64,000 bases of DNA from positions 641 to 64,640 of the forward strand of contig CAZEAP010000004.1 of assembly GCA_964510315.1 (NCBI GenBank), read 5' to 3'. The DNA is from an uncultured candidatus Brocadiaceae bacterium (GTDB lineage: Bacteria; Planctomycetota; Brocadiia; SM23-32). Each line of letters starts with the position of its first letter. Positions within the stretch are counted from its first letter, which is position 1. A model generated the notes under the pieces. That model saw nothing but the letters and a program-made list of their open reading frames with translations, made no database searches and was not told the origin of the DNA. Made by a program: the position numbers and the translations under genes. Shown one piece after another: positions 1 through 64,000 of the stretch.

Positions 1-398
1 CTACCGCACTCAGCCGGACGCCCCGGAGGCAGCCAACGATGATCCCCCCGCCCCGGAGACTGGGACGCGCAGGCCGGACTGACCTCCTACGTGGTCCCCC
101 ACGGGGGACGCTTCTACATGTTCTACACCGGGGTGCCCGAGGAGTTCGACGACCACAATCTCGACCCGCGCGGCATCGGTTGCCTCGTGGCCGACAGCCC
201 CGAGGGGCCGTGGCGCAAGGAAACCGGGGGGCCGGTCCTGTGGCCCGGCGAGGAGGGCTCCTGGGACGACCTTTGCTGCGACGATGCCAATATCATCCGG
301 CGCGCGGGGTGGAATGGGGCATCGACGTGGACGCGTCGACTCCCCCGAGATACCTCTTCGGCTTCAACTGCAACTGCCTGGTCTCATCGGAGGGCTGA
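1..398 (+). pseudogene. 5'-truncated glycoside-hydrolase-like beta-propeller gene (GH43/GH130-like), apparently disrupted by two frameshifts
   Basis: Protein-like translation switches frames. Frame 2 (1-45) reads YRTQPDAPEAANDDPP. Frame 1 (40-~300) reads DWDAQAGLTSYVVPHGGRFYMFYTGVPEEFDDHNLDPRGIGCLVADSPEGPWRKETGGPVLWPGEEGSWDD. Frame 3 (~300-398) reads GVEWGIDVDASTPPRYLFGFNCNCLVSSEG*. FYMFYTG and SPEGPW resemble GH43/GH130 blade motifs. No single intact frame exists. Confidence 0.35.
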
Positions 399-536
399 AG
401 TGCGAAGGCATCGTGCTGAGCGTCAAAGCGTCGCCCGGCGGCCCCCGCCTCAGCAGTTGACCCCGGCGGGGGCCGGCGCTAACATGCCCGGCCGTTCTTC
501 GCGCGCTCCCTTGAAGACCCGACAGGAGAGGACCAG

Positions 537-1184
537 ATGGCGCCGGTCATCCAGCCAAAAGAGACCGTTCTGTTCACCGGCGATTCGATAACCGACTGCG
601 GCCGCCGCGGCGAACACCGCCCCCTCGGGGCCGGCTACGTGCGCATGGCCGTGGACCTGATCCACGCCCGCTACCCCGCCCACGGCTGCACGTTCGTCAA
701 CACCGGCATCGGCGGGAACATCGTGCGTGACCTGTTCGACCGCTGGACCGACGACGTGATCCGCTTCCAGCCCGACTGGCTCTCGGTCATGATCGGCATC
801 AACGACCTCCACCGACACCTGGGCGACAATCCGGACAGCTACGACGTGGAGCGCTACGAGGAACTCTACGAGGCGATCCTGAGGCGCACGCGCAAGAAGA
901 CCGACGCCGAGATTATCCTGATGACGCCCTTCTACATGTCCACGGCCGAGCCTTCGGAGGACGGTGGATGGCGGGAGCGGGTCATGGCCGTCATCCCGGC
1001 CTACGTGGAAGCCGTGGAGCGCCTCGCCGAGAGCTACGAGGCCCGTCTGGTGCGGACGCACGCCATGTTCGGCGAGCAGCTCAAGTATCACCGGTCGGAC
1101 GCCTTCGGCGGCGAGCCCGTCCACCCCAACGCCAGCGGCCACCTGCTGATCGCCCACGAGTGGCTGAAGGCCGTTGACTGGTAG
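537..1184 (+). CDS. SGNH/GDSL-family hydrolase (lipase/acylhydrolase-like)
   Basis: Catalytic GDSITD block near the N-terminus, GIGGN, GIND, and C-terminal HPNASGH (Asp/His of the triad); 215 aa. Confidence 0.85.
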   Translation: MAPVIQPKETVLFTGDSITDCGRRGEHRPLGAGYVRMAVDLIHARYPAHGCTFVNTGIGGNIVRDLFDRWTDDVIRFQPDWLSVMIGINDLHRHLGDNPDSYDVERYEELYEAILRRTRKKTDAEIILMTPFYMSTAEPSEDGGWRERVMAVIPAYVEAVERLAESYEARLVRTHAMFGEQLKYHRSDAFGGEPVHPNASGHLLIAHEWLKAVDW

Positions 1185-1293
1185 CGCGTATCCAGCCGCG
1201 CCCCCGCAGTTGACGGGGTGTTGCGGAGCACGCGGGCATCGACCCTGCCGGGAATGATAGATTCCCGGAAAGGCTCACGCGAGACGCCGACCG

Positions 1294-2439
1294 ATGCAAT
1301 GTGTAGAGAACGCTATGACTTGTACGCCCCATTCGCGGCGGCACGCTCGCGGTGACAAAGTGCGCGTAGCGGTGTGGGTTGGACTGAGCGAGAAGAAATG
1401 CCGTTCGATGCTGAAGGGGCTGGATGAGTGCCCTTTGGTTGAGTCCGGGATACTCATACGGCGACGTCCGGTTGAGGGCCTGGCGAAGTTCCGGCAGCTC
1501 TGCCCTCCTGAGGCGCTGCGGTTCTCCGCCGCACTCTCCCACCTCTACGCCCTCCTGATCACCCTTTCCCTGTGCGTCCGATTTAGACCGGACGTGTGCA
1601 TCGCCATCAGCCTTTTGCCCCACGGCGTGCTGGCAAAGCTGGGACAGGTCCTGTGTCGCGCCCACTTTGTCAACTGGCTCATAGGAACCGATATGTACGT
1701 CCACCTGGCGGGCACGTGGTGGGGCAAGCTGCTGCGCGGCCCCATCTCGGGGGCCTCCTGCACGATGTGCATGGGAAGTGTGTCGAAGAGAAGGCTCGAG
1801 GCCATGGGCTGGAAGCCCGGACAGGTAATCGTTGGCATGAGCGCATATGACTTCTCGGATTACCGGGAGCCCTCGGCGCACAAAAGATGGGACGTGACCT
1901 ACACGGGGCGTCTGAACCGGAAGCAGAAGCGCGTCGGACTGTTGCTTCGAGCTGTGGAGCGGATCAGTACCTCGCGGCCCTCCGTGCGGTGCGCGATCGT
2001 GGGAGACGGCCCCGACCGCCGGCGTCTTGAACGAATGCGGGACGCTTTGGGACTGCAGAAGAACGTAGAGTTCCTCGGTCACAGGTCCGATATACCCAAT
2101 CTGCTGAGCATGTCGCGTATCCTGCTCATGACCTCCGCCTGGGAGGGGCTTCCGGCTTCCATCGTGGAGGCCCTGGTCTCCGGGTTGCCGGTGGTTGCCC
2201 CCAAAGTTGGGGACATCGGGGACGTCATTGCGGATGGGAGAAACGGCGTCCTGGTGGACTCCGACAGGCCCGTGGACTACGCGAAGGCCGTCCTGCAGCT
2301 ACTGGATGCTCCGGACCTCTATCGTCACATGAGCGCCTGTGCGAAACGGACCGGACGGCGCATCCAAGAGGAAGTAGAGGCAGGCGCGCCGCTTGCTCGC
2401 TGGGAGCTGGCCCTCCGGCGGACGGGCCTATGGGGTTGA
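1294..2439 (+). CDS. Glycosyltransferase family 4 (GT-B fold)
   Basis: C-terminal domain carries EGLPASIVEALVSGLPVV (the E-x7-E/GxP retaining-GT motif), YTGRL and RKQKRVGLLL. Exact start is uncertain. Confidence 0.8.
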   Translation: MQCVENAMTCTPHSRRHARGDKVRVAVWVGLSEKKCRSMLKGLDECPLVESGILIRRRPVEGLAKFRQLCPPEALRFSAALSHLYALLITLSLCVRFRPDVCIAISLLPHGVLAKLGQVLCRAHFVNWLIGTDMYVHLAGTWWGKLLRGPISGASCTMCMGSVSKRRLEAMGWKPGQVIVGMSAYDFSDYREPSAHKRWDVTYTGRLNRKQKRVGLLLRAVERISTSRPSVRCAIVGDGPDRRRLERMRDALGLQKNVEFLGHRSDIPNLLSMSRILLMTSAWEGLPASIVEALVSGLPVVAPKVGDIGDVIADGRNGVLVDSDRPVDYAKAVLQLLDAPDLYRHMSACAKRTGRRIQEEVEAGAPLARWELALRRTGLWG

Positions 2440-2486
2440 GCCGGCTTCTCGGGCCTTGGGAGGGCGCCGAGCGCGCCACGCACCCT

Positions 2487-3344
2487 TTATGGCCGCCGGC
2501 GCAGGCTGCACAGATGGTCGTACCACCGGCTCTGAAGCTCGCCCACGGGGCCGAGGTGCTTCCTGACGGCCTTCAGGCTTCCGCCGTCGCGGATAACGGC
2601 GAAGTATACGCTCCGCCGGTCGGCGCCGTCGCCCTCCATAAGGAAGTGCGACAGGCTCCACCAGTGGATGTAATAGAGGTTGAACTTCTCGTCGATGTCC
2701 GGACCGTCCCGGCCGGTGATGATGTTGCGCAGGGGGATGATGCGTTCGGCCCGGATGTCCCGCTTCAGGTCGCCGCAGAAGTTCGAGCCGGGCAGCCACC
2801 ATACCGGATACGCATGGCGGTCCGGCAGGCCGAGGTGCAGGTTGCCGTCGCGGTACTGGCTGGTGGCGAAGTATTCGGCCAGGCCCTCGTCGATCCATTT
2901 CGGCGGGTCGAGCCGGGCGACTTTGTGGTTGAGTTGGTGGACGGCTTCGTGCAGCAGCCAGTGGAACCGGTTCTTTTTCTCCCCGTAGTAGGCATGGCAG
3001 CGCCCGCCTTTGTATACCGCCTCTCCCCACCGGAGCCGGGGGTTGCAACGATGGAGCTCCCGGCGGTCGCGGTAGAGGCAGACCTCCAATGCTTCGTGCT
3101 CTTCGGCGACGTGCGGGAACTCCGAGAACAGTTCCAGGTAGGCCGCGTGGAGGGTCTCCAGCGCCCGGCCGGCCGCCTCGGTCTGCTGGCGGGTGGCGCT
3201 GGAGCGGATGAGGTAGTGCGGCGTCCTGACGGTGAGGTCCGGCCGCCACCAGGTGCGCCAGAAGTAGAACCCGACCACCCCACCCAGCAGCGCGAGCCAG
3301 AGGGCCAGGCGTCGGCAGCGCGCGGCCGAGGGAAATATCTTCAT
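2487..3344 (-). CDS. DUF1570-family putative zinc metallopeptidase (HExxH), N-terminal signal/anchor
   Basis: HEAVHQLNH HExxH motif and EGLAEYF. The ATG at 3344 is preceded by GGAGGTG. The N-terminus MKIFPSAARCRRLALWLALLGGVVGFYFW is hydrophobic. Resembles DUF1570 proteins common in PVC bacteria. Confidence 0.75.
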   Translation of the reverse strand: MKIFPSAARCRRLALWLALLGGVVGFYFWRTWWRPDLTVRTPHYLIRSSATRQQTEAAGRALETLHAAYLELFSEFPHVAEEHEALEVCLYRDRRELHRCNPRLRWGEAVYKGGRCHAYYGEKKNRFHWLLHEAVHQLNHKVARLDPPKWIDEGLAEYFATSQYRDGNLHLGLPDRHAYPVWWLPGSNFCGDLKRDIRAERIIPLRNIITGRDGPDIDEKFNLYYIHWWSLSHFLMEGDGADRRSVYFAVIRDGGSLKAVRKHLGPVGELQSRWYDHLCSLRRRP

Positions 3345-3451
3345 CGGCACCTCCGGGCGCGTAGAGCGGCGAACCGCCCGCATCCTACCGCCGGCCGCGG
3401 CCGCCCGTCAATCTCGGCCTCCGAACCCGCAGTTGCGCCCGATGCCGGCAC

Positions 3452-4885
3452 TTGGTAGATTCCGCTGTGGTGGATCGGATGCGTCTGGCGAGGTGCGATA
3501 TGGGCGACAGTAAACAAAAGGACGCGCAGCGGCTGGCCCTGCGGGGCGGTATGAAGGCGGTCAGCAGCATCAAGGGCCGGGGCCGCCCCAAGATAGGCGT
3601 CGAGGAGTTCATGGCGGTCGTCCGGCGGTTCGGTTTCAGTCGGCCGACGCTGGCCAGGATACGGGAAGCGGTCGAGAGTGAGGATATGAACGGCGGCCCC
3701 TTCCTGGCCAACTACTACTCCGATCTGGACGAGACCTGCGTCCAGCTCTTCGAGCGCACGGCGCGCGAGCGGTTCGGGGTGGAGCACGCCCTCGGGGTCA
3801 ACTCGGGCACGGCGGCTCTACACGCCGCGTTCGTCGCCGTCGGCGTCGGCCCGGGTACCGAGGTCATCTGCCCGGCCATCGGGTTCATGGCCACAGCCGC
3901 TGCGGTCGTGATGGCGAAGGGGGTGCCGGTCTTCTGCGACGTCGACGAGTCCCTGGGCATCGACCCCGCCGAGATCGAGCGACGCATCACGCCGCGCACC
4001 GTGGCCGTGGCGCCCACGCACGTGATGGGCAGCGTATGCGACATGGACGGCGTCATGGAGGTGGCCCGGGCGCACGACCTGAAGGTCGTTGAGGACTCCG
4101 CCCAGTCCTGCGGCGGGGAATTCAACGGCCGCCTGGTGGGCACTATCGGCGACGTCGGCTGTTTCAGCATCTCGGCATACAAGATCTGCGGCGGCGGAGA
4201 GGGTGGACTGCTCATCACCGACGAGGAGCGCCTGTGGGAACGCGCCAACCAGCTCGCCGAATGCGGCGGCCTGTGGCGCCCGGACCGCTTCGGGCCGCAA
4301 CGCTACCCCGGCGAGCTGTTCGCCGGGACGAACTACCGCATGTCGGAGATGGAAGCGGCGGTGGACGCCGTGCAGCTCCGCAAGCTCCCCGCCATAGTTG
4401 AGCGGTTCCGGGACGTCAAAAGACGCATCCTCCAGCGGCTCGATACCTACCGTGAGATCACTCCCCAGGTACTGAACGACCCCGACGGCGAGGTGGGTTA
4501 CCTCATACGCTTCTACCCGGAATCTTTCGAGCTGGGCTCCCGGATCGTCGAGGCCCTCCGCGCCGAGGGCGTGGGATGCTCGATGCGCGGCAGGGACGCG
4601 GCGCCCGACTGGCACGTCTACCACTCGATGTTCCCCATCACGCTGATGCAGGAACCGTCCGGGACGGGATGCCCCTTCCGGTGCCCCGTGTACCTGGAGC
4701 GCGGGGGCAGGGCGGAATACGAGCGCGGCGACTGTCCGGTGGCCGACGACCTGTTCGACCGCATGATCAGCGTGCCGCTGAACCAGTGGTACACCCCCGA
4801 GGACTGCGCGAAGGTGGCCCGGGCTCTGAACAAAGTCTTCTCGGCGTTGTGCACGCCCGATCCGCAGGCGACCCCCTGGATGTGA
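3452..4885 (+). CDS. DegT/DnrJ/EryC1/StrS-family PLP-dependent sugar aminotransferase
   Basis: SISAYKICGGGEGG (PLP-lysine block, cf. SxHxxKxxxxGEGG), GVNSGTAALHAA, VICPAIGF. The true start is probably an internal Met (MGDSKQ or MKAVSS). Confidence 0.85.
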   Translation: MVDSAVVDRMRLARCDMGDSKQKDAQRLALRGGMKAVSSIKGRGRPKIGVEEFMAVVRRFGFSRPTLARIREAVESEDMNGGPFLANYYSDLDETCVQLFERTARERFGVEHALGVNSGTAALHAAFVAVGVGPGTEVICPAIGFMATAAAVVMAKGVPVFCDVDESLGIDPAEIERRITPRTVAVAPTHVMGSVCDMDGVMEVARAHDLKVVEDSAQSCGGEFNGRLVGTIGDVGCFSISAYKICGGGEGGLLITDEERLWERANQLAECGGLWRPDRFGPQRYPGELFAGTNYRMSEMEAAVDAVQLRKLPAIVERFRDVKRRILQRLDTYREITPQVLNDPDGEVGYLIRFYPESFELGSRIVEALRAEGVGCSMRGRDAAPDWHVYHSMFPITLMQEPSGTGCPFRCPVYLERGGRAEYERGDCPVADDLFDRMISVPLNQWYTPEDCAKVARALNKVFSALCTPDPQATPWM

Positions 4886-4892
4886 GAGCCCC

Positions 4893-5720
4893 GTGACCCG
4901 CTACATTGCCGCATACGATGCCGAAACGCCGCAATGCCTGGACGCCTGCCGCCGCATCGTTGAAGTCCACCGGCGGTTCGAGATGCCGGCCACCGTGTTC
5001 ATCGTGGGTTCCGTCCTGGAAGCGGACGCCCCGGAATACCGGGCGCTGCTCGAGGATCCACTGTTCGAAGTCGCTACCCACACCTATTCCCACAGTACGC
5101 TCCGTGATCATCCGTTCTGCGGGAAGGGCCTTCCGAAGGAAGAAGCGGCGGCGGAGATCAAACGAGGCAAAGAGGCCGTGGAGGCCGTCTTCGAGCGGGA
5201 GTGTCTCGGCATGCGGCCCGCGTGCGGATTCCCGGACGGGCTGATCGGCGCGCCCCACCTGCTGCGGACCGTCCGGGACGTTGGACTTCGCTACGTGAGC
5301 AGCGCCGCGTGGGGACCGGACCACTCGCTGCCCGCCCCGCTGCGCGCGCCCTTCCGCTACGATGAGGATGGGTTCCCCGACCTGTGGGAGCTGCCGGGGC
5401 ACGGCTGGCACGAGAACGTCCTGAAGAACCATACGCCGCTGCCCCGCAAACGCTTGCTGCTCTGGCCCCCTTCGGTGCCCGATGCCGTTCCGCCCGGCTT
5501 CGTCGCCACCCCGGAGGAGGAATTCGCCGTTCACCGGACCTTCGTCGATCGGGCGGTGGAGCTGGAGCTGCCCTACGTATCGCTGATCTGGCACCCGTGG
5601 TCTCTCGCCCGTTCGGACCCGCAGATGCACATGCTCGAGCTGACCTTCCAGCACGTGCGGGAGAAGGGCCTGGAGGCCGCGACCTTCGCCCAGATGCTGG
5701 AGGGGCCTCTACTGTCTTGA
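4893..5720 (+). CDS. Polysaccharide deacetylase (NodB homology domain, carbohydrate esterase family 4)
   Basis: TVFIVGSVLE...HTYSHSTL (the NodB His-His metal motif) and LIWHPW at the C-terminus. Confidence 0.85.
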   Translation: MTRYIAAYDAETPQCLDACRRIVEVHRRFEMPATVFIVGSVLEADAPEYRALLEDPLFEVATHTYSHSTLRDHPFCGKGLPKEEAAAEIKRGKEAVEAVFERECLGMRPACGFPDGLIGAPHLLRTVRDVGLRYVSSAAWGPDHSLPAPLRAPFRYDEDGFPDLWELPGHGWHENVLKNHTPLPRKRLLLWPPSVPDAVPPGFVATPEEEFAVHRTFVDRAVELELPYVSLIWHPWSLARSDPQMHMLELTFQHVREKGLEAATFAQMLEGPLLS

Positions 5721-5870
5721 CGCGCCGCCGGTGAGGGATATAATGTCGTCCGCCATGATGGATAAGCCCCTCGACAGCGTCGGTCCAGCGCGGGCGGCGC
5801 GCTGCCGGCGTCCACGCCTTGTCCACGCTCATGCCACGGCGCAACTGCCGAGGGAGGAGCTGTCGGACCA

Positions 5871-7280
5871 TTGACCCCGGCGCCCCGGTTGCGGTGCGGC
5901 CCGCTCCTTTCGAGCGTGCTTTTTCTGGACCCCGAGATCCTGGTCGCGAGTGACGGCGTGCGGCTGAGCGTTAACCCGCCGCGGCGGGAACCGGTCGATT
6001 TCCCTGCCCGGCAGCCCTGGGAGCGGATGCGCGGGCTTTACCTTTCCGTCGTCGAGGAGGACGGCCGCCTGCGCATGTGGTACGGCTGCCGAAGCGGTGC
6101 CGGGCGGACGGACAAGCACGTCTGCTACGCGGAGTCGGACGACGGGGTGGTCTGGCGGACTCCGGAACTCGGCCTTGTCGATTTCGGCGGTTCCACCGCC
6201 AACAATCTGGTCGTTATGGACACGATGGAAGGGGCCGTCTTCCGGGACCCCAACGCGCCGGCTGATTCCCGTTACCGCGGCACCTGGCAGAGGCTGCCGG
6301 AGGGTCTTACCCTCTTCACCTCGCCCGACGGCTACCGCTGGACTCCCCGCAACGAGCCCCTGCTGAGGTTCTGGTGTGACACCGCCAATGTGTCCTTCTG
6401 GGACGAGCGGATAGGGAAGTACGTCGGCTACGTCCGGGCATGGAAGGACGGCCCGCCGTCCATCCGGCGCCGCAAGGTGGCCCGATGGGAGGCCCACAGC
6501 GTCGAGGAGCCGCTCGGCGTGGAGCCGACGAAGGAGCATCCAGACCCCTGTCTCCTGCCGCACGTTACCTGCGAGTTGCCCGTTGTGATGGAGTGCGACG
6601 CGCTGGACCCACCCGGCACGGACATCTACACCAGCGGCGTCACCTCCTATGCCCCTGCGCCGCGCTACTACTGCGCCTTCCCGGTGCTCTACCATCATTT
6701 CCCCGAGCCGGACGAGGGTCCATACCGCAACTCGGGGCGGACGGAGACGCACTTCATGGGGAGCACGGACGGCGTCCGGTGGCATCGCTACGACCGGGCC
6801 ACCTACGCCGGTCCCCGGCCCGGCGAAAACATGCTCTACATGGGCAGAGGGCTGGTGGTCAGGGGCGACGAGCTGTGGCAATACGGGGTAGCCTACCGGA
6901 CGCCGCACGGGGATGTGCAGCGCCGACTCCGGGAGACGGACGGCACCATCTGCCGTTTCACCCAGAGGCTGGACGGTTTCGTCTCGGCGGAGGCAGGCCA
7001 CCGCGGCGGCCGATTCGTCACCAGACCGATCGAGTTCGGCGGGGGCCGGCTCCGGCTCAATGCGAACGCCGGCGCGCTGGGCTCCATCCGCGTGGGATTG
7101 CGGGAGGAGGGCGGAAAGCCCCTGGCCGGTTGCCGGCCCGTCGAAGGGAACGGGACGCGGCTGCCCGTGCGCTGGGAGGGGGACCGTATTCACGGGGAAC
7201 TCGCGGGCCGACGTCTGCGGATTGCCGTCGAGATGAGCCGGTGCAAGCTCTACTCCTTCACGTGGTCCGATCCCGCCTGA
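5871..7280 (+). CDS. Glycoside-hydrolase-like beta-propeller protein (GH32/GH43/GH130-like fold), hypothetical
   Basis: Recurrent blade-like segments: RMWYGCRSG, YAESDDGVVWRTP, FTSPDGYRWTP, MGSTDGVRWHRYD, LWQYGVAY. No confident family assignment. Confidence 0.55.
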   Translation: MTPAPRLRCGPLLSSVLFLDPEILVASDGVRLSVNPPRREPVDFPARQPWERMRGLYLSVVEEDGRLRMWYGCRSGAGRTDKHVCYAESDDGVVWRTPELGLVDFGGSTANNLVVMDTMEGAVFRDPNAPADSRYRGTWQRLPEGLTLFTSPDGYRWTPRNEPLLRFWCDTANVSFWDERIGKYVGYVRAWKDGPPSIRRRKVARWEAHSVEEPLGVEPTKEHPDPCLLPHVTCELPVVMECDALDPPGTDIYTSGVTSYAPAPRYYCAFPVLYHHFPEPDEGPYRNSGRTETHFMGSTDGVRWHRYDRATYAGPRPGENMLYMGRGLVVRGDELWQYGVAYRTPHGDVQRRLRETDGTICRFTQRLDGFVSAEAGHRGGRFVTRPIEFGGGRLRLNANAGALGSIRVGLREEGGKPLAGCRPVEGNGTRLPVRWEGDRIHGELAGRRLRIAVEMSRCKLYSFTWSDPA

Positions 7281-7531
7281 GACGACCGGCCGAACCCCCT
7301 CCGCACTTAACGGCTGCCGCGCCCCTCGGCCGGGGGCCCCTGAGGCATCAGGCAATGGGGCGGCAAGCCGGGCTCCCCTACCGCAGCGTCGCGGGGGTAA
7401 TCAAAACGCTCGCGAGTGCCGTCAGGAGCCCCCTGGACCAGCGCGATCGTGTAGCCTGCCAGCAGCAGCACGGTCCAACTGCTCCGGACAAGGCGCCGCT
7501 CATCCAGCTCCGTCACAACTCACGACGGGGG

Positions 7532-8863
7532 TCAGAGGGCGGCGTCGGTGCCGACTGTTTGGACCTCGCCGCCGAGGCTGCGGATCATGCCGACGCATTC
7601 GGGGCTGACCTTCACCCGGTATTGCAGCGTGCCGTCCCTGACGGTGCGCTCCAGCACCTGGCCATTTTCGTAGAGGAACGAGTCCAGCCGTCCGTTGCCC
7701 ACACCGGCGGTCACGCGGACCTCGGTCAGCTCGCGGTCCAGCATGCGGGCCACCCGCCGGCGGACCTCCTCCAGGCCCTCGCCGGTCAGGGCGCTGGTGC
7801 AGACGACCTCTCCCCCCAGTTGCCTGACCAGCGGCACGGCGGAGTAGTCTTCCAGCAGGTCGGCCTTGTTGAGCAGGTAGATGGTGGGCTTGTCGCCGCA
7901 GTCGACTTCTTCGAGTGCATCCTCGACGGAGCGCACCTCCTGCTCGGCGTCGCCCTTGGAGGCGTCGATGACGTGGAGCAGCAGGTTCGCCCCGCGGGCC
8001 TCCTCGAGGGTTGCGTGGAAGGAGGCCACCAGGTGGTGAGGGAACTTGCGGATGAAGCCGACCGTGTCGCTGAGCAGCACCTCCCAGCCGCCGGGCAGCT
8101 CCCACTGGCGCGTGCGGGTGTCGAGGGTCTCGAACAGCCGGTCGCGCACCGTCACGTCCGCGCCGGTGAGGGCGTTCATCAGGCTGGATTTGCCCGCGTT
8201 GGTGTAGCCGACCAGCGTGACGGTGGTGAAGCGTTCGTTGCGGCCTTCCACCATGACGTGACGACGCTGCTCGATCTTCTCCAGGTTCTTCCTCAACTCG
8301 TGGATACGCCGCTGCACGAGGCGGCGGTCCACCTCGAGCTGCTTCTCTCCGGGCCCCCTGACGCCGATGCCGCCCCCCACCGGACCGCCGAGTGTGCCGC
8401 CGGCGGTCCTGTCCAGGTGCGTCCAGCGTCTTTTGAGCCGCGGGAGTTCGTATTCGAGCTGGGCGAGTTCGACCTGCAGCTTTGCCTGACGGGTGCGGGC
8501 GTGAGAGGCGAAGATGTCCAGGATGACTTCGCTGCGATCCACAACCTTGATGTCAAGGCGTTTTTCGAGGGTTTTGACCTGGGCGGGGTTCAGTTCGTCA
8601 TCGCAGATGACGAGGTCGGCTTCCTCACGGGCGCACAACTGCCCCAGTTCGTCCAGCTTGCCGGTGCCCAGGTAGTGGGTTGGGTGGGGATGGTTCCTCT
8701 TCTGGCGCAGACCTCCGACCACTATGGCACGGGCCGACCGGGCAAGGTTTTCCAGTTCCTCGAACGTCTCGTCGGGGTCCAGCGAATCCCGCCGAGAGAT
8801 CACCTGCGCCAGCACGGCGCGCTCGGCCTGCAGGCCCAGGTCCGTTCTTTTCAGCTCCGCCAT
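7532..8863 (-). CDS. hflX: GTPase HflX
   Basis: N-terminal HflX domain followed by a G-domain with GYTNAGKSSLMNALTG (G1), DTVGF (G3) and NKAD (G4); 443 aa. Confidence 0.95.
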   Translation of the reverse strand: MAELKRTDLGLQAERAVLAQVISRRDSLDPDETFEELENLARSARAIVVGGLRQKRNHPHPTHYLGTGKLDELGQLCAREEADLVICDDELNPAQVKTLEKRLDIKVVDRSEVILDIFASHARTRQAKLQVELAQLEYELPRLKRRWTHLDRTAGGTLGGPVGGGIGVRGPGEKQLEVDRRLVQRRIHELRKNLEKIEQRRHVMVEGRNERFTTVTLVGYTNAGKSSLMNALTGADVTVRDRLFETLDTRTRQWELPGGWEVLLSDTVGFIRKFPHHLVASFHATLEEARGANLLLHVIDASKGDAEQEVRSVEDALEEVDCGDKPTIYLLNKADLLEDYSAVPLVRQLGGEVVCTSALTGEGLEEVRRRVARMLDRELTEVRVTAGVGNGRLDSFLYENGQVLERTVRDGTLQYRVKVSPECVGMIRSLGGEVQTVGTDAAL

Positions 8864-9151
8864 ATCGGCTGTTCTCAGTACCCCCTGTGGTCACAGGTCT
8901 GCACAACGTCACCATACAGTATAGGAGACGCGCGGCACTCATGCCACCGGGATTTTGCGAATCGGTGCTCGGCCGGGGGACTCGGCGCCCCCGGTCCGAC
9001 CACCGGAGAGGCGTTCCATAGAGCGGGTGTGAGCGGGGAGGTGAACCCGCGCGATTGGGGATGGCCCGGGGCGCGGACTTCTTGAATCGGGCGTGCGCCA
9101 CCCCCTAAACTACCGGCGTGGTTCACACCGGGATTACGGGGGTGCGCAAGG

Positions 9152-10204
9152 ATGGCGCTTCGCCTTATCGAGATGGTCTGCCCGGAGGATAAACGCCGGG
9201 AGGTGGAGGAACTGGTGATGGAGCACAAGACCCTGGGGCTGTGGCACGATCGGATGTTGGAGGAGCAGGTTCTGATCAAGATACTGCTCCAGGCCGAGCG
9301 TGCCGAAGAAGTGCTGGACCACCTGGAGAGCCACTACGGCGGGATGGAGGGCTTCCGGATACTGCTGCTTCCGGTTCAGGCGGCGCTTCCCCGGCCGGAG
9401 CTGCCTGCGGAGCCGCCCCACAGGGCGCCCTTCGAGGAGGCACCCAAGCATCTGCCCACCCGCATCAGCCGACACGAACTGCACGCCGAGATATCCGCCT
9501 CCGCCCAGCTTACAGTGGTGTTCCTGGTGATGATCGCCCTTTCCAGCGTTGTGGCGGCAATCGGCCTGTGGCGGGACAACGTGGCCGTCATCATCGGCGC
9601 CATGGTCATCGCCCCCCTGCTGGGGCCGAACATGGCCCTCGCCCTGGCCACCACCCTGGGGGACGGGGCGCTGGGGCGGAGGGCCCTGAAGACGTTGACC
9701 ACCGGCATCTGCACGGCGCTGGCGCTCTCGTTCCTGATGGGACTACTGCTGCGCCTTTTGCCGGCCCTCGGCGGACCGGCCGACTGGACCACCCGCGAGC
9801 TGATGATCCGGTCCCAGGTGCGGCTGGCCGACGTCCTGCTGGCCCTGGCGGCGGGCGGCGCCGGGGCCCTGGCCTTCACAACGGGCATCTCCACCGCACT
9901 GGTCGGCGTCATGGTGGCCGTAGCGCTGCTGCCTCCGCTGGTGGCCCTGGGTCTGGACCTGGGCATGGCGCAGTGGCGGATGGCGACGGAGGCAGGACTG
10001 CTGTTCGTGACCAACCTGATCTGCGTGAACCTGGCCGGGATGGCAACCTTCCTGCTGCACGGCATCCGGCCACGGACGTGGTGGGAGGCCGACCGGGCCA
10101 AAAAAGCCGCCCGAACCGCCCTGCTCATCTGGGTCGTGCTGCTTGTGGTGCTGGTCGCCCTCATCGTGCTGGCCCAGACCTGGCCCGCCGAAGCCGGCTC
10201 TTGA
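9152..10204 (+). CDS. TIGR00341/DUF389-family membrane protein
   Basis: Soluble N-terminal region followed by a block of hydrophobic helices (IGAMVIAPLLGPNMALALA ...), typical of the DUF389 architecture. Confidence 0.8.
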   Translation: MALRLIEMVCPEDKRREVEELVMEHKTLGLWHDRMLEEQVLIKILLQAERAEEVLDHLESHYGGMEGFRILLLPVQAALPRPELPAEPPHRAPFEEAPKHLPTRISRHELHAEISASAQLTVVFLVMIALSSVVAAIGLWRDNVAVIIGAMVIAPLLGPNMALALATTLGDGALGRRALKTLTTGICTALALSFLMGLLLRLLPALGGPADWTTRELMIRSQVRLADVLLALAAGGAGALAFTTGISTALVGVMVAVALLPPLVALGLDLGMAQWRMATEAGLLFVTNLICVNLAGMATFLLHGIRPRTWWEADRAKKAARTALLIWVVLLVVLVALIVLAQTWPAEAGS

Positions 10205-10307
10205 CCGCCGGCCCGAGCCGGGCCGCGGATGCACGCATCCCGCCGGCGGCATATAATGGAAGAAGTGACCGGTCCGCTGCAGCCATCGTAGCCTGCCCGG
10301 GGTTGGT

Positions 10308-11441
10308 ATGAACGGCAAAACGAACTTCACCCGCAGGGATTTCATCAAGGTCGCGGCCACGGGCGCGGGGCTTTCTCTCTGCCCGCTGGCCCTCTCCCGC
10401 TGCGCCGAGGCCGGCGAGGCAGCCGCCGTCAGCGACCACGAGGCCCTGTTCTGGGAGGAGTTCGGGGATTCCAAGGTCCACTGCACCCTCTGCCCCAGGG
10501 AGTGCATCGTGCCCGACGGCGCCCGGGGGGTCTGCGAGGTGAGGGAGAATCGGGGCGGCCTCTACCGAACCCTCGTCTACGGGAGGGCCTGCAGCGCCCA
10601 CGTGGACCCGATCGAGAAGAAGCCCCTCTTCCACTTCCTGCCCGGCACCCGGGCCTTCTCCATCGCCACGGCCGGCTGCAACGTGGAATGCCGGTTCTGC
10701 CAGAACTGGCAGATCAGCCAGGCCCGCCCTGAGGAACTCAGGACACGCTATCTGCCGCCGGAGGAGGTGGTCGCCGCGGCGGCCGGCAGCGACTGCAACA
10801 CCATCGCCTACACCTACTCGGAGCCCACGATCTTCTACGAGTACATGCTCGACACCGCGCGGGCAGGGCGGGAGGCCGGGCTGCACAGCGTCAGCATCAC
10901 CAACGGGTTCATCCAGGCCGAGCCGATGAAGCGGCTCTGCCGGCACCTCTCGGCGGTCAAGATCGACCTGAAGGCCTTCACCGAGGAGTTCTACCGGGAG
11001 TACGTGGGCGGCCGGCTGAAGCCGGTGCTGAAGACCATCGAGCTGCTCAAGGAACTGGGCATGCACGAGGAGCTGGTCATCCTGCTGATCCCCGGGCTCA
11101 ACGACAGCGACGAGGAGATCCGGGAGATGAGCCGATGGGTGGTGCGGAACCTCGGGCCGGACGTGCCGATGCACTTCTCCCGGTTCCATCCCGACTACAA
11201 GATGAGGAACCTCCCCCGCACACCGCCGCGGACGGTGGTGCGGGCGCGGGAGACCGCCGTCGCCGAGGGGGTCCGTTACGCCTACGTCGGCAACCTGCCG
11301 GGGCACCGGTACGAGAACACTTTCTGTCACTCCTGCGGCGAGCGCCTCATCGAACGCTATGCCTTCCACGTGGGAGAGGTGGCCGTCCGGGACGGCAAAT
11401 GCGCCCACTGCGGCGCCGAGGTCCCCGGCGTCTGGGCGTAG
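10308..11441 (+). CDS. amrS: AmmeMemoRadiSam-system radical SAM enzyme (AmrS-like) with N-terminal twin-arginine (Tat) signal peptide
   Basis: The Tat motif TRRDFIKVAATGAGLSL with AEA cleavage-like site. The upstream Cys cluster HCTLCPRECIV and the radical-SAM CNVECRFCQNW motif. C-terminal CHSCG...CAHCG. Confidence 0.85.
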   Translation: MNGKTNFTRRDFIKVAATGAGLSLCPLALSRCAEAGEAAAVSDHEALFWEEFGDSKVHCTLCPRECIVPDGARGVCEVRENRGGLYRTLVYGRACSAHVDPIEKKPLFHFLPGTRAFSIATAGCNVECRFCQNWQISQARPEELRTRYLPPEEVVAAAAGSDCNTIAYTYSEPTIFYEYMLDTARAGREAGLHSVSITNGFIQAEPMKRLCRHLSAVKIDLKAFTEEFYREYVGGRLKPVLKTIELLKELGMHEELVILLIPGLNDSDEEIREMSRWVVRNLGPDVPMHFSRFHPDYKMRNLPRTPPRTVVRARETAVAEGVRYAYVGNLPGHRYENTFCHSCGERLIERYAFHVGEVAVRDGKCAHCGAEVPGVWA

Positions 11442-11450
11442 AAGAACACA

Positions 11451-12443
11451 TCAGCTTCCCAGCTCCCTACGGAGAGCAAGGTACGTCGGCTTCGGACGAC
11501 ATGCCGGCTCGGCAGGAAGCCTTAGGTGATCGCGAAGCTGAGACCTGAAGTTGTCGACACCTGCGACTTTGTCTTTACGGCGCAGTTCCTTGAGGCGCGG
11601 TTCTGAAAGGCAAACCCGGCAATCGTCCTGGATAAACAGAAGAGATGTGTCAAACGCCTTGTGGTGCAGCGCGCACAAAGCGATCCCGTTTGACGTTTCG
11701 TCGGTGCTCTCCCTGTGCCTCACAGGCACGATATGGGCAGCGTCGACCAGCTCCAATTGCATATCACAGACGGCGCATGCGTGCTCGTAAGCAGTCAAGA
11801 CACGCCTTCGGAAACTGTAGCTCCTGACGTAGCGGGCTACTTCGTGGGTAAGCTTGGCGCGTGGCTTGCCGGTATCAGGTTCGGGAGGCAATGGAGCCTC
11901 GTCTTCGGACGCCTCTTCAATCTCTGCGTTCACAGCTTCGACCCAGGTCTCATCGCCGTTATGGAGATCCACAAGGTGCTCAATATAGACGCGCATCAGG
12001 TCCGGTCGGAAAGCAACAGTTATTTCATCCTCTGACCTGTAGTTGAGTGCGATGCCTGTTCGTTGCGCCCGGGCTAAAGCTACCTCCTTTACCTGCATTG
12101 ACGGTGACTTGGCTACCTCGCCTTGGTGTAAGCGGGCATCCCAGCCAGCGAACACCGCGTCTTCGTCCATCCAGCCCAGGATCAAGGTGGTATAGTCTCC
12201 GTCAGCAGCCACCTCCGAGACACCAGTTACCTGGATGCGGTACTCGTCTGGAGGCCGTAGATCGCCCCCGCCGTGTGTGATGTTCCAGATATAAATGCGG
12301 ACACTGAATGCGCTGTCAGAAGTGTAAACCTTGTAGTAGGCGGGGTGGGTTTCTGAGGAAGCAATGGGTTTGAAGTAGAGCCCCGATGCTCGGAAAGCGC
12401 CCTCAACTTTCCGCATCAGCTCCCGTTTAGCCAGCCGCGACAT
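11451..12443 (-). CDS. Type II restriction endonuclease, HNH (beta-beta-alpha-Me) family, with N-terminal putative recognition domain
   Basis: C-terminal HIVPVRHRESTDETSNGIALCALHHKAFD HNH motif. The ATG at 12443 is preceded by GGAG. Overlaps the upstream methyltransferase by 17 nt. Local GC is about 55-58% against about 67% for neighbours. Confidence 0.75.
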   Translation of the reverse strand: MSRLAKRELMRKVEGAFRASGLYFKPIASSETHPAYYKVYTSDSAFSVRIYIWNITHGGGDLRPPDEYRIQVTGVSEVAADGDYTTLILGWMDEDAVFAGWDARLHQGEVAKSPSMQVKEVALARAQRTGIALNYRSEDEITVAFRPDLMRVYIEHLVDLHNGDETWVEAVNAEIEEASEDEAPLPPEPDTGKPRAKLTHEVARYVRSYSFRRRVLTAYEHACAVCDMQLELVDAAHIVPVRHRESTDETSNGIALCALHHKAFDTSLLFIQDDCRVCLSEPRLKELRRKDKVAGVDNFRSQLRDHLRLPAEPACRPKPTYLALRRELGS

Positions 12444-13374
12444 TCCGTACTCCGGGGAACAGGTCGCCAGGGGTATCGAACCGGTAGGCGCTTGACTTGG
12501 CGTAATCCTGATCGACTTCGATGGCAATCCACCGGCGGTCCTTACGCTCTGCCACCGCACCCGTGGTGTTCGATCCCGCAAAGATGTCAACCACCAAATC
12601 GCCGGGATCTGTTAAGAAGTCTATGAAAAACTCGGGGAACTCCTCGGGGAACCTCGCGGGGTGTGGCTTCACTCCTTCTTCGCGACATCGCCGTAGGTAC
12701 TGCGTATTGCTCCGGGTGTTAGGCAAGCTGAGCAAGTTTGGCGGGATGGCCCCCTCGTTTCGCCGGGAAAAATTGCTGGAAATGTCATGTCCGCTGGGCC
12801 TGAGCTTGGGTTCGTAGCCCTTCTCAAGTAGTGATTTCATGCTGTCACTGTACGGCTTCAGCACCGCTCTATTGTCGGCCTTTGGTGTCTCCGTCAACGC
12901 AAGCCACCACACCACGTTAACAGCGTCTTTCACGCGGATGCGGCGGACATTTACCCACTCAGCAGGCGATGGCAGGCGAGCTGGGTTATAGTGAAAGAAC
13001 TCTTGAGCCAAAAAGAAACCATGCTGCTTGCAGAGCCGCACGAGAAGATCGAATTGGTAGATGCTACGCACGGGAGCGCCGGGAAGGTAGGCTCCGCCCA
13101 GATCTAGCACGAAGCTGCCGGACTCTTTAAGTACTTTCTTGATGCCCGGGACAAACGATAGGAACCAGCCCACGTACTCATCTGCGTCCTTGTTCCCATA
13201 GTCTTTCTTGCGGGTGAGAGCGAAAGGTGGCGAGGTGACGATCAGGTCGACGCTATTCGGGGGAACGCACTGCATAAAATCTCTGGCATCGGCGCAATAG
13301 CACGCCCCGCGATCCGTTACATATACCGGAAGCGGGGGAGCATGCCCTTCTTCGTCTGGAACCAAATCGACCAC
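12427..13374 (-). CDS. Site-specific DNA methyltransferase, beta-class amino-MTase (N4-cytosine or N6-adenine)
   Basis: Motif IV SPPF (LIVTSPPF) precedes motif I (VDIFAGSNTTG), the beta-class order as in M.PvuII-like enzymes. GTG start at 13374 with GGAGG six nt upstream. Confidence 0.85.
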   Translation of the reverse strand: MVDLVPDEEGHAPPLPVYVTDRGACYCADARDFMQCVPPNSVDLIVTSPPFALTRKKDYGNKDADEYVGWFLSFVPGIKKVLKESGSFVLDLGGAYLPGAPVRSIYQFDLLVRLCKQHGFFLAQEFFHYNPARLPSPAEWVNVRRIRVKDAVNVVWWLALTETPKADNRAVLKPYSDSMKSLLEKGYEPKLRPSGHDISSNFSRRNEGAIPPNLLSLPNTRSNTQYLRRCREEGVKPHPARFPEEFPEFFIDFLTDPGDLVVDIFAGSNTTGAVAERKDRRWIAIEVDQDYAKSSAYRFDTPGDLFPGVRNVAAG

Positions 13375-13663
13375 CGGACGCCTCCTTTGTGTGCGGAGAG
13401 TACAGCACCGGTACGAGTGCGTCAACAGTGGAAGCACTCGGGCAAAGGGTGGGTTTCCTCTGAAGGCAGTTACAGATCAGTTGACGCCGCGAACCGAAGA
13501 AGGTCGGAAGTGAACCCGGCGGCACCGGATGCGTGGGGTGGAGAGCTGAAGGCTCTACGCGAGCTGGATGGAGTCCCGTATTCCGCGAGGGACAGGAAGC
13601 ACTATTGCCATTGCGACCCCTCAGATGTGCTGCGTGAGCACTTTGCTTCGCTCCGAGAAACAA

Positions 13664-14515
13664 CTATGGCAATACGAGCAGGTGGACCATCTGCTCCAGG
13701 GGCTCCAGGTAGGCGCAGAGGTTGGTGCGGAAGATGATGGCCAGAAGAGCCCCCGTGCTCAGGAAAGGGCCGTAGGGCATGACGTGCTCCTCTTTGAAGA
13801 TCAGCAGCGGCAGCCCGTAGAGCAGGCCGATAAAAGGGGACAGAAAGAAGGTCACGACCACCACCTTCCACCCGAAGAACGCCCCGATCATGGCCATCAG
13901 CTTCACGTCGCCGAATCCCATCGCCTCACGGCGGAATATCACCGTGCCCACCACGGCAAAGGCAAGCACCAGCAGGCCCCCGCCGAACAGGCCAATCAGC
14001 GACGCAATCAGGCCGTCCAGCCGCGCCAGGCCCGTCAGCGCCTCGTAGGTGTGGTAGGCCGCGGGACCGACGTGCAGCTCCGGCAGGAGGAACCCCGCCA
14101 GCAGCCCGCCGGCCATCCCGAAGAAGGATATCTCGTCCGGTATGATCAGCCACTGGACGTCCACGGCCGCCGCCGCAATCAGCAGGGAAACCGCCATCAT
14201 CATGATGAGTATCTGTCCGGGCCCGGTTCCCGCCTGGATTCCCTGGCGGAAGTAGATCAGGGCGAACAGAAGCCCCGTCAGCCCCTCCACCAGCGGGTAG
14301 CGCCAGGAGATGGGCGCGCCGCAGTGCCGGCACCGCCGGCCCAGCAGGAGGAAGCTGAGCAGGGGGATGTTGTCGTACCATCGGATAGTCCGCTCGCAGT
14401 ACGGGCAGATCGAGCGGCTGGGCTCCCCCAGCGTGAGGCCCCGGGGCAGCCGCCAGATCAGCACGTTCAGGAAACTGCCCACCGCAAGCCCCAGCACAAA
14501 GCACCACAGGGTCAT
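13664..14515 (-). CDS. pilD: Prepilin peptidase / type IV leader peptidase (A24 family)
   Basis: N-terminal GSFLNVLIWRLP, CPYC...CRHC zinc-binding tetracysteine, GFGDVKL catalytic block, polytopic membrane profile. Start taken at the ATG encoding MTLWCFV. Confidence 0.85.
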   Translation of the reverse strand: MTLWCFVLGLAVGSFLNVLIWRLPRGLTLGEPSRSICPYCERTIRWYDNIPLLSFLLLGRRCRHCGAPISWRYPLVEGLTGLLFALIYFRQGIQAGTGPGQILIMMMAVSLLIAAAAVDVQWLIIPDEISFFGMAGGLLAGFLLPELHVGPAAYHTYEALTGLARLDGLIASLIGLFGGGLLVLAFAVVGTVIFRREAMGFGDVKLMAMIGAFFGWKVVVVTFFLSPFIGLLYGLPLLIFKEEHVMPYGPFLSTGALLAIIFRTNLCAYLEPLEQMVHLLVLP

Positions 14516-14619
14516 TACCACGTGGAACGCGCCGGGAGCGCCAATCGCCAAGGTTGCTCTCCTCTCAGCAGAGGGAGGCCGGGACACGGCCTATGGGTCA
14601 GCGGTCTGCCGCGCCGCCA

Positions 14620-16280
14620 ATCGAGCGGACGGCGTCAAAAAAAGCCGGACGCTGATTTACACTGATTCACACTGATCACAGAGTCTTGCTTTAACAGCGA
14701 TTTGACGATGGTGACTTCGAAAGCATACTACTTTCGTACCTGCCTTTTATCTGTGTCCATCAGTGTCGATCAGTGTCTGATTCTTCTGTTTGCCGGTTAT
14801 GCGCTGACGGCGTCAAAAAAAGCCGGACACGGATTTACACTGATTCACACTGATCACAGAGTCTTGGTCTGACAGCGATTTGACGATGGTAACGTCGAAA
14901 GCATAGCACTTTCGTACCTGCCTTTTATCTGTGTCCATCTGTGTCCATCAGTGTCTGATTTTGTCGGTGTCGGCTTGCGGCGCTCCGCACAAAGACGACC
15001 GGACGCTGATTTACACTGATTCACACTGATCACAAAGTCTTGGTTTGACAGCGACTTGGCGGTGGTGACTTCGAAAGCATACTACTTTCGTACCTGCCTT
15101 TTATCTGTGTCCATCAGTGTCCATCAGTGTCTCATTCTTTTGCTTTCGGAGTCGCCCGCCCACTCATTCTCATTGATCGAAGATTCTCCGTTTCACCTCC
15201 ACCTCTCGCCCGAAGTTGATCAGCAGCCCGACTTCCATCTCCGTTGCCTTCAGATAGTTGACCAGTTGCACCTCATGGAGGGGCTGCAACTCCGTTACGG
15301 CCTTGATCTCTACGAGAACCTTGTCTTCAACCACCAGGTCGGCGACGTAATTCCCGACAATCTCGCCGGCGTACATAACCTTCACGGGTACCTGTTGCCG
15401 GAGCGCACACCCTGTCTGGTGCAACTGAAGGGCAAGAGCATTCTCGTAAACCTTCTCCATAAACCCGTGGCCGAGCGTGCTATGCACCTCGTACGCCGCG
15501 CCGATGATCTTTTCGGTTACACCGGAGTGCTTGTAATCTGGAGTCATCCGTGGCGATCAGTATCTGATTCTGTTGGCCTCGGCCTAAAAAACGACTGGAC
15601 GCTGATTTACACTGATTCACACTGATCGAAAAGTCTTCGTTCAACCGCGTTCTGAGGACCGCATTGCGTCCGGGAACGGAACTTGACGCAGGCAGGATTT
15701 CCGGCCCTGCCTTTTATCTGTGTCCATCAGTGTCGATCAGTGTCTGATTTTGTCGGTGTCGGCTTGCGGCGCTCCGCACAAAGACGACCGGACGCTGATT
15801 TACACTGATTCACACTGATCACAAAGTCTTGGTTTGACAGCGACTTGGCGGTGGTGACTTCGAAAGCATACTACTTTCGTACCTGCCTTTTATCTGTGTC
15901 CATCAGTGTCGATCAGTGTCTGATTCTTCTGTTTGCCGGTTATGCGCTGACGGCGTCAAAAAAAGCCGGACGCTGATTTACACTGATTCACACTGATCAC
16001 AAAGTCTTGGTTTGACAGCGACTTGGCGGTGGTGACTTCGAAAGCATACTACTTTCGTACCTGCCTTTTATCTGTGTCCATCAGTGTCGATCAGTGTCTG
16101 ATTCTGTTGGCCTCGGCCTCCAAAACGACTGCACGCTGATTTACACTGATTCACACTGATCACAAAGTCTTGGCTTGACAGCGACTTGGCGGTGGTGACT
16201 TCGAAAGCATACTACTTTCGTACCTGCCTTTTATCTGTGTCCATCAGTGTCGATCAGTGTCTGACTCTGTTGGGGCCGTC
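14620..16280. repeat. Tandem array of seven ~133-bp units with terminal inverted iterons (CACTGAT x3 / ATCAGTG x2), separated by three recurring 30-45-bp linker types
   Basis: Units start near 14651, 14829, 15005, 15601, 15794, 15971 and 16135. Each begins GCTGATTTACACTGATTCACACTGATCACA and ends CCATCAGTGTCGATCAGTGTCTGATTC; the ends are reverse complements of each other and the heptamers are spaced 10 bp apart. Central part has a CGAAAGCATACTACTTTCG hairpin; unit 4 has a divergent core. Linkers recur in three types, each with a short GC hairpin plus an A-run plus CGACYGGAC. GC is about 45%. Confidence 0.9.
15170..15547 (-). CDS. GxxExxY protein (TIGR04256-like; PD-(D/E)XK nuclease superfamily, PDDEXK_3)
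   Basis: 125 aa with GAAYEVHSTLGHGFMEKVYENAL and YVADLVVEDKVLVEIKA (the D...E-x-K core). Embedded in the repeat array: a full 3' inverted iteron precedes its 3' end and a partial one (CGATCAGTATCTGATTC) follows its start. GC is about 54%. Confidence 0.85.
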   Translation of the reverse strand: MTPDYKHSGVTEKIIGAAYEVHSTLGHGFMEKVYENALALQLHQTGCALRQQVPVKVMYAGEIVGNYVADLVVEDKVLVEIKAVTELQPLHEVQLVNYLKATEMEVGLLINFGREVEVKRRIFDQ

Positions 16281-16281
16281 C

Positions 16282-18276
16282 TTAGAGATCAGCGTCCTGC
16301 ACCAGCAGCAGGTTGCCGAAGGCGCCGGGGTTCCTCTCCTGCCTTTCCCGTCCCGTCCAGCTAAGCCGGATATGCCTCTCACCTTCTTCGTCGAAGCTGA
16401 GCTGCACCAGGTCGAAGCCGATCACGTCCGGCCGCCCGTCGACCTGGGAGAATACTTTCCACGGGATGGCGCAGTCAAGGCGGTAGCCGGTGGCGGTGCG
16501 GCTTGCCTTTGCCTCCACCTCCTCGCTGCTCACCGTCGGTTCCGACCCCTCCTCGCCGGGGTTGACCGTTACGTGCATGACACCCTCTTTGCCGGGCTTG
16601 CCCAGGTCGCGCGGCTCCCGGCCGTCGACGAATATGCGGAGCCCGTCTTTGGCGGGATTGAGCAGGTCGTCGTCGATCTCGGCCCACACGTAGAGGTTGT
16701 CATCGTCCCAGGCGGCCACCCAGTCGAAGCTGTGGCCGTCAAGCTCCTGATCTGAGGTGTGGACGGGATGCAGCGGGGAGGGCACGTGCAGCAGGGGGCC
16801 CGACGGGGCTTCGGCCCCGAGACCATAGTCCTCGGCCCGGGAGGCGGCGGCAACCACGAAGTGCAGGTGTTCCAGCGTGTGGGAACCGTCGAACTCAATC
16901 AGCGCGTCGAGGCTCAGGGTTTCCAGTGGCCTCCTGGCGGTCACCTCCACGTCCTTGTGCCGACGGGCGTAGGGGCCCAGCTCCTCCAGCTCGAACTCGC
17001 CGGCCGAGACCTGCTCCTCCCGGTGCGAGCCGATGCTCACCCTGACGGCCTCCTGTTTCTGGTCGGTGAAGTTCTTCAGGTTGCAGCGGAGCTTCACGTT
17101 GAGCATTCCGGGCTCGGCCGACTCTGCGCCGCGCAGTTCACTCCATCCGGCGACGCTTCCGGCGCGCTCGTCGAGCACCTCGACGGCTTCGCTCAGCCGG
17201 GCGGGTATGTCCAGCTCCTGGGGACACTCCTCCAGGCACTGTCCGCACAGCCGGCAGAGCGCCGCCTTCCCGGCCAGGGACGCGTAACGGCTCCTGGCAT
17301 GGTCGGTCAGGCCGAAGACGCGCTCCAGGTTGAGTATCTCGAAGTTGGCCGGGATGTCCACGCCGGCGGGGCAGGGCATGCAGTAGTTGCAGCCGGTGCA
17401 GTAGAGGCCGGCCAGTTCCTTGCGCTCCTGGATGGCCGCCTCGATGTGCTCGTGCTCCTCCGTGGTCAGCTCTCCGGCTTCCGAGACGGTCCGGGCGTTC
17501 TCCTCGAGCTGCTCCATGGTGGACATGCCGGAGAGGGCGAGGGTGACGTTCTCATTGGATAGCACGAAACGGAGGGCCAGTTCGGGGGTGCTCTCCACGT
17601 CGCCGACCAGTTCGGCGGCTTTCTCGCTGGGGTAGCCCAGCCGTCCGCCGCCCACCGGTCCCATGATCTCCACGCCCATGCCGTGCTCGGCGGCGTAAGT
17701 GATGCCCTCCTCCAGGTGACGGTCCAGCAGGTTGTACTGCAGCAGCACGGACTCGAAAAGGCCGGTGTCCACGCACTTCTTCAGGCTCTCGCAGGAGCCG
17801 TGGAACGAGTGACAGATATGGCCGATAAGGCTCTGCTCCTTTGCCTTCAGCATTTCCTGGTAGAGGCCGTCGTCGCCCGCAACGGCCTTCTCGAACCGCT
17901 CGTAATTCATGCCGTGGAACTTGTAGACATCAATGTAATCGGTGCGGAGACGTTCCAGGGAATCTTCCAGGTTCTTCCACCACCCGTCCTTGTCATCCCT
18001 GTCATAGTGGTGGTTCTTGGTGGAGAGTATGACCTGGTCGCGCACATCCTCCAGTGCCTCGCCGATGACCCTCTGGCTGTCGCCGCCACAGTACATCACG
18101 GCGCTGTCGAAGTAGTTAATGCCCAGCTCCACGGCCCTTTGGAGCATGGGGATGGCTTTTTCTCTGTCCACCTCGTTCTTGGACTTCATGGGGAGGCGCA
18201 TGCATCCGAAGCCCAGCCGCGAAACTTCCAATCCCGTCTTGCCCAGCGTGGCGTACTGCATGGTCACTACCTTCAT
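16282..18276 (-). CDS. Aldo/keto reductase fused to a ferredoxin-like di-cluster Cys domain and a C-terminal CBM9-like/DOMON-like domain
   Basis: The N-terminal ~320 aa are aldo/keto reductase ([26 protein letters not shown]). Residues ~290-350 carry [17 protein letters not shown] and [18 protein letters not shown]. The C-terminal ~170 aa ([20 protein letters not shown] ... [13 protein letters not shown] ... GNLLLV) match the CBM9-like sugar-binding fold. 664 aa. Confidence 0.85.
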
Positions 18277-18479
18277 TCAGCGAAGTTCAGCTCGTCCGTT
18301 CCGGGGGCGCAGACGGGGCGCAGGAACGCCTCCCGCGCCTCGAATACCGCTCTCGCCCCCACTTTGCACAGTGGCAATCCAACCATTTTAGTGCATGCGC
18401 CCCCGGACCGCAAAAGCGGGATATCCCGGTGGATCAGGCGTCGGGGAAGATCACTTCATCCCCCGCCGTCGGCGCACGC

Positions 18480-19020
18480 CGCGACCCGGTCAGCGATGTC
18501 GCGCACGACCTGCTCCGACACGTGCCAGGTGCTGGAGATGCCCTACGCCGGCGACGACCTGAGCATGGTGATGCTGCTCCCGCGGGAGCGGGGTGGGCTG
18601 AGTGAGTTGGAAGAGAAGCTCAGCGCGCAGCAGCTCGATGCCTGGTCGAAGGAGCTTCGCACCCGCGAAGTCGTCCTCTACGTGCCCCGCTTCAAGATGA
18701 CCGTCTCCTTCGGGCTGGGGGATGCGCTGAAGTCACTGGGCATGGGGGACGCCTTCTCGCTTCCGCCGGCCGACTTCTCGGGGATGACCGGCGAGAAGGA
18801 CCTTTTCATCTCCGCGGTGCTCCACAAGGCGTTCGTGGAAGTAAACGAGGAGGGGACGGAGGCCGCGGCGGCGACGGCGGTCGTGGTGGCCGCTACGGCC
18901 GTCGGGCAGGGGCCGCCGGTTTTCAACGCCGACCACCCGTTCCTGTTCCTCATCCGCGAGAAGCAGACCGGGGCCATCCTGTTCATGGGCCGCGTGGTGA
19001 ATCCGGCGGAGGAAGAGTGA
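18480..19020 (+). pseudogene. Serpin (serine protease inhibitor) C-terminal remnant, lacking the N-terminal ~55% of the fold
   Basis: [18 protein letters not shown], the reactive-centre hinge [17 protein letters not shown], and the C-terminal serpin signature [28 protein letters not shown]. Sequence upstream in frame is not serpin-like, and the space is occupied by the opposite-strand aldo/keto reductase gene. Confidence 0.7.
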
Positions 19021-19042
19021 ACCAGCGCCGACCCGCTCCAAA

Positions 19043-19966
19043 TCAGGCTTCCACTGCGTAGCGGAAGAAGCCGACCTCCTGGAGCGCCTCGCCCAGCGCG
19101 TCCAGTTCCTGCCCCCCCAGAGGTCGGAGCGGCGGGCGGGGTGGGCCACAGTCCAGGCCGATCAGTTTCATCGTCGCCTTGGCGGCCCGAACGCCGCCGA
19201 ACCGGCCGAGCACGGCGATCATCTCGGCCGCCCGATGCTGGTCGGCGCGGGCGGCGGCCAACTCGCCCCTCCCGAAGGCTTCCATCAGGCGCAGGTAAAG
19301 CGGCGCGGCGAAGTTGTAAGTGGCCCCCACAGCGCCCCGCGCCCCCAGCGCCAGCGCCGAGAGGAGAATCTCGTCGCGTCCGAACAGCATGTCGAACCGC
19401 CCCTCTTCGTAGCGCAGGCACCGCCCGTAGTCCATCAGGTCTTCGCAGGTGAACTTCATCCCGGCCAGGGTGGGTATTCTGTCCGCGGCTTCCCGCAGGA
19501 AATCTATCATCGGCAGGTCCACGCCGGTCATCGCGGGGATGTGGTAGTAGTAGAAGGGTGTAGAGGGGGCGGCCGAGGCGGCCCGCTCGCAGAAGTTCAC
19601 CAGGTCCGGCGCCGCCTGCGGTTTGAAGAAGAAAGGGGCCATTGCACCGACGGCGTCGGCACCGATCCGCTCCGCATGCTCGGCCAGGGCGCGGCATTCC
19701 TGCAGGGACGTGTGCCCGGCGTGCACAATAACCGCGAAATCCTCCGGTGTGGCCGCCACCCAGCGTTCGGCGACCGTTCGCCGTTCGTGAGTGCTGAGGG
19801 AAGGGCCTTCGCCGGTGGTTCCGCAGACGAAGGCGCCGCGCACCCCGGCGTCCGCCAGCGCGCCGGCCAGGGGCTCGATGGCGGCCGCGTCCAGCGCGCC
19901 GTCGGAGGAGAGGGGGGTCGGCGGCGCGGCTATCAGGCCCTCCAGATTCGGCGTTTCCATGGTCAC
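19043..19966 (-). CDS. Dihydrodipicolinate synthase / N-acetylneuraminate lyase family class I aldolase
   Basis: GTTGEGPSLS, YYYHIP, and the Schiff-base Lys in AGMKFT. 307 aa TIM-barrel aldolase pattern. Confidence 0.85.
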   Translation of the reverse strand: MTMETPNLEGLIAAPPTPLSSDGALDAAAIEPLAGALADAGVRGAFVCGTTGEGPSLSTHERRTVAERWVAATPEDFAVIVHAGHTSLQECRALAEHAERIGADAVGAMAPFFFKPQAAPDLVNFCERAASAAPSTPFYYYHIPAMTGVDLPMIDFLREAADRIPTLAGMKFTCEDLMDYGRCLRYEEGRFDMLFGRDEILLSALALGARGAVGATYNFAAPLYLRLMEAFGRGELAAARADQHRAAEMIAVLGRFGGVRAAKATMKLIGLDCGPPRPPLRPLGGQELDALGEALQEVGFFRYAVEA

Positions 19967-20076
19967 ACCTCTTGCCCTGAGGTCAATCTTTCGGCGGGCG
20001 GGCTTCAGCGGCCGCCCGTTGATCCTCCAGCATAGCCAGGCGGCCGCGGTTCCACAACGCGAGGGGTGGACAGAAG

Positions 20077-21594
20077 TTACTGCTGGAAGAGGCTTTTGCT
20101 GGAGAAGTTGGGCTCGCTGGTCACGCGGACGCCGAGGCTTTTCAGGCCGGCTTCGTCCCCGGGGGTCGGCATGTGGGTGAGGTGGGCTTCGCAGCCCTCC
20201 AGCTCCTGGAGCTTCTCCATGGCGCGCTGGGCAACCGGGTTGGTGGCGGCACTGATGCTGAGCACGATGAGCGCCTCCTCCAGGTCCAGGCTGGCCGAGC
20301 GGGAGTTGAGGATACTCCGCTTCAACTCGCCGACCGACTCGATGAAGACCGGCGAGAGCAGGTGTATGTCGTCCGGTATACCCGCCAGTTTTTTTATGGC
20401 GTTGAGGATCAGGCTGGAGGAGGCGTGCATGAGGGGGGAGTTCTTACCCGTCAGGATGGAGCCGTCGGACAGTTTGACGGCAGCCCCACAGTAAATGCCC
20501 TTGTGGCCCTTTCCACCGGCTTCGGCCTCGCGGGCGGCCTCCTTGGCCGGTTCGACCACCGCCCGGTCGGAAGGCTCCACGTCCAGCTCATCCATCAGCA
20601 TCGCCGACCTGTCCACGGTTTCCCGGTCGGCCACTCCGAGGGCGTACTCGCAACGATATCGGAAGTTCCTCCGGATCACCTCCTGGCGGGCCGCCTCCCG
20701 GACCACCTCGTCGTCGGTGATGGCGAAGCCCGCGCGATTCACGCCCATGTCGGTTGGCGAGCGGTAGGGCGGTTCGGCACCGGTGATCTTCTCCAGTATG
20801 CGGACCAGCAGGGGGAAGGCCTCCACGTCCCGGTTGTAGTTGACGGCGGTCTCCCCGTAGGCCTCCAGGTGGAAAGGGTCGATCTGGTTGACGTCCTTCA
20901 GGTCGGCCGTGGCGGCCTCGTAAGCCACGTTGACCGGATGCTTCAGGGGGAGGTTCCAGATGGGGAAAGTCTCGAACTTCGCGTAGCCCGACGTCCTTCC
21001 CGCCCTGTGGTCGTGGTACATCTGGCTGAGGCAGGTGGCCATCTTGCCGCTGCCCGGCCCGGGCCCGGTGACGATGACCAGCGGCCTGTCGGCCGGGATG
21101 TACTCGTTGGCCCCGTAGCCCTCCTGGCTGACCACAAGGTCCACGTCGGTCGGGTAGTTCGGCGTGACCCTGTGGGTGAAGACAGGAACGCCGCGGCGCT
21201 CCAGCTTGTTTTTGAAGACCCGCGCGGAGGGCTGGCCCTCGAACCGGGTTATCACCACACCCGCCACGTCGATGCCGGCGGTGCGGAAGTCGTCGATCAG
21301 CCGGAGGGCGTCCACGTCGTAGGTGATCCCGAAGTCCGCCCGCAGTTTCCTACGCTCGATGTCGCCGGCGTAGATGCAGAGGATGGTCTGCGCCTGCTCC
21401 TTCAGCCTCTGCAGGAGCGACATCTTGGCGTTGGGCTCGAAGCCGGGCAGGACCCGTGCGGCGTGGTAATCGAAGACCAGCTTACCGCCGAACTCAAGGT
21501 ACAGCTTGTGGTCGAACCGCTCGACCCGCTCCAGTATTGCCGCGGTCTGCTCCTGGAGATACTTCTCGTTGTCGAAGCCCTGCAAATCTGTCAT
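20077..21594 (-). CDS. DUF1846 (UPF0371) family protein
   Basis: N-terminus FDNEKYLQEQTAAILERV...KLYLEFGGKLVFDYHAARVLPGFEPN and VIVTGPGPGSGKMATCLSQ, characteristic of the UPF0371 family. 505 aa. Confidence 0.85.
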   Translation of the reverse strand: MTDLQGFDNEKYLQEQTAAILERVERFDHKLYLEFGGKLVFDYHAARVLPGFEPNAKMSLLQRLKEQAQTILCIYAGDIERRKLRADFGITYDVDALRLIDDFRTAGIDVAGVVITRFEGQPSARVFKNKLERRGVPVFTHRVTPNYPTDVDLVVSQEGYGANEYIPADRPLVIVTGPGPGSGKMATCLSQMYHDHRAGRTSGYAKFETFPIWNLPLKHPVNVAYEAATADLKDVNQIDPFHLEAYGETAVNYNRDVEAFPLLVRILEKITGAEPPYRSPTDMGVNRAGFAITDDEVVREAARQEVIRRNFRYRCEYALGVADRETVDRSAMLMDELDVEPSDRAVVEPAKEAAREAEAGGKGHKGIYCGAAVKLSDGSILTGKNSPLMHASSSLILNAIKKLAGIPDDIHLLSPVFIESVGELKRSILNSRSASLDLEEALIVLSISAATNPVAQRAMEKLQELEGCEAHLTHMPTPGDEAGLKSLGVRVTSEPNFSSKSLFQQ

Positions 21595-21774
21595 GTGTTT
21601 GGCCGGGGTGCTGGTTAGCCGACGGGGGAAGTTTACAGAGGCGGGCGGACGCCGTCAAGCAGGGCGGACCCTGAGTCATCCCCAGTTTTACAAGCTTCTG
21701 CCCGGCCGGCCGCAAAGGGACCCGTCAGGGCCGGACCAGGATGGCCGTATGCCTTCATCACACGGCCCCTTCTG

Positions 21775-21901
21775 CGCCGGAGGAAAAGTGCTGGGCTGCA
21801 CCGAGATACCGCTGCTGGTGCGTCCCGACGAAGCCCCTCTGCCGACGCCGGACTCCACTCGGCTGCTGGCGCGGGCGGCGGTGGAGGAGGCTCTGCGCTG
21901 A
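21775..21901 (+). pseudogene. Asp/Glu racemase (MurI-like) C-terminal remnant (~40 aa)
   Basis: GKVLGCTEIPLLVRPDEAPLPTPDSTRLLARAAVEEALR* matches the MurI C-terminus (LGCTHFPLL...LP..TRLVDS.AAIARR). Nothing upstream is racemase-like because the DUF1846 gene starts at 21594. Confidence 0.45.
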
Positions 21902-21913
21902 AGGTCCAAGCTG

Positions 21914-22807
21914 TCACGCCCTGGGGTGGGCCTTCGTGTAGACGCGTTTGAGGTGCTCGGGGGAAAGGTGAGTGTAGACCTGGGTGGTGCTCAGGTTCTC
22001 GTGGCCGAGCAGTTCCTGAACCGCGCGCAGGTCGGCGCCGTTGTTGACCATGTGGGTGGCGAAGCTGTGCCGCAGCGAATGAGGGCTGATCTTCGGGTCC
22101 AGGTCCGCCTTCTGCGCGTAGGTTTCCAGTCTCCTGCGCACGCTGCGGGAGGAAAGGCGCACGCCGGTGTTCGCCGTGATGAAGAGGGCTTCGTGGTCGC
22201 GGCGGGCGGGAGCGTCGTCGCCGTCCTCCGAGAGGTAGCGACGCACGGCGGTGAGGGCACAGCGGCCGGCCGGGACGACCCTCTCCTTTTTGCCTTTGCC
22301 CTCGACGCGGACCAGTCCGCTGTCCAGGTCCAGGTCGTCCCGGTCAAGTGCCACCAGTTCGCCCGCCCGGAGCCCGGCGCCGTAGAGGGTCTCCAGGATG
22401 GCGAGGTCGCGGCGGCCGATCCAGGTAGACGTGTCCGGCTGCGCCAGAAGTCTCTCCATCTCCTTGACAGTGAGGAAGACGGGGAGCTTCTGTTCCCGGC
22501 GGGGCGACCGAAGGGCCGCCATGGGATTGTTGTTCAGAACGCCCGTTTTGGTGAGGTGCTTGTAGAAGGAGCGCACCGCCGCCGCCTTGCGGGCCACTGT
22601 GGAGCGGGCGAGCCCCCGGTTCCGCAGTTCGGCCAGGAAGGCGCGCACGTCGGGCACGCCGGCCTCGCGCAGGTCGGCGCCGCGCTCCTCCAGACACTCC
22701 TCCAGCTCGATGAGGTCGCGGGAGTAGGCCCGGAGGGTGTTCTCAGAGTAGTTCTTCTCGACCGCCAGGCGCCGCAGAAAGTCGTCGATCAGCTCGCTCA
22801 TGGGCAA
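21914..22807 (-). CDS. xerD: Tyrosine site-specific recombinase XerC/XerD
   Basis: N-terminal core-binding domain (LRAYSRDL) and catalytic domain with RHSFATH...LGHENLSTTQVYTHL (the R-H-R-Y tetrad). 297 aa. Confidence 0.9.
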   Translation of the reverse strand: MPMSELIDDFLRRLAVEKNYSENTLRAYSRDLIELEECLEERGADLREAGVPDVRAFLAELRNRGLARSTVARKAAAVRSFYKHLTKTGVLNNNPMAALRSPRREQKLPVFLTVKEMERLLAQPDTSTWIGRRDLAILETLYGAGLRAGELVALDRDDLDLDSGLVRVEGKGKKERVVPAGRCALTAVRRYLSEDGDDAPARRDHEALFITANTGVRLSSRSVRRRLETYAQKADLDPKISPHSLRHSFATHMVNNGADLRAVQELLGHENLSTTQVYTHLSPEHLKRVYTKAHPRA

Positions 22808-22927
22808 TCACCTCAACCGATGGTAGCGAAACCGGTCGGTCAAAGGCAACCCGGGCGCATTTGACACCGAATGCCCCAAACGATACCGTAAAGCCTTCCC
22901 GCGCGCGACGGTTCCTCGGCCCTCTAA

Positions 22928-23956
22928 GTGGAAATTGCAACCGTGGACATTGATTCCCTGGAACCCGGGCAACTCCTGACGGACGAACTCTTCCTGGTGG
23001 CCGAATCGCGCCTGGGAGTGGACAGGCGGGGGCAGAACTACTACAGCCTGAAGCTGAACGCCGAGGGCGGCCGCCAGATCGACGGCAAGGTCTGGGCCGA
23101 CAACATCGCCGGTGAGATCGAACCCGGCTGCGGCCTGGAAGTTCTGGCCAGGGTGGACGAATACCGCGGACAGAAGCAGCTCAACATCCAGCGCTACCAG
23201 GTTCTCTCACCCGACGAGCACGACCTGACCCCCTTCGTCCGCCACACCGAACTCGACGTAGACGAGGCTTTTGAGACGCTGTTCAACTGGGAGGGCGACG
23301 CCCATTCGAACCCCCACCTGAAGCGGCTCATGGACGAGCTGCACGGCAACGCCGGCTTCGCCGCCGCTTTCAAAGAAAGCCCCGCCGCCAGCTTCCATCA
23401 CCACAACTACCAGGGGGGCCTCATCGAGCACACCCTGGAGGTCTGGAAGCTGGCCCGACGCATCTACGAGGTGTACTCGGAGCGGCTGGATCGCGACCTG
23501 CTGCTCTGCGGCGCCGCCGTGCACGACGTGGGCAAGGTCAACTCCTATCAACTGGTCAGCGGGGTCAGCGAGCGCACCGAAACCGGCGAACTGCTGGACC
23601 ACGTGTTCATCAGCGGTTCGATGATCAGCAACCTGTGGGACCGGGTGGTCAAGGAGGCCGCCGCGCCGGAACGGAGCGAGGAGACCGCGCACTACAAGAA
23701 CCTCCTGATGCACATCGTCCTGAGCCACCACGGCAAGATGGAGTGGGGCGCGCCCGTGCTGCCCCGCACGCCCGAGGCCCTGCTGGTCCACTACTGCGAC
23801 GTGATGAGTTCTTCCATGCACAAGGTGTTCGGTGCCATCGAGGGGGCCGCCGAAGGGAAGGCGTGGACCGACGGCGTGTACATCATGGACCAGGCGAGGC
23901 GGCTTCTGGTGCCCAGGGACTTCGGCTTCATCGACTCGGAGCCGCCGGAGGAGTAG
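22928..23956 (+). CDS. YhaM-like 3'-5' exoribonuclease (OB-fold plus HD domain)
   Basis: N-terminal OB-fold-like region, then an HD domain with HHHNYQGGLIEHTLEV and AAVHDVGKV. Confidence 0.7.
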   Translation: MEIATVDIDSLEPGQLLTDELFLVAESRLGVDRRGQNYYSLKLNAEGGRQIDGKVWADNIAGEIEPGCGLEVLARVDEYRGQKQLNIQRYQVLSPDEHDLTPFVRHTELDVDEAFETLFNWEGDAHSNPHLKRLMDELHGNAGFAAAFKESPAASFHHHNYQGGLIEHTLEVWKLARRIYEVYSERLDRDLLLCGAAVHDVGKVNSYQLVSGVSERTETGELLDHVFISGSMISNLWDRVVKEAAAPERSEETAHYKNLLMHIVLSHHGKMEWGAPVLPRTPEALLVHYCDVMSSSMHKVFGAIEGAAEGKAWTDGVYIMDQARRLLVPRDFGFIDSEPPEE

Positions 23957-23959
23957 AAA

Positions 23960-25297
23960 GTGCAGTCCCCCCGCCCCGGCACCGACGCCCTGGACCCTTT
24001 CATTGGGAAGCTCCAGGCCGACCGGGCGAGCGTCGCCGTTGCCGGCCTCGGCTACGTCGGGCTGCCGATGGCCGTCTGCTGTGCCGAAACCTTTCCGAAG
24101 GTCGTCGGCATCGACGTCGACCCCTCCCGCGTGGAGGCCGTAAACCGGGGCAGCTCCTACATCGACGACCTTCCCGACGCGCGGCTGGCGCGCTGCGTCC
24201 AGGAGGGCGCCTTGAGTGCCACGGACGACTACGGCGCCGTCCGGGACAGCGACGTGGTGCTGATCTGCGTGCCGACTCCGCTGAGGAAAACAGGGGAGCC
24301 GGACGTGTCCTTCATCGTCCAGAGCGTGGACGCCGTGGAGGAGCAGATGGGTCCGGGCAAGCTCATCGTGCTGGAGAGCACGACCTATCCGGGGACCACC
24401 GATGAGCTGGTCTGCCCGCGGCTGGAGCGCAACGGCATGGAGGTGGGCAGGGATTTCTGGCTGGCCTTCAGCCCCGAACGCATAGACCCCGGCCCGGCCC
24501 ATCCGGAATTCGACATTCCCGACGTGCCCAAGGTCGTCGGCGGCGTCACTCCCTCCTGCACCAGGGCCGCGGCGGAGTTCTACGCCCGGTTCATCGAAGA
24601 GGTGCTCCCGGTCTCCGGCAGCAAGGTCGCCGAGATGGTGAAGCTCCTGGAGAACACCTACCGGGGCGTCAACGTGGCCATGGTCAACGAACTGGCCCTG
24701 ATGTGCGACAAGCTGGGGGTTGACGTCTGGGAAGTGGTCGACGCCGCGGCAACGAAGCCCTACGGCTTCCAGGCATTCTACCCGGGGCCGGGCCTGGGAG
24801 GGCACTGCATCCCGGTCGACCCGTTCTACCTTGCCTGGAAGGCCCGGCTTCACGGCTTCGAACCCCGGTTCATCGACCTGGCCGGGAGGGTTAACGCCTC
24901 CATGCCGGAATACGTGGTCCGGCGCGTGGCCGACATACTCAACGACGCCGAGAAGGCCCTCCGCGGCTCGACCGTCCACGTGCTGGGGGTGGCCTACAAG
25001 CGGGACGTCTCCGACGTGCGGGAGTCTCCCGCCCTGACCATCATCGACCTGCTGCGCGCGAAGGGGGCGGAGGTCTCCTACACCGACCCGCACGTGCCGC
25101 GTATCCGGCCGGGCGAGGCGGAAGCCCTTGGATCGATTCCGCTGGAGCAATGCGACCTGGCAAGCTTCGACTGCGTTTTGATCGTCACCGACCATTCGGC
25201 TTTTCCCTGGGAGCGCGTCGCCGGGGAAGCCGGGGCGGTCCTGGATACCCGGAACGCCCTGAGGGACTGCGACGGAGACCACATCCACAAGCTCTAA
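23960..25297 (+). CDS. Nucleotide-sugar dehydrogenase (UDP-glucose / UDP-N-acetyl-hexosamine 6-dehydrogenase family)
   Basis: [12 protein letters not shown] Rossmann motif, catalytic GGHCIP, TDHSAF C-terminal domain. 445 aa. Confidence 0.9.
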
Positions 25298-25320
25298 GGC
25301 CAATCAAAAGGAGAGGCAAC

Positions 25321-26265
25321 GTGTCACAACGCACCGTCATAACCGGAGGAGCGGGGTTCATCGGGTCGCATCTCTGCGACTATTTCGTGGAGCAGGGGCA
25401 CGAGGTCATCTGCCTGGACAGCCTGCTGACCGGCTCGCCCGGCCACATCGAACACCTTTTCGGTAACTCGCACTTTCAGTTTATCAAGCACGACGTCACC
25501 GAATATATCCACGTCGGCGGTCCCGTGGACAACGTGCTGCATTTTGCTTCACCCGCCAGTCCCGTGGACTATCTCGAATACCCCATTGAGACGCTCAAGG
25601 TGGGCGCGATGGGCACCCACAAGACGCTGGGCCTGGCGAAGGCCAAGGGCGCCCGTTTCCTGCTGGCCTCCACCAGCGAATGCTACGGCGACCCCCAGAT
25701 ACATCCCCAGCCGGAGGACTACTGGGGCAACGTCAACCCGGTCGGGCCCCGCGGCGTTTACGACGAGGCCAAGCGCTTCGCCGAAGCACTCACCATGGCC
25801 TATCACCGCTACCACGACGTGAAGACCCGCATCGCGCGCATCTTCAACACCTACGGCCTCCGCATGCGGCTCCGGGACGGGCGGGCGGTGCCCACCTTCT
25901 TCCGGCAGGCCCTCACCGGCGAGGACATCACGGTGTTCGGCGACGGCTCCCAGACCCGAAGCTTCTGCCACGTCAGCGACATGGTCCGCGGCATTCACGC
26001 CCTGCTGGAGGGGGACGACCCCGGCCCGGTGAACCTGGGCAACCCCGACGAGATCACCATCCTCCAGCTCGCGGAGGAGATCCTGGAGCTGACAGACAGC
26101 GACAGCGAGATCGTCTTCAAGCCCCTGCCGAAAAACGACCCCAAAGTTCGCCAGCCGGACATCACCCGGGCGCGGGAAGTCCTCGGCTGGGAACCGGAGG
26201 TCGACCGACTCGAAGGCCTGCGCATGACGCTGCCCTACTTCCGGGAGCGCGTCTCGGAAGACTGA
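25321..26265 (+). CDS. UDP-glucuronate decarboxylase (UDP-xylose synthase) family SDR
   Basis: GTG start after [25 protein letters not shown], and similarity throughout to UXS/ArnA decarboxylases. Immediately downstream of the nucleotide-sugar dehydrogenase. Confidence 0.9.
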
Positions 26266-26514
26266 GGACGAAGCTTGTCCCCGCGACGGGACACGGGGCG
26301 GCAAACGGGTAACCAAAGGGTGAGAAGAAGCGGCAGGTAGCAACCACGGAGAGCACGGAGGACACGGAGGAAAAAAGAAGGAGGGGATCCAAACTACGGA
26401 ATTCCCCCGAGTACCGGTTCCGAATGTCGCCGGCCGGTGCAACTCGCGTAGCGCGCCCGCGCCCATACCCCGGTAAGAAAGGCCGGCTGCGGACCTTGAG
26501 GGTACGGCGTGGCA

Positions 26515-26567
26515 GAACGGCGAGATGCGTCCGGCGCCTGAAGAGAAGGCGCCTCAGCATGACGGCC
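26515..26567 (+). promoter_or_regulatory. Conserved ~53-bp upstream element (copy A): GC hairpin GGCGCC-N9-GGCGCC followed by TCAGCATGACG
   Basis: About 80% identical to a second copy at 58836-58888, upstream of an unrelated gene. Lies about 95 nt upstream of the 26659 start codon. Contains a short ORF beginning MRPAPEEKAPQHD. Confidence 0.3.
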
Positions 26568-26658
26568 TGGCAGGCGCCGGGCCGATTTGAGCGCCGATGG
26601 ATGCTTTCTACAGAGCAGATTCATAATTCAGACGGAGCACGGGAGGCGGAGGCACGTC

Positions 26659-29600
26659 ATGACAGAACTGAAAGACACTTTCTCAAATCCCGGGCCCGCT
26701 TACCGCGGTAAGCCGTTCTGGGCCTGGAACGGGGTGCTGGACGCCGAAGAACTCCGACGCCAGGTCCGCGTCATGCACCAGATGGGGCTGGGCGGCTTCT
26801 TCATGCACTCGCGGGTCGGACTCGGCACGCCCTACCTCTCGGAAGAGTGGTTCCGGATGATCCGGGCCTGCGTGGAGGAGGCGCGCCGCCTCGACATGGA
26901 AGCCTGGCTCTACGACGAGGACCGCTGGCCCTCCGGGGCCGCCGGCGGACTGGTGACCAGCGATCCCGCATACCAGCACAGGAACCTCCACATGGTGGCC
27001 TGTCGGCCGGAGGAGGCGGACTTCGACGAGGAGCCCCTGGCGTTGTTCTCCGCCCGAGTGGACGGGGTTACCGTCACCGACCTCCAGCGCCTGCCCGAGG
27101 ACTGGGACGGGGGCGTCGAGCCGGAGGACGCACTCCTGCTGGCCTTCTTCGTCCGACGCGACGAGCCCAGCTCATGGTTCAACGACGCCACCTATCTGGA
27201 CACCATGAGCCACGAGGCCGTCGAGAAGTTCATCGAGGTGACACACGAGGCATATCGGCGCGAGGTGGGGGAGGAGTTCGACGGGGTCATCCCGGGGGTC
27301 TTCACCGACGAACCCCATCACGGCCGCGTCTACGCCGGCGACTGGGCGGAGAACGGAACTTCGTCGGTGCCCTGGACCGATCGGCTGCCCGAGGTCTTCC
27401 GGGAACGCTACGGGTACGACATCCTGGACTACCTGCCGCACATCTTCCTGAACGTTGACGGTGAAGAGATATCCCGGCCCCGCTGGCACTACCACGACTG
27501 CAAGACGTTTCTGTTCGTGGACGCCTTCGGCCGGCTGATATTCGAGTGGTGCGAGGAGAACAGCCTGAGCCTGACCGGGCACGTGCTGGCCGAATCCACC
27601 CTCCGCTCGCAGGCGGGGGTGGGCGGGTCGGCGATGCGGTTCTACGAGTACATGCAGGCCCCCGGCATAGATCAACTGACCGACTGCTGGCGGGAGTACA
27701 CCACCGCCAAGCAGTGCGCCAGCGTGCAGCACCAGATGGGCCGGCGCTGGATGCTTTCGGAACTCTACGGCTGCACCGGCTGGGACTGGCCCTTCGAGGG
27801 TCACAAGGCGGTCGGCGACTGGCAGGCCGTCCTCGGGGTCAACCTCCGCTGCCAGCACCTCTCCTGGTACACCATGGCCGGCCAGGCCAAGCGCGACTAC
27901 CCGGCCTCCATCCTCCACCAGTCCCCCTGGTGGCGTCACTACAGCAAGGTGGAGGATTATTTCGGGCGCGTCAACACACTGATGAGCAGGGGCGAGCCGG
28001 TCCGCGGGCTCCTGGTCATCCACCCCGTCGAGAGCTGCTGGGCCAGGGCCACGGTCAAGTGGCACGACGATCCGGAGATCGACCGGCTGGAGGAGGAGTT
28101 CGACGCTCTGATCAACTGGCTGCTGGAGGCGCACCTGGACTTCGACTACGGCGACGAGGACATCATGTCGCGGCACGGCGGGACCGAAGGCGGCGCGACG
28201 CCGGCCCTGATCGTGGGAGAGGCGGCCTACGACGCCGTCCTCGTGCCGCCCGTCGATACCCTCCGGGCCTCTACCGTGGACCTGCTGGAGGACTTTGCGG
28301 AAGCCGGCGGACTGATCGTCTTCGCCGGCGCGGCGCCGGGACGAGTCGACGCCGAGAAGTCCGACCGGGCCGACAAGCTGGCCGACCGCTGCCGATGTGT
28401 GCCCTTCGAGCGCGGGCCCGTCCTGGAGGCGGTGGAACCCGGCCGAACGCTGAGCGTCCGGGACGGCAGCGGACAGGAGAAGGCCGAGGTCTTCTATCGG
28501 CTGCACAGGGAGGGGGAGCGCCGGTTCCTCTTCCTCATCAACACCGACCGCGAGAACCCCACGGGCCCCCTGACCCTCTGCCTGCCCGGCGAAGGGGCGG
28601 TGCAGCTGTGGGACGCCGAGACGGGCCGGCGCTTCTCGGTGGATGCGGAGACGACCGAGGAGGGGCTCAACTTCACAACGGAGATGCCGCCGACCGGAAG
28701 CAGGCTGTTCGTGATCGACCCGGAGGCCGAAGAGCTGCCCGCCGTTCCGGCTCTGAAAGAGACGCGTTCGGTTGAACTGCCCGAAGATGCGTGGACTGCG
28801 GAGCTGACCGACTACAACGTCCTGGTGCTGGACAGGCCGGAATACCGCGTCGGCGACGGCGAATGGCAGGGGCCGCTGGAGGTGCTGCGGGCCGACCGGG
28901 AGATACGGGAGGCGGCGGGACTGCCGCCCCGGAGCGGCCGTATGGTGCAGCCCTGGGCGCGCCCGCAGAAGACCGGCCCAACCGCATCGGTCGGCCTCCG
29001 GTATCGGTTCGGGGCTGACGATCGGCCGCCGGGGCCGCTCTTCCTGGCACTGGAGAATCCCGAGTACTTCGAGATCTCCCTCAACGGCGCTCCCGTTCCC
29101 ACCGAAGGAGAGTTCGGCTGGTGGGTGGACAAGGCCATCCGGCTGCTGCCCCTCGACGAGGCGGCGCTCCTGGCCGGAGAGAACGAGTTGCTGCTGACCG
29201 CACAGATGGACCGTGACTGTGACCTGGAGGCGTGCTTCCTCCTGGGCGAGTTTGCGGTGGCCGTGGACGGAGCGGAGGCGTCGATCCAGGGGCCGCCGGG
29301 AAACGTGGCCCTTGGGGACTGGCGCGGACAGGGACTGCCGTTCTACTCCGGCTCCGTGGTTCTCCGCGCCGACGTGCGGGTGTCGCCGGGTGCCGACGAA
29401 CGCCTGTTCGTGGAGGTGCCGGAGTTCGGCGGCGCCTGCGTCCGGGTTCTGGTCGACGGGCGGGAGGCCGGCGTTATCGGCTGGCAGCCGCACGAGGTGG
29501 AGATCACCGACCTGGTCTCGGGCAAGGAGGAGGCGGAGCTGGCGCTGGAGGTGGTTTCTCATCGTCGCAACGCCTTCGGGCCCCTGCACCACACGTCCGA

Positions 29601-29721
29601 CGACCTCGATTTCGTCGGCCCCGGCAGTTTCGTCAGCGGCGGGGATGACTGGCAGGAGGAGTACAACCTGGTGCCTACGGGCTGCCTGGCGCCGCCCCGC
29701 CTGAGCGTCCGTGAGGGCTGA
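26659..29721 (+). CDS. Large putative glycoside hydrolase (TIM-barrel-like N-terminal domain plus beta-sandwich domains), 1020 aa
   Basis: N-terminal GKPFWAWNGVLDAEELRRQVRVMHQMGLGGFFMHSRVGLGTPYLSEEWF is the hallmark of a GH-like family (GH106-type architecture). Start ATG at 26659 after GGGAGGCGGAGG. Confidence 0.65.
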   Translation: MTELKDTFSNPGPAYRGKPFWAWNGVLDAEELRRQVRVMHQMGLGGFFMHSRVGLGTPYLSEEWFRMIRACVEEARRLDMEAWLYDEDRWPSGAAGGLVTSDPAYQHRNLHMVACRPEEADFDEEPLALFSARVDGVTVTDLQRLPEDWDGGVEPEDALLLAFFVRRDEPSSWFNDATYLDTMSHEAVEKFIEVTHEAYRREVGEEFDGVIPGVFTDEPHHGRVYAGDWAENGTSSVPWTDRLPEVFRERYGYDILDYLPHIFLNVDGEEISRPRWHYHDCKTFLFVDAFGRLIFEWCEENSLSLTGHVLAESTLRSQAGVGGSAMRFYEYMQAPGIDQLTDCWREYTTAKQCASVQHQMGRRWMLSELYGCTGWDWPFEGHKAVGDWQAVLGVNLRCQHLSWYTMAGQAKRDYPASILHQSPWWRHYSKVEDYFGRVNTLMSRGEPVRGLLVIHPVESCWARATVKWHDDPEIDRLEEEFDALINWLLEAHLDFDYGDEDIMSRHGGTEGGATPALIVGEAAYDAVLVPPVDTLRASTVDLLEDFAEAGGLIVFAGAAPGRVDAEKSDRADKLADRCRCVPFERGPVLEAVEPGRTLSVRDGSGQEKAEVFYRLHREGERRFLFLINTDRENPTGPLTLCLPGEGAVQLWDAETGRRFSVDAETTEEGLNFTTEMPPTGSRLFVIDPEAEELPAVPALKETRSVELPEDAWTAELTDYNVLVLDRPEYRVGDGEWQGPLEVLRADREIREAAGLPPRSGRMVQPWARPQKTGPTASVGLRYRFGADDRPPGPLFLALENPEYFEISLNGAPVPTEGEFGWWVDKAIRLLPLDEAALLAGENELLLTAQMDRDCDLEACFLLGEFAVAVDGAEASIQGPPGNVALGDWRGQGLPFYSGSVVLRADVRVSPGADERLFVEVPEFGGACVRVLVDGREAGVIGWQPHEVEITDLVSGKEEAELALEVVSHRRNAFGPLHHTSDDLDFVGPGSFVSGGDDWQEEYNLVPTGCLAPPRLSVREG

Positions 29722-30095
29722 CGCCGGCGCGCCCGTCGTGCGCCCTCAAGTTGCACGTTCCACGTTTTGCCCGGGGCCGGAAACATAGGGCTGGCAGAAT
29801 GTGCGGCCAGTATCCGCTGTGTGTTTCATACAACACGGCGGGGCCGAGCGTGTAGATACAGTGCAGGGCGACGGTCGGTTGCCTCATTTGCCCTTGGTTC
29901 GGTGGCTATGGGCCTGTCCGCCCCCCGCAGAACCCGGTGTGATCCGGTCCTTCTTCCGGCAAGCTGTCGAGCCGAGAGGGTAGCGGCTTCCTGCGCGTTG
30001 CCCCGACCATCCCGCAACGTCCAACCCTCCGGAGGCAGGGACCGGAGGGACAGAACTCCATCTACCGGGTCAAACGCCTGCCCCGGCAGCCCGGC

Positions 30096-31382
30096 TCACT
30101 TCCCGCGGGGCTGCCGCTGGAGCATCTTCTCCCACTGCTCCTCCGCGCGGGAGACGTCGACGGGTCTGCCCCCCCGGTGCAGCGTCAGGGACTGGCCTCC
30201 GGTGACGCGGCGGGTGGTACCTTCTGTCTTAACTTTTACTTCTCCTTCGAAGACGGTCAGGGTGATGGTGTCGCGCCCGGGGGTTTCCAGCTCCGCCCGG
30301 CCGGTCTCCACAGCAGCGGTGCCGGGCCCGGCGTGGAGGGTGAAGGAGGGCGTGCCGGGGGGCGATACGACGAGGGCCTTCCCCACGTGGAGGGTTCCCT
30401 TGCGGGGTCCCTGCACCCGGAAGCGCCCCTCCGGGGCCAGGTGCAGCACCGTCTCGTCGGCGCCGAAGCTGATTTCCGCGAGGGCTTCCTTCCCCGTGCT
30501 GCAGACCGCACCGCGGCGGAGGCTTCGGGACTGCCCGGGCTTCACGAGCCGGGGCCCGGCAGTGACCCTTCCCCGCACGGCTTCTACGTCGGCCACCGGC
30601 CAGTAGCCGAACCAGGCCAACAGGGCGCCGGCGACCAGGACGATGCTGCCCGTGAAACGCAGGAACACGGACAGGGTGGCGCGGCTCGGAGCGGCGAGCA
30701 CCACCCCCAGATCGTAGAGGATGATGAAGGTGACCGCCATCATGATCTGGGTGAGGGGATCGGGCGGGGTAAGGAAGGCGCCCACCACGAACGCGCCGAG
30801 AATCACTCCTTTCCGCGCCCCCTGCAGGCCTTCCGGGCTGACGATGCGCCAGCGGATGAGGAAGTAGATAACGATCGGCGTCTGGAACACTACCCCCAGA
30901 GCAAGGGTCAGAAGGAAGAAAGTGGTCAGGTAGGCCCCGATCATCAGCACCGGCTCGGTGGCCGAACCGCTGAGCAACAGCAGGTAGCGCAGGGCGGCCG
31001 GCACGAAGACGAAGTAGCCGAAGCAGACGCCCGCAAAGAAGCAGACCACGCAGGCGGCGCCGAGCCAGATGACCTTCCGGCGTTCCTGGTGGAAGAGTCC
31101 GGGGGAGATGAACGCCCACAACTGGTAGATGATCACGGGGGCGGCGGCGACCAACGCGGCCAGGGCGCAGGCCTTCAACTGCGCCACCACCGGTTCGAGG
31201 TAGCTCTGGAACTTGAGGGTGGGGTCCAGCTCGAAGGCCCGCATTACCCGGACGTGCGGCCAGGTGAGCACGCCGATCAGTCGCTCCCGGAACAGCCAGC
31301 AGGCCAGGAACGCGAGCCCGGCGGCGATCAGGCATATGACGACCCGGCGCCGCAGCTCCCCCAGATGCGCCCCGAGGGGCAT
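30096..31382 (-). CDS. tatC: Sec-independent translocase TatC with C-terminal extension carrying an extra TM helix and a FecR-like domain
   Basis: TatC core runs from MPLGAHLGELRRRVV to about residue 255. The ~180-aa extension has ETVLHLAPEGRFRV...GTLHVGKALVV...FTLHAGPGTAAVETG...ITLTVFEGEVKVKTEG...GGQSLTL, a periodicity like FecR (PF04773). Confidence 0.8.
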   Translation of the reverse strand: MPLGAHLGELRRRVVICLIAAGLAFLACWLFRERLIGVLTWPHVRVMRAFELDPTLKFQSYLEPVVAQLKACALAALVAAAPVIIYQLWAFISPGLFHQERRKVIWLGAACVVCFFAGVCFGYFVFVPAALRYLLLLSGSATEPVLMIGAYLTTFFLLTLALGVVFQTPIVIYFLIRWRIVSPEGLQGARKGVILGAFVVGAFLTPPDPLTQIMMAVTFIILYDLGVVLAAPSRATLSVFLRFTGSIVLVAGALLAWFGYWPVADVEAVRGRVTAGPRLVKPGQSRSLRRGAVCSTGKEALAEISFGADETVLHLAPEGRFRVQGPRKGTLHVGKALVVSPPGTPSFTLHAGPGTAAVETGRAELETPGRDTITLTVFEGEVKVKTEGTTRRVTGGQSLTLHRGGRPVDVSRAEEQWEKMLQRQPRGK

Positions 31383-31526
31383 CGTCGCTATGTCCCGTTC
31401 GGCTTCGTCCAGTGCCACGGCTCCGGCCGGTCCCCTTCCCAAAGCAGCTCTCGAAGCGCATTATACAGAGCACCGCAGCCGTGGTAAACTACGCCGCGAG
31501 TTGGTCAAAAGGCCGAGAGGTGCCCG

Positions 31527-31991
31527 ATGGATACTGTAGAGGAAAAACTGCGGGAGATGGGTCTGGAGCTCCCCTCGCCCCCCGAATCGCTGGCCCGCTA
31601 CGCGCCCGCGAAGCTGGTGGACCGGATGGTGTACTGTTCCGGCCAACTTCCACTGGAGCGGGGGCGCCTTATGCACGCCGGGAGCATCGGTCGGGAGGTG
31701 ACGGTGACGCAGGGGCGCCGATGCGCGGCTCAGTGCGTTTTGAGATGCCTGGCGGCCGCCAGGGGTGTACTGGGGGAACTGGACCGGATCGAGCAGATCG
31801 TGCAGGTCCGCGGCTTCGTCAACAGCGCCCCTGGATTCTCCCAGCAGACCGAGGTGCTCAACGGGGCCTCCGAGCTGCTGGTGGAGCTTTTCGGGGAGAA
31901 CGGGAGGCATGCCCGCGCGGCGGTGGGCGCCTGCGGCCTGCCGCTGGACGCACCGGTGGAGCTGGAGATGCAGATGCGGGTGGGGCCCTGA
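31527..31991 (+). CDS. RidA/YjgF/L-PSP family protein
   Basis: VYCSGQLPLERGRL...AAQCVLRCLAAARGVLGELDRIEQIVQVRGFV...RAAVGACGLPLDAPVELEM fits the RidA fold. 154 aa. Confidence 0.8.
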   Translation: MDTVEEKLREMGLELPSPPESLARYAPAKLVDRMVYCSGQLPLERGRLMHAGSIGREVTVTQGRRCAAQCVLRCLAAARGVLGELDRIEQIVQVRGFVNSAPGFSQQTEVLNGASELLVELFGENGRHARAAVGACGLPLDAPVELEMQMRVGP

Positions 31992-31998
31992 GGAAAGC

Positions 31999-33465
31999 TC
32001 AGTACTCTTTGCGCTGCCGGGAGGAGGGGATCTCCAGTATCTTCCGGTATTTGGAGACGGTTCGGCGGGCAATGTCGATACCCTTTTCGGCCAGCTTGGC
32101 GGCCAGTTGCTCGTCGCTGTAGGGGTCGGATTTATCCTCGTTCTCGATAATGTGCTGGAGTTTGCGGCGGACCACCTCCCATGACTCCATCTCTCCGTTG
32201 GCCTTCTCCAGGCCGCCGGTGAAGAAGTGCTTCATCGAGAAGATTCCCTGGGGGGTCTGCATGTATTTCCCGCTGATCGCGCGGCTGACCGTGGAGACGT
32301 GGACGTCCACCTTGTCGGCGATCTCCTGCATCTTCAGGGGTTTCAGGTGCATCGGTCCCCGCCGGAGGAACTCCTCCTGTTCCTCCACAATGGCCGTGGC
32401 GATGTTGAAGAGGGTGCTTCGCCGCTGCTGGATGGCGTCGATCAACCAGCGGGCGCTCTGCAGCTTCTCCTTGAGGTACTCCCGGGTCTTCGGGTCCAGC
32501 CCCTTCTGCTGAAGTCGGCGGGCGTAGTAGTTGCAGATGCGCAGCGAAGGCAGGTTCGAATCCTCCAGCACCACCCGGAACTCCCCTTCCACCCACTCGA
32601 CCCGCACGTCGGGTATCACGTGGGGCGCGCCCTCCTCCCCGAACAGAGCCCCGGGGATGGGGTTGAGCCGGGCGATCTTCTCCACCCCCGCCTTCAGCTC
32701 ATCCATTGTGCACCCCATGGACTTGGTAACACGCGGATACCTGTTCTTGGCGATGTCCTCGAAGTGTTCCTGGATGAGCGTGCGGAGGAACTCGTAGTCG
32801 GGGTCTTCCGGGTCGAGCTGGATCACCAGGCATTCCTTGATGTCGCGGGCGCCGACGCCGGGCGGTTCCAGCAGGTGGATGATGCTCAGGGCTTCCTCGG
32901 CCTGTTCGATGGTGACGTCCTGCTCCATCGAATCGGCGATCTCCTCCAGCGGGTACTCCAGGTAGCCCCGCCAGTCGAGGTTGGCGACGATATTCTCGCA
33001 GACAGGTTCCAGCTCCGGACCGACGTCGAAGTAGGGCAACTGGCGCAGCAGGTGTTCTTCCAGGGAGATGTCGGGGGCGGGGGAGTTCTCGAGGGCGGCG
33101 CGTTTTGGGTCCTTCTCCCCGTCCGTCGAGGCACGGGGCCGGGGGCCGTAGAGGTCGTATTCGGACGGCTGGATCATATCCTCCAGCGCGTCGAAATCCT
33201 CGCTTTCGAGTGGTTCCTCCTCTTCCTCTTCTTCCTGGGTTTCGACCTCTTCTACCGGCCCCTCTTCCTCCTGGCTCTGTTCGGACTCCTCTCCTTCCTC
33301 GGCCTCCTCCCCGATCTCCAGGAGGGGGTTTTCCAACAGTTCCTGGTCTATTCGGTTGCGCAGTTCCAGGAGGGGGAGCTGAAGTATTTCGATGGACTGT
33401 ATGATCTGCGGCGCCAGTTTAAGGCGCATCTCCTGGCGCGCTTGCAGACTGGCTTCCAGTCTCAT
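31999..33465 (-). CDS. rpoN: RNA polymerase sigma-54 factor
   Basis: Acidic region II, HTH, and the C-terminal RpoN box ARRTVSKYRKILEIPSSRQRK. 488 aa. Confidence 0.95.
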   Translation of the reverse strand: MRLEASLQARQEMRLKLAPQIIQSIEILQLPLLELRNRIDQELLENPLLEIGEEAEEGEESEQSQEEEGPVEEVETQEEEEEEEPLESEDFDALEDMIQPSEYDLYGPRPRASTDGEKDPKRAALENSPAPDISLEEHLLRQLPYFDVGPELEPVCENIVANLDWRGYLEYPLEEIADSMEQDVTIEQAEEALSIIHLLEPPGVGARDIKECLVIQLDPEDPDYEFLRTLIQEHFEDIAKNRYPRVTKSMGCTMDELKAGVEKIARLNPIPGALFGEEGAPHVIPDVRVEWVEGEFRVVLEDSNLPSLRICNYYARRLQQKGLDPKTREYLKEKLQSARWLIDAIQQRRSTLFNIATAIVEEQEEFLRRGPMHLKPLKMQEIADKVDVHVSTVSRAISGKYMQTPQGIFSMKHFFTGGLEKANGEMESWEVVRRKLQHIIENEDKSDPYSDEQLAAKLAEKGIDIARRTVSKYRKILEIPSSRQRKEY

Positions 33466-33472
33466 TCAGCTC

Positions 33473-34105
33473 TCACCTGCCCTCTGCTTCAGGCCCCATC
33501 TCACCTTCCATCCGGCGCCGGCCCTCAAGAGCATCCGCGAGGACGGAAGCATTCGCATATTGCAGTTGACTACCTGAGGGCAAACCGCGTGCCAATCTGG
33601 TGATCTCGACCGGCATGGCCTCCAGAGCTTCCCGGACGAACAGCGCCGTCGCTTCCCCTTCCATGTCGGCGTTGCAGGCCAGGATCACCTCTTCGACCTC
33701 CCCGCTGCTGAGCCGTTCCAGCAGGCCGTCCACCGTCAGGTCCTTCGGCTCCATTCCCTCCAGCGGGGCCAGCCGCCCGCAGAGCACGTGGTAGAGGCCG
33801 CGATAGCCGGTCTTCTCCATGGCCACCACGTCCTTGGACTGCTCGACGACGCAGACCGTCGAGCGGTCCCTCCCCGGGTCGCTGCAGATCGGGCAGGGGT
33901 CGCTCTCGGAGAAGTGGTAGCAGACAGAGCACTGCTTGATTCGTTCTTTTACGTCCCTGATGGCGTCGGCCAGTTGCAGGGCCTCTTCCCTGGAGAGGCG
34001 CAGGACGTGATAGGCCAGCCGTTCGGCGGTTCTCTCGCCGACACCGGGCATCCTGGTCAGCAAACCCATCAACTGCTGGAACGATTCGGTATAGCCTTCG
34101 GCCAC
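33473..34105 (-). CDS. recR: Recombination protein RecR
   Basis: LTRMPGVGERTAERLAYHVL HhH, C4 zinc finger CSVCYHFSESDPCPIC, Toprim domain. Part of the conserved dnaX-ybaB-recR cluster. Confidence 0.95.
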   Translation of the reverse strand: MAEGYTESFQQLMGLLTRMPGVGERTAERLAYHVLRLSREEALQLADAIRDVKERIKQCSVCYHFSESDPCPICSDPGRDRSTVCVVEQSKDVVAMEKTGYRGLYHVLCGRLAPLEGMEPKDLTVDGLLERLSSGEVEEVILACNADMEGEATALFVREALEAMPVEITRLARGLPSGSQLQYANASVLADALEGRRRMEGEMGPEAEGR

Positions 34106-34168
34106 CTGTCAACGTCCCCTGCAAGCGTCCCGCTCATTTTAGCTTTCGGTCCGGGCGTTCTCAACGTC

Positions 34169-34519
34169 TCAGAGGAGCCCCTCCAGTCCGGGCAGCCCCA
34201 GGCCGCCGGTGGCTTTCTGCCGCTCGGATTCCTCCAGTTCCTTCGCCTTTTTGAGGCCCTGTCGGACGGCGGCCAGTATCATTTCCTGGAGGAATTCCGG
34301 GTCTTCCTCCTGGAGCACTTCGGGGTCGATCTGCACGTCCAGGGGTTCCTGCAGGCCGTTGAAGACGACCTTGACCATTCCGCCTCCGGCGGAGCCCTCG
34401 ACGGCCCTGTCGCGCAGATCATCCTCGATCTCCTGCATCCGTCGCTGCAGGTCTTTCATGTGCTTCTGGGCTTTTTTCATCAAGTTGCCCAGATCGCCGC
34501 CTCCGCCAAGACCTCTCAT
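34169..34519 (-). CDS. ybaB: Nucleoid-associated protein YbaB/EbfC
   Basis: GGGGDLGNLMKKAQKHMKDLQRRMQEI is the canonical YbaB N-terminus. 116 aa. Lies between dnaX and recR. Confidence 0.9.
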   Translation of the reverse strand: MRGLGGGGDLGNLMKKAQKHMKDLQRRMQEIEDDLRDRAVEGSAGGGMVKVVFNGLQEPLDVQIDPEVLQEEDPEFLQEMILAAVRQGLKKAKELEESERQKATGGLGLPGLEGLL

Positions 34520-34523
34520 CGGT

Positions 34524-36014
34524 TCACTCCTCCTCGGGCGATTGTTCCCGTTCAGTCTGCTCCGGCTCCCGGCCTTTGCTCAATTTCTGGGGGCTGAGGC
34601 CCAGGGTCTGGTCCGCCTGCAGGAATGCCTGCACCAGCGGCTTCTGCTCCAGGGCTTCCCGGGCCACGTCCGCATCCTCGGCGCTGGCCACCAGTTCACG
34701 ATACCTGGCCGGGTTCATGCCATTCGGGGCCGAGTTCTGTTTCTCTCCGCCGGGCTCATCCGAAGAGGGCTTTTTTTTGAGCTTTTGCTGCATGCGCCGC
34801 AGAACGCCGACCGTCCGCGCTCCGTCACCGGGGTTCTCCGAGGCTTCCTCGGGGTGGGTTGGGGCGCTCTGCCGGGAGGGGGCCTCCCCGCCGGTCTTCA
34901 ACTGCTGGAGCGCCTCCTCCAGGGGCATCAGGTCGGAGAGCCGGCTCATCTTTACCACGGCCAATTCCAGCGCGATCCGCCCGGTCACTTCCCTTCGCGC
35001 CCGGAGCCCGGCCTCCCGCAGCAACTGGATCATGTAGATCAACCGGTCGGGTGCAAAAAGCTCGCACTGGCGGCGCAGGGTCTCTGCATCGGCCGCGGCT
35101 CCCGCCAGCGGGGCCGCTTCCGGGCCACAGTATGATGCGATCAGCAGGTCCCTCAGGTAGCGGCCCATCTGGTCGGCAAAGTCATCAACGGCCGTTCCCC
35201 CGGAGAGGGCTTTCTCCAGCAGTTCCAGGGCGGGGGAGGTGTCCTCGGCGGCGAAGGCGTCCACCATCTCGGTCAGCAGGCCGGTTTCGACCGCTCCCAG
35301 CACCGCGAGCACGTCGCTGAGCGCGATTTCCTCGCCGAAAGCCGCCAACTGGTCCAGCGCGCCGAGGGCGTCCCGTATGCTCCCCCGGGCAGCGCGGGCG
35401 ATGGCCGGCAGGCCGCCTTCCTCCACCTGAAGGCCTTCCTTCGTGCAGACCTCCCTGAGTAAGCCGAGCACCTGCCCGTCGGCGATGCGGTGGAAGTCGA
35501 ACCTCTGGCAGCGGCTGCGCACGGTCTCGGGGAGCTTCCGCGGCTCGGTGGTGGAGAAGATGAACTTCACGTGGGGAGGGGGCTCTTCCAGTGTTTTCAG
35601 CAGCGCGTTGAAGGCGGAGTCGCTCAGCATGTGGACTTCGTCGATGTAGTATACCTTGTAACGGCTGCGCGCCGGGGAAAGGCCGGCGTTCTGGCGGAGC
35701 TGGCGGATGTTGTCCACCCCGGTGTTGGAAGCCCCGTCGATCTCCATCACGTCGATGTCGTGGCCCTCGGCGATGTGGCGGCAGGGCTCGCACTCACAGC
35801 AGGGCTCCGCTGTGGGCCCTTCCTTGCAGTTGAGGGCCTTGGCCAGGATGCGGGCCACGGTCGTTTTGCCGACGCCCCTGGAACCGCAGAACAGGTATGC
35901 GTGGGCCACCCGCCCCGTCCGCACGGCGTTGCGGAGGGTGGTGGTGATATGGTCCTGCCCCACCACTTCCTCGAACCGCTGTGGTCGGTATTTGCGGGCG
36001 AAAACGACGTACAT
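34524..36014 (-). CDS. dnaX: DNA polymerase III subunit gamma/tau
   Basis: Start at the ATG encoding MYVVFARKYRPQRFEEVVGQDHI. Walker A GSRGVGKTT, zinc module CCECEPC, SRC motif. Confidence 0.95.
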   Translation of the reverse strand: MYVVFARKYRPQRFEEVVGQDHITTTLRNAVRTGRVAHAYLFCGSRGVGKTTVARILAKALNCKEGPTAEPCCECEPCRHIAEGHDIDVMEIDGASNTGVDNIRQLRQNAGLSPARSRYKVYYIDEVHMLSDSAFNALLKTLEEPPPHVKFIFSTTEPRKLPETVRSRCQRFDFHRIADGQVLGLLREVCTKEGLQVEEGGLPAIARAARGSIRDALGALDQLAAFGEEIALSDVLAVLGAVETGLLTEMVDAFAAEDTSPALELLEKALSGGTAVDDFADQMGRYLRDLLIASYCGPEAAPLAGAAADAETLRRQCELFAPDRLIYMIQLLREAGLRARREVTGRIALELAVVKMSRLSDLMPLEEALQQLKTGGEAPSRQSAPTHPEEASENPGDGARTVGVLRRMQQKLKKKPSSDEPGGEKQNSAPNGMNPARYRELVASAEDADVAREALEQKPLVQAFLQADQTLGLSPQKLSKGREPEQTEREQSPEEE

Positions 36015-36094
36015 CGGCTTTACTCCGGCGGTTTGAGGAGGGCCGTGCACTCCGCTCGGCCTTGTTTCTTCGGGCAGTGGCCTCCGGAAGCCTC

Positions 36095-36200
36095 GGGACG
36101 AGCCACCCCACGGCAGTCCGGGGTACTGCTTATGGCTGCTGGCTTCCGCCCCTGACCAGGTTCGCAGCCGCCCGGCTCCATGGGACCCGTCCGTCCACAA
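36095..36200 (-). ncRNA. ffs: Signal recognition particle RNA (small bacterial 4.5S type)
   Basis: The minus strand reads AACCUGGUCAGGGGCGGAAGCCAGCAGCCAUAAGCAG, the domain IV consensus with GGAA tetraloop closed by GGC/GCC. Flanking nested helices cccaugg/ccguggg and ccggg/cccgg. The canonical position is immediately upstream of dnaX. Ends are approximate. Confidence 0.6.
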
Positions 36201-36475
36201 CGTCCGGCCGGCCCTTTACCGCAAAGGAACGCAAGCCTCACGAAGCGGTCAGCCCCGCTGAGCGGTTTGCGGGTTACAGGGCACCGCTAACGCCCCGCTT
36301 AGCACGGCCCGGTTTATGTCTTCTCTCAACGTCGACGCTGTCGATTACGGACCATGCGGTACGGTAGCACACGGCCGCGCCGGACGCAACCATAATCCCC
36401 CGCGCGGGGCATTTGACGCACCGTGAAGCTTCCTCTATAGTAGTCGGCGCTCCTGACTTAGGACGAGGTCCCCGC

Positions 36476-37261
36476 ATGCTTGTTATAGCCGAGAGAATCA
36501 ACGCCACCCGTTCGGCCATCGCGCGGGCGCTGGAAGAACGCGACGCCGATCTGCTGGCGCAGGAAGCCCAAACCCAGGCCGACGCCGGCGCCGACTTCAT
36601 CGACGTTAACGCCGGAAAGGATCCGGCAAAGGAGCCGGAAAACCTGGCCTGGGCGGTTCGGGTCGTCCAGGAGGCGACCGACCTGCCGCTCTGCGTCGAT
36701 TCTTCGAATCCGGAGGCCCTTGAAGTTGCGCTTGATCTGGTGGAAAGGCGGCCCGTTATGCTCAACTCGGTGACCGCCGAGCCCCAGCGGATGCAGCAGG
36801 TGCTGCCCCTGGCGGCGGACTCCGGGGCCCGGCTGGTCGCCCTCACCATGGACGAGGGGGGGCTGCCGAAGACCGCCGAGGAAAGGGTCGACATCGCCGA
36901 CCGCCTGGTGGAGGCGGCCACCGAAGCGGGGGTGGAGGTGGGGCGGCTCTACGTGGACCCCTGCATTCAGCCGGTCAGCACCAACCCGGAACAGGGAATG
37001 GAAGTGATCGGCGCCGTGTTTCGCGTGATGGAAGCCTTTCCGGGCATTCACACCACCGGCGGGCTGTCCAACGTCAGCTTCGGACTGCCCCGGCGCAACG
37101 TGGTAAACCGCACCTTCCTGGCGCAGCTTATTGCCGCGGGACTGGATTCGGCCATAATGGACCCCACCGCCGAGGGAATGATGGAGACCGTCCTGGCGGG
37201 GGAGGCCCTGGCGGGGCGGGACGACTTCTGCATGAACTATGTGCGGGCCATGCGGGACTGA
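36476..37261 (+). CDS. Pterin-binding (DHPS-like TIM barrel) methyltetrahydrofolate:corrinoid-type methyltransferase family protein
   Basis: IAERINATRSAI, GADFIDVNAG, TGGLSNVSFGLP, typical of AcsE/MtrH/MetH pterin-binding domains. 262 aa. Confidence 0.75.
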   Translation: MLVIAERINATRSAIARALEERDADLLAQEAQTQADAGADFIDVNAGKDPAKEPENLAWAVRVVQEATDLPLCVDSSNPEALEVALDLVERRPVMLNSVTAEPQRMQQVLPLAADSGARLVALTMDEGGLPKTAEERVDIADRLVEAATEAGVEVGRLYVDPCIQPVSTNPEQGMEVIGAVFRVMEAFPGIHTTGGLSNVSFGLPRRNVVNRTFLAQLIAAGLDSAIMDPTAEGMMETVLAGEALAGRDDFCMNYVRAMRD

Positions 37262-37286
37262 GCGTCTGTGTCTGGCGGGGGCGTGA

Positions 37287-39593
37287 TCACTTCTCCGGCA
37301 CCGCTGTGCGCTCCCGTTTGGAGAGATACTCGTCGATGGCTGCGGCGGCACGTTTGCCGCCACCCATGGCCTGAATGACCGTGGCCGCCCCGGTCACGAT
37401 GTCGCCTCCGGCGTAAACGCCTTCCAGGCTGGTCTCTCCTGTGAACTCGTCGGCCATGATGGTGCCCCAATCGGTGACCTTCAGCCCCGGCGTGGTCTGC
37501 GGCACCAGAGGGTGGGGGCGGTTGCCGTAGGCCACGATGACCAGGTCGGTCTCGAAGGTGAAGTCGGAGCCCCCGATCGGGTAGGGCCTGCGCCGGCCGT
37601 CCTCGCCCCGCTCCCCCAGTTCCATCCGCACGCACCGCAGCCCCCGCACCCATCCCGCCGGGTCTCCCAGAACCTCCTCGGCGTTGGTGAGCCACATGAA
37701 CCGGATGCCTTCTTCCTCGGCGTGGGCCACTTCTGCGTCCCGGGCAGGGGACTCGCGGGCGTCGCGGCGGTAAACGACGCGAACCTCCCCGGCCCCCAGG
37801 CGGAGGGCCGTCCGGGCGGCGTCCATGGCCACGTTGCCGCCGCCGAGGACGGCTACCCGGTCCTTCAGCGGCACGGGGGTGGCGTGGTTCTCGCGGTAAG
37901 CCCGCATCAGGTTGACCCGGGTGAGGTATTCGTTGGCGCTGAGCACACCGTTGAGGTTTTCCCCGGGGACGTCTCCGAAGATAGGCGTCCCCGCGCCAGA
38001 GCCGATGAAGACGGCCTCATAGCCTTCGTCCATCAGGTCCTCGACGGTGGCCGTCTTGCCCACCACGAAATTGCAGACCAGGTCCGCTCCCAGGGACCGC
38101 ACGTAATCCACCTCTCTGGCGACGATATCCTTGGGTAGTCGGAAGGGGGGGATGCCGTAGGTCAGCACCCCTCCGGGCCGATGAAGCGCTTCCAGTATGG
38201 TGGGTGAGTAGCCGCGTCGGCCCAGCTCTCCGGCGGCGGTCAGTCCGGCCGGGCCGGAGCCGACCACGGCAATCCGCCGGCCTTCGGGAGCTTCTTCGGC
38301 GATCTGTGGCGGGGGTTTCACCTCCCGCTCGTAGTCTGCGGCAAAGCGCTCGAGGTTGCCGATGGCGACCGGTTCGCCCCGGCGGGCCAGCACGCAGAGC
38401 CCCTCGCACTGGTCCTCCTGGGGGCATACTCGTCCGCAGACGGCCGGCAGGGCGTTGTCGGCCTTCAGCACGGCGGCGGCCTCCAGGAAATCCTCCTCGG
38501 CGATGGCGCGGATGAACCCGGGGATGTCGATCCCCACCGGGCAGCCCTCCACGCACTGGGGCTTCTTGCACTGCAGGCAGCGTTGGGCTTCCACGACGGC
38601 CTGTTCGGGCCGGAGTCCGAGGGGCACCTCTTCGAAGTTGCGGACGCGCCCGTCGGCGGGCTGCTCGGGCATCGGCTGACGGGGAATGTCGACGGCTTTT
38701 TCGGCGGAACGACCCGCCTCCAGCATGGCCTCCTGAAGGGCGGTGTGCTCCTGATCGCAGGAGTGGGCGGGTTCGTAGCGGGGCAGATTACGGGCTTCGG
38801 GGGCATGGCTGTATTGGTTGAGTCGCCGCTGGAGTTGCTCGAAATCCACATCGTGACCATCGAACTCGGGACCGTCGACGCAGGCAAAGCGAGTCTCACC
38901 CCCCACCGTGACGCGGCAGCCCCCGCACATTCCGGTGCCGTCCACCATTATGGGATTGAGGCTCACGAGGGTTTTCACCCCGAACGGTCTCGTCACGCCG
39001 CTGACGGCGGCCATCATGGGAACGGGCCCCACGGCATAGACGAGATCGACCTCTTCGCCGGAATCCAGCATCCGGTGCAAAAGCTCCGTGGGGAAACCGT
39101 TGTACCCGCGGGAGCCGTCATCGGTGGCTACTTTGACTTCGTCACAGATGTCGGCAAGCTCATCCTCCAGGATGAGCAGTTCCTCCGTGCGGGCGCTGAT
39201 GATGCCGGTCAGCCGGGAGGCCTTTAGAGCTATAGCCTCCGCGGCCGCCCGCGCGGGCGCAATGCCGATGCCCCCGCCCATCACCACCGCGTGGTAACAC
39301 GCCTCCACTTCCGTCGGCCGGCCCAGGGGACCCACCACGTCGGGAACGGCCTCTCCGACCTGGAGGGCCGCCAGTTCGCGCGTGCTCTCTCCCACGACGC
39401 CGAAGACGATCACGACCGCCAGCGCCCGGGGGTCCACGTCGGCGATGGTCAGCGGGATGCGTTCCCCTTGCCGGCTGGGCCGCACCACCAGGAACTGTCC
39501 CGCCTTGCGGGCCGTGGCGATACGGGGAGCGTGGATGCTCATCCGGTAGACGTTCTCGGCCAGCTTCCGCTTGTGGAGTATCTGGAACCTCAT
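37287..39593 (-). CDS. Fused NfnA/SudB-like (PyrK-type FAD/[2Fe-2S]) plus NfnB/SudA/GltD-like (glutamate-synthase small-subunit type) oxidoreductase
   Basis: N-terminal ~280 aa are a PyrK-like ferredoxin-NADP reductase module. Then CLQCKKPQCVEGCPVGIDIP...CGRVCPQEDQCEGLC, and two nucleotide-binding sites VAVVGSGPAGLTAA and VAVLGGGNVAMD. The start ATG overlaps the galU-like stop (ATGA). Confidence 0.85.
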   Translation of the reverse strand: MRFQILHKRKLAENVYRMSIHAPRIATARKAGQFLVVRPSRQGERIPLTIADVDPRALAVVIVFGVVGESTRELAALQVGEAVPDVVGPLGRPTEVEACYHAVVMGGGIGIAPARAAAEAIALKASRLTGIISARTEELLILEDELADICDEVKVATDDGSRGYNGFPTELLHRMLDSGEEVDLVYAVGPVPMMAAVSGVTRPFGVKTLVSLNPIMVDGTGMCGGCRVTVGGETRFACVDGPEFDGHDVDFEQLQRRLNQYSHAPEARNLPRYEPAHSCDQEHTALQEAMLEAGRSAEKAVDIPRQPMPEQPADGRVRNFEEVPLGLRPEQAVVEAQRCLQCKKPQCVEGCPVGIDIPGFIRAIAEEDFLEAAAVLKADNALPAVCGRVCPQEDQCEGLCVLARRGEPVAIGNLERFAADYEREVKPPPQIAEEAPEGRRIAVVGSGPAGLTAAGELGRRGYSPTILEALHRPGGVLTYGIPPFRLPKDIVAREVDYVRSLGADLVCNFVVGKTATVEDLMDEGYEAVFIGSGAGTPIFGDVPGENLNGVLSANEYLTRVNLMRAYRENHATPVPLKDRVAVLGGGNVAMDAARTALRLGAGEVRVVYRRDARESPARDAEVAHAEEEGIRFMWLTNAEEVLGDPAGWVRGLRCVRMELGERGEDGRRRPYPIGGSDFTFETDLVIVAYGNRPHPLVPQTTPGLKVTDWGTIMADEFTGETSLEGVYAGGDIVTGAATVIQAMGGGKRAAAAIDEYLSKRERTAVPEK

Positions 39594-40531
39594 GCTTCCC
39601 CAGATCTCTCTTTGAGTTCGGCCCACATTCGGTTCGCCTCCACCCGCAGGCTTCCGCTCAGCGCAAGCGCCATCTGCGCCTCCAGCAGCCCCCCGGGCGT
39701 ACCGATGTCAAAGCGGCCACCTTCCATCAGGAGACCCTGGTAGGGTTCCCGCCGGCACAGCAGGTCCTGGGCGGTGGTCAGTTGGAACTCGCCGTTCTCC
39801 CTGTGGTCCCCGCGGATCATCTCCCCCAGCACTTCGAGTATGCCCGGACTGAAGACGTGCATCCCGAAGTGGGCCAGATACTTGCCCTCCTCCAGGCCGT
39901 CCACCCGACAGCGCTTGCGGGCGGTTGCCGGGTCGGGTTTCTCGATGAAACCTTCGATCTCCACCTTTCTGTGCCCCCGGCCTATGCGTCGCCCCCTGGC
40001 GACGCCGAAGCGGGCTACTTCCCGCGGAGCGACCGGAACGAGGGCGGTGATGTTGCCGGAAGGGGCGGCCCCGCTGAGCTGGACGGAACAGCGCGACGAC
40101 GTACGGCTGATATACACGTGGTCGCCCAGCAGCACCAGGAACCGCTCCCGGCCGATCCATTCCCGGGCGCACCAGACGGCATGGCCGAGTCCCTCCTGCC
40201 GGGGCTGCTCCACGAAGCTGAGCCGGCGCCCCATCTCCGCCAGCCGGTCGGACCATTCCCAGGCCCACTCTTTGCCCTCGTAGATGGGTCGTTGCTCCTC
40301 GGGCAGCGCCGAGAAGTGTTCTCTGAACGCCTCGACTGCTCCCGGCTGGCAAACTATGCACACCTGTTCTACGGCGGCGAGGGCCTCTTCAACGACCGTT
40401 TGGATGACGGGCTTCGTCCGCCCGTCCCGGTCCACCACCGTAAAGAATTCCTTTCGCACGCCGCTGGTGCCCGGATACTGTCGGGTACCCAGGCCTGCGG
40501 CGGGGATGACAGCTTTGCGCAACATGGCCAT
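39590..40531 (-). CDS. galU: UTP--glucose-1-phosphate uridylyltransferase-like sugar nucleotidyltransferase
   Basis: KAVIPAAGLGTR, VEQPRQEGLGHAV, LGDHVY. 313 aa. Confidence 0.8.
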   Translation of the reverse strand: MAMLRKAVIPAAGLGTRQYPGTSGVRKEFFTVVDRDGRTKPVIQTVVEEALAAVEQVCIVCQPGAVEAFREHFSALPEEQRPIYEGKEWAWEWSDRLAEMGRRLSFVEQPRQEGLGHAVWCAREWIGRERFLVLLGDHVYISRTSSRCSVQLSGAAPSGNITALVPVAPREVARFGVARGRRIGRGHRKVEIEGFIEKPDPATARKRCRVDGLEEGKYLAHFGMHVFSPGILEVLGEMIRGDHRENGEFQLTTAQDLLCRREPYQGLLMEGGRFDIGTPGGLLEAQMALALSGSLRVEANRMWAELKERSGEA

Positions 40532-40727
40532 GGCGATCGGAAGGGGCAGGATAAACCTTTAGATTCTACAACATGCCCGGTTGCCGGGCAAACGGCGGAG
40601 GACTCGGCCGGCCCGAAAGCGGTCATCCCTGCCGTACTGCACCCGCTCTGAGGCGTTACGTTGCCGGTCGGAGCCTACGGGAAGCAGGCCCCGGGCCTGC
40701 CAGGGCGAAGCTGCCCTGAACTCCCGA

Positions 40728-41666
40728 CTACTCAGGTGGTTCGTTGGTGATGGTGGTCGTGACTTGCGCGGAGATGGGTATGTTCATGGCCTCGCTGCCC
40801 GGCGGGCGCACCTCCCTGTCGCCTTCGACCTTCTGGGTAAGCCGTCCCTCAACGATCCAGCCCGTGGTTTCCTTCACCCTCAGGGTTCCTTCGCCGTGGG
40901 CCTCCATGTCGTAGCGTATCTTGGCCGGTCCGGCCTGGACCATCTCGCCGCCTTCTCCGGTTACGGCCTCTGTGGTGACATGCAGTTCGGCGATGCCCCC
41001 CTGCCGCCCGGTGAGTTCCATCTCGACCTGTGTGGTGATGGGCACGGGGACGGGCAGGGCGCGTTCCCTGGTCCAGGAGTCGCCGACCCGCACCGGCTTG
41101 TCGGGATAGATCTCCAGCCACTCCCCGAAACGTCTCTTCAGGGCGGCCTCCCCGAATTCACTCTCCAACTGCTGCCACGAGAACAGGGCCTTCCCTCCGG
41201 ACCCCTCCATGATGGCGGCGATCAGCTTGTCGGTGCCCTCCACCTTCAGGACGCGGCCGCTGGAATCTATCTCCAACACCAGTGTCTTGCCGGCAAGGGC
41301 GGCGAATGTGCGCAGCATGACGGGGACGGAATCGGGCGGGTTCTCCGAATCGTATTCCGCCCTCATGCGAGGGCTCTGCAGGTTGGCCTTTATCCTCTCG
41401 AAGGTAACCTCTACGGTATGTACCCCCTCGGGGCTGACCTCCTTGACGGCGAATTCCAGGCCCCTTTCGACGGTCAGACCGGAAGCATCGCCGCCCGGGC
41501 CGCCCTGATGCGCGCTTTTCTGCACAACGGTCACGTAGCTGTAGTAGGATTCGCCCGACTGAAGGTTCAGGCGAAGGCGGACGGCATCCTCATCGGCGCC
41601 CACACCATGGGCGGCCACGACGGCGGCGACCACAACCAAAAAGCTCAAGGCCTTCTTCCGCTTCAT
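40728..41666 (-). CDS. Hypothetical secreted protein (signal peptide)
   Basis: MKRKKALSFLVVVAAVVAAHGVGA signal sequence. No recognisable catalytic motif. Confidence 0.55.
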   Translation of the reverse strand: MKRKKALSFLVVVAAVVAAHGVGADEDAVRLRLNLQSGESYYSYVTVVQKSAHQGGPGGDASGLTVERGLEFAVKEVSPEGVHTVEVTFERIKANLQSPRMRAEYDSENPPDSVPVMLRTFAALAGKTLVLEIDSSGRVLKVEGTDKLIAAIMEGSGGKALFSWQQLESEFGEAALKRRFGEWLEIYPDKPVRVGDSWTRERALPVPVPITTQVEMELTGRQGGIAELHVTTEAVTGEGGEMVQAGPAKIRYDMEAHGEGTLRVKETTGWIVEGRLTQKVEGDREVRPPGSEAMNIPISAQVTTTITNEPPE

Positions 41667-41716
41667 CTGTGTCCTTCCTGCAGAAGTCACCCGTTATTAT
41701 AACGGCTCCGGCGGAC

Positions 41717-42188
41717 AAGGTTAACCGTACGCGTTTACCGTGGACGCTTTGGGAGTTGTGCCTGTTCGACAGCGGCAATCGGCCGTCGCCACGCGGTCCA
41801 CTGCTCGGCATCCGGCCGCCGGGCTCTATAAGAGCCCGACATACCAGCCCAGGGCGCAGCCCTGGGAGAAATCGGCAATAAACCAACGAGCCCTGAAAGG
41901 GCGCGACATATTCGTTCAGGTTGACAGACATCTCGCCATGTACCGGACGAGGCCCGGCTGCCCCGCGTATGTCTCGCCCCTACAGGGCTCAAGTATTTGA
42001 GGGGTGGACCTGTACCCCCAGGGCCGGGCCCTGGGCTGGTATGTAACGCCCCTGCGGGGCTGCGGCGTGCCGTGTGCAGGAGGCGGGGCACTCCTTGGAA
42101 GGCTGCTCAATCGATGATCCGCGAAACGGCAAAGCCGCCGATTTGGATCATTGCTGTCGCTCGGCACGGTAAACGCGTACGGTTAACC
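41717..42188. repeat. ~470-bp foldback / MITE-like element with perfect 25-bp terminal inverted repeats
   Basis: AAGGTTAACCGTACGCGTTTACCGTGG at 41717-41743 is the exact reverse complement of 42162-42188. The arms between are about 70% inverted-similar (ACATACCAGCCCAGGGCGCAGCCCTGGG versus CCCAGGGCCGGGCCCTGGGCTGGTATGT). Internal palindromes GGGCTCTATAAGAGCCC and CCCAGGGC..GCCCTGGG. No convincing ORF. TTAA/GGTTAACC at both junctions. Confidence 0.45.
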
Positions 42189-42200
42189 TGCGCCGGTCCC

Positions 42201-42713
42201 TCACCACGTGCCTTCGTGGATGCGCGAGGTGTCCCAGCGGTCGGCCGGACCGGGGCGTTCGGCCGGATGGCCGATGGAGACCAGCGACAGGCACATCACG
42301 TTCTCAGGGAGCCCCAATATCTCTCGGACGCCCTCCTGGCGCTCTTCGACCGGATGGACGCCGAGCCACACGGCCCCCAGGCCGAGTGCGTTGGCCGCCA
42401 GAAGGAGGTTCTGGGTGGCCGCCGAGCAGTCCTGGACCCAGTAGCCGGAGTGCTTCTCCAACGAGAGGTCGGCCAGCACGGCGATGCAGACGGACGCCTC
42501 CTTCAGCATGCCGGCATAGGGGTGCACTTCCGTTATCCGTTCCATTGCGTCGGCGTCGCGGACCACCACGAAGTGCCAGGGCTGCTCGTTGCCGGCGGAC
42601 GGCGCTGCCATGGCCGCACGGAGCATCTGTTCGACCTCCTCTTCGCTCACCGGCTCGTCGGTGTAGCTGCGAATGCTTCTGCGCGTCATCAGCACTTTGA
42701 ATCCTTCGTTCAT
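42201..42713 (-). CDS. Nitroreductase family protein
   Basis: RRSIRSYTDEPVSEEEVEQMLRAAMAAPSAGNEQPWHFVVV. ATG at 42713 after GGAGG. 170 aa. Confidence 0.85.
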   Translation of the reverse strand: MNEGFKVLMTRRSIRSYTDEPVSEEEVEQMLRAAMAAPSAGNEQPWHFVVVRDADAMERITEVHPYAGMLKEASVCIAVLADLSLEKHSGYWVQDCSAATQNLLLAANALGLGAVWLGVHPVEERQEGVREILGLPENVMCLSLVSIGHPAERPGPADRWDTSRIHEGTW

Positions 42714-42799
42714 GGTTTTACCTCCGGACTGCTGGATCAGGAACGAATTCAGGCGAACCGGCGCACGGTTCCGGGCTCCATCGCCCGGGCACCGACCTT

Positions 42800-43252
42800 C
42801 TACCGAACCAGGAGGACGGGACAGGGGATCTCGTCGATGATGAGTTGCTTCTCGTGGGCCATGAGGTCCCGCTTGGTGGTGGTGGCGCGGAAGGCACCCA
42901 TCACCAGGAGGTCGGCGTCTCTCTTGCTCTGCTCCCGCAGGATTACGGTGTGGCATGCCCCCCTGAGCAGAACGGTTCTGCTCTTAACGTCCGCCTGGTC
43001 GGCCAGTTGGCTTACGTAGTTCAGTTGTTTGCGACAGGACTCCTCCAGTTCCTCCTCATACTCGTCCATTTCTTCTTCGACGAAGATCCGGTATTTGAGC
43101 AGTTGCTTCAGTGTGGCGGTGTCGACCACGGCGGCGGCGACCAGCACAGCCCCCTCGTCGGCGGCGAGGTTGATGGCGTCTTTGGCGGCCTGCATCCCGG
43201 TCTCGCTGCTCTCGGCGAGCAGGAGTATCTTCGCGTAGGTTTGTTTGGCCAT
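42800..43252 (-). CDS. uspA: Universal stress protein (UspA family)
   Basis: KILLLAESSETG...ADLLVMGAFRATTTKRDLM...CPVLLV, the ATP-binding Usp fold pattern. 150 aa. Confidence 0.85.
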   Translation of the reverse strand: MAKQTYAKILLLAESSETGMQAAKDAINLAADEGAVLVAAAVVDTATLKQLLKYRIFVEEEMDEYEEELEESCRKQLNYVSQLADQADVKSRTVLLRGACHTVILREQSKRDADLLVMGAFRATTTKRDLMAHEKQLIIDEIPCPVLLVR

Positions 43253-43255
43253 CGC

Positions 43256-43927
43256 TTACTCCGGAGGCGCTGATTGCTCGGTCCGGCGGGCGCGCTCCCG
43301 TTCGCGGGCCGCCTCTCGCTTGCGCTTTACCTTGCGCAGGACGATGAACTCCTCTCTGCGACGCTCGGCCAGCACGTCCTCGATGCGTTTTATAGCCTCT
43401 TTATATGAAGGTATGAAGAGGTTCTCCAGCGCATTTACCCGGCGCTGGGTCCGGCGTATCTCCCGAGCCAGCCGGAACACGGCGTTCTCCACCTCCGCCA
43501 GTTCGGCCACCAGGGGAACGGCTTCCAGAAACCGGGCCATCACCTGATCGCTGTGGCCGCTGCCGGAGTTCAGCCCGAACTGCAGGCCGAAAGTGTCCGG
43601 TTCGCACTCGACGTCCGGCACCGGAACGCCCATCACCGAGTGGGAGCGGATGCTGACGGAGTGCTGCATCTGCACGGCGCAGCCCTGGCGCCTGAGTCCG
43701 GCCGAGCCCTGGCGGACGGCTGCACTGCGGTACGCCGCACAGGCTTTCTCCATGGCGTCTGCGACCTGTTCTTTGATGCGGCGCGCGGCCTCCAGCTCCG
43801 ACATCAATTCGGTCACCAGTATCTGCCGCTTCTTGTCCAGCAGGTCGTAGCCCTGCTGGACCCGCTCCAGGGTCTCCTGTATGTCCAGGTAGTTCTGCCG
43901 GGTGGGCGCGATGTCCATACGGGGCAT
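43256..43927 (-). CDS. atpD: V/A-type ATP synthase subunit D
   Basis: RQNYLDIQETLERVQQGYDLLDKKRQIL is the canonical subunit D N-terminus. Last gene of the operon. Confidence 0.9.
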   Translation of the reverse strand: MPRMDIAPTRQNYLDIQETLERVQQGYDLLDKKRQILVTELMSELEAARRIKEQVADAMEKACAAYRSAAVRQGSAGLRRQGCAVQMQHSVSIRSHSVMGVPVPDVECEPDTFGLQFGLNSGSGHSDQVMARFLEAVPLVAELAEVENAVFRLAREIRRTQRRVNALENLFIPSYKEAIKRIEDVLAERRREEFIVLRKVKRKREAARERERARRTEQSAPPE

Positions 43928-43928
43928 G

Positions 43929-45353
43929 TCAGCTCTCCTCCCCGGCGTGCTGTTCGGCGGCGGGTTCCGCTTCCGCGGTCCCGTAGTAGCGCTCCAGCAG
44001 TTCCTCGCTGAGCCGGCTCAACTCGCTGCGGGGCAGTATGCTGACCACCTCCCAGGCGAGGTCCAGGGTATGCTCGACCGAGCGGTCCTCCTCCTGCCCC
44101 TGATGGATGTACTGCTGTTCTAATGCCTCACCGAACTCCAGGTATTGCCGGTCGGCGGGGGAAAGCTCCTCCTCGCCGATGACCGAGGCCAGCCCCCGGA
44201 CCTCCTCCACCTGGCTGTAGGCCGCGTAGAGCTGGTTGGAGACGTCCATGTGGTCCTCGCGGGTGTAGCCCTTCCCCACGCCGTCCTTCATCAGGCGGGA
44301 AAGGCTCATCAGGGCACCGACGGGGGGGTATATCCCCTGCTGGAAGAGACTCCTGTCGAAGACGATCTGCCCCTCGGTTATGTAGCCGGTCAGGTCGGGC
44401 ACCGGGTGGCTGATGTCGTCGGAAGGCATGGTGAGAATGGGCATCTGGGTGATGGACCCCTCGGCGCCCTGCACGCGGCCGGCCCGTTCATAGAGGGCGG
44501 CCAGGTCGCTGTAGAGGTGGCCCGGATAGCCCTTGCGGGCCGGTATCTCATCCCGGGCGCTGCTGATCTCCCGGAGGGCGTCGCAGTAGTTGGTCATGTC
44601 GGTCAGAAGCACCAGAACGTGCATGTCCTTCTCGAAGGCCAGGTACTCGGCCAGGGTAAGGGCGCATTCGGGGGTGAGCTTTCGCTCCACGCTCGGGGCG
44701 TCGGCGGGGCTGAGGAAGAGCGTGACCCTTCCCATGACGCCGGCCGCCTCGAAGCTGTCCCGGAAGAAGTTGGCCTGGTCGTTCTTGATGCCCATGCCGG
44801 CCATCACGACGGCGAACGACGCCTTCTCCTCCAGGAGTGTCGCCTGTCGGACGATCTGGGCCGCCAGCCGCTGATGAGGCATGCCGCTGCCGCTGAAAAG
44901 CGGCAGCTTCTGGCCGCGGATCAGGCTGTTGGAACCGTCGATTATGCTGATGCCCGTCTGGATGAAATCGGTCGGGTAGGCCCGCGCCGCCGGGTTGATC
45001 GGGCGGCCGTGGACGCTTCTTCGCTGCCCGCCCAGCGGCGGAGGGCCGCCGTCGATCGGGCGCCCCAGGCCGTCGAAGATGCGCCCCAGCATGTCTTCGG
45101 TGACGCGCAGCTCGAAGGGGTGGCCGCTGAACCGCAGCCGGGTCTGGGAACTGCTCAACCCGGAGGCTCCGCCCAGAACCTGCACCACCGCCCGGTCGCC
45201 GTCGACCTCCAGGACGGTGCCCCGTCGTGGCTCCTCCCCGGGGCAGCGGACCTCCACCGTCTCATCGAAGCCCACCCCGGGCAGGCCGGAGACGTAGACC
45301 AGCGGGTCGTCCACGCGGTCCACGCCCACGTATTGTACGGGTTTGTCTCTCAT
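43929..45353 (-). CDS. atpB: V/A-type ATP synthase subunit B (regulatory)
   Basis: 474 aa. P-loop-like [17 protein letters not shown], strongly similar to subunit A downstream. Classic A3B3 non-catalytic subunit. Confidence 0.95.
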
Positions 45354-47116
45354 CAGCCGTACTGCTTCTCCAGTTCGCTGAGCTGTTGGTCCATGCGCTG
45401 GTGGAGTTCGTCCAGCTCGTCCAGTTCTTCCAGCAGTTTGGCTCGCCTAAGCTCCGGGACGACGTCCAATTCTCGCACCCGGGCGATGGGGGCGCCGGTC
45501 TGGACGATGTCCCGGGTGCGCCGCAGGAACGCGATGAAGATTTTCAGCAGTTTCGCCTGCTTCTCCGGCTCGCAGTAGGTGTCCACCGGATCGGTGGCGT
45601 CCTGCTGGAGGAATCCGGTCTTCAGCAGGTCGGCCACCAGGAGTGTCAGCCGCTGGTTGTCCGGCAGTACGTCGCGCCCCACCAGTTGAACGATGTCCTG
45701 CAGTTCATCCTCCTCGCTGAGCAGGTCCATCATCCGGCCGCGCTGGGCGCCCCAGTCGGGATTATACTCTTCCCACCAGGGGCCCACGTCCTCGAGGTAT
45801 TCGCTGTAGCTGTCCAGCCAGTTGACCGCCGGGTAGTGGCGGGAGTAGGCCAGGTCCTGGTCGAGGGCCAGGAAGCAGCGGACGAAGCGGGTTGTGTGCA
45901 TGGTGACCGGTTCGCTGAAGTCGCCCCCCGGGGGGCTGACCGAACCGATCACCGTGACGCTGCCCTCCCGGCCCCCCAGCGTTTCCACCAGCCCCGCCCT
46001 CTCGTAGAACTCCGCCAGCCGGCTGGACAGATAGGCGGGATAGCCCTCCTCGGCGGGCATCTCCTCCTGGCGGCTGCTGGCCTCCCGCAGGGCTTCGGCC
46101 CACCGGCTGGTGGAATCGGCCATCAGGGCCACCGCGTAGCCCATGTCACGGTAATACTCCGCCAGGGTTATGCCGGTGTAGATGGAGACCTCCCGGGCGG
46201 CCACGGGCATGTTGGAGGTGTTGGCAACCAGGATGGTGCGCTCCATCAGGGTGCGCCCGGTGCGGGGGTCTTCCAGCTCCGGGAGTGTTCTGAGCACGTC
46301 GGTCATTTCGTTGCCCCGTTCCCCGCAGCCCACGTAGATCACCACGTCCGCGTCGCTCCATTTCGCGAACTGCTGCTGGAGGACGGTCTTTCCCGTTCCG
46401 AAGTCCCCGGGTACGGCGGCGGCGCCGCCCCGGGCCAGCGGGAAGAACGTGTCGATGATCCGCTGGCCGGTGGCCATCACCGCCGAGCTGGTCTCCCGAC
46501 GTCCGAACGGGCGGGGCCGGCGCACCGGCCACTCCCGCAGCATGTTCAGCCCGTGGCGGCCCTTCTCGTTTTCCACCACGCAGAGCGTTTCGGTGGCGGG
46601 ATAGTCCCCCTCCGGCTGGATCTCCACTACTTCCCCGGAAAGATGCGGGGGTATCATCAGGCGATGCTCCAGGGCGGGGGTCTCCTGCACGGTGCCGAAG
46701 ACGTCCCCCTGTTGCGCCTCCTGGCCTTCCTGGATACAGGGGGAGAAGCTCCATTCCTTCTCTTTGTCCACCGCCTCCGCCGCGGCCCCGACGGACAGGA
46801 AGCCGCCCTCGCGTTCAGCCAGGAGCCGCAGGGGGCGCTGAAGGCCGTCGTAGATATTCCCCAGCAGGCCCGGCCCCAGCGTCACCGCCAGGGGCCCCCC
46901 GGTGGCCCGCACTTCGTCCCCGGGCCGCAGGCCGCCGGTATACTCGTAGACCTGCATGGTGAGCCGGTCCCCCGCGAGCTTGGTTACCTCGCCGATCAGC
47001 CCCTTGGGGCCCAGCCTGACCACCTCAAAGGCACCGACCCCGGCCATGCCCTCGGCCTGCACGATGGGACCGTTCACGCCGACCACCCTGCCGACCTGTG
47101 TATCCTGAGCGCTCAT
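45353..47116 (-). CDS. atpA: V/A-type ATP synthase subunit A (catalytic)
   Basis: 587 aa. Walker [15 protein letters not shown] and the non-homologous insert region. Start overlaps the atpE stop. Confidence 0.95.
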
Positions 47117-47751
47117 TGCTCCCCGGAGGCAGGAGGTGGAATGATCTCAGCGAGTTTCTCGCGCATCTGGTCCCAAAGCCGGTCGAGGCGGGCGCGGAAG
47201 GTCTGGTCCGCCACCTGATGGCCGTCGGCCGAGCGGAGCACCACACCTCCCAGGGCGTCGAGCGTCTCCTCGCTCAGGGTCACTTCGACCTCCCTGTGGA
47301 ACCGCTCGGAAGCCGCCTTCGATATGCGCTCGGGCAAATCAGGGCTGCGGTCCCGGTCGCTTTCCTTGAGCACCAGCTCGAACCGCTCGCCCTGCATCTG
47401 GTCAAGCGCGGCCAGCGCCAGGTTCAGCAGAACCTGTGGGTAGCGTTCTTTTTCGGGGAGGCGCTCGAGTTCTTCCAGCGCGCGCCCGCGCAGTTCCTCC
47501 AGCATCTGCTGATAGGTTTCCCGCCGCAGGTTCTGCGCTTCTTGTTGCAGGCGGGCACGCAGTCGCCGCTTCTTTGCTTCCGCCTTCTTCTTGGCCCTTT
47601 CCCGGATACGTTCCCTCTGCTCTTCGGCTTTCTCACGGGCCTCCTCGATGATGCTCTCGGCCTGGCGGCGCGCTTTCCTGCGGATGCGGTCGGCGCGCCT
47701 TTCGGCATCGGACCGAATCTCTTCTTCGAGGGTCTGTTCTTCGTCGCTCAT
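47113..47751 (-). CDS. atpE: V/A-type ATP synthase subunit E (peripheral stalk)
   Basis: Highly charged coiled-coil N-terminus (EEEIRSDAERRADRIRRKARRQAE...) plus globular C-terminus. 212 aa. Confidence 0.85.
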   Translation of the reverse strand: MSDEEQTLEEEIRSDAERRADRIRRKARRQAESIIEEAREKAEEQRERIRERAKKKAEAKKRRLRARLQQEAQNLRRETYQQMLEELRGRALEELERLPEKERYPQVLLNLALAALDQMQGERFELVLKESDRDRSPDLPERISKAASERFHREVEVTLSEETLDALGGVVLRSADGHQVADQTFRARLDRLWDQMREKLAEIIPPPASGEQ

Positions 47752-47770
47752 AGGTATGCGGCCCGTCAGA

Positions 47771-48076
47771 TTAGAGCCTGATGCCGACGGCCTCGCGGAT
47801 CATTTTCACCAGGCTGGGGCTTTCCGGGCTGGGCCCCTCGGGGCCGGGCACCTCCGCGATCAAGGGAAACTCCCCGCCGTAGCGGATGGCGTTGATCTTC
47901 TCCCGCACCATGTTGGCCACCTGCTCGGTGGTGATGACGATGACCTTCTCCCCGCGCTCCACCAGTCGGTCGAGTTCATCCCGGGCTTCTTGCGCATTCC
48001 GCACAACGGTGCCGGGGATGCCCGCATGCTGGAAGCCGGTCACGGTGTCCTCGTCGGCCACCACGTAGAAACTCAT
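47771..48076 (-). CDS. atpF: V/A-type ATP synthase subunit F
   Basis: MSFYVVADEDTVTGFQHAGIPG...KVIVITTEQVANMV. 101 aa. Confidence 0.9.
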   Translation of the reverse strand: MSFYVVADEDTVTGFQHAGIPGTVVRNAQEARDELDRLVERGEKVIVITTEQVANMVREKINAIRYGGEFPLIAEVPGPEGPSPESPSLVKMIREAVGIRL

Positions 48077-48106
48077 CGGCGCCTCCCGCGGGGCTGAACC
48101 GCCGCC

Positions 48107-48475
48107 TCACAGCTTCGTGTAAAGAAGCACCGCTATCAGAAGCCCGTAGATGGCAATACCTTCGGCCAGCGCAACGAACAGGAGGCTGCGGGTGAGCAGC
48201 TCCGGGTTTTCGCTGGCGGCCCCCAGGGCTGCGGCACCGACCCTGGCGACGGCATAAGCCGCTGCCAGGCAGGGGATGGCGATGGATACCGAGACCGCGA
48301 CGGCCAGGTCCCACCTGACGGTCGGGACCTCCTCCTGTAGCTGCTCAAGCGAGTCGGCGGGGCTCTCCTGGCCGAAAGCGACGGCCAGACCGAGCCCCGT
48401 CGCAGCAGGAATTGCGGCGAGCAACAGTGTCAGTATCGCCACTTTCCGGATGTAATTGCGCTTGACTGGCTCCAT
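48107..48475 (-). CDS. atpK: V/A-type ATP synthase subunit K (proteolipid c-ring)
   Basis: Two-hairpin hydrophobic proteolipid with conserved Glu in LFVALAEGIAIYGLL. 122 aa. Confidence 0.9.
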   Translation of the reverse strand: MEPVKRNYIRKVAILTLLLAAIPAATGLGLAVAFGQESPADSLEQLQEEVPTVRWDLAVAVSVSIAIPCLAAAYAVARVGAAALGAASENPELLTRSLLFVALAEGIAIYGLLIAVLLYTKL

Positions 48476-48498
48476 GCTTTCTCCTCACCACCAAATCT

Positions 48499-50511
48499 TT
48501 ATCGGTCTTCCGCCCCGCCCTGTGTTCGGAGTCCGAAGGGTTCGTACTGTACGCCTTCTCCCCGGAAGAACTTTGTAAAGAACTCGTAGTATTCGAGCCT
48601 GAGTATTTGGATTGCCACAATCAGCCCCTCCAGGGCGATGATCAGCCCGGTACCCAGCACAAAGACAAGAGCGGCCCAGACAGGCCCCCCCGGCAAGCCC
48701 TGTACGAGCCGCTCAAGGACGAATATTGTAAAGCAGAGCGCAGCGTGGCTCAAGGCAAAAGCCGCCACGCGGAGGAAGGAGAACGTGTTCGCCAGGTAGA
48801 CCATGACCGTTTCCCCAGCTTCGATGAGCCCGCGGAACAGGCCTGCCACCGGGCCTTCTTCCGCGTCGCTTCCCTCAGCCCCCAACAGGCTCAAAAGCGG
48901 TCGGTGAACCACCAGCAGCAGAAGGGGCACTCCGATGAGCCCGCCGGCCAGCCACAGGTCCGTCGGCCCCCCTCCGGCCACCACCAGCTTGATCACCCAT
49001 GCCAGCCCGCCCCAGTAGAGCACCAGCCCGACAACACCGAACCTCCCCATCAGGGCTCCCTCTATATCCCGTCGCCGCAGCCGATTCACCACGTTCATGA
49101 TCGCCCCCAGGCTGATGAGCACCACGCCCAGGAGCGCGGCCAGCAGCAGGTAGCGCATGACGTGCTCCCCGGCCCCCGCCCCGGCGCCTTCGAACCGCAT
49201 GGGCTCAAAGCCCAGGGTCAACGGAAACCCCAGCGCCCGGAGCGATTGCCCGAAGAAAGAGCCCTGAAAGAAAGTGCCCCAAAGGGCGCTGGAAACGCCG
49301 CAGAAGGCCATGACTTTCCCGATGTCCCGGACCGCATCCCTCCCGGCGAACCGGGCCATCAGCCATCCGGCCCCCATCAGGACGAGCCCGTGGCCGAGGT
49401 CTCCGAAGATCAACCCGAATATCAGCAGGAAAGTAGCCGCGAACATGACCGTAGGTTCGATCTCGGAGTAGGAGGGAACCCCGTAGCCCCTCACCAGGCG
49501 CGCAAAAGGGGCAAAGAAGACGCCGTGCTCCACCCGGGTGGGCACCAGGTTCCCCTCGATCTCCTCCTCGCTGGGCTCCGACGTTTCCACCACGCACCGC
49601 CCGTCGGTGGCTTCGCGCAGGCTCTGGTGCAACTCCTCGGCCCGCTCCGCCGGCACCCATCCCGTGATGACGACGGTTGCCCAGGTGGTGCCGAACTTCT
49701 GGCGGGCCCGGCAGAAGGCGCGCTGCTGCCGGACGCCGCTCCAGGCGCGGCGCAGCGCCTCCACGTTCTGCTCCCCGACGCTCCGGAGGTCCGAGACGAG
49801 GGTGTCCTTTTTGCGGCGGAGCTTACGCAGGCTGTCGGAGGCATCTTCGTAGACGTCGGCGGGGGACCGCTCGCCCCAGGTCGGTAGTTCGACCTCCTCC
49901 AGCCCGGTTTCCTCCAGAGCTGTCTCCACCGCGAACCGGCGGCGCCGGGTACTGATCACCAGCACCGTGCCGGGCTTCCCCTGACCTTCTGAGTCCAGAG
50001 TGACCACGAGGCTGCCGGGGGGCAGCTCGGCGCGCAGCTCAACCAGGTCAACCCCATCGCCTTTTGCCGCTTTCACCGAGAGCATCTCGGAGTCCTGGAG
50101 GGGTCCGAGAGAAGCGCGCATGTCGCTGTAGGGTTCCAGCTCCTCCACCAGGGCTTCGCTTTCCCGGATGCCTTCCCGCACTGAGGCAAGCTGTTCCCGC
50201 TTCTCTCCGGTTATCTCCTCGACTGAACTGGTGATCTCGTCGGCCGTCTGCAGAGTGGGGAGCGGCCCAGCGGGGGGTTCTTCTGGTGCCTCCAGCCCCA
50301 GCTCATCGAACAGGTCTTCCAGCCGGTCCAGCAGGTCTCTGCACTTCTCCAGTTCCTGGTCGAGCCGTTCGGGCTCCAGTTCCCCGCCGCTTTCCTCGAC
50401 GCTGCTCCTCAGGTGGAGCACGTCCAGGGAGCCGAGTTCCCTGATGACCCGCTCTTCGTCCCGGGCAAGGACGAAGATCCGGACCTTCCGCATGTCCTTC
50501 GGCTCAAGCAT
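48499..50511 (-). CDS. atpI: V/A-type ATP synthase subunit I (a-subunit, stator)
   Basis: 670 aa. Soluble N-terminal half and C-terminal polytopic membrane half, with conserved Arg-bearing helix RVAAFALSHAAL. Confidence 0.9.
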   Translation of the reverse strand: MLEPKDMRKVRIFVLARDEERVIRELGSLDVLHLRSSVEESGGELEPERLDQELEKCRDLLDRLEDLFDELGLEAPEEPPAGPLPTLQTADEITSSVEEITGEKREQLASVREGIRESEALVEELEPYSDMRASLGPLQDSEMLSVKAAKGDGVDLVELRAELPPGSLVVTLDSEGQGKPGTVLVISTRRRRFAVETALEETGLEEVELPTWGERSPADVYEDASDSLRKLRRKKDTLVSDLRSVGEQNVEALRRAWSGVRQQRAFCRARQKFGTTWATVVITGWVPAERAEELHQSLREATDGRCVVETSEPSEEEIEGNLVPTRVEHGVFFAPFARLVRGYGVPSYSEIEPTVMFAATFLLIFGLIFGDLGHGLVLMGAGWLMARFAGRDAVRDIGKVMAFCGVSSALWGTFFQGSFFGQSLRALGFPLTLGFEPMRFEGAGAGAGEHVMRYLLLAALLGVVLISLGAIMNVVNRLRRRDIEGALMGRFGVVGLVLYWGGLAWVIKLVVAGGGPTDLWLAGGLIGVPLLLLVVHRPLLSLLGAEGSDAEEGPVAGLFRGLIEAGETVMVYLANTFSFLRVAAFALSHAALCFTIFVLERLVQGLPGGPVWAALVFVLGTGLIIALEGLIVAIQILRLEYYEFFTKFFRGEGVQYEPFGLRTQGGAEDR

Positions 50512-50576
50512 GACTCCGTGGCGGCTTACTCAAGAGTGCTTCTCCGGTCCGCCGGCCCGAGTGGACCGCCGGCGTC

Positions 50577-51623
50577 TCAAAGGTCCAGTTCCTCTCTGAT
50601 CTCCTGTCCTTCGGCGCTCCGGTGCACCAGTTCGCTCAGGCTCTTCAGGCGCCGCAGCTCCCTTCGCTTCAGGTAGTAGTAGCTTATCAGAACGGCGGGC
50701 CCGCTGAGGGAGCCGCGGAACTGCCGCTCTGCGAGCCTGCAGGTCCGCCGCCACAGGGCTCGCTCGATCCGGCCGATCGATTCGGCCGCTTCCGCATCGG
50801 AGAGCGCCTGGCGCAGGGCGGGTACCTCCTTCAGCAGGCTCTCGGCGGAAGGGTCCGTGTAGACCCGGCCGAGCACCTCGTCGTCCAGCTCTCCCCGGCC
50901 GCCGGGGAGTATCTTCCGGATGCGCTGCCAGTCGACCTCGTAGGTTCGGGCCGCCCGGAGCACCGAGACCAGCCGGACGGCGTCAAGCTCGCTGATTACC
51001 GGAGAGTCGCAGGCATCGCAGACGCGCCCCGGCAGGGCGCTCCGCGCCCTGTCGACGGCCTCCCAGTAGCCCCTGTCCAGCCCCATCTCCAGATACGCCC
51101 TTTGCCCTGTCTGCTCGTAGAGGGGCAGGGCCTTCATCGCCCCCTCTCGGGGCCCCTCCACGGGAATTCGTCGGAGGAACTGATGGAGGCTCTCGCTCTC
51201 CAGCAAGGTTTCCACCGGCAACTCGAGGCGCGAGGGCAATTCGATCAGCAGGGCTCGGGATTGTTGGACAGACTTCTCGCGGCCGAACAGGCGGAGCAGA
51301 ACCTTCAGGTTCTCCACTGGCCAGCGGTCCAACAGCCGCCGGTAGAATTCCCGGAGTTCGGCGGACAGATACTTCAGGAGGCCGGCCAGTTCGTCAACGC
51401 AGGAAGCGGCAAGACGTTTCTCCAGGCGCGTGGGGTAGCGGATGTCGCTTCTCGGGTAGAGTTCGGAGACGATATCTCCCAGGTCGGCGGCGCGGCTCAG
51501 CTCTTTGAGTCGCTCGGCCTCGTAGAGGCGGCCGCGGCGTCCCCTCAGTTTGGCCATCAGGAAGTCGGAGGGCACTTCCAAAGGGGTCCTGACGCGCAGA
51601 TCGGCAGGGAGAGAATTGCTCAT
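50577..51623 (-). CDS. atpC: V/A-type ATP synthase subunit C (d-type central stalk)
   Basis: SDFLMAKLRGRRGRLYEAERL aligns to the subunit C N-terminus (DFAYLNARVRVRRGTLL). All-helical. The start could alternatively be the upstream ATG at 51671. Confidence 0.75.
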   Translation of the reverse strand: MSNSLPADLRVRTPLEVPSDFLMAKLRGRRGRLYEAERLKELSRAADLGDIVSELYPRSDIRYPTRLEKRLAASCVDELAGLLKYLSAELREFYRRLLDRWPVENLKVLLRLFGREKSVQQSRALLIELPSRLELPVETLLESESLHQFLRRIPVEGPREGAMKALPLYEQTGQRAYLEMGLDRGYWEAVDRARSALPGRVCDACDSPVISELDAVRLVSVLRAARTYEVDWQRIRKILPGGRGELDDEVLGRVYTDPSAESLLKEVPALRQALSDAEAAESIGRIERALWRRTCRLAERQFRGSLSGPAVLISYYYLKRRELRRLKSLSELVHRSAEGQEIREELDL

Positions 51624-51663
51624 CGAAACACCGAAACGGCAGATTAGAGGCCGCGGCCGGGCC

Positions 51664-51984
51664 CTACTCATCCGGCGTGGGAGCCACGCTCCGGACGATG
51701 AAGTCGACGGCGTCCGCTATTTTCTCATCGCCGACGTCTTCGAGGGAGGGCAGTTCCCGACGCTCCTCGTCGAGACGCTGCTCCCTCTTTTCGGAAAGCT
51801 CCCGGGTCCGCTCCTCAACCCAGCTTTCGGCCTCCTTTTCGGCCTCCTCGCGGGCGGCGTTGAGGACCTCCTGCGCCGTCCGGCGGGCGTCACGGACGAT
51901 CTCCTCCGCCTCCTTTTCGGCTTCCTTGACGCGTCGGCGGGCCTCGCCCTCAACTTCCAGGACTCTGTCGATGACGTCGCTCAA
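51664..51984 (-). CDS. V/A-type ATP synthase subunit G/H-like peripheral stalk protein
   Basis: 106-aa highly charged helical protein (EARRRVKEAEKEAEEIVRDARRTAQEVL). First gene of the operon; its start overlaps the stop of the EIIA gene. Confidence 0.7.
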   Translation of the reverse strand: MSDVIDRVLEVEGEARRRVKEAEKEAEEIVRDARRTAQEVLNAAREEAEKEAESWVEERTRELSEKREQRLDEERRELPSLEDVGDEKIADAVDFIVRSVAPTPDE

Positions 51985-52442
51985 AGTTCCACCCGCACCC
52001 TCTCGATGGTCTGGATCAGTTCCCGGGTATTCTCCGCCTCGACCATGCTTTCGAAGACGCCGGGCAGTTGCATGAGGTGTCCGATGTCGGCCAGCACCTC
52101 GATGTTGGGGCCGGGGTTGTGGGGTTCCGCAATCACGAGGAACACCAGGTAAACAAGCTCGGCGTCGGAAGCTTCGAAGTCGATGCCGTCCTTGCTGACT
52201 CCGACGGCCAGTTCCACGCCCGAGACGTCGGGGTGTTTGGCGTGGGGAATCGCAACGCCCCCCCCGATGCCGGTGGTGCCCTTCTCTTCCCGCTCGTAGA
52301 GCACCCGGAGGGCGCCCTCGCGATCATCGATCCGCCCCGCGCGCACGAGCAACTCCAGCAGCTCGGCGATGGCTTCGTCCTTGTCCATCGCCTCCAGGGG
52401 GATCTTCACCGTCTCTTCATCGATGAGGGCCGCCACATCCAT
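51981..52442 (-). CDS. ptsN: PTS EIIA type-2 (fructose/nitrogen-regulatory PtsN-like) domain protein
   Basis: GIGGGVAIPHAK (phospho-His), VYLVFLVIAEP. Stop overlaps the first V-ATPase gene by 4 nt. Start could be 52496 or 52442. Confidence 0.8.
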   Translation of the reverse strand: MDVAALIDEETVKIPLEAMDKDEAIAELLELLVRAGRIDDREGALRVLYEREEKGTTGIGGGVAIPHAKHPDVSGVELAVGVSKDGIDFEASDAELVYLVFLVIAEPHNPGPNIEVLADIGHLMQLPGVFESMVEAENTRELIQTIERVRVEL

Positions 52443-52634
52443 CGGCAAGCGCCCCCAAAAAAAAGGATCAATTGTCCATTCGGCACAACTCCGCACTATA
52501 CGGCACGCTTCCGTCGATTGTCAACCTGCTCTCCTCGGCGCATCGAAGCGGCTTCGCCGGCACCCCCTTGCAAAGGACACGTCTTTAGTGTAGCATTGAG
52601 CCGTTCAACCGTCTCACAACTGTCGCGGAGCAAG

Positions 52635-53633
52635 TGCGTGGAAGAGCCTTTGACCGGCGAGGAACTCTGCCTGGTGGCCCTCTGCTCGGCCTCCGGTGTC
52701 GGGCCGGTGAGCGTGAATCGCCTGCTGGAGGCCGCCCGCGAGGGAGGGGCCTCCTTGCGAGAGATGGCGTCGCTGCCCGCGGAGACGCTCCAGGGGGAGC
52801 TGGGACTGCCTTCTGGTGCCGCCCGCGGCGTCGCCGGCCTGGAGTCCCCGCTCCTGGCGGCGCGTTCGCTGATGGGGAAGCTCCGGCGGGCCGGGGGCCG
52901 GGTGGTCCTGCGGGGGCGTGCCGACTATCCGGGCTCCCTGGCGGAAAACCTCGGAGCCCGGGCACCGGCAGCGCTGTTCGTCCGGGGGGACGCCGCTCTG
53001 CTGGGGCGGCCCTCCGTGGCGGTGGTCGGCTCCCGGCGACCTTCCGGGCGGGCGCGCTCGGCGGCCGGGGCCCTGGCGGAGGGGCAGGCCGCCGCCGGAT
53101 CGGTGATCGTCAGCGGCGGCGCGCGGGGCATCGACACCCGGGCGCACATGGCTGCCCTGAGGTGCGGGGCGACCGTGGTTTTCCCGCCCACCGGGGCGTT
53201 GCGGTTCCACTGGCGTCGGCCCTCCGCAGCCGGTAGGTCGGAGGACCGATGGTGCGTGGCCAGCGCGTTCGGGCTGGACGGAGAATGGAAGACGGCTCAG
53301 GCCTTGATGCGCAACAGTTTCATCGTCGCGCTCTCGGAGGCGGTTGTGGCCTTCGAGCCCCGGGACACGGGGGGCACGTGGAACAGCTCACTTCACGCGC
53401 TCCGCATGGGCAAGCCGCTGTTCATCGCCACGGGTTCGGCAGCGGCGGCCAAAAGGAGGGGCCTGCGTCGGCTGGTCCGGATGGGGGCCGTGGCGCTGGA
53501 TGTTTCCCGAATGCCGAATCCCGGTGAGCTGCGGCGCATGGTGAAGGAGTATTCGCCCCCGCCCAGCGCCGAGCAGCTTCCGCTCAGCCAGCAGTTCCGG
53601 GAGGCCGGCGGCGAGGGGCAGCCAAACCTCTGA
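52635..53633 (+). CDS. dprA: DNA-processing protein DprA (Smf)
   Basis: GTG start. VAVVGSRRPSGRARSAAGALAEGQAAAGSVIVSGGARGIDTRAHMAAL Rossmann-like DprA core. N-terminal HhH-like LCSASGVGPVSVNRLLEA. Confidence 0.8.
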   Translation, partial: CVEEPLTGEELCLVALCSASGVGPVSVNRLLEAAREGGASLREMASLPAETLQGELGLPSGAARGVAGLESPLLAARSLMGKLRRAGGRVVLRGRADYPGSLAENLGARAPAALFVRGDAALLGRPSVAVVGSRRPSGRARSAAGALAEGQAAAGSVIVSGGARGIDTRAHMAALRCGATVVFPPTGALRFHWRRPSAAGRSEDRWCVASAFGLDGEWKTAQALMRNSFIVALSEAVVAFEPRDTGGTWNSSLHALRMGKPLFIATGSAAAAKRRGLRRLVRMGAVALDVSRMPNPGELRRMVKEYSPPPSAEQLPLSQQFREAGGEGQPNL

Positions 53634-53654
53634 CCGGTCGGTGCGACCGGCGGG

Positions 53655-53933
53655 CTATGCGGAGGCTTTCTCGCGGAGGGCGCTAAGGCGCCGCTGGAAC
53701 TGGGATTGCTTCCGTGCGGCCTTGTTGGAGTGGAGGACGTTCTTGCCGGCGGCGCGGTGGAGCAGCCTGGTCAACAGCCGACACTGCCGCTCGGCTTCCT
53801 CCAGTTCACCACGTTGCAGCATTCGGTCGTACTTGTTCTCTTCGGTGCGCAGACGGCTCTTGATGGCTTTGTTGCGCTTGCTGCGCTTCTTGTCCTGTCG
53901 CAGACGTTTGAGTGCGGAAGGGCGGTGCGGCAT
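53655..53933 (-). CDS. rpsT: 30S ribosomal protein S20
   Basis: PSALKRLRQDKKRSKRNKAIKSRLRT. 92 aa basic helical protein. Confidence 0.9.
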   Translation of the reverse strand: MPHRPSALKRLRQDKKRSKRNKAIKSRLRTEENKYDRMLQRGELEEAERQCRLLTRLLHRAAGKNVLHSNKAARKQSQFQRRLSALREKASA

Positions 53934-53973
53934 GATTTCTCCTCCGTTTCATCCAGAGAAAAGAGCAAGGAAT

Positions 53974-55314
53974 TCAGGGAGTGAGGGCGTCCACTTTTTC
54001 GGAGACGTCCCGGAAGTTGATGTCCTGACTGTAGATGCGCTTGTAGATCTGGAGGGCCTCCTCCCTCTGGCCCATCGCCTCCTTGGCCTGGGCCATAAGG
54101 TATCGCAGACCCTTGCCTTCATCGTCCATTTCGGGGTGAAGAGACAGGGCTTGCTCGAACTGTTCGACCGCCAGATCGTTCTGCTTTTTGCGCATGAAGC
54201 AGAGGCCCAGCAGTTTGCGGGCGCTTGTTTCGAGCCGGCCGTCTTCGGCGGCCTCCTGGAAGGCGGCGATCGCGTCGTTGAATCCACCGTTCTCCATGTA
54301 GAAGCGACCCAGTTGGAGGCGCGCTTCCCTGTCGGTTGGATGCTCGGCCAGCCGCCATTCGTATTCTTTAATTCCGTATTGGTTTCGCTTTTCCCGCAGT
54401 TCTTCGGCCCTGGCCTCGGCGTCGGGCTCATCGGACTCTTCGGCTGCGGCAATGGCTTGGTCGTAGATGACGAGCTGTAGGTCACCCAGTTCCTCGCGGA
54501 TCTCGTAGTTTTCCGGCATTAATTCTCGCTTTTCCCGGAGCAGGTCCCGGGCGTCGCCCAGTCGGTCGGCGTCGCGGTAGAGCCTGGCCAGGCGCAGTAT
54601 GCGGTTGACGTTCTCCGGCTCCTCCTCCAGTTGCCTCTCGAGCCGGGAGACCTGGCCCTTCAGGTCACCCATGCTGACGGCCATGCGTCGTTCTTCCTCG
54701 AATTGTTCGGCCTGTTCGCGGTCTCGGATCAGCTCTCGGAAGCTCTGGCCGGCTTCCATCTTGTGGGCGGCCATGTGCCCGGTGGCTTCCAGGTCGCGCA
54801 CCTCGTGGAGCAACTCACGGTCCTCCGGCTGCAGGTCCCGCAGCCTCTTCAGGTACTTCAGCGCCTCCGCCGTATCGCCCTGGTCTATGAGAAGGTCGGC
54901 AAGCCGACGCAGGGCTTTTTTGTTTTGCGGTTTGTGGTTGAGGGCGTCCCTGTAGATGTCGACGGCTTCATTCGTCAGGCCGGCTTTCTCCGCGGCCCTG
55001 GCGGCACCGCAGAGGCCCCAGAAGCTGTCAGGGTGCTTCTCCAGGAAGTCCTCGTAGGCCTCCAATTTCTTGCGGGCTCCTCCGGTGAGGCCGGAGAAAA
55101 AAGTCCACGCCATCGCAAACGGCAGACCCACAAGACCCACTATGGAGCGGCCCTTCTCCTGGAGCCTCCGTCGCTCCGTGCCGCGAAGGACCTTCCGGGC
55201 GTCCTGGTACTCCGGATCCTGTCGCAACACCTGGCGGAAGAGTTCCACGGCATAGTCGTAGTTTGCCCGCTCGACCGCTTCCCGCGCTTTGGCGTAAAGG
55301 TCCTTGGTTGCCAT
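53974..55314 (-). CDS. Tetratricopeptide-repeat protein
   Basis: Multiple TPR-like A/Y/L-rich 34-mers (YAKAREAVERANYDYAVELFRQVLRQDPEY ...) with a charged coiled-coil centre. Confidence 0.7.
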   Translation of the reverse strand: MATKDLYAKAREAVERANYDYAVELFRQVLRQDPEYQDARKVLRGTERRRLQEKGRSIVGLVGLPFAMAWTFFSGLTGGARKKLEAYEDFLEKHPDSFWGLCGAARAAEKAGLTNEAVDIYRDALNHKPQNKKALRRLADLLIDQGDTAEALKYLKRLRDLQPEDRELLHEVRDLEATGHMAAHKMEAGQSFRELIRDREQAEQFEEERRMAVSMGDLKGQVSRLERQLEEEPENVNRILRLARLYRDADRLGDARDLLREKRELMPENYEIREELGDLQLVIYDQAIAAAEESDEPDAEARAEELREKRNQYGIKEYEWRLAEHPTDREARLQLGRFYMENGGFNDAIAAFQEAAEDGRLETSARKLLGLCFMRKKQNDLAVEQFEQALSLHPEMDDEGKGLRYLMAQAKEAMGQREEALQIYKRIYSQDINFRDVSEKVDALTP

Positions 55315-55415
55315 ACCTTTTCCCGTGCTGGGGTTGCGCACGAATCGCTTTTAGAGTAGCTCAACGGGGTGCGGGTGTCAAGAACAGCGGGAAGCGGTGC
55401 CATGGAGGTATTCCG

Positions 55416-56420
55416 ATGAGACTTATACAGGTGGGCGTTGGCGGCTTCGGACACGGATGGTTGCAGATCGTCCGGAAAGGCCCTTCGGTGAACCTGGTGG
55501 CCGTGGCCGACCTTGAAGACGAAGCCCTGGCGGCCGCCCGAGAGGAGACCGGGCTGACAGATGGGCAGTGCTTCGCGGACTACCGGGAGGCGTTCCGGCA
55601 GGTGGAGGCCGACGCCGTGCTCTGCGTCACCCCGCCGGCGGTGCACCACCGGGTGGCACTGGCCGCCTTCGAGCAGGGGCTGCACTGCCTGACCGAGAAG
55701 CCGCTCTCCGACACCATGGAGCGGGCCAGCCGGATGGTGGAGGCCGCCGACCGCGCGGACAGGGCTCTGATGGTCAGCCAGAACTACCGGTTTCGCTCAT
55801 GGGTGCGCACGATACGTTATCTTCTGGAAAGCGAGGAGTTCGGCGCCCCCGACAGCGCGCTTGTCCGGTTCGCGAAAGCCCCCCGGTTCGCGCGCTCTTT
55901 CCGGCTGAAGATGGAGCATCCCCTGGTGCGGGACATGAGCATCCACCACTTCGACCTGATGAGGGCGGTGAGCGGGCGGGAGCCCGTCTCGGTCTACGCG
56001 GAAACCTGGCGGCCGGCGTGGAGTTGGTTCGAGCACGACCCCTGCGCGGTGGCGCTCTTTGACTTCGAGGACGGGTTCAGATTCGTGTACCATGGCTCCT
56101 GGGTGACGCGGCGGCCGGAGACCACCTGGGCTGGTGAGTGGGCTGTGGAGTGCCCGCGGGCCGCCGTCGAACTCCGGGACGACCGGGTGCACATCGTGCC
56201 GGCCGAGCACCCGGAGCAGGACACCGAAGTGGAGCTGCAGAAGATGCCCTGCGAAGGACAGGAGTTCGCCCTGGGCGAGTTCACCCAGGCCATCGAGGAA
56301 GGGCGGGAGCCGGAGACCAGCGGGCGGGACAACTTGAAGAGCCTGGCGATGGTCTTTGCCACCACAGAGTCCGCCCGGCGCGGCGAGAGAGTGTACATCA
56401 AGGAAATCCTGCCGGCGTGA
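55416..56420 (+). CDS. Gfo/Idh/MocA-family NAD(P)-dependent oxidoreductase
   Basis: MRLIQVGVGGFGHGW Rossmann start after GGAGGTA. EKPLSDTMERASRM. 334 aa. Confidence 0.85.
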   Translation: MRLIQVGVGGFGHGWLQIVRKGPSVNLVAVADLEDEALAAAREETGLTDGQCFADYREAFRQVEADAVLCVTPPAVHHRVALAAFEQGLHCLTEKPLSDTMERASRMVEAADRADRALMVSQNYRFRSWVRTIRYLLESEEFGAPDSALVRFAKAPRFARSFRLKMEHPLVRDMSIHHFDLMRAVSGREPVSVYAETWRPAWSWFEHDPCAVALFDFEDGFRFVYHGSWVTRRPETTWAGEWAVECPRAAVELRDDRVHIVPAEHPEQDTEVELQKMPCEGQEFALGEFTQAIEEGREPETSGRDNLKSLAMVFATTESARRGERVYIKEILPA

Positions 56421-56429
56421 GGAGGGGTC

Positions 56430-57446
56430 ATGGCCGAAAAGAAGGGGGCTGACTTTGCCAGAAGGCTGGAGGAGTTCAGCGAGAACGTGGACATCATGCT
56501 CTCGCAGATGGGACGGGTCATCTATGGCCAGCGACAGGTGCTGAGGCAGTTGATAGCCTGTATCGCGGCCCGGGGCCACTGCCTGATGGTCGGCGTCCCC
56601 GGGCTGGCCAAGACGATGATGGTCTCCTGCCTCGCAGAGGTCACCTCCCTCAGCTTCCGCCGCATTCAGTTTACCCCCGACCTGATGCCGACCGACATCA
56701 CCGGCACCGACGTGCTGGACGAGAGCACGGGGCAGCGGGAGTTCCGCTTTGTGCCGGGGCCTCTTTTTGCCCACATCGTGCTGGGCGACGAGATTAACCG
56801 CACACCGCCCAAGACCCAGGCCGCGCTCCTCCAGGCCATGCAGGAACGGGAGGTCACGGTCGGCCAGACCACCTACGACCTGCCGAACCCCTTCTTCGTG
56901 ATCGCCACTCAGAACCCCATCGAACAGGAGGGCACTTACCCCCTTCCCGAGGCCCAGCTTGACCGGTTCATGTTCAACATCCACATCGATTACCCCGAGG
57001 AAAGCGTCGAGCAGAAGATACTCTCCGAGACCACCCGGGGACCGCGGCCGCGGCTGGAGAGCGTGCTCGCCGGGAAGCAGATCCTCGCCATGCAGGAGTT
57101 GGTGCAAGACATTGTGACTTCCCCCTACGTGGTGGAGTACACCTCCAACCTCGTACGGGCCTCCCGGCCGACGTCCGAGACCGCCCCCGAGTTCATCCGG
57201 GACTTCGTGGACTGGGGCGTCGGCCCGCGGGCCGGCCAGCACCTGCTTCTGGGGGCAAAGGCCATGGCCGCCATCGACGGACGCGTCAACGTCGCCACCC
57301 AGGACATACGAGACGTGGCCGTGCCCGTGCTGCGCCATCGGATCGCCTGTAACTTCCAGGCACAGGCGGAGGGAATCGACAGCGTCCAGGTCGTTGAGAT
57401 GCTGGTGGCCCAGATACCCGAACCATCGGTCAGCCGGCGGACGTAG
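56430..57446 (+). CDS. MoxR-family AAA+ ATPase
   Basis: GHCLMVGVPGLAKT (Walker A), GDEINRTPPKTQAALLQAMQE (Walker B / sensor). 338 aa. No adjacent VWA partner. Confidence 0.9.
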   Translation: MAEKKGADFARRLEEFSENVDIMLSQMGRVIYGQRQVLRQLIACIAARGHCLMVGVPGLAKTMMVSCLAEVTSLSFRRIQFTPDLMPTDITGTDVLDESTGQREFRFVPGPLFAHIVLGDEINRTPPKTQAALLQAMQEREVTVGQTTYDLPNPFFVIATQNPIEQEGTYPLPEAQLDRFMFNIHIDYPEESVEQKILSETTRGPRPRLESVLAGKQILAMQELVQDIVTSPYVVEYTSNLVRASRPTSETAPEFIRDFVDWGVGPRAGQHLLLGAKAMAAIDGRVNVATQDIRDVAVPVLRHRIACNFQAQAEGIDSVQVVEMLVAQIPEPSVSRRT

Positions 57447-57536
57447 CCGGCACGTCCGCCGAATACGTCGTGTGCAACTACATTGACGCGGCCGTCGGCC
57501 GCCGAAGCCTCCTGCCGCCGAGAGGAGACAAATCTC

Positions 57537-58724
57537 GTGAATGAGTCCCCCATCCACGTCGCCGTCTTCGGAGCCGGAGCCCTGGGGCTCGGCTTCCTGG
57601 GGGACGAACTTTCGGCCGACTGCCGGGTTACCTACCTGGACATCCCGGCCAAAGCCGACCTGCTGGACCACCTGGAGCGGGAGGGATCCTACACCTTCAA
57701 CCAGTCCGGCCTGTCCATGCGGTCGGTCCGCGTCGATCGAGTCAACGGCGTCCAACTGCGGGACGGGCCGGAGCGCGACGTCGCTCAGGTTCTTGACGAT
57801 GCCGACCTGGTGTTCACGGCCGTGGGCGCGCGGAACCTGCACGGGCTGGCGTCGGTGCTGGCGGCCGCCGCCGGCCGGCGCGGTCCCGAACGGCCCCTCC
57901 GGGTGCTCTGTGGCGAGAACGGGGTCGAGATCGCCGCGGGCCTCCTTCGGGCCGTGCGGGAGCGGCCCGGCCCGGACCTGACGGACCGGCTGCGGACGGG
58001 CGACACCGTGATGGGCAGGATGTGCCAGACCGTCACCGACCCGAAGCCGCCGGTCCGGCCCGCCGCGCCCGGTCTGAAGTGGGGCGTGGTGGCGGAGCCG
58101 TACTTCGGCATTCCGGTGCAGGAGCACGCCGTGGAAGGGATGCCGGCCACTCCCGTGGCCGTCCGGCCCCTGCCGGAGAGGGAGTTCGCCGCCGCGGAGG
58201 ACTCCAAGATGCTCGCCCACAACGGGCTCCACCTGTTCCTCTCCGCGATGGGCTGCCTCCGCGGGGCGACGTATTTCAGCGAATTGCGGGACGACGCCGA
58301 CCTGATGGAACAGGCCCGCCGCCTTCTGGTGGATGAGGCCACCGCAGCCCTCCTTTCGCGGCACGGAGCGGCCCTGGACCGCAACGCCCAGATGAACTAC
58401 TGCGATTCCATACTTCGCCGTACCACCTGCCCCGTCTTCCACGATTCCGTCGACCGGGGCATACGCGGCATCATGCGCAAACTCCGACCCACCGAGCGGC
58501 TCGTCTACGCGGTGCGAACAGTGGCCGGGGAGGGCATCCGGCCCGAACTCTACGCCAGGGCTCTGGCGGCCGCCGCCGCGGTGGCCCGTCGGGAGGGGGA
58601 GACCGAGATGGATCTCCGCCCGCTGCTCAACGAGCACTGCGGCTTCGAACCGGACGAAGAGGCCGAACTCATCGCACTGATCGTGTCCGCCTACGATGAC
58701 CTGACGGCCGAAACTGCCTCGTAG
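57537..58724 (+). CDS. Mannitol-1-phosphate 5-dehydrogenase (MtlD) family oxidoreductase
   Basis: IHVAVFGAGALGLGFLG Rossmann. KMLAHNGLH and HDSVDRGIRGIMRKLRPTERL align to MtlD blocks (KLFTLNTGH / DDVERVGR.PLRKL..DRL). Start at GTG 57537 or ATG 57541 after GAGGAG. Confidence 0.7.
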   Translation: MNESPIHVAVFGAGALGLGFLGDELSADCRVTYLDIPAKADLLDHLEREGSYTFNQSGLSMRSVRVDRVNGVQLRDGPERDVAQVLDDADLVFTAVGARNLHGLASVLAAAAGRRGPERPLRVLCGENGVEIAAGLLRAVRERPGPDLTDRLRTGDTVMGRMCQTVTDPKPPVRPAAPGLKWGVVAEPYFGIPVQEHAVEGMPATPVAVRPLPEREFAAAEDSKMLAHNGLHLFLSAMGCLRGATYFSELRDDADLMEQARRLLVDEATAALLSRHGAALDRNAQMNYCDSILRRTTCPVFHDSVDRGIRGIMRKLRPTERLVYAVRTVAGEGIRPELYARALAAAAAVARREGETEMDLRPLLNEHCGFEPDEEAELIALIVSAYDDLTAETAS

Positions 58725-58807
58725 AAAGCGTCTGCAATCCAGCCGGAGCTGGTTATCAGCGGGCGCTGTTTTTACGAGCGACGCCTGCCCGCCTCGGGAG
58801 AGCCTGC

Positions 58808-58888
58808 CCGCCTGGAAGAGAAGGCACAGGGCGATGGAACGGCGGCATGCGTTCGGCGCCTGCGGGGGAGGTGCCTCAGCATGACGCC
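58808..58888 (+). promoter_or_regulatory. Conserved upstream element (copy B) with a partial internal duplication
   Basis: GAACGGCGGCATGCGTTCGGCGCCTGCGGGGGAGGTGCCTCAGCATGACG is about 80% identical to 26515-26567. Hairpin stem kept with a G-U compensatory change. CGCCTGGAAGAGAAGGC sits just upstream. Lies about 90 nt before the 58976 start. Short ORF MRSAPAGEVPQHD... Confidence 0.3.
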
Positions 58889-58975
58889 GCGAGGCGGGCG
58901 CCTTTGCGGCTCTCCCTTGCGGTGCGGCCCGGAGAAAGCTATGCTCCCCGCTTCCGCCGACTGGAGGAGTAACCA

Positions 58976-59962
58976 ATGCCGGAGACGATCAGATGGGGCA
59001 TTTTGGGCACCGGGTCCATAGCGCACAAGTTCGCACGCGGCCTGGAATGCCTGGAGGATGCCGAGCTGGCCGCCGTCGGCTCGCGCGCACAGGAGACCGC
59101 CGACGAGTTCGCCGACGAGTTCGGGGCGCCCCGGCGGCACGACAGCTACGCCGGGCTGGCCGACGATCCGGAGGTCGACGTGGTCTACGTGGCCACGCCC
59201 CACACCCTCCACCGCGACAACACGCTGCTGTGCCTGCGGGCCGGGAAGGCGGTGCTCTGTGAGAAGCCCCTCGCCGCCAACGCCGCCCAGGCGGAGGATA
59301 TGGTCTCCGCCGCCCGCGAGGAAGGCATCTTCCTGATGGAGGCGATGTGGACCCGCTTCATACCCGCTGTCGTGCGATTGCGGGAGCTGCTGGCCGAGGG
59401 TGCGGTGGGCGATCTGCGGATGCTGAAGGCGGATTTCTGCTTCCGGACCAGCTGGAATCCCGAAGGCCGCCTCCTCAATCCGGAGCTGGCCGGCGGCGCG
59501 CTGCTGGACGTGGGCTGCTACACCGTCTCGCTGGCTTCGATGGTCTGCGGGCGCAAACCCCTCGCGGTCGCCTCCCTGGCCGAGATCGGGAAGACGGGCG
59601 TGGACGAGCAGTCCGCCATCTTGCTCCGCTACGCGGGCGGACGGCTGGCCGTCCTGACCTGCGCCGTGCGGACCTCCACCCCCCACGAGGCCCACTTCTA
59701 CGGCACCGAGGGCCGCATCAAAGTCCACCATCCCTTCTGGCACGCACAGGAGCTTACCGTCTGCGGCCGGGACGGCGAGGAAGAGGTGCTGGAGATACCC
59801 TACGAGGGCAACGGCTACAACTACGAAGCCGCCGAAGTGATGGAGTGCCTCCGCCAGGGGCGGACCGAGAGCGAAATCATGCCCCTGGACGACTCTCTGG
59901 CCGTCATGCGCACGCTGGACTGGATTCGCGCGCAATGGGGCCTCAGCTACCCCTTCGAGTAA
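58976..59962 (+). CDS. Gfo/Idh/MocA-family oxidoreductase
   Basis: IRWGILGTGSIAHKF, EKPLAANAAQAE. 328 aa. Confidence 0.85.
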   Translation: MPETIRWGILGTGSIAHKFARGLECLEDAELAAVGSRAQETADEFADEFGAPRRHDSYAGLADDPEVDVVYVATPHTLHRDNTLLCLRAGKAVLCEKPLAANAAQAEDMVSAAREEGIFLMEAMWTRFIPAVVRLRELLAEGAVGDLRMLKADFCFRTSWNPEGRLLNPELAGGALLDVGCYTVSLASMVCGRKPLAVASLAEIGKTGVDEQSAILLRYAGGRLAVLTCAVRTSTPHEAHFYGTEGRIKVHHPFWHAQELTVCGRDGEEEVLEIPYEGNGYNYEAAEVMECLRQGRTESEIMPLDDSLAVMRTLDWIRAQWGLSYPFE

Positions 59963-60019
59963 AGGGCGCCGCCGGCGCCGCGCGGGCCCCCACTCATTGA
60001 GACGAAACGGACAAGAAAC

Positions 60020-60985
60020 ATGGAGTACGGATCGGTTGAAGGCATCGGGAAGCCGATCTCCCGACTGGTGCTGGGCACGATGGTGGTGGACCCCGGACGG
60101 GAGGCCGAAAGCCTCCGGCTGCTCGACGAGGCCCACGAGGTGGGCTACAACGCTTTCGACACGGCCCACGTCTACGGTGAGGGCCGGGAGCGGACGTTCG
60201 GCAAGTGGATCGCGGAGCGCGGCGTGCGGGAGGACGTTGTCATCCTGGGCAAGGGCGCCCACCCCGGCGGCGAGGGCGCGCGGGTGCGGCCCGACGCCAT
60301 ACGCTCGGACCTGGAGGACAGCCTGGAGCGCCTGGGGACCGACTACATCGACCTCTACATGCTCCACCGCGACGATCCGTCCGTGCCCGTGGGGCCGATC
60401 GTTGATGCGCTGAACGAGCTGCGCGAGGAAGGGCTGACTCGTGCCTTCGGCGGCTCCAACTGGACCTGGCAGCGCATCCGCGAGGCCAACCGCTACGCGG
60501 AGGGCAACGGGCTGGTGCCTTTCGCCGCCACCAGCCCCAACTACAGCCTGGCCGTGCAGATCGGGGAGGCGTGGGGCGGCTGCCTGACCATCGGCGGGCC
60601 GGAAGGCGAGGAGGCCAGGGAATGGTACCGGGAGCAGGGGATGCCCGTGTTTGCCTGGTCCAGCCTGGCGCGGGGATTCCTCTCGGGGCGGCTGACCAGC
60701 GGCAATTTCGCGGAGATCAGGGACTCGCTCGACCCCGCCTGCCTGCGGGGATTCTGTCACGAGCCGAACTTCCGCCGCCTGGACCGCGCGCATGAGCTGG
60801 CCCGCCGGAAGGGGGTCTCGGTGCCGCGCCTGGCCCTGGCCTTCGTCCTCAACCAGGACCTGGAGGTCTTCCCACTGGTCGGCCCCCGAAACCGCGAGGA
60901 GCTGGAGGACGACGCGGCCGCCCTGGAGCTTAAGCTCTCCCCCGAAGAACTCGCCTGGCTCGACCTGAAGCGAGAATCCCTGTAG
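60020..60985 (+). CDS. Aldo/keto reductase
   Basis: DTAHVYGEG, YIDLYMLHRDD, and the AKR catalytic tetrad context. 321 aa. Confidence 0.9.
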   Translation: MEYGSVEGIGKPISRLVLGTMVVDPGREAESLRLLDEAHEVGYNAFDTAHVYGEGRERTFGKWIAERGVREDVVILGKGAHPGGEGARVRPDAIRSDLEDSLERLGTDYIDLYMLHRDDPSVPVGPIVDALNELREEGLTRAFGGSNWTWQRIREANRYAEGNGLVPFAATSPNYSLAVQIGEAWGGCLTIGGPEGEEAREWYREQGMPVFAWSSLARGFLSGRLTSGNFAEIRDSLDPACLRGFCHEPNFRRLDRAHELARRKGVSVPRLALAFVLNQDLEVFPLVGPRNREELEDDAAALELKLSPEELAWLDLKRESL

Positions 60986-61021
60986 GACCCACGCCGGTCA
61001 GTGTTTGGGGCGCCTACAGCG

Positions 61022-61489
61022 CTATCGTCGGCGGTGGAGTTCGCGCTGGAGGTCGCGGCGGCGCTGGCGCTCTTCCTTCTGTCGGCGCTTGTCCCAGCTC
61101 TTTTTGTGGCGGGCCAGCGCCAGTTCCACCTTGGCGTAGCCCTCCCGGAAGTAGACGCTCAGCGGGATGAGGGTGTAGCCCCTCTGGGTGCACTGGGAGA
61201 TGATGCGGTCGATCTGGCGCCGGTGCAGCAGAAGCTTGCGGGGGCGTTTGGGGTCGTGGTTCTGGATGTTCCCCGCCTCGTAGGGCGGTATGTGCATGTC
61301 GTAGAGGTACAGCTCGTCGCCCTTCGGCCGGGCGAAAGCCTCGGCAATGCTGGAGTTGCCCTCCCGAAGGCTTTTCACCTCCGTGCCCCGCAGGACGAGG
61401 CCTGCCTCGTAGGTGTCCTCTATCTCGTACTCGTGACGCGCCTTCCGATTGCGGGCCACGATCTTGACGCCTTTGTCGGTTGGGGACAT
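61022..61489 (-). CDS. smpB: SsrA-binding protein SmpB
   Basis: ARNRKARHEYEIEDTYEAGLVLRGTEVKSLR and a basic C-terminal tail. 155 aa. Confidence 0.9.
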   Translation of the reverse strand: MSPTDKGVKIVARNRKARHEYEIEDTYEAGLVLRGTEVKSLREGNSSIAEAFARPKGDELYLYDMHIPPYEAGNIQNHDPKRPRKLLLHRRQIDRIISQCTQRGYTLIPLSVYFREGYAKVELALARHKKSWDKRRQKEERQRRRDLQRELHRRR

Positions 61490-61566
61490 AACGAGGCCAT
61501 CTTAGCGAGGGCGGCGGCTGAATGCAAAATCGGCTCGCCCCCGGCGCACGGAGGTCACGTCCGGAG

Positions 61567-62283
61567 CTACCAGGAGATGATCTCCCTGCGGTGATACAGC
61601 GCGCCGGACCGCAGCTCGTCCGGCTCCGCCGTGGCCAGCCAGAGGGGCGTGTCGACGCCTTCCTCCACCGAGAGCGGCGCGTCCTCTCCGCCCATCTCCG
61701 TCCGCACCCAGCCGGGGTCCACCGAGAAGACCAGCACATTGGTCGTCTCCAGTTCGGCGGCCAGCACTTTGGTCAGGCCGTTGAGGGCGGTCTTCGAAAT
61801 GCTGTAGGCCGGGTAGCGCCCGCTGTGGGGGACCGACAGCCGGCCGAGCCCCGAAGTGAAGTTGATGATGCGCCCGGAGGGGGAGTTCCCCAGCAGCGGC
61901 AACAGTGCGGTGCACATCCAGAGGATGCCGCGGAAGTTGGTCTCCATCGTCGCGGCCAGGACCTCCGGGCTTAGGTCCTCCAGCGTTGCACCCTCCCCCT
62001 CCAGGTTGACCCCCGCGCAGTTGGCCAGCACGTCGACCCTGGTGAAGAGGGCCGCCACCTCGTCGGCCAGGTCCCGGATGTCGGCGGGGCTCCGGAGGTC
62101 GGCGATGAACAGGGAGACGTCCAGCCCCTGAGTGCGCAGTTCACTCTCGGCGAGCTGGCCGGACATCTTGTCCCGGCAGACCATCAGCACCGTCTGCCCC
62201 CGCCGGGCCAGCGCTTCGGTCAGTCCCCGCCCGAGCCCCCGGTTGGCACCCGTCACCACGGCAACCTTCGCCTGCATGGACAT
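61567..62283 (-). CDS. SDR-family oxidoreductase (carbonyl-reductase-like)
   Basis: VAVVTGANRGLG, NCAG, YPAYSISK (YxxxK). Start ATG at 62283. Confidence 0.85.
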   Translation of the reverse strand: MSMQAKVAVVTGANRGLGRGLTEALARRGQTVLMVCRDKMSGQLAESELRTQGLDVSLFIADLRSPADIRDLADEVAALFTRVDVLANCAGVNLEGEGATLEDLSPEVLAATMETNFRGILWMCTALLPLLGNSPSGRIINFTSGLGRLSVPHSGRYPAYSISKTALNGLTKVLAAELETTNVLVFSVDPGWVRTEMGGEDAPLSVEEGVDTPLWLATAEPDELRSGALYHRREIISW

Positions 62284-62425
62284 GACGCCACTCCCCCGCA
62301 AAAGCCGGTTCCCCCTCGTCGACCATGATAGCCCGCGCGGACCGGGCAGGGCAACGGAGGGGGCACGCTTTGCTTTGCGGCCCGGCAGTCGGTATGATAA
62401 CCGACCGACCCGCGAGGAGGCGCGC

Positions 62426-62836
62426 ATGTTGTGCCCCGCGTGCGAAAAAGAGATGCTCGTGCTGGAGTTCGAGCACGTGGAGCTGGACTACTGCTGTGCG
62501 TGCGGCGGGGTCTGGCTGGATTCGGGCGAGCTGGAGCTGATCGGACAGCGGGCCGGCGTGCTGGAGGGGGAGTTCCTCCGGGCGCTGTCTTCGGAGCGCG
62601 GGAAAAAGCCCACCGACGGCGGCAGGCGCCCCTGCCCCGTATGCCGCAAACCGATGCGGGAGGTTCAGACCGACACCGATCCCCCCGTAGTGGTGGACCG
62701 GTGCGCGCGGCGGCACGGCCTGTGGTTCGACCGGGGAGAGCTGCGGGCGGTGGTGAGGGCGGCGGGCGCCGAGGAGGCCAATCCGCTGGTGCGGTTCTTC
62801 GGGGAGCTGGCCACCGACCATCCCGAGCCCCCGTAG
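62426..62836 (+). CDS. Duplicated zinc-ribbon (zf-TFIIB-like, PF13453-type) protein
   Basis: Two copies of CPxC-x15-CCAC/CPVC-x17-C with the ...GVWLDSGEL / ...GLWFDRGEL signature. 136 aa. Confidence 0.7.
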   Translation: MLCPACEKEMLVLEFEHVELDYCCACGGVWLDSGELELIGQRAGVLEGEFLRALSSERGKKPTDGGRRPCPVCRKPMREVQTDTDPPVVVDRCARRHGLWFDRGELRAVVRAAGAEEANPLVRFFGELATDHPEPP

Positions 62837-62900
62837 GCGCCGGGCCCGCGCTCCCCGCCCGAGACGTTAAAGGCATCTGACCAAAAGGAGGTCGCGACAT

Positions 62901-63467
62901 ATGGAAGCCGTTACGATCGTTCTGCTGGTTCTCGGGGGCCTGATCGTCGTCATCGGCCTTTGGGTGGCGCTGACCTACAACGGGCTGATTCGTCTGCGAC
63001 AGCGGGTCAACAACGCCTGGGCGCAGATCGACGTGCAGCTCAAACGCCGGCACGACCTGATCCCCAACCTGGTGGAGACGGCCAAAGGCTACATGGAGCA
63101 CGAGAGGGAAACCCTCGAGGAAGTGACCAAGGCCCGCAACCTGGCGCAGCAGGCCGGGGGCCCCGGCGAGGCGGCGGGCGCCGAGCAGCAGCTCAGCAAC
63201 GCCCTGGGGCAGTTCTTCGTGGTGGTCGAACGCTACCCCGACCTGAAGGCCAACCAGAACTTCCTGGCCCTCCAGGAGGAGCTGACCTCCACGGAGAACA
63301 AAATCGGCTTCGCCCGCCAGTTCTACAACGATCAGGCCATGAAGCTGAACACGCGCATCCAGAGCGTGCCGGCCAACATCGTGGCCGGGCTGTTCAACTT
63401 CCAGGAGCGCGATTTCTTCGAGGTGGAGTTGGAGGCCGAGAGGGCCGTCCCCGAGGTGGAGTTCTGA
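62901..63467 (+). CDS. lemA: LemA-family protein
   Basis: N-terminal TM helix, YNGLIRLRQRVNNAWAQIDVQLKRRHDLIPNLV, FVVVERYPDLKAN. 188 aa. Confidence 0.9.
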   Translation: MEAVTIVLLVLGGLIVVIGLWVALTYNGLIRLRQRVNNAWAQIDVQLKRRHDLIPNLVETAKGYMEHERETLEEVTKARNLAQQAGGPGEAAGAEQQLSNALGQFFVVVERYPDLKANQNFLALQEELTSTENKIGFARQFYNDQAMKLNTRIQSVPANIVAGLFNFQERDFFEVELEAERAVPEVEF

Positions 63468-63504
63468 GAGACTTTGAGAAGCCGGACTCGGCCCCGCCGG
63501 AACC

Positions 63505-64000
63505 ATGTGGGAAGCCATACGCGCCAATAAGCGTCGCTCGTTTCTCCTGATCTCCGCCCTCGGCGGCGTGCTCATCGCCCTGGGCTACCTGGTCGGCGCT
63601 TCCTTCCATCCCCGCGGCTGGATGGCGGGGATCGTCGTCGCCGTCACCCTCTGGCTTATCCTGACGGTGACGGCCACCCTGAGCGGCCGCAGGCTGCTGT
63701 TGGGCAGCGTGGGCGCCCGCCGCATCGAGCATGACGACTACCCCCTGCTGTTCAACGTTGTGGAGGAGATGACCATCGCCTCCGGGCTGCCCAAAATGCC
63801 GGAGGTCTACATCCTGGACTCCGACGCCCCCAACGCTTTCGCCGTGGGCGGCGAGGAGGAATCGGCCGTGGCCGTGACCACCGGCCTGCTGATGCGGCTG
63901 AGCCGCGACGAACTCCAGGGAGTGGTGGCCCACGAGATCGGCCACGTGGTCAACAACGACACCCGCTACATGACCCTGGCCGGGGTGCTTGTGGCGGCGA
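63505..64000 (+). CDS. M48-family (HtpX-like) zinc metallopeptidase, 3'-truncated by window end
   Basis: Two N-terminal TM helices and HEIGHVVNND. LemA plus M48/TPM pairing is common. Runs off the end of the window. Confidence 0.8.
   Translation, partial: MWEAIRANKRRSFLLISALGGVLIALGYLVGASFHPRGWMAGIVVAVTLWLILTVTATLSGRRLLLGSVGARRIEHDDYPLLFNVVEEMTIASGLPKMPEVYILDSDAPNAFAVGGEEESAVAVTTGLLMRLSRDELQGVVAHEIGHVVNNDTRYMTLAGVLVAA

Follow-up and report, generated by a model that had tools for sequence, protein, structure and literature searches.

We describe a small nuclease-like gene that lies between inverted repeats, together with a set of gene-less miniature copies, an arrangement that points to a miniature DNA element, mobile or domesticated, of which we found no earlier description. 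It is found in a 1.65-kb array in the window (the whole 64-kb stretch of DNA that was analysed), which holds seven short units of about 148 nt each, one gene-bearing unit and one solo iteron. At both ends of each unit three CACTGAT-type iterons form a set with a 10-bp period, and the two sets are inverted relative to each other. We lean slightly towards reading the array as a family of miniature elements with terminal inverted repeats (TIRs) at their ends, in which the nuclease would recognise the iterons and MITE/REPIN-like offspring would arise; the binding, cleavage and movement that this entails are inferred from the comparisons given below. The features are listed here by position in the window.

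13664-14587, minus strand: prepilin peptidase gene (pilD; A24_N_bact + Peptidase_A24), native flank, collinear with L093 and L094
14636-16299, no strand assigned: whole inserted array (seven short units, one gene-bearing unit, one solo iteron), between pilD and the AKR-like gene
14636-14783, minus strand: short unit U1, arms 14650-14676 and 14749-14775
14784-14815, no strand assigned: inter-unit spacer type A, again at 15927-15956; its first 17 nt also at the pilD-side edge (14619-14635)
14816-14961, minus strand: short unit U2, arms 14828-14854 and 14927-14953
14962-14989 and 15751-15778: inter-unit spacer type B
14990-15137, minus strand: short unit U3, arms 15004-15030 and 15103-15129, adjoining the gene on its downstream side (gene orientation)
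15153-15178, minus strand: the gene's own downstream (R) arm, degenerate, overlapping the codons F-D-Q-stop
15170-15547, minus strand: GxxExxY / PDDEXK_3 gene, 125 aa, with an intact catalytic set (E31, D70, E80, K82, Q94, Y98)
15530-15575, minus strand: the gene's own upstream (L) arm, degenerate, reading GAATCAGATACTGATCGCCACGGATGACTCCAGAT on the minus strand, with the ATG inside an iteron
15571-15596 and 16105-16130: inter-unit spacer type C
15597-15750, minus strand: variant short unit U4, arms 15600-15626 and 15716-15742
15779-15926, minus strand: short unit U5, arms 15793-15819 and 15892-15918
15957-16104, minus strand: short unit U6, arms 15971-15997 and 16070-16096
16131-16267, minus strand: short unit U7, arms 16134-16160 and 16233-16259
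16282-16299, minus strand: solo iteron, CAG GAC GCT GAT CTC TAA on the minus strand
16282-18276, minus strand: aldo/keto reductase - 4Fe-4S - CBM9-like protein gene (AKR), native flank, collinear with L093 and L094

The iterons are confined to this array: a search with CACTGATNNACACTGAT (at most two mismatches) returned 28 matches in the 64-kb window, all of them in 14650-16259 and none outside this one array, against 0.02 in shuffled sequence. U4 has the arms, the first 45 nt and the last ~55 nt of the other units and differs in its centre. Because the spacer types recur and a 300-nt repeat family (D1) is present, part of the array must have grown by segmental duplication. The solo iteron gives the AKR-like gene a 5-codon extension (QDADL-stop) that is absent from all of the ~40 closest AKR orthologues, most of which end 1-2 residues from the ...LLLV / LLIV motif. 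The GC content is 0.55 for the gene, 0.48-0.52 for the units and 0.63-0.68 for the flanking genes, in line with the preliminary description, which had put the gene at about 54%, like the repeats and unlike its neighbours. A CRISPR-like array was rejected in view of the 148-nt repeats, the 'spacers' that recur as three types and the lack of cas genes. Integron attC cassettes and plasmid-origin iterons were dropped as well (no integrase or rep gene, other repeat design).

The embedded gene had been described as encoding a 125-aa GxxExxY protein with a PD-(D/E)XK core, and profile searches bear this out. The product is a full-length family member, above the curated cut-off of both PF13366 (PDDEXK_3; E 1.3e-41, 142 bits against a cut-off of 22, residues 10-120) and TIGR04256 (GxxExxY; E 4.6e-42, 143.1 bits against a cut-off of 35), and the expected motifs are present (G28-F-M-E31-K-V-Y34 and, within YVADLVVEDKVLVEIKA, D70 and E80-I-K82). 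An alignment of 47 sequences shows no variation at E31, D70, E80 or Y98 and at least 90% conservation at K82 and Q94. An AF2 model (pLDDT 92.8) has the order alpha-alpha-beta-beta-beta-alpha-beta-beta and contains the PD-(D/E)XK alpha-beta-beta-beta-alpha-beta core (H31-44, E49-59, E62-73, E77-82, H89-102, E106-112); the top Foldseek matches to this model are all PD-(D/E)XK nucleases, with LHK-Exo, lambda exonuclease and Cas4 SSO0001 as the best. Structure prediction had been proposed in the preliminary description as a check on the catalytic residues; we are confident that the protein, as modelled, has a RecB/Cas4-like nuclease fold. PDDEXK_3 is the sole Pfam match of the gene-bearing unit's protein, which is not of the DDE, HUH, Ser or Tyr transposase class, and the ORF list holds no second ORF inside that unit. 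That the gene is the only ORF of the array is true of real genes; mechanical ORFs, for example 15056-15625 on the plus strand, represent the antisense strand. The PDDEXK_3/GxxExxY family comprises 18,616 clusters at 50% identity (E <= 1e-3). A search for a solved structure of the family found none, and the one classification paper found to mention it gives its function as 'Unknown' (PMC3424549).

The gene has arms of its own, which are degenerate while those of the short units are canonical. At the stop codon, 15161-15178 (CACTCATTCTCATTGATC) matches the other unit arm (CACTGATTCACACTGATC) at 15 of 18 positions. A partial iteron (CGATCAGTATCTGATTC, 15554-15570) lies immediately 5' of the ATG, and a complete arm (15103-15129) is found on the gene's other side. 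The stretch 15519-15583 is the eighth copy of repeat family D2 (68% identity to the reference arm), and here the repeat homology extends into the first codons of the gene. Of the flanks as initially described, the partial iteron and the complete arm stand; the statement that only '3-prime-type' arms are involved does not, as both arm types are present in degenerate form.

The proposal that a gene-carrying element gave rise to the short units by internal deletion, leaving them non-autonomous, is supported by anchored ungapped comparisons between units and gene. Short and gene-bearing units have ~42 nt in common at one end, including ATG GAC ACA GAT; the ~65 nt that they share at the opposite end take in a relic of the gene's last 10 codons, which reads VAVKPRLCDQ in the standard units and AVERRLFDQ in variant U4 against VEVKRRIFDQ in the gene. 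When compared to the 3' ends of 81 GxxExxY genes, the 30-nt relic matches at a mean of 13.5/30 positions, whereas other in-frame windows from these genes give 8.2 +/- 2.35. Since relics of the first four and the last ~10 codons are thus retained, the short units are internal-deletion derivatives of an element that carries the gene.

In two related MAGs the orthologous loci (L093 and L094) keep the gene order, with AKR proteins ~71% identical to that of the window, but have only 153 and 66 nt at the site and no iterons. As these orthologous sites are short and iteron-free, the array is an insertion. The other neighbours in the window include a methylase/HNH pair. Elsewhere in related Brocadiia-type MAGs the gene is found at unrelated sites (L003 versus the window), and non-syntenic relatives have a common stretch of only ~440 nt, which is the gene plus its arms. 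In four syntenic locus pairs (71-89% nucleotide identity) the gene has stayed in place together with its iterons, so that turnover is slow at many loci.

Linkage of gene and iterons extends over the family. Among the 71 relatives with both flanks available, 56 (79%) have a phased iteron cluster within 110 nt of the gene, against 0.9% for controls. The preliminary description had asked whether GxxExxY genes in related genomes are flanked by the same iterons or occur as paralogues without them; this check did not refute its idea. Strict iteron clusters, in classes defined from the same loci that were later scored, number 240 in 645 kb (0-2 in shuffles). Two motif-blind tests are free of such circularity: exact 7-mers repeated at a lag of 9-11 nt occur at 14.9 per kb in the gene flanks against 1.18 per kb elsewhere, and repeats are detected for 80% of the GxxExxY genes against 15.5% of the other ORFs on the same contigs. 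An L-type arm upstream combined with an R-type arm downstream is seen for 27 of the 71 genes. Within a locus the arms co-vary (0.66); permuted arms give 0.16 +/- 0.04 and, over 1000 permutations, never more than 0.30. The iteron class also tracks the protein clade, in that the ACAGGAT class forms a distinct clade with its own substitutions, for example at K100. This is the only class to do so: protein determinants of CAC[A/T]GAT versus CACGGAT specificity were not found, and proteins of one class are only slightly more alike (58.3% against 55.1% identity), an excess for which host phylogeny could be the cause. Observations that count against a mobile element include, besides the slow turnover at many loci and the segmental growth of the array, that ~21% of the 71 genes are without a strict iteron cluster and that in ~17% of the genes the upstream L arm is replaced by an R-type arm or by a complete hairpin unit. 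No other gene family is present near GxxExxY in more than 5 of 82 loci. Computationally, the linkage supports a GxxExxY protein that acts on the iterons, presumably by binding and cleaving them.

Arm-bounded units show a bimodal length distribution, with 30 units of 410-756 nt that contain the gene and 34 of 47-178 nt that do not. The units are strictly intergenic, and a 20-kb locus usually has one gene but many short units. Terminal inverted repeats common to coding and short forms are also present in L003 and L060. In L060, units without the gene are found between unrelated ORFs at a distance of 8-9.7 kb from it; two of them look ~94% identical by eye, the alignment average being 72-74% whether units of one site or of different sites are compared. 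On the two megaplasmids of Gemmatirosa kalamazoonensis there are 7 and 10 unit places, with two GxxExxY places (at E 1e-10) on the first and none on the second, and locus L049 holds tandem copies of the GxxExxY gene (95.5% identity). A search for target-site duplications gave no consistent direct repeat outside the arm boundaries (63 of 64 units).

The architecture of the window is encountered again in MAGs labelled Omnitrophica and Brocadiia and in L008. In Bacteroides finegoldii the gene has iterons on both sides, in Fusobacteria R-type iterons on both sides, in Treponema a single inverted iteron pair and in Gemmatirosa a short unit downstream; the association was also observed in a Euryarchaeota-labelled MAG and in one viral-labelled contig. 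Exact 20-mer iteron matches were obtained in an Acidobacteriaceae MAG (L002), in a true iteron cluster that the locus end truncates, and in L001, which was discarded as a chance match within a coding region. Given that tblastn against 50,697 phage records returned no match and a search of IMG/VR one locus, the family is essentially cellular. No description of the iteron repeats was found in the literature when searched by family names/ids and iteron sequences.

Several known systems resemble the array in part. As with REP/REPIN sequences and their RAYT genes, the short inverted repeats that surround a small, usually single gene also occur in many gene-less intergenic copies, often clustered; the gene is often vertically stable and target-site duplication is not seen (PMC3116915, PMC3337134, PMC5581495). 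The enzyme differs (a 125-aa PD-(D/E)XK fold here, an HUH/Y1 (IS200/IS605-like) transposase for RAYT), as do the repeats (two to three phased 7-9 nt iterons against a single hairpin with a GTAG or CGTC tag), and the gene-less units described here hold relics of the gene's coding ends. Similarly, CACTA/En-Spm, foldback and hAT/Kat1 elements have arms of short phased repeats that bind their own protein as well as MITE-like derivatives, but these are eukaryotic, DDE-type and kilobases long, so that the likeness is one of design only (PMC1636448, PMC4763223). Insertion sequences and their MITEs are alike in the terminal inverted repeats common to the coding element and short internal-deletion derivatives, in the bimodal length, in the dispersed and amplified derivatives and in an insertion that is absent at orthologous sites. 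However, the element described here encodes no enzyme of the DDE, serine, tyrosine or HUH type, its ATG and stop codons lie inside the repeats, and target-site duplications were not found. To our knowledge the ~0.43-kb full element is smaller than any autonomous IS.

The PD-(D/E)XK nucleases of the Cas4, RecB and lambda-exonuclease kind include the closest structures to the window protein (with Foldseek, 3syy has E 1.2e-4 and 4ic1 E 1.8e-4), which shares with them a D...ExK motif followed by QxxxY (Q94 and Y98 here), although it is about half their size and TM-scores are only 0.48-0.57. It differs from Cas4 in having 125 aa and one Cys instead of ~200 aa and a four-cysteine Fe-S cluster, and the PADLOC Cas4 match is weak (E 0.015, residues 64-108). 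Neither cas genes nor CRISPR were found near the window gene, and no gene family recurs near its relatives. Small PD-(D/E)XK proteins encoded by selfish inserts are also known among homing endonucleases, which are free-standing or intron-borne (e.g. I-Ssp6803I). Spread of such an insert would equally use cleavage and host repair, but homing genes are without iteron TIRs or families of gene-less mini-copies, and no cognate empty target sequence is definable for the window element. Plasmid iterons, finally, are short phased direct repeats that presumably bind protein; they come with a rep gene, an AT-rich unwinding element and DnaA boxes, none of which is found here, whereas the present repeats are 7-9 nt long, arranged in inverted sets, chromosomal, intergenic and multi-locus.

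The reading we favour can be put as follows. A full-length element of ~0.43 kb consists of an L arm (T-rich, then RGA, then two to three copies of CRCNGAT at a 9-10 bp period), the 125-aa GxxExxY gene and an inverted R arm, with ATG and stop codon in or beside the innermost iterons; the seven 148-nt units are deletion derivatives that keep both arms and the codon relics. The protein, a putative minimal RecB/Cas4-type PD-(D/E)XK nuclease, may assemble into an oligomer that binds the phased iterons along one face of the duplex DNA, pair the two arms and cut at or near the conserved GAC terminus. Host repair or recombination would copy or move units into intergenic sites, often beside existing units, and would homogenise them, gene-less units being mobilised in trans as are MITEs or REPINs. 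As the arms of the window gene have decayed and those of the short units are canonical, this gene may be a trans-acting, possibly domesticated, source of protein. A hydrolytic PD-(D/E)XK nuclease alone cannot, as far as we know, carry out strand transfer, and we know of no precedent for the integration step. We are more hesitant, and place it somewhat below an even chance, about the wider claim that GxxExxY/PDDEXK_3 proteins are the enzymes of an unrecognised cross-phylum class of miniature elements, which would be the smallest autonomous TIR elements (~0.43 kb), moving or converting by means of a hydrolytic RecB/Cas4-like nuclease that reads phased CRCNGAT iterons, in place of a DDE, HUH, serine or tyrosine recombinase, and with the 50-180-nt iteron hairpin units of intergenic DNA in many environmental and gut bacteria as their MITE/REPIN-like offspring.

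An unlikely alternative, which differs from this explanation only in the beneficiary and leaves the molecular coupling the same, is a domesticated repeat-maintenance system (RAYT/REPIN-like): the protein recognises the iterons, the units are retained by the host for a structural, nucleoid or mRNA-end role, and the gene is a vertically inherited caretaker. The four syntenic pairs, the one gene per 20-kb locus amid many short units, the degenerate arms of the gene beside canonical short units and the strictly intergenic placement would all suit such a system. Nonetheless, no host function can be named, the gene is at unrelated sites in related MAGs, and the absence of the array at the orthologous site in two of these implies that units are still gained. 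It might also be argued that nothing moves, and that a tandemly duplicated gene cluster has decayed by internal deletion in all copies but one, with iterons as operator- or terminator-like signals. Relic start and end codons agree with this, as do the recurring spacer types, the duplicated 300-nt block of two units and the tandem genes of L049. We consider it improbable given the distant gene-less units of L060 and the Gemmatirosa megaplasmid with 10 unit places and no GxxExxY match at E 1e-10. Furthermore, short-unit arms are better conserved than those of the gene, and six units have identical deletion end-points, which indicates amplification of an already-deleted unit. A promoter or terminator role was rejected, since the two promoter-like sites (sigma-70-like; 1.1 expected) are not in an arm and no terminator-like site was called.

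Still somewhat less probable is that the units are mobilised by an unlinked enzyme (e.g. a transposase elsewhere), with the GxxExxY gene as a frequent passenger or cargo. PD-(D/E)XK hydrolases are not known to us to transpose DNA alone, and no target-site duplication or integration chemistry could be deduced. Yet no second gene family recurs in the neighbourhood of GxxExxY, and iteron class and protein clade go together. A passenger would also not readily account for a linkage that extends over at least seven phylum-level labels plus one archaeal-labelled MAG and in which the arms contain the ATG and stop. The lowest probability of all is given to an element that acts at the RNA level, its arms pairing in the transcript as a long stem (a processing site, mRNA stabiliser or intervening-sequence-like excision stem) and its units being structured non-coding RNAs. 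The arms of a unit can indeed pair to give a hairpin (-26.7 kcal/mol for single-stranded DNA, z = -2.4), and all parts are on the transcribed strand of the operon-like run from AKR to pilD. On the other hand, Rfam covariance models gave no match at E <= 1 on either strand of 14000-17000, the lack of terminator-like sites applies here too, and arm-to-arm identity is 84% in iteron columns against only 51% in spacer columns. The central iteron base differs between the arms in 23/53 and 27/44 pairs; it is often non-complementary, commonly the same base on the coding strand, which leaves a mismatch in the middle of a 7-bp helix. Motifs of 7-9 nt that recur every 9-10 bp are typically bound by proteins which sit on one face of duplex DNA. 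The conserved iteron columns and differing central bases favour protein recognition over a hairpin.

For PDDEXK_3/GxxExxY, a large orphan family, these results provide a concrete hypothesis, that of sequence-specific action on 7-9 nt iterons beside its own gene. The phased inverted sets of the CRCNGAT/ACAGGAT type form a widespread and apparently unnamed intergenic repeat family, which occurs in Planctomycetota, Omnitrophota, Bacteroidota, Gemmatimonadota, Spirochaetota, Fusobacteriota and Acidobacteriota as well as in an archaeal-labelled MAG. Genome annotation is affected, as the repeats yield spurious ORF calls and altered gene ends (e.g. the QDADL tail). If the nuclease drives the spread, it would represent a new enzymatic route to DNA mobility and a compact, programmable-looking DNA-recognition module; if domesticated, the system would be a second, independent association of the RAYT/REPIN kind.

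Between its aldo/keto-reductase-like (AKR) and prepilin peptidase neighbours, the array holds all 28 occurrences of the iteron pair pattern in the window (14650-16259; 0.02 expected). Seven of its units are short: U1-U3 and U5-U7 measure about 148 nt, and U4 measures 154 nt with a different centre. Read on the minus strand, which is the gene orientation, each unit consists of an L arm (GAATCAGACACTGAT-CGA-CACTGAT-GGA-CACAGAT), a core and an R arm (GATCAGTG-TGA-ATCAGTG-TAA-ATCAGCGTCCGG), and the units are separated by spacers of three recurring types (A, B and C). A 300-nt block of two units is duplicated at 93% identity, so segmental duplication built part of the array; as these are near-identical tandem units on a MAG-like contig, assembly could affect their order and number. 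The features discussed are the following.

11451-12590, minus strand: protein with MTaX1 and HNH_2 domains
12427-13437, minus strand: N6_N4 DNA methylase
15138-15570, minus strand: gene-bearing unit, in which the gene fills one unit slot
15170..15547, minus strand: GxxExxY / PDDEXK_3 ORF, 125 aa
16282-16299, minus strand: solo iteron, CAG GAC GCT GAT CTC TAA, coding for QDADL-stop after the ...LLLV of the window AKR

The preliminary description had put the gene in the position of a unit core and had called its composition intermediate, like the repeats and unlike the flanking genes. Both points agree with our results: the gene occupies the slot at 15138-15570, and its GC content of 0.55 compares with 0.48-0.52 for the units and 0.63-0.68 for the flanks. 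The degenerate arm upstream of the gene had been recognized as well. This L arm contains the ATG within one of its iterons (CCACGG-ATG-ACTCCAGAT), and a repeat search of the window lists 15519-15583 among the copies of the arm family, at 68% identity. What had been missed is the R arm at the stop codon: the last codons and stop (TTC GAT CAA TGA GAATGAGTG) form a degenerate R arm, and 15161-15178 is identical to the unit arm at 15/18 positions.

Along its full length the encoded protein matches PF13366 (PDDEXK_3, E 1.3e-41) and TIGR04256 (GxxExxY, E 4.6e-42). An alignment of 47 sequences shows no variation at E31, D70, E80 and Y98, and conservation of 90% or more at K82 and Q94. The AlphaFold2 model is confident (pLDDT 92.8) and has an alpha-beta-beta-beta-alpha-beta nuclease core; the closest solved structures are lambda-exonuclease-type enzymes and Cas4 SSO0001 (E ~1e-4, TM 0.48-0.57), none of the solved structures being related in sequence. 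PADLOC gives a weak Cas4 match (E 0.015). Profiles, residues and model thus agree with the 125-aa GxxExxY protein with a PD-(D/E)XK core proposed before. The family is large, with 18,616 clusters at 50% identity (E <= 1e-3). Many members (P0241-P0245, P0263, P0267 and others; 250-295 aa) show two matched stretches and are tandem fusions of two GxxExxY domains. They could reflect read-through of tandem genes or be genuine pseudo-dimers; in the latter case a dimer is suggested as the working unit. Called N-termini (P0058, P0060, P0064, P0022 and others) are often extended, for example by MDADERRLTQSRMK or MSTDSGHQ. As these extensions resemble translated iterons, start-codon calls in the family are probably often wrong, and annotation of iteron arrays is likely to produce spurious small ORFs.

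At the corresponding site of two related MAG contigs (L093 and L094) the AKR and prepilin peptidase genes are adjacent and collinear, with AKR proteins about 71% identical to that of the window. The gap between the genes is 153 nt in L093 and 66 nt in L094 against about 1.7 kb in the window, and neither short gap contains iterons. Comparison of these sequences shows the array to be an insertion relative to both sites. The names given to the AKR orthologues make a Planctomycetota (Brocadiia-type) MAG the probable source of the window. Most of the roughly 40 closest AKR orthologues end within 1-2 residues of the ...LLLV / LLIV motif and none has the QDADL tail encoded by the solo iteron, which indicates that an element end replaced the native AKR stop codon. 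The native AKR gene end in L093 (7990-8015, GCTGCTGATGGTGGACTGATCAACGC), exactly where the window array begins, is faintly iteron-like and has CTGAT twice, 11 nt apart, which may reflect a preferred target or chance. Immediately past the prepilin peptidase gene, the methylase and MTaX1/HNH_2 genes (11451-13437) likely form a restriction-modification pair, with a GC of 0.55-0.58 against 0.66 in the flanks. Since the L093/L094 synteny ends at this pair, it resembles a second lineage-specific insertion beside the array.

The short units carry traces of the gene. Beyond the arms, their L side retains ATG GAC ACA GAT, and the 30 nt that precede the stop-codon position on their R side read VAVKPRLCDQ (AVERRLFDQ in U4; VEVKRRIFDQ in the gene). 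Compared with the final 30 coding nt of 81 GxxExxY genes at other loci, this 30-nt relic agrees at 13.5/30 positions on average, against 8.2 +/- 2.35 for other in-frame windows of the same genes, and 75% of the genes exceed the 95th percentile of this null. At L003, another family locus, two gene-adjacent short units run on into the N-terminal codons of the gene (GCAGATTAC..GGCA..GGCG). These relics of first and last codons show, at the level of sequence, that the gene-less units are deletion derivatives of the gene-bearing element, as had been suggested from the window itself.

The three nearest relatives on record all have the L arm-gene-R arm design (3/3); one (L008) has a near-perfect TIR of about 35 bp made of CACGGAT iterons, and another locus (L005) is flanked by ATP-sulfurylase and phosphodiesterase genes. 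We then considered 80 metagenome loci fetched with the GxxExxY family profile, a set biased to relatives with 49% or more identity to the query. Repeats of exact 7-mers at a lag of 9-11 nt reach 14.9 per kb in the 120-nt gene flanks against 1.18 per kb elsewhere, the latter mostly being the same motif family. Under a strict definition, 240 iteron clusters occur in 645 kb (0-2 in block shuffles), and 56/71 non-redundant genes have a cluster within 110 nt, against 0.9% of random positions; the association of related genes with iterons that the preliminary description had proposed to check is therefore general in this set. L-type arms lie upstream of 37 of these genes and R-type arms downstream of 39, with both at 27. 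Because the data that were scored had also served to define the iteron classes, we added motif-blind tests: the comparison gave 80% for GxxExxY genes against 15.5% for other long ORFs on the same contigs. Iteron-spectrum similarity between the two sides of a gene was 0.66, against 0.16 +/- 0.04 with permuted partners.

Arm-bounded units fall into two classes, with the gene (n=30, 410-756 nt) and without it (n=34, 47-178 nt), and no sizes in between. The arm consensus is T-rich, then RGA, then CRCNGAT-(T/G)AA-CACNGAT and onward, with a period of 10 bp in 151/209 spacings and 9 bp in 57/209. Non-syntenic relatives have only about 440 nt in common, namely the gene and its arms; in four syntenic pairs both gene and iterons are retained, with 71-89% nucleotide identity, and no neighbour gene family recurs in more than 5/82 loci. 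In a minority architecture an R arm or a complete hairpin unit precedes the gene. Arrays of ACAGGAT-type clusters at L054 (2673-5427) and L035 (96-1007) have a single orientation with no inverted partner detected, and differ in arrangement from L..R units.

Distant relatives in cultured bacteria (35-46% identity) also have iterons: CACAGAG at a period of 9 bp to each side of the gene in Bacteroides finegoldii, one inverted pair (ACACGGATTCG) in Treponema saccharophilum, and R-type iteron-like repeats on either side in a Fusobacteria strain. In Gemmatirosa kalamazoonensis a CGCGGAT short unit lies directly downstream of the gene. The unit occurs at 7 places on the first megaplasmid and at 10 on the second, all other plasmid records lacking it; tblastn (E 1e-10) locates the gene at two places on the first and nowhere on the second. 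The L060 locus (Ga0315298_1003435) is an AT-rich replica of the window, with tandem gene-less units of about 100 nt on both sides of the gene and more at two further intergenic sites 8-9.7 kb away (9655-10602, 17961-18167 and 19456-19786 in all). Unit identity is 72% between sites, equal to the 74% within sites, with one distant pair at about 94% by eye. Here the gene lies between units, preceded by an R arm and followed by an L arm, its own arm being only a degenerate L. The L-gene-R design also occurs in a Euryarchaeota-labelled MAG (L096) and a single IMG/VR match; no GxxExxY match was found among 50,697 phage records. In L096 (2291-5536) the unit lies amid several short epimerase/dehydratase-like ORFs and two toxin-antitoxin pairs (BrnT/CopG and DUF4258/MqsA-like), a set that may be a sugar-nucleotide gene cluster, now fragmented, in which small selfish genes have settled. 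In an Acidobacteriaceae MAG (CAZISB010000022.1; L002, 7954-7989) a four-iteron cluster (CGCTGATAAACACGGATTACACTGATTCACACTGAT) directly follows a peptidase-like gene at the locus end and has an exact 20-mer in common with a window arm.

Inverted arms could act as a hairpin or be read as duplex DNA. Within units, the arms agree at 84% of iteron columns and 51% of inter-iteron columns, and the fold of one unit is only modestly better than that of shuffles (z = -2.4); an Rfam search of 14000-17000 gave no match at E <= 1 and no terminator-like sites were called. The central base of CRCNGAT is unlike between arms in 23/53 pairs of gene units and 27/44 of short units. On the coding strand it is commonly the same in both arms, so each 7-bp helix of a hairpin would be mismatched at its centre. 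Proteins that go with the ACAGGAT class form a clade of their own (distinguished at K100, for example); users of CAC[A/T]GAT and CACGGAT are not separated by protein, which fits a central base that is not read. Duplex recognition thus appears favoured over a hairpin.

Within partial coverage of journals and database free text, full-text searches for the family names and for iteron strings returned only incidental mentions and a table in which the GxxExxY / PDDEXK_3 family is listed as 'Unknown' (PMC3424549). Sequence comparison shows a discrete module, in which an L and an R arm enclose the 125-aa nuclease gene, as well as gene-less derivatives, their dispersal and their insertion in the window. 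We infer that the protein binds the phased iterons, would synapse the L and R arms and would cut near the RGAC terminus, after which host repair would supply copying or conversion. Counting against this mechanism, no target-site duplication was found at the units, and we know of no precedent for a hydrolytic nuclease as sole transposase. The mobile reading is further weakened by slow turnover at several loci (the four syntenic pairs), by the segmental duplication within the window array and by the minority architecture. The closest analogue is RAYT/REPIN (PMC3116915, PMC5581495), followed by IS/MITE pairs: the GxxExxY system would work similarly, though without the defining enzyme of either, and is not a member of these groups.
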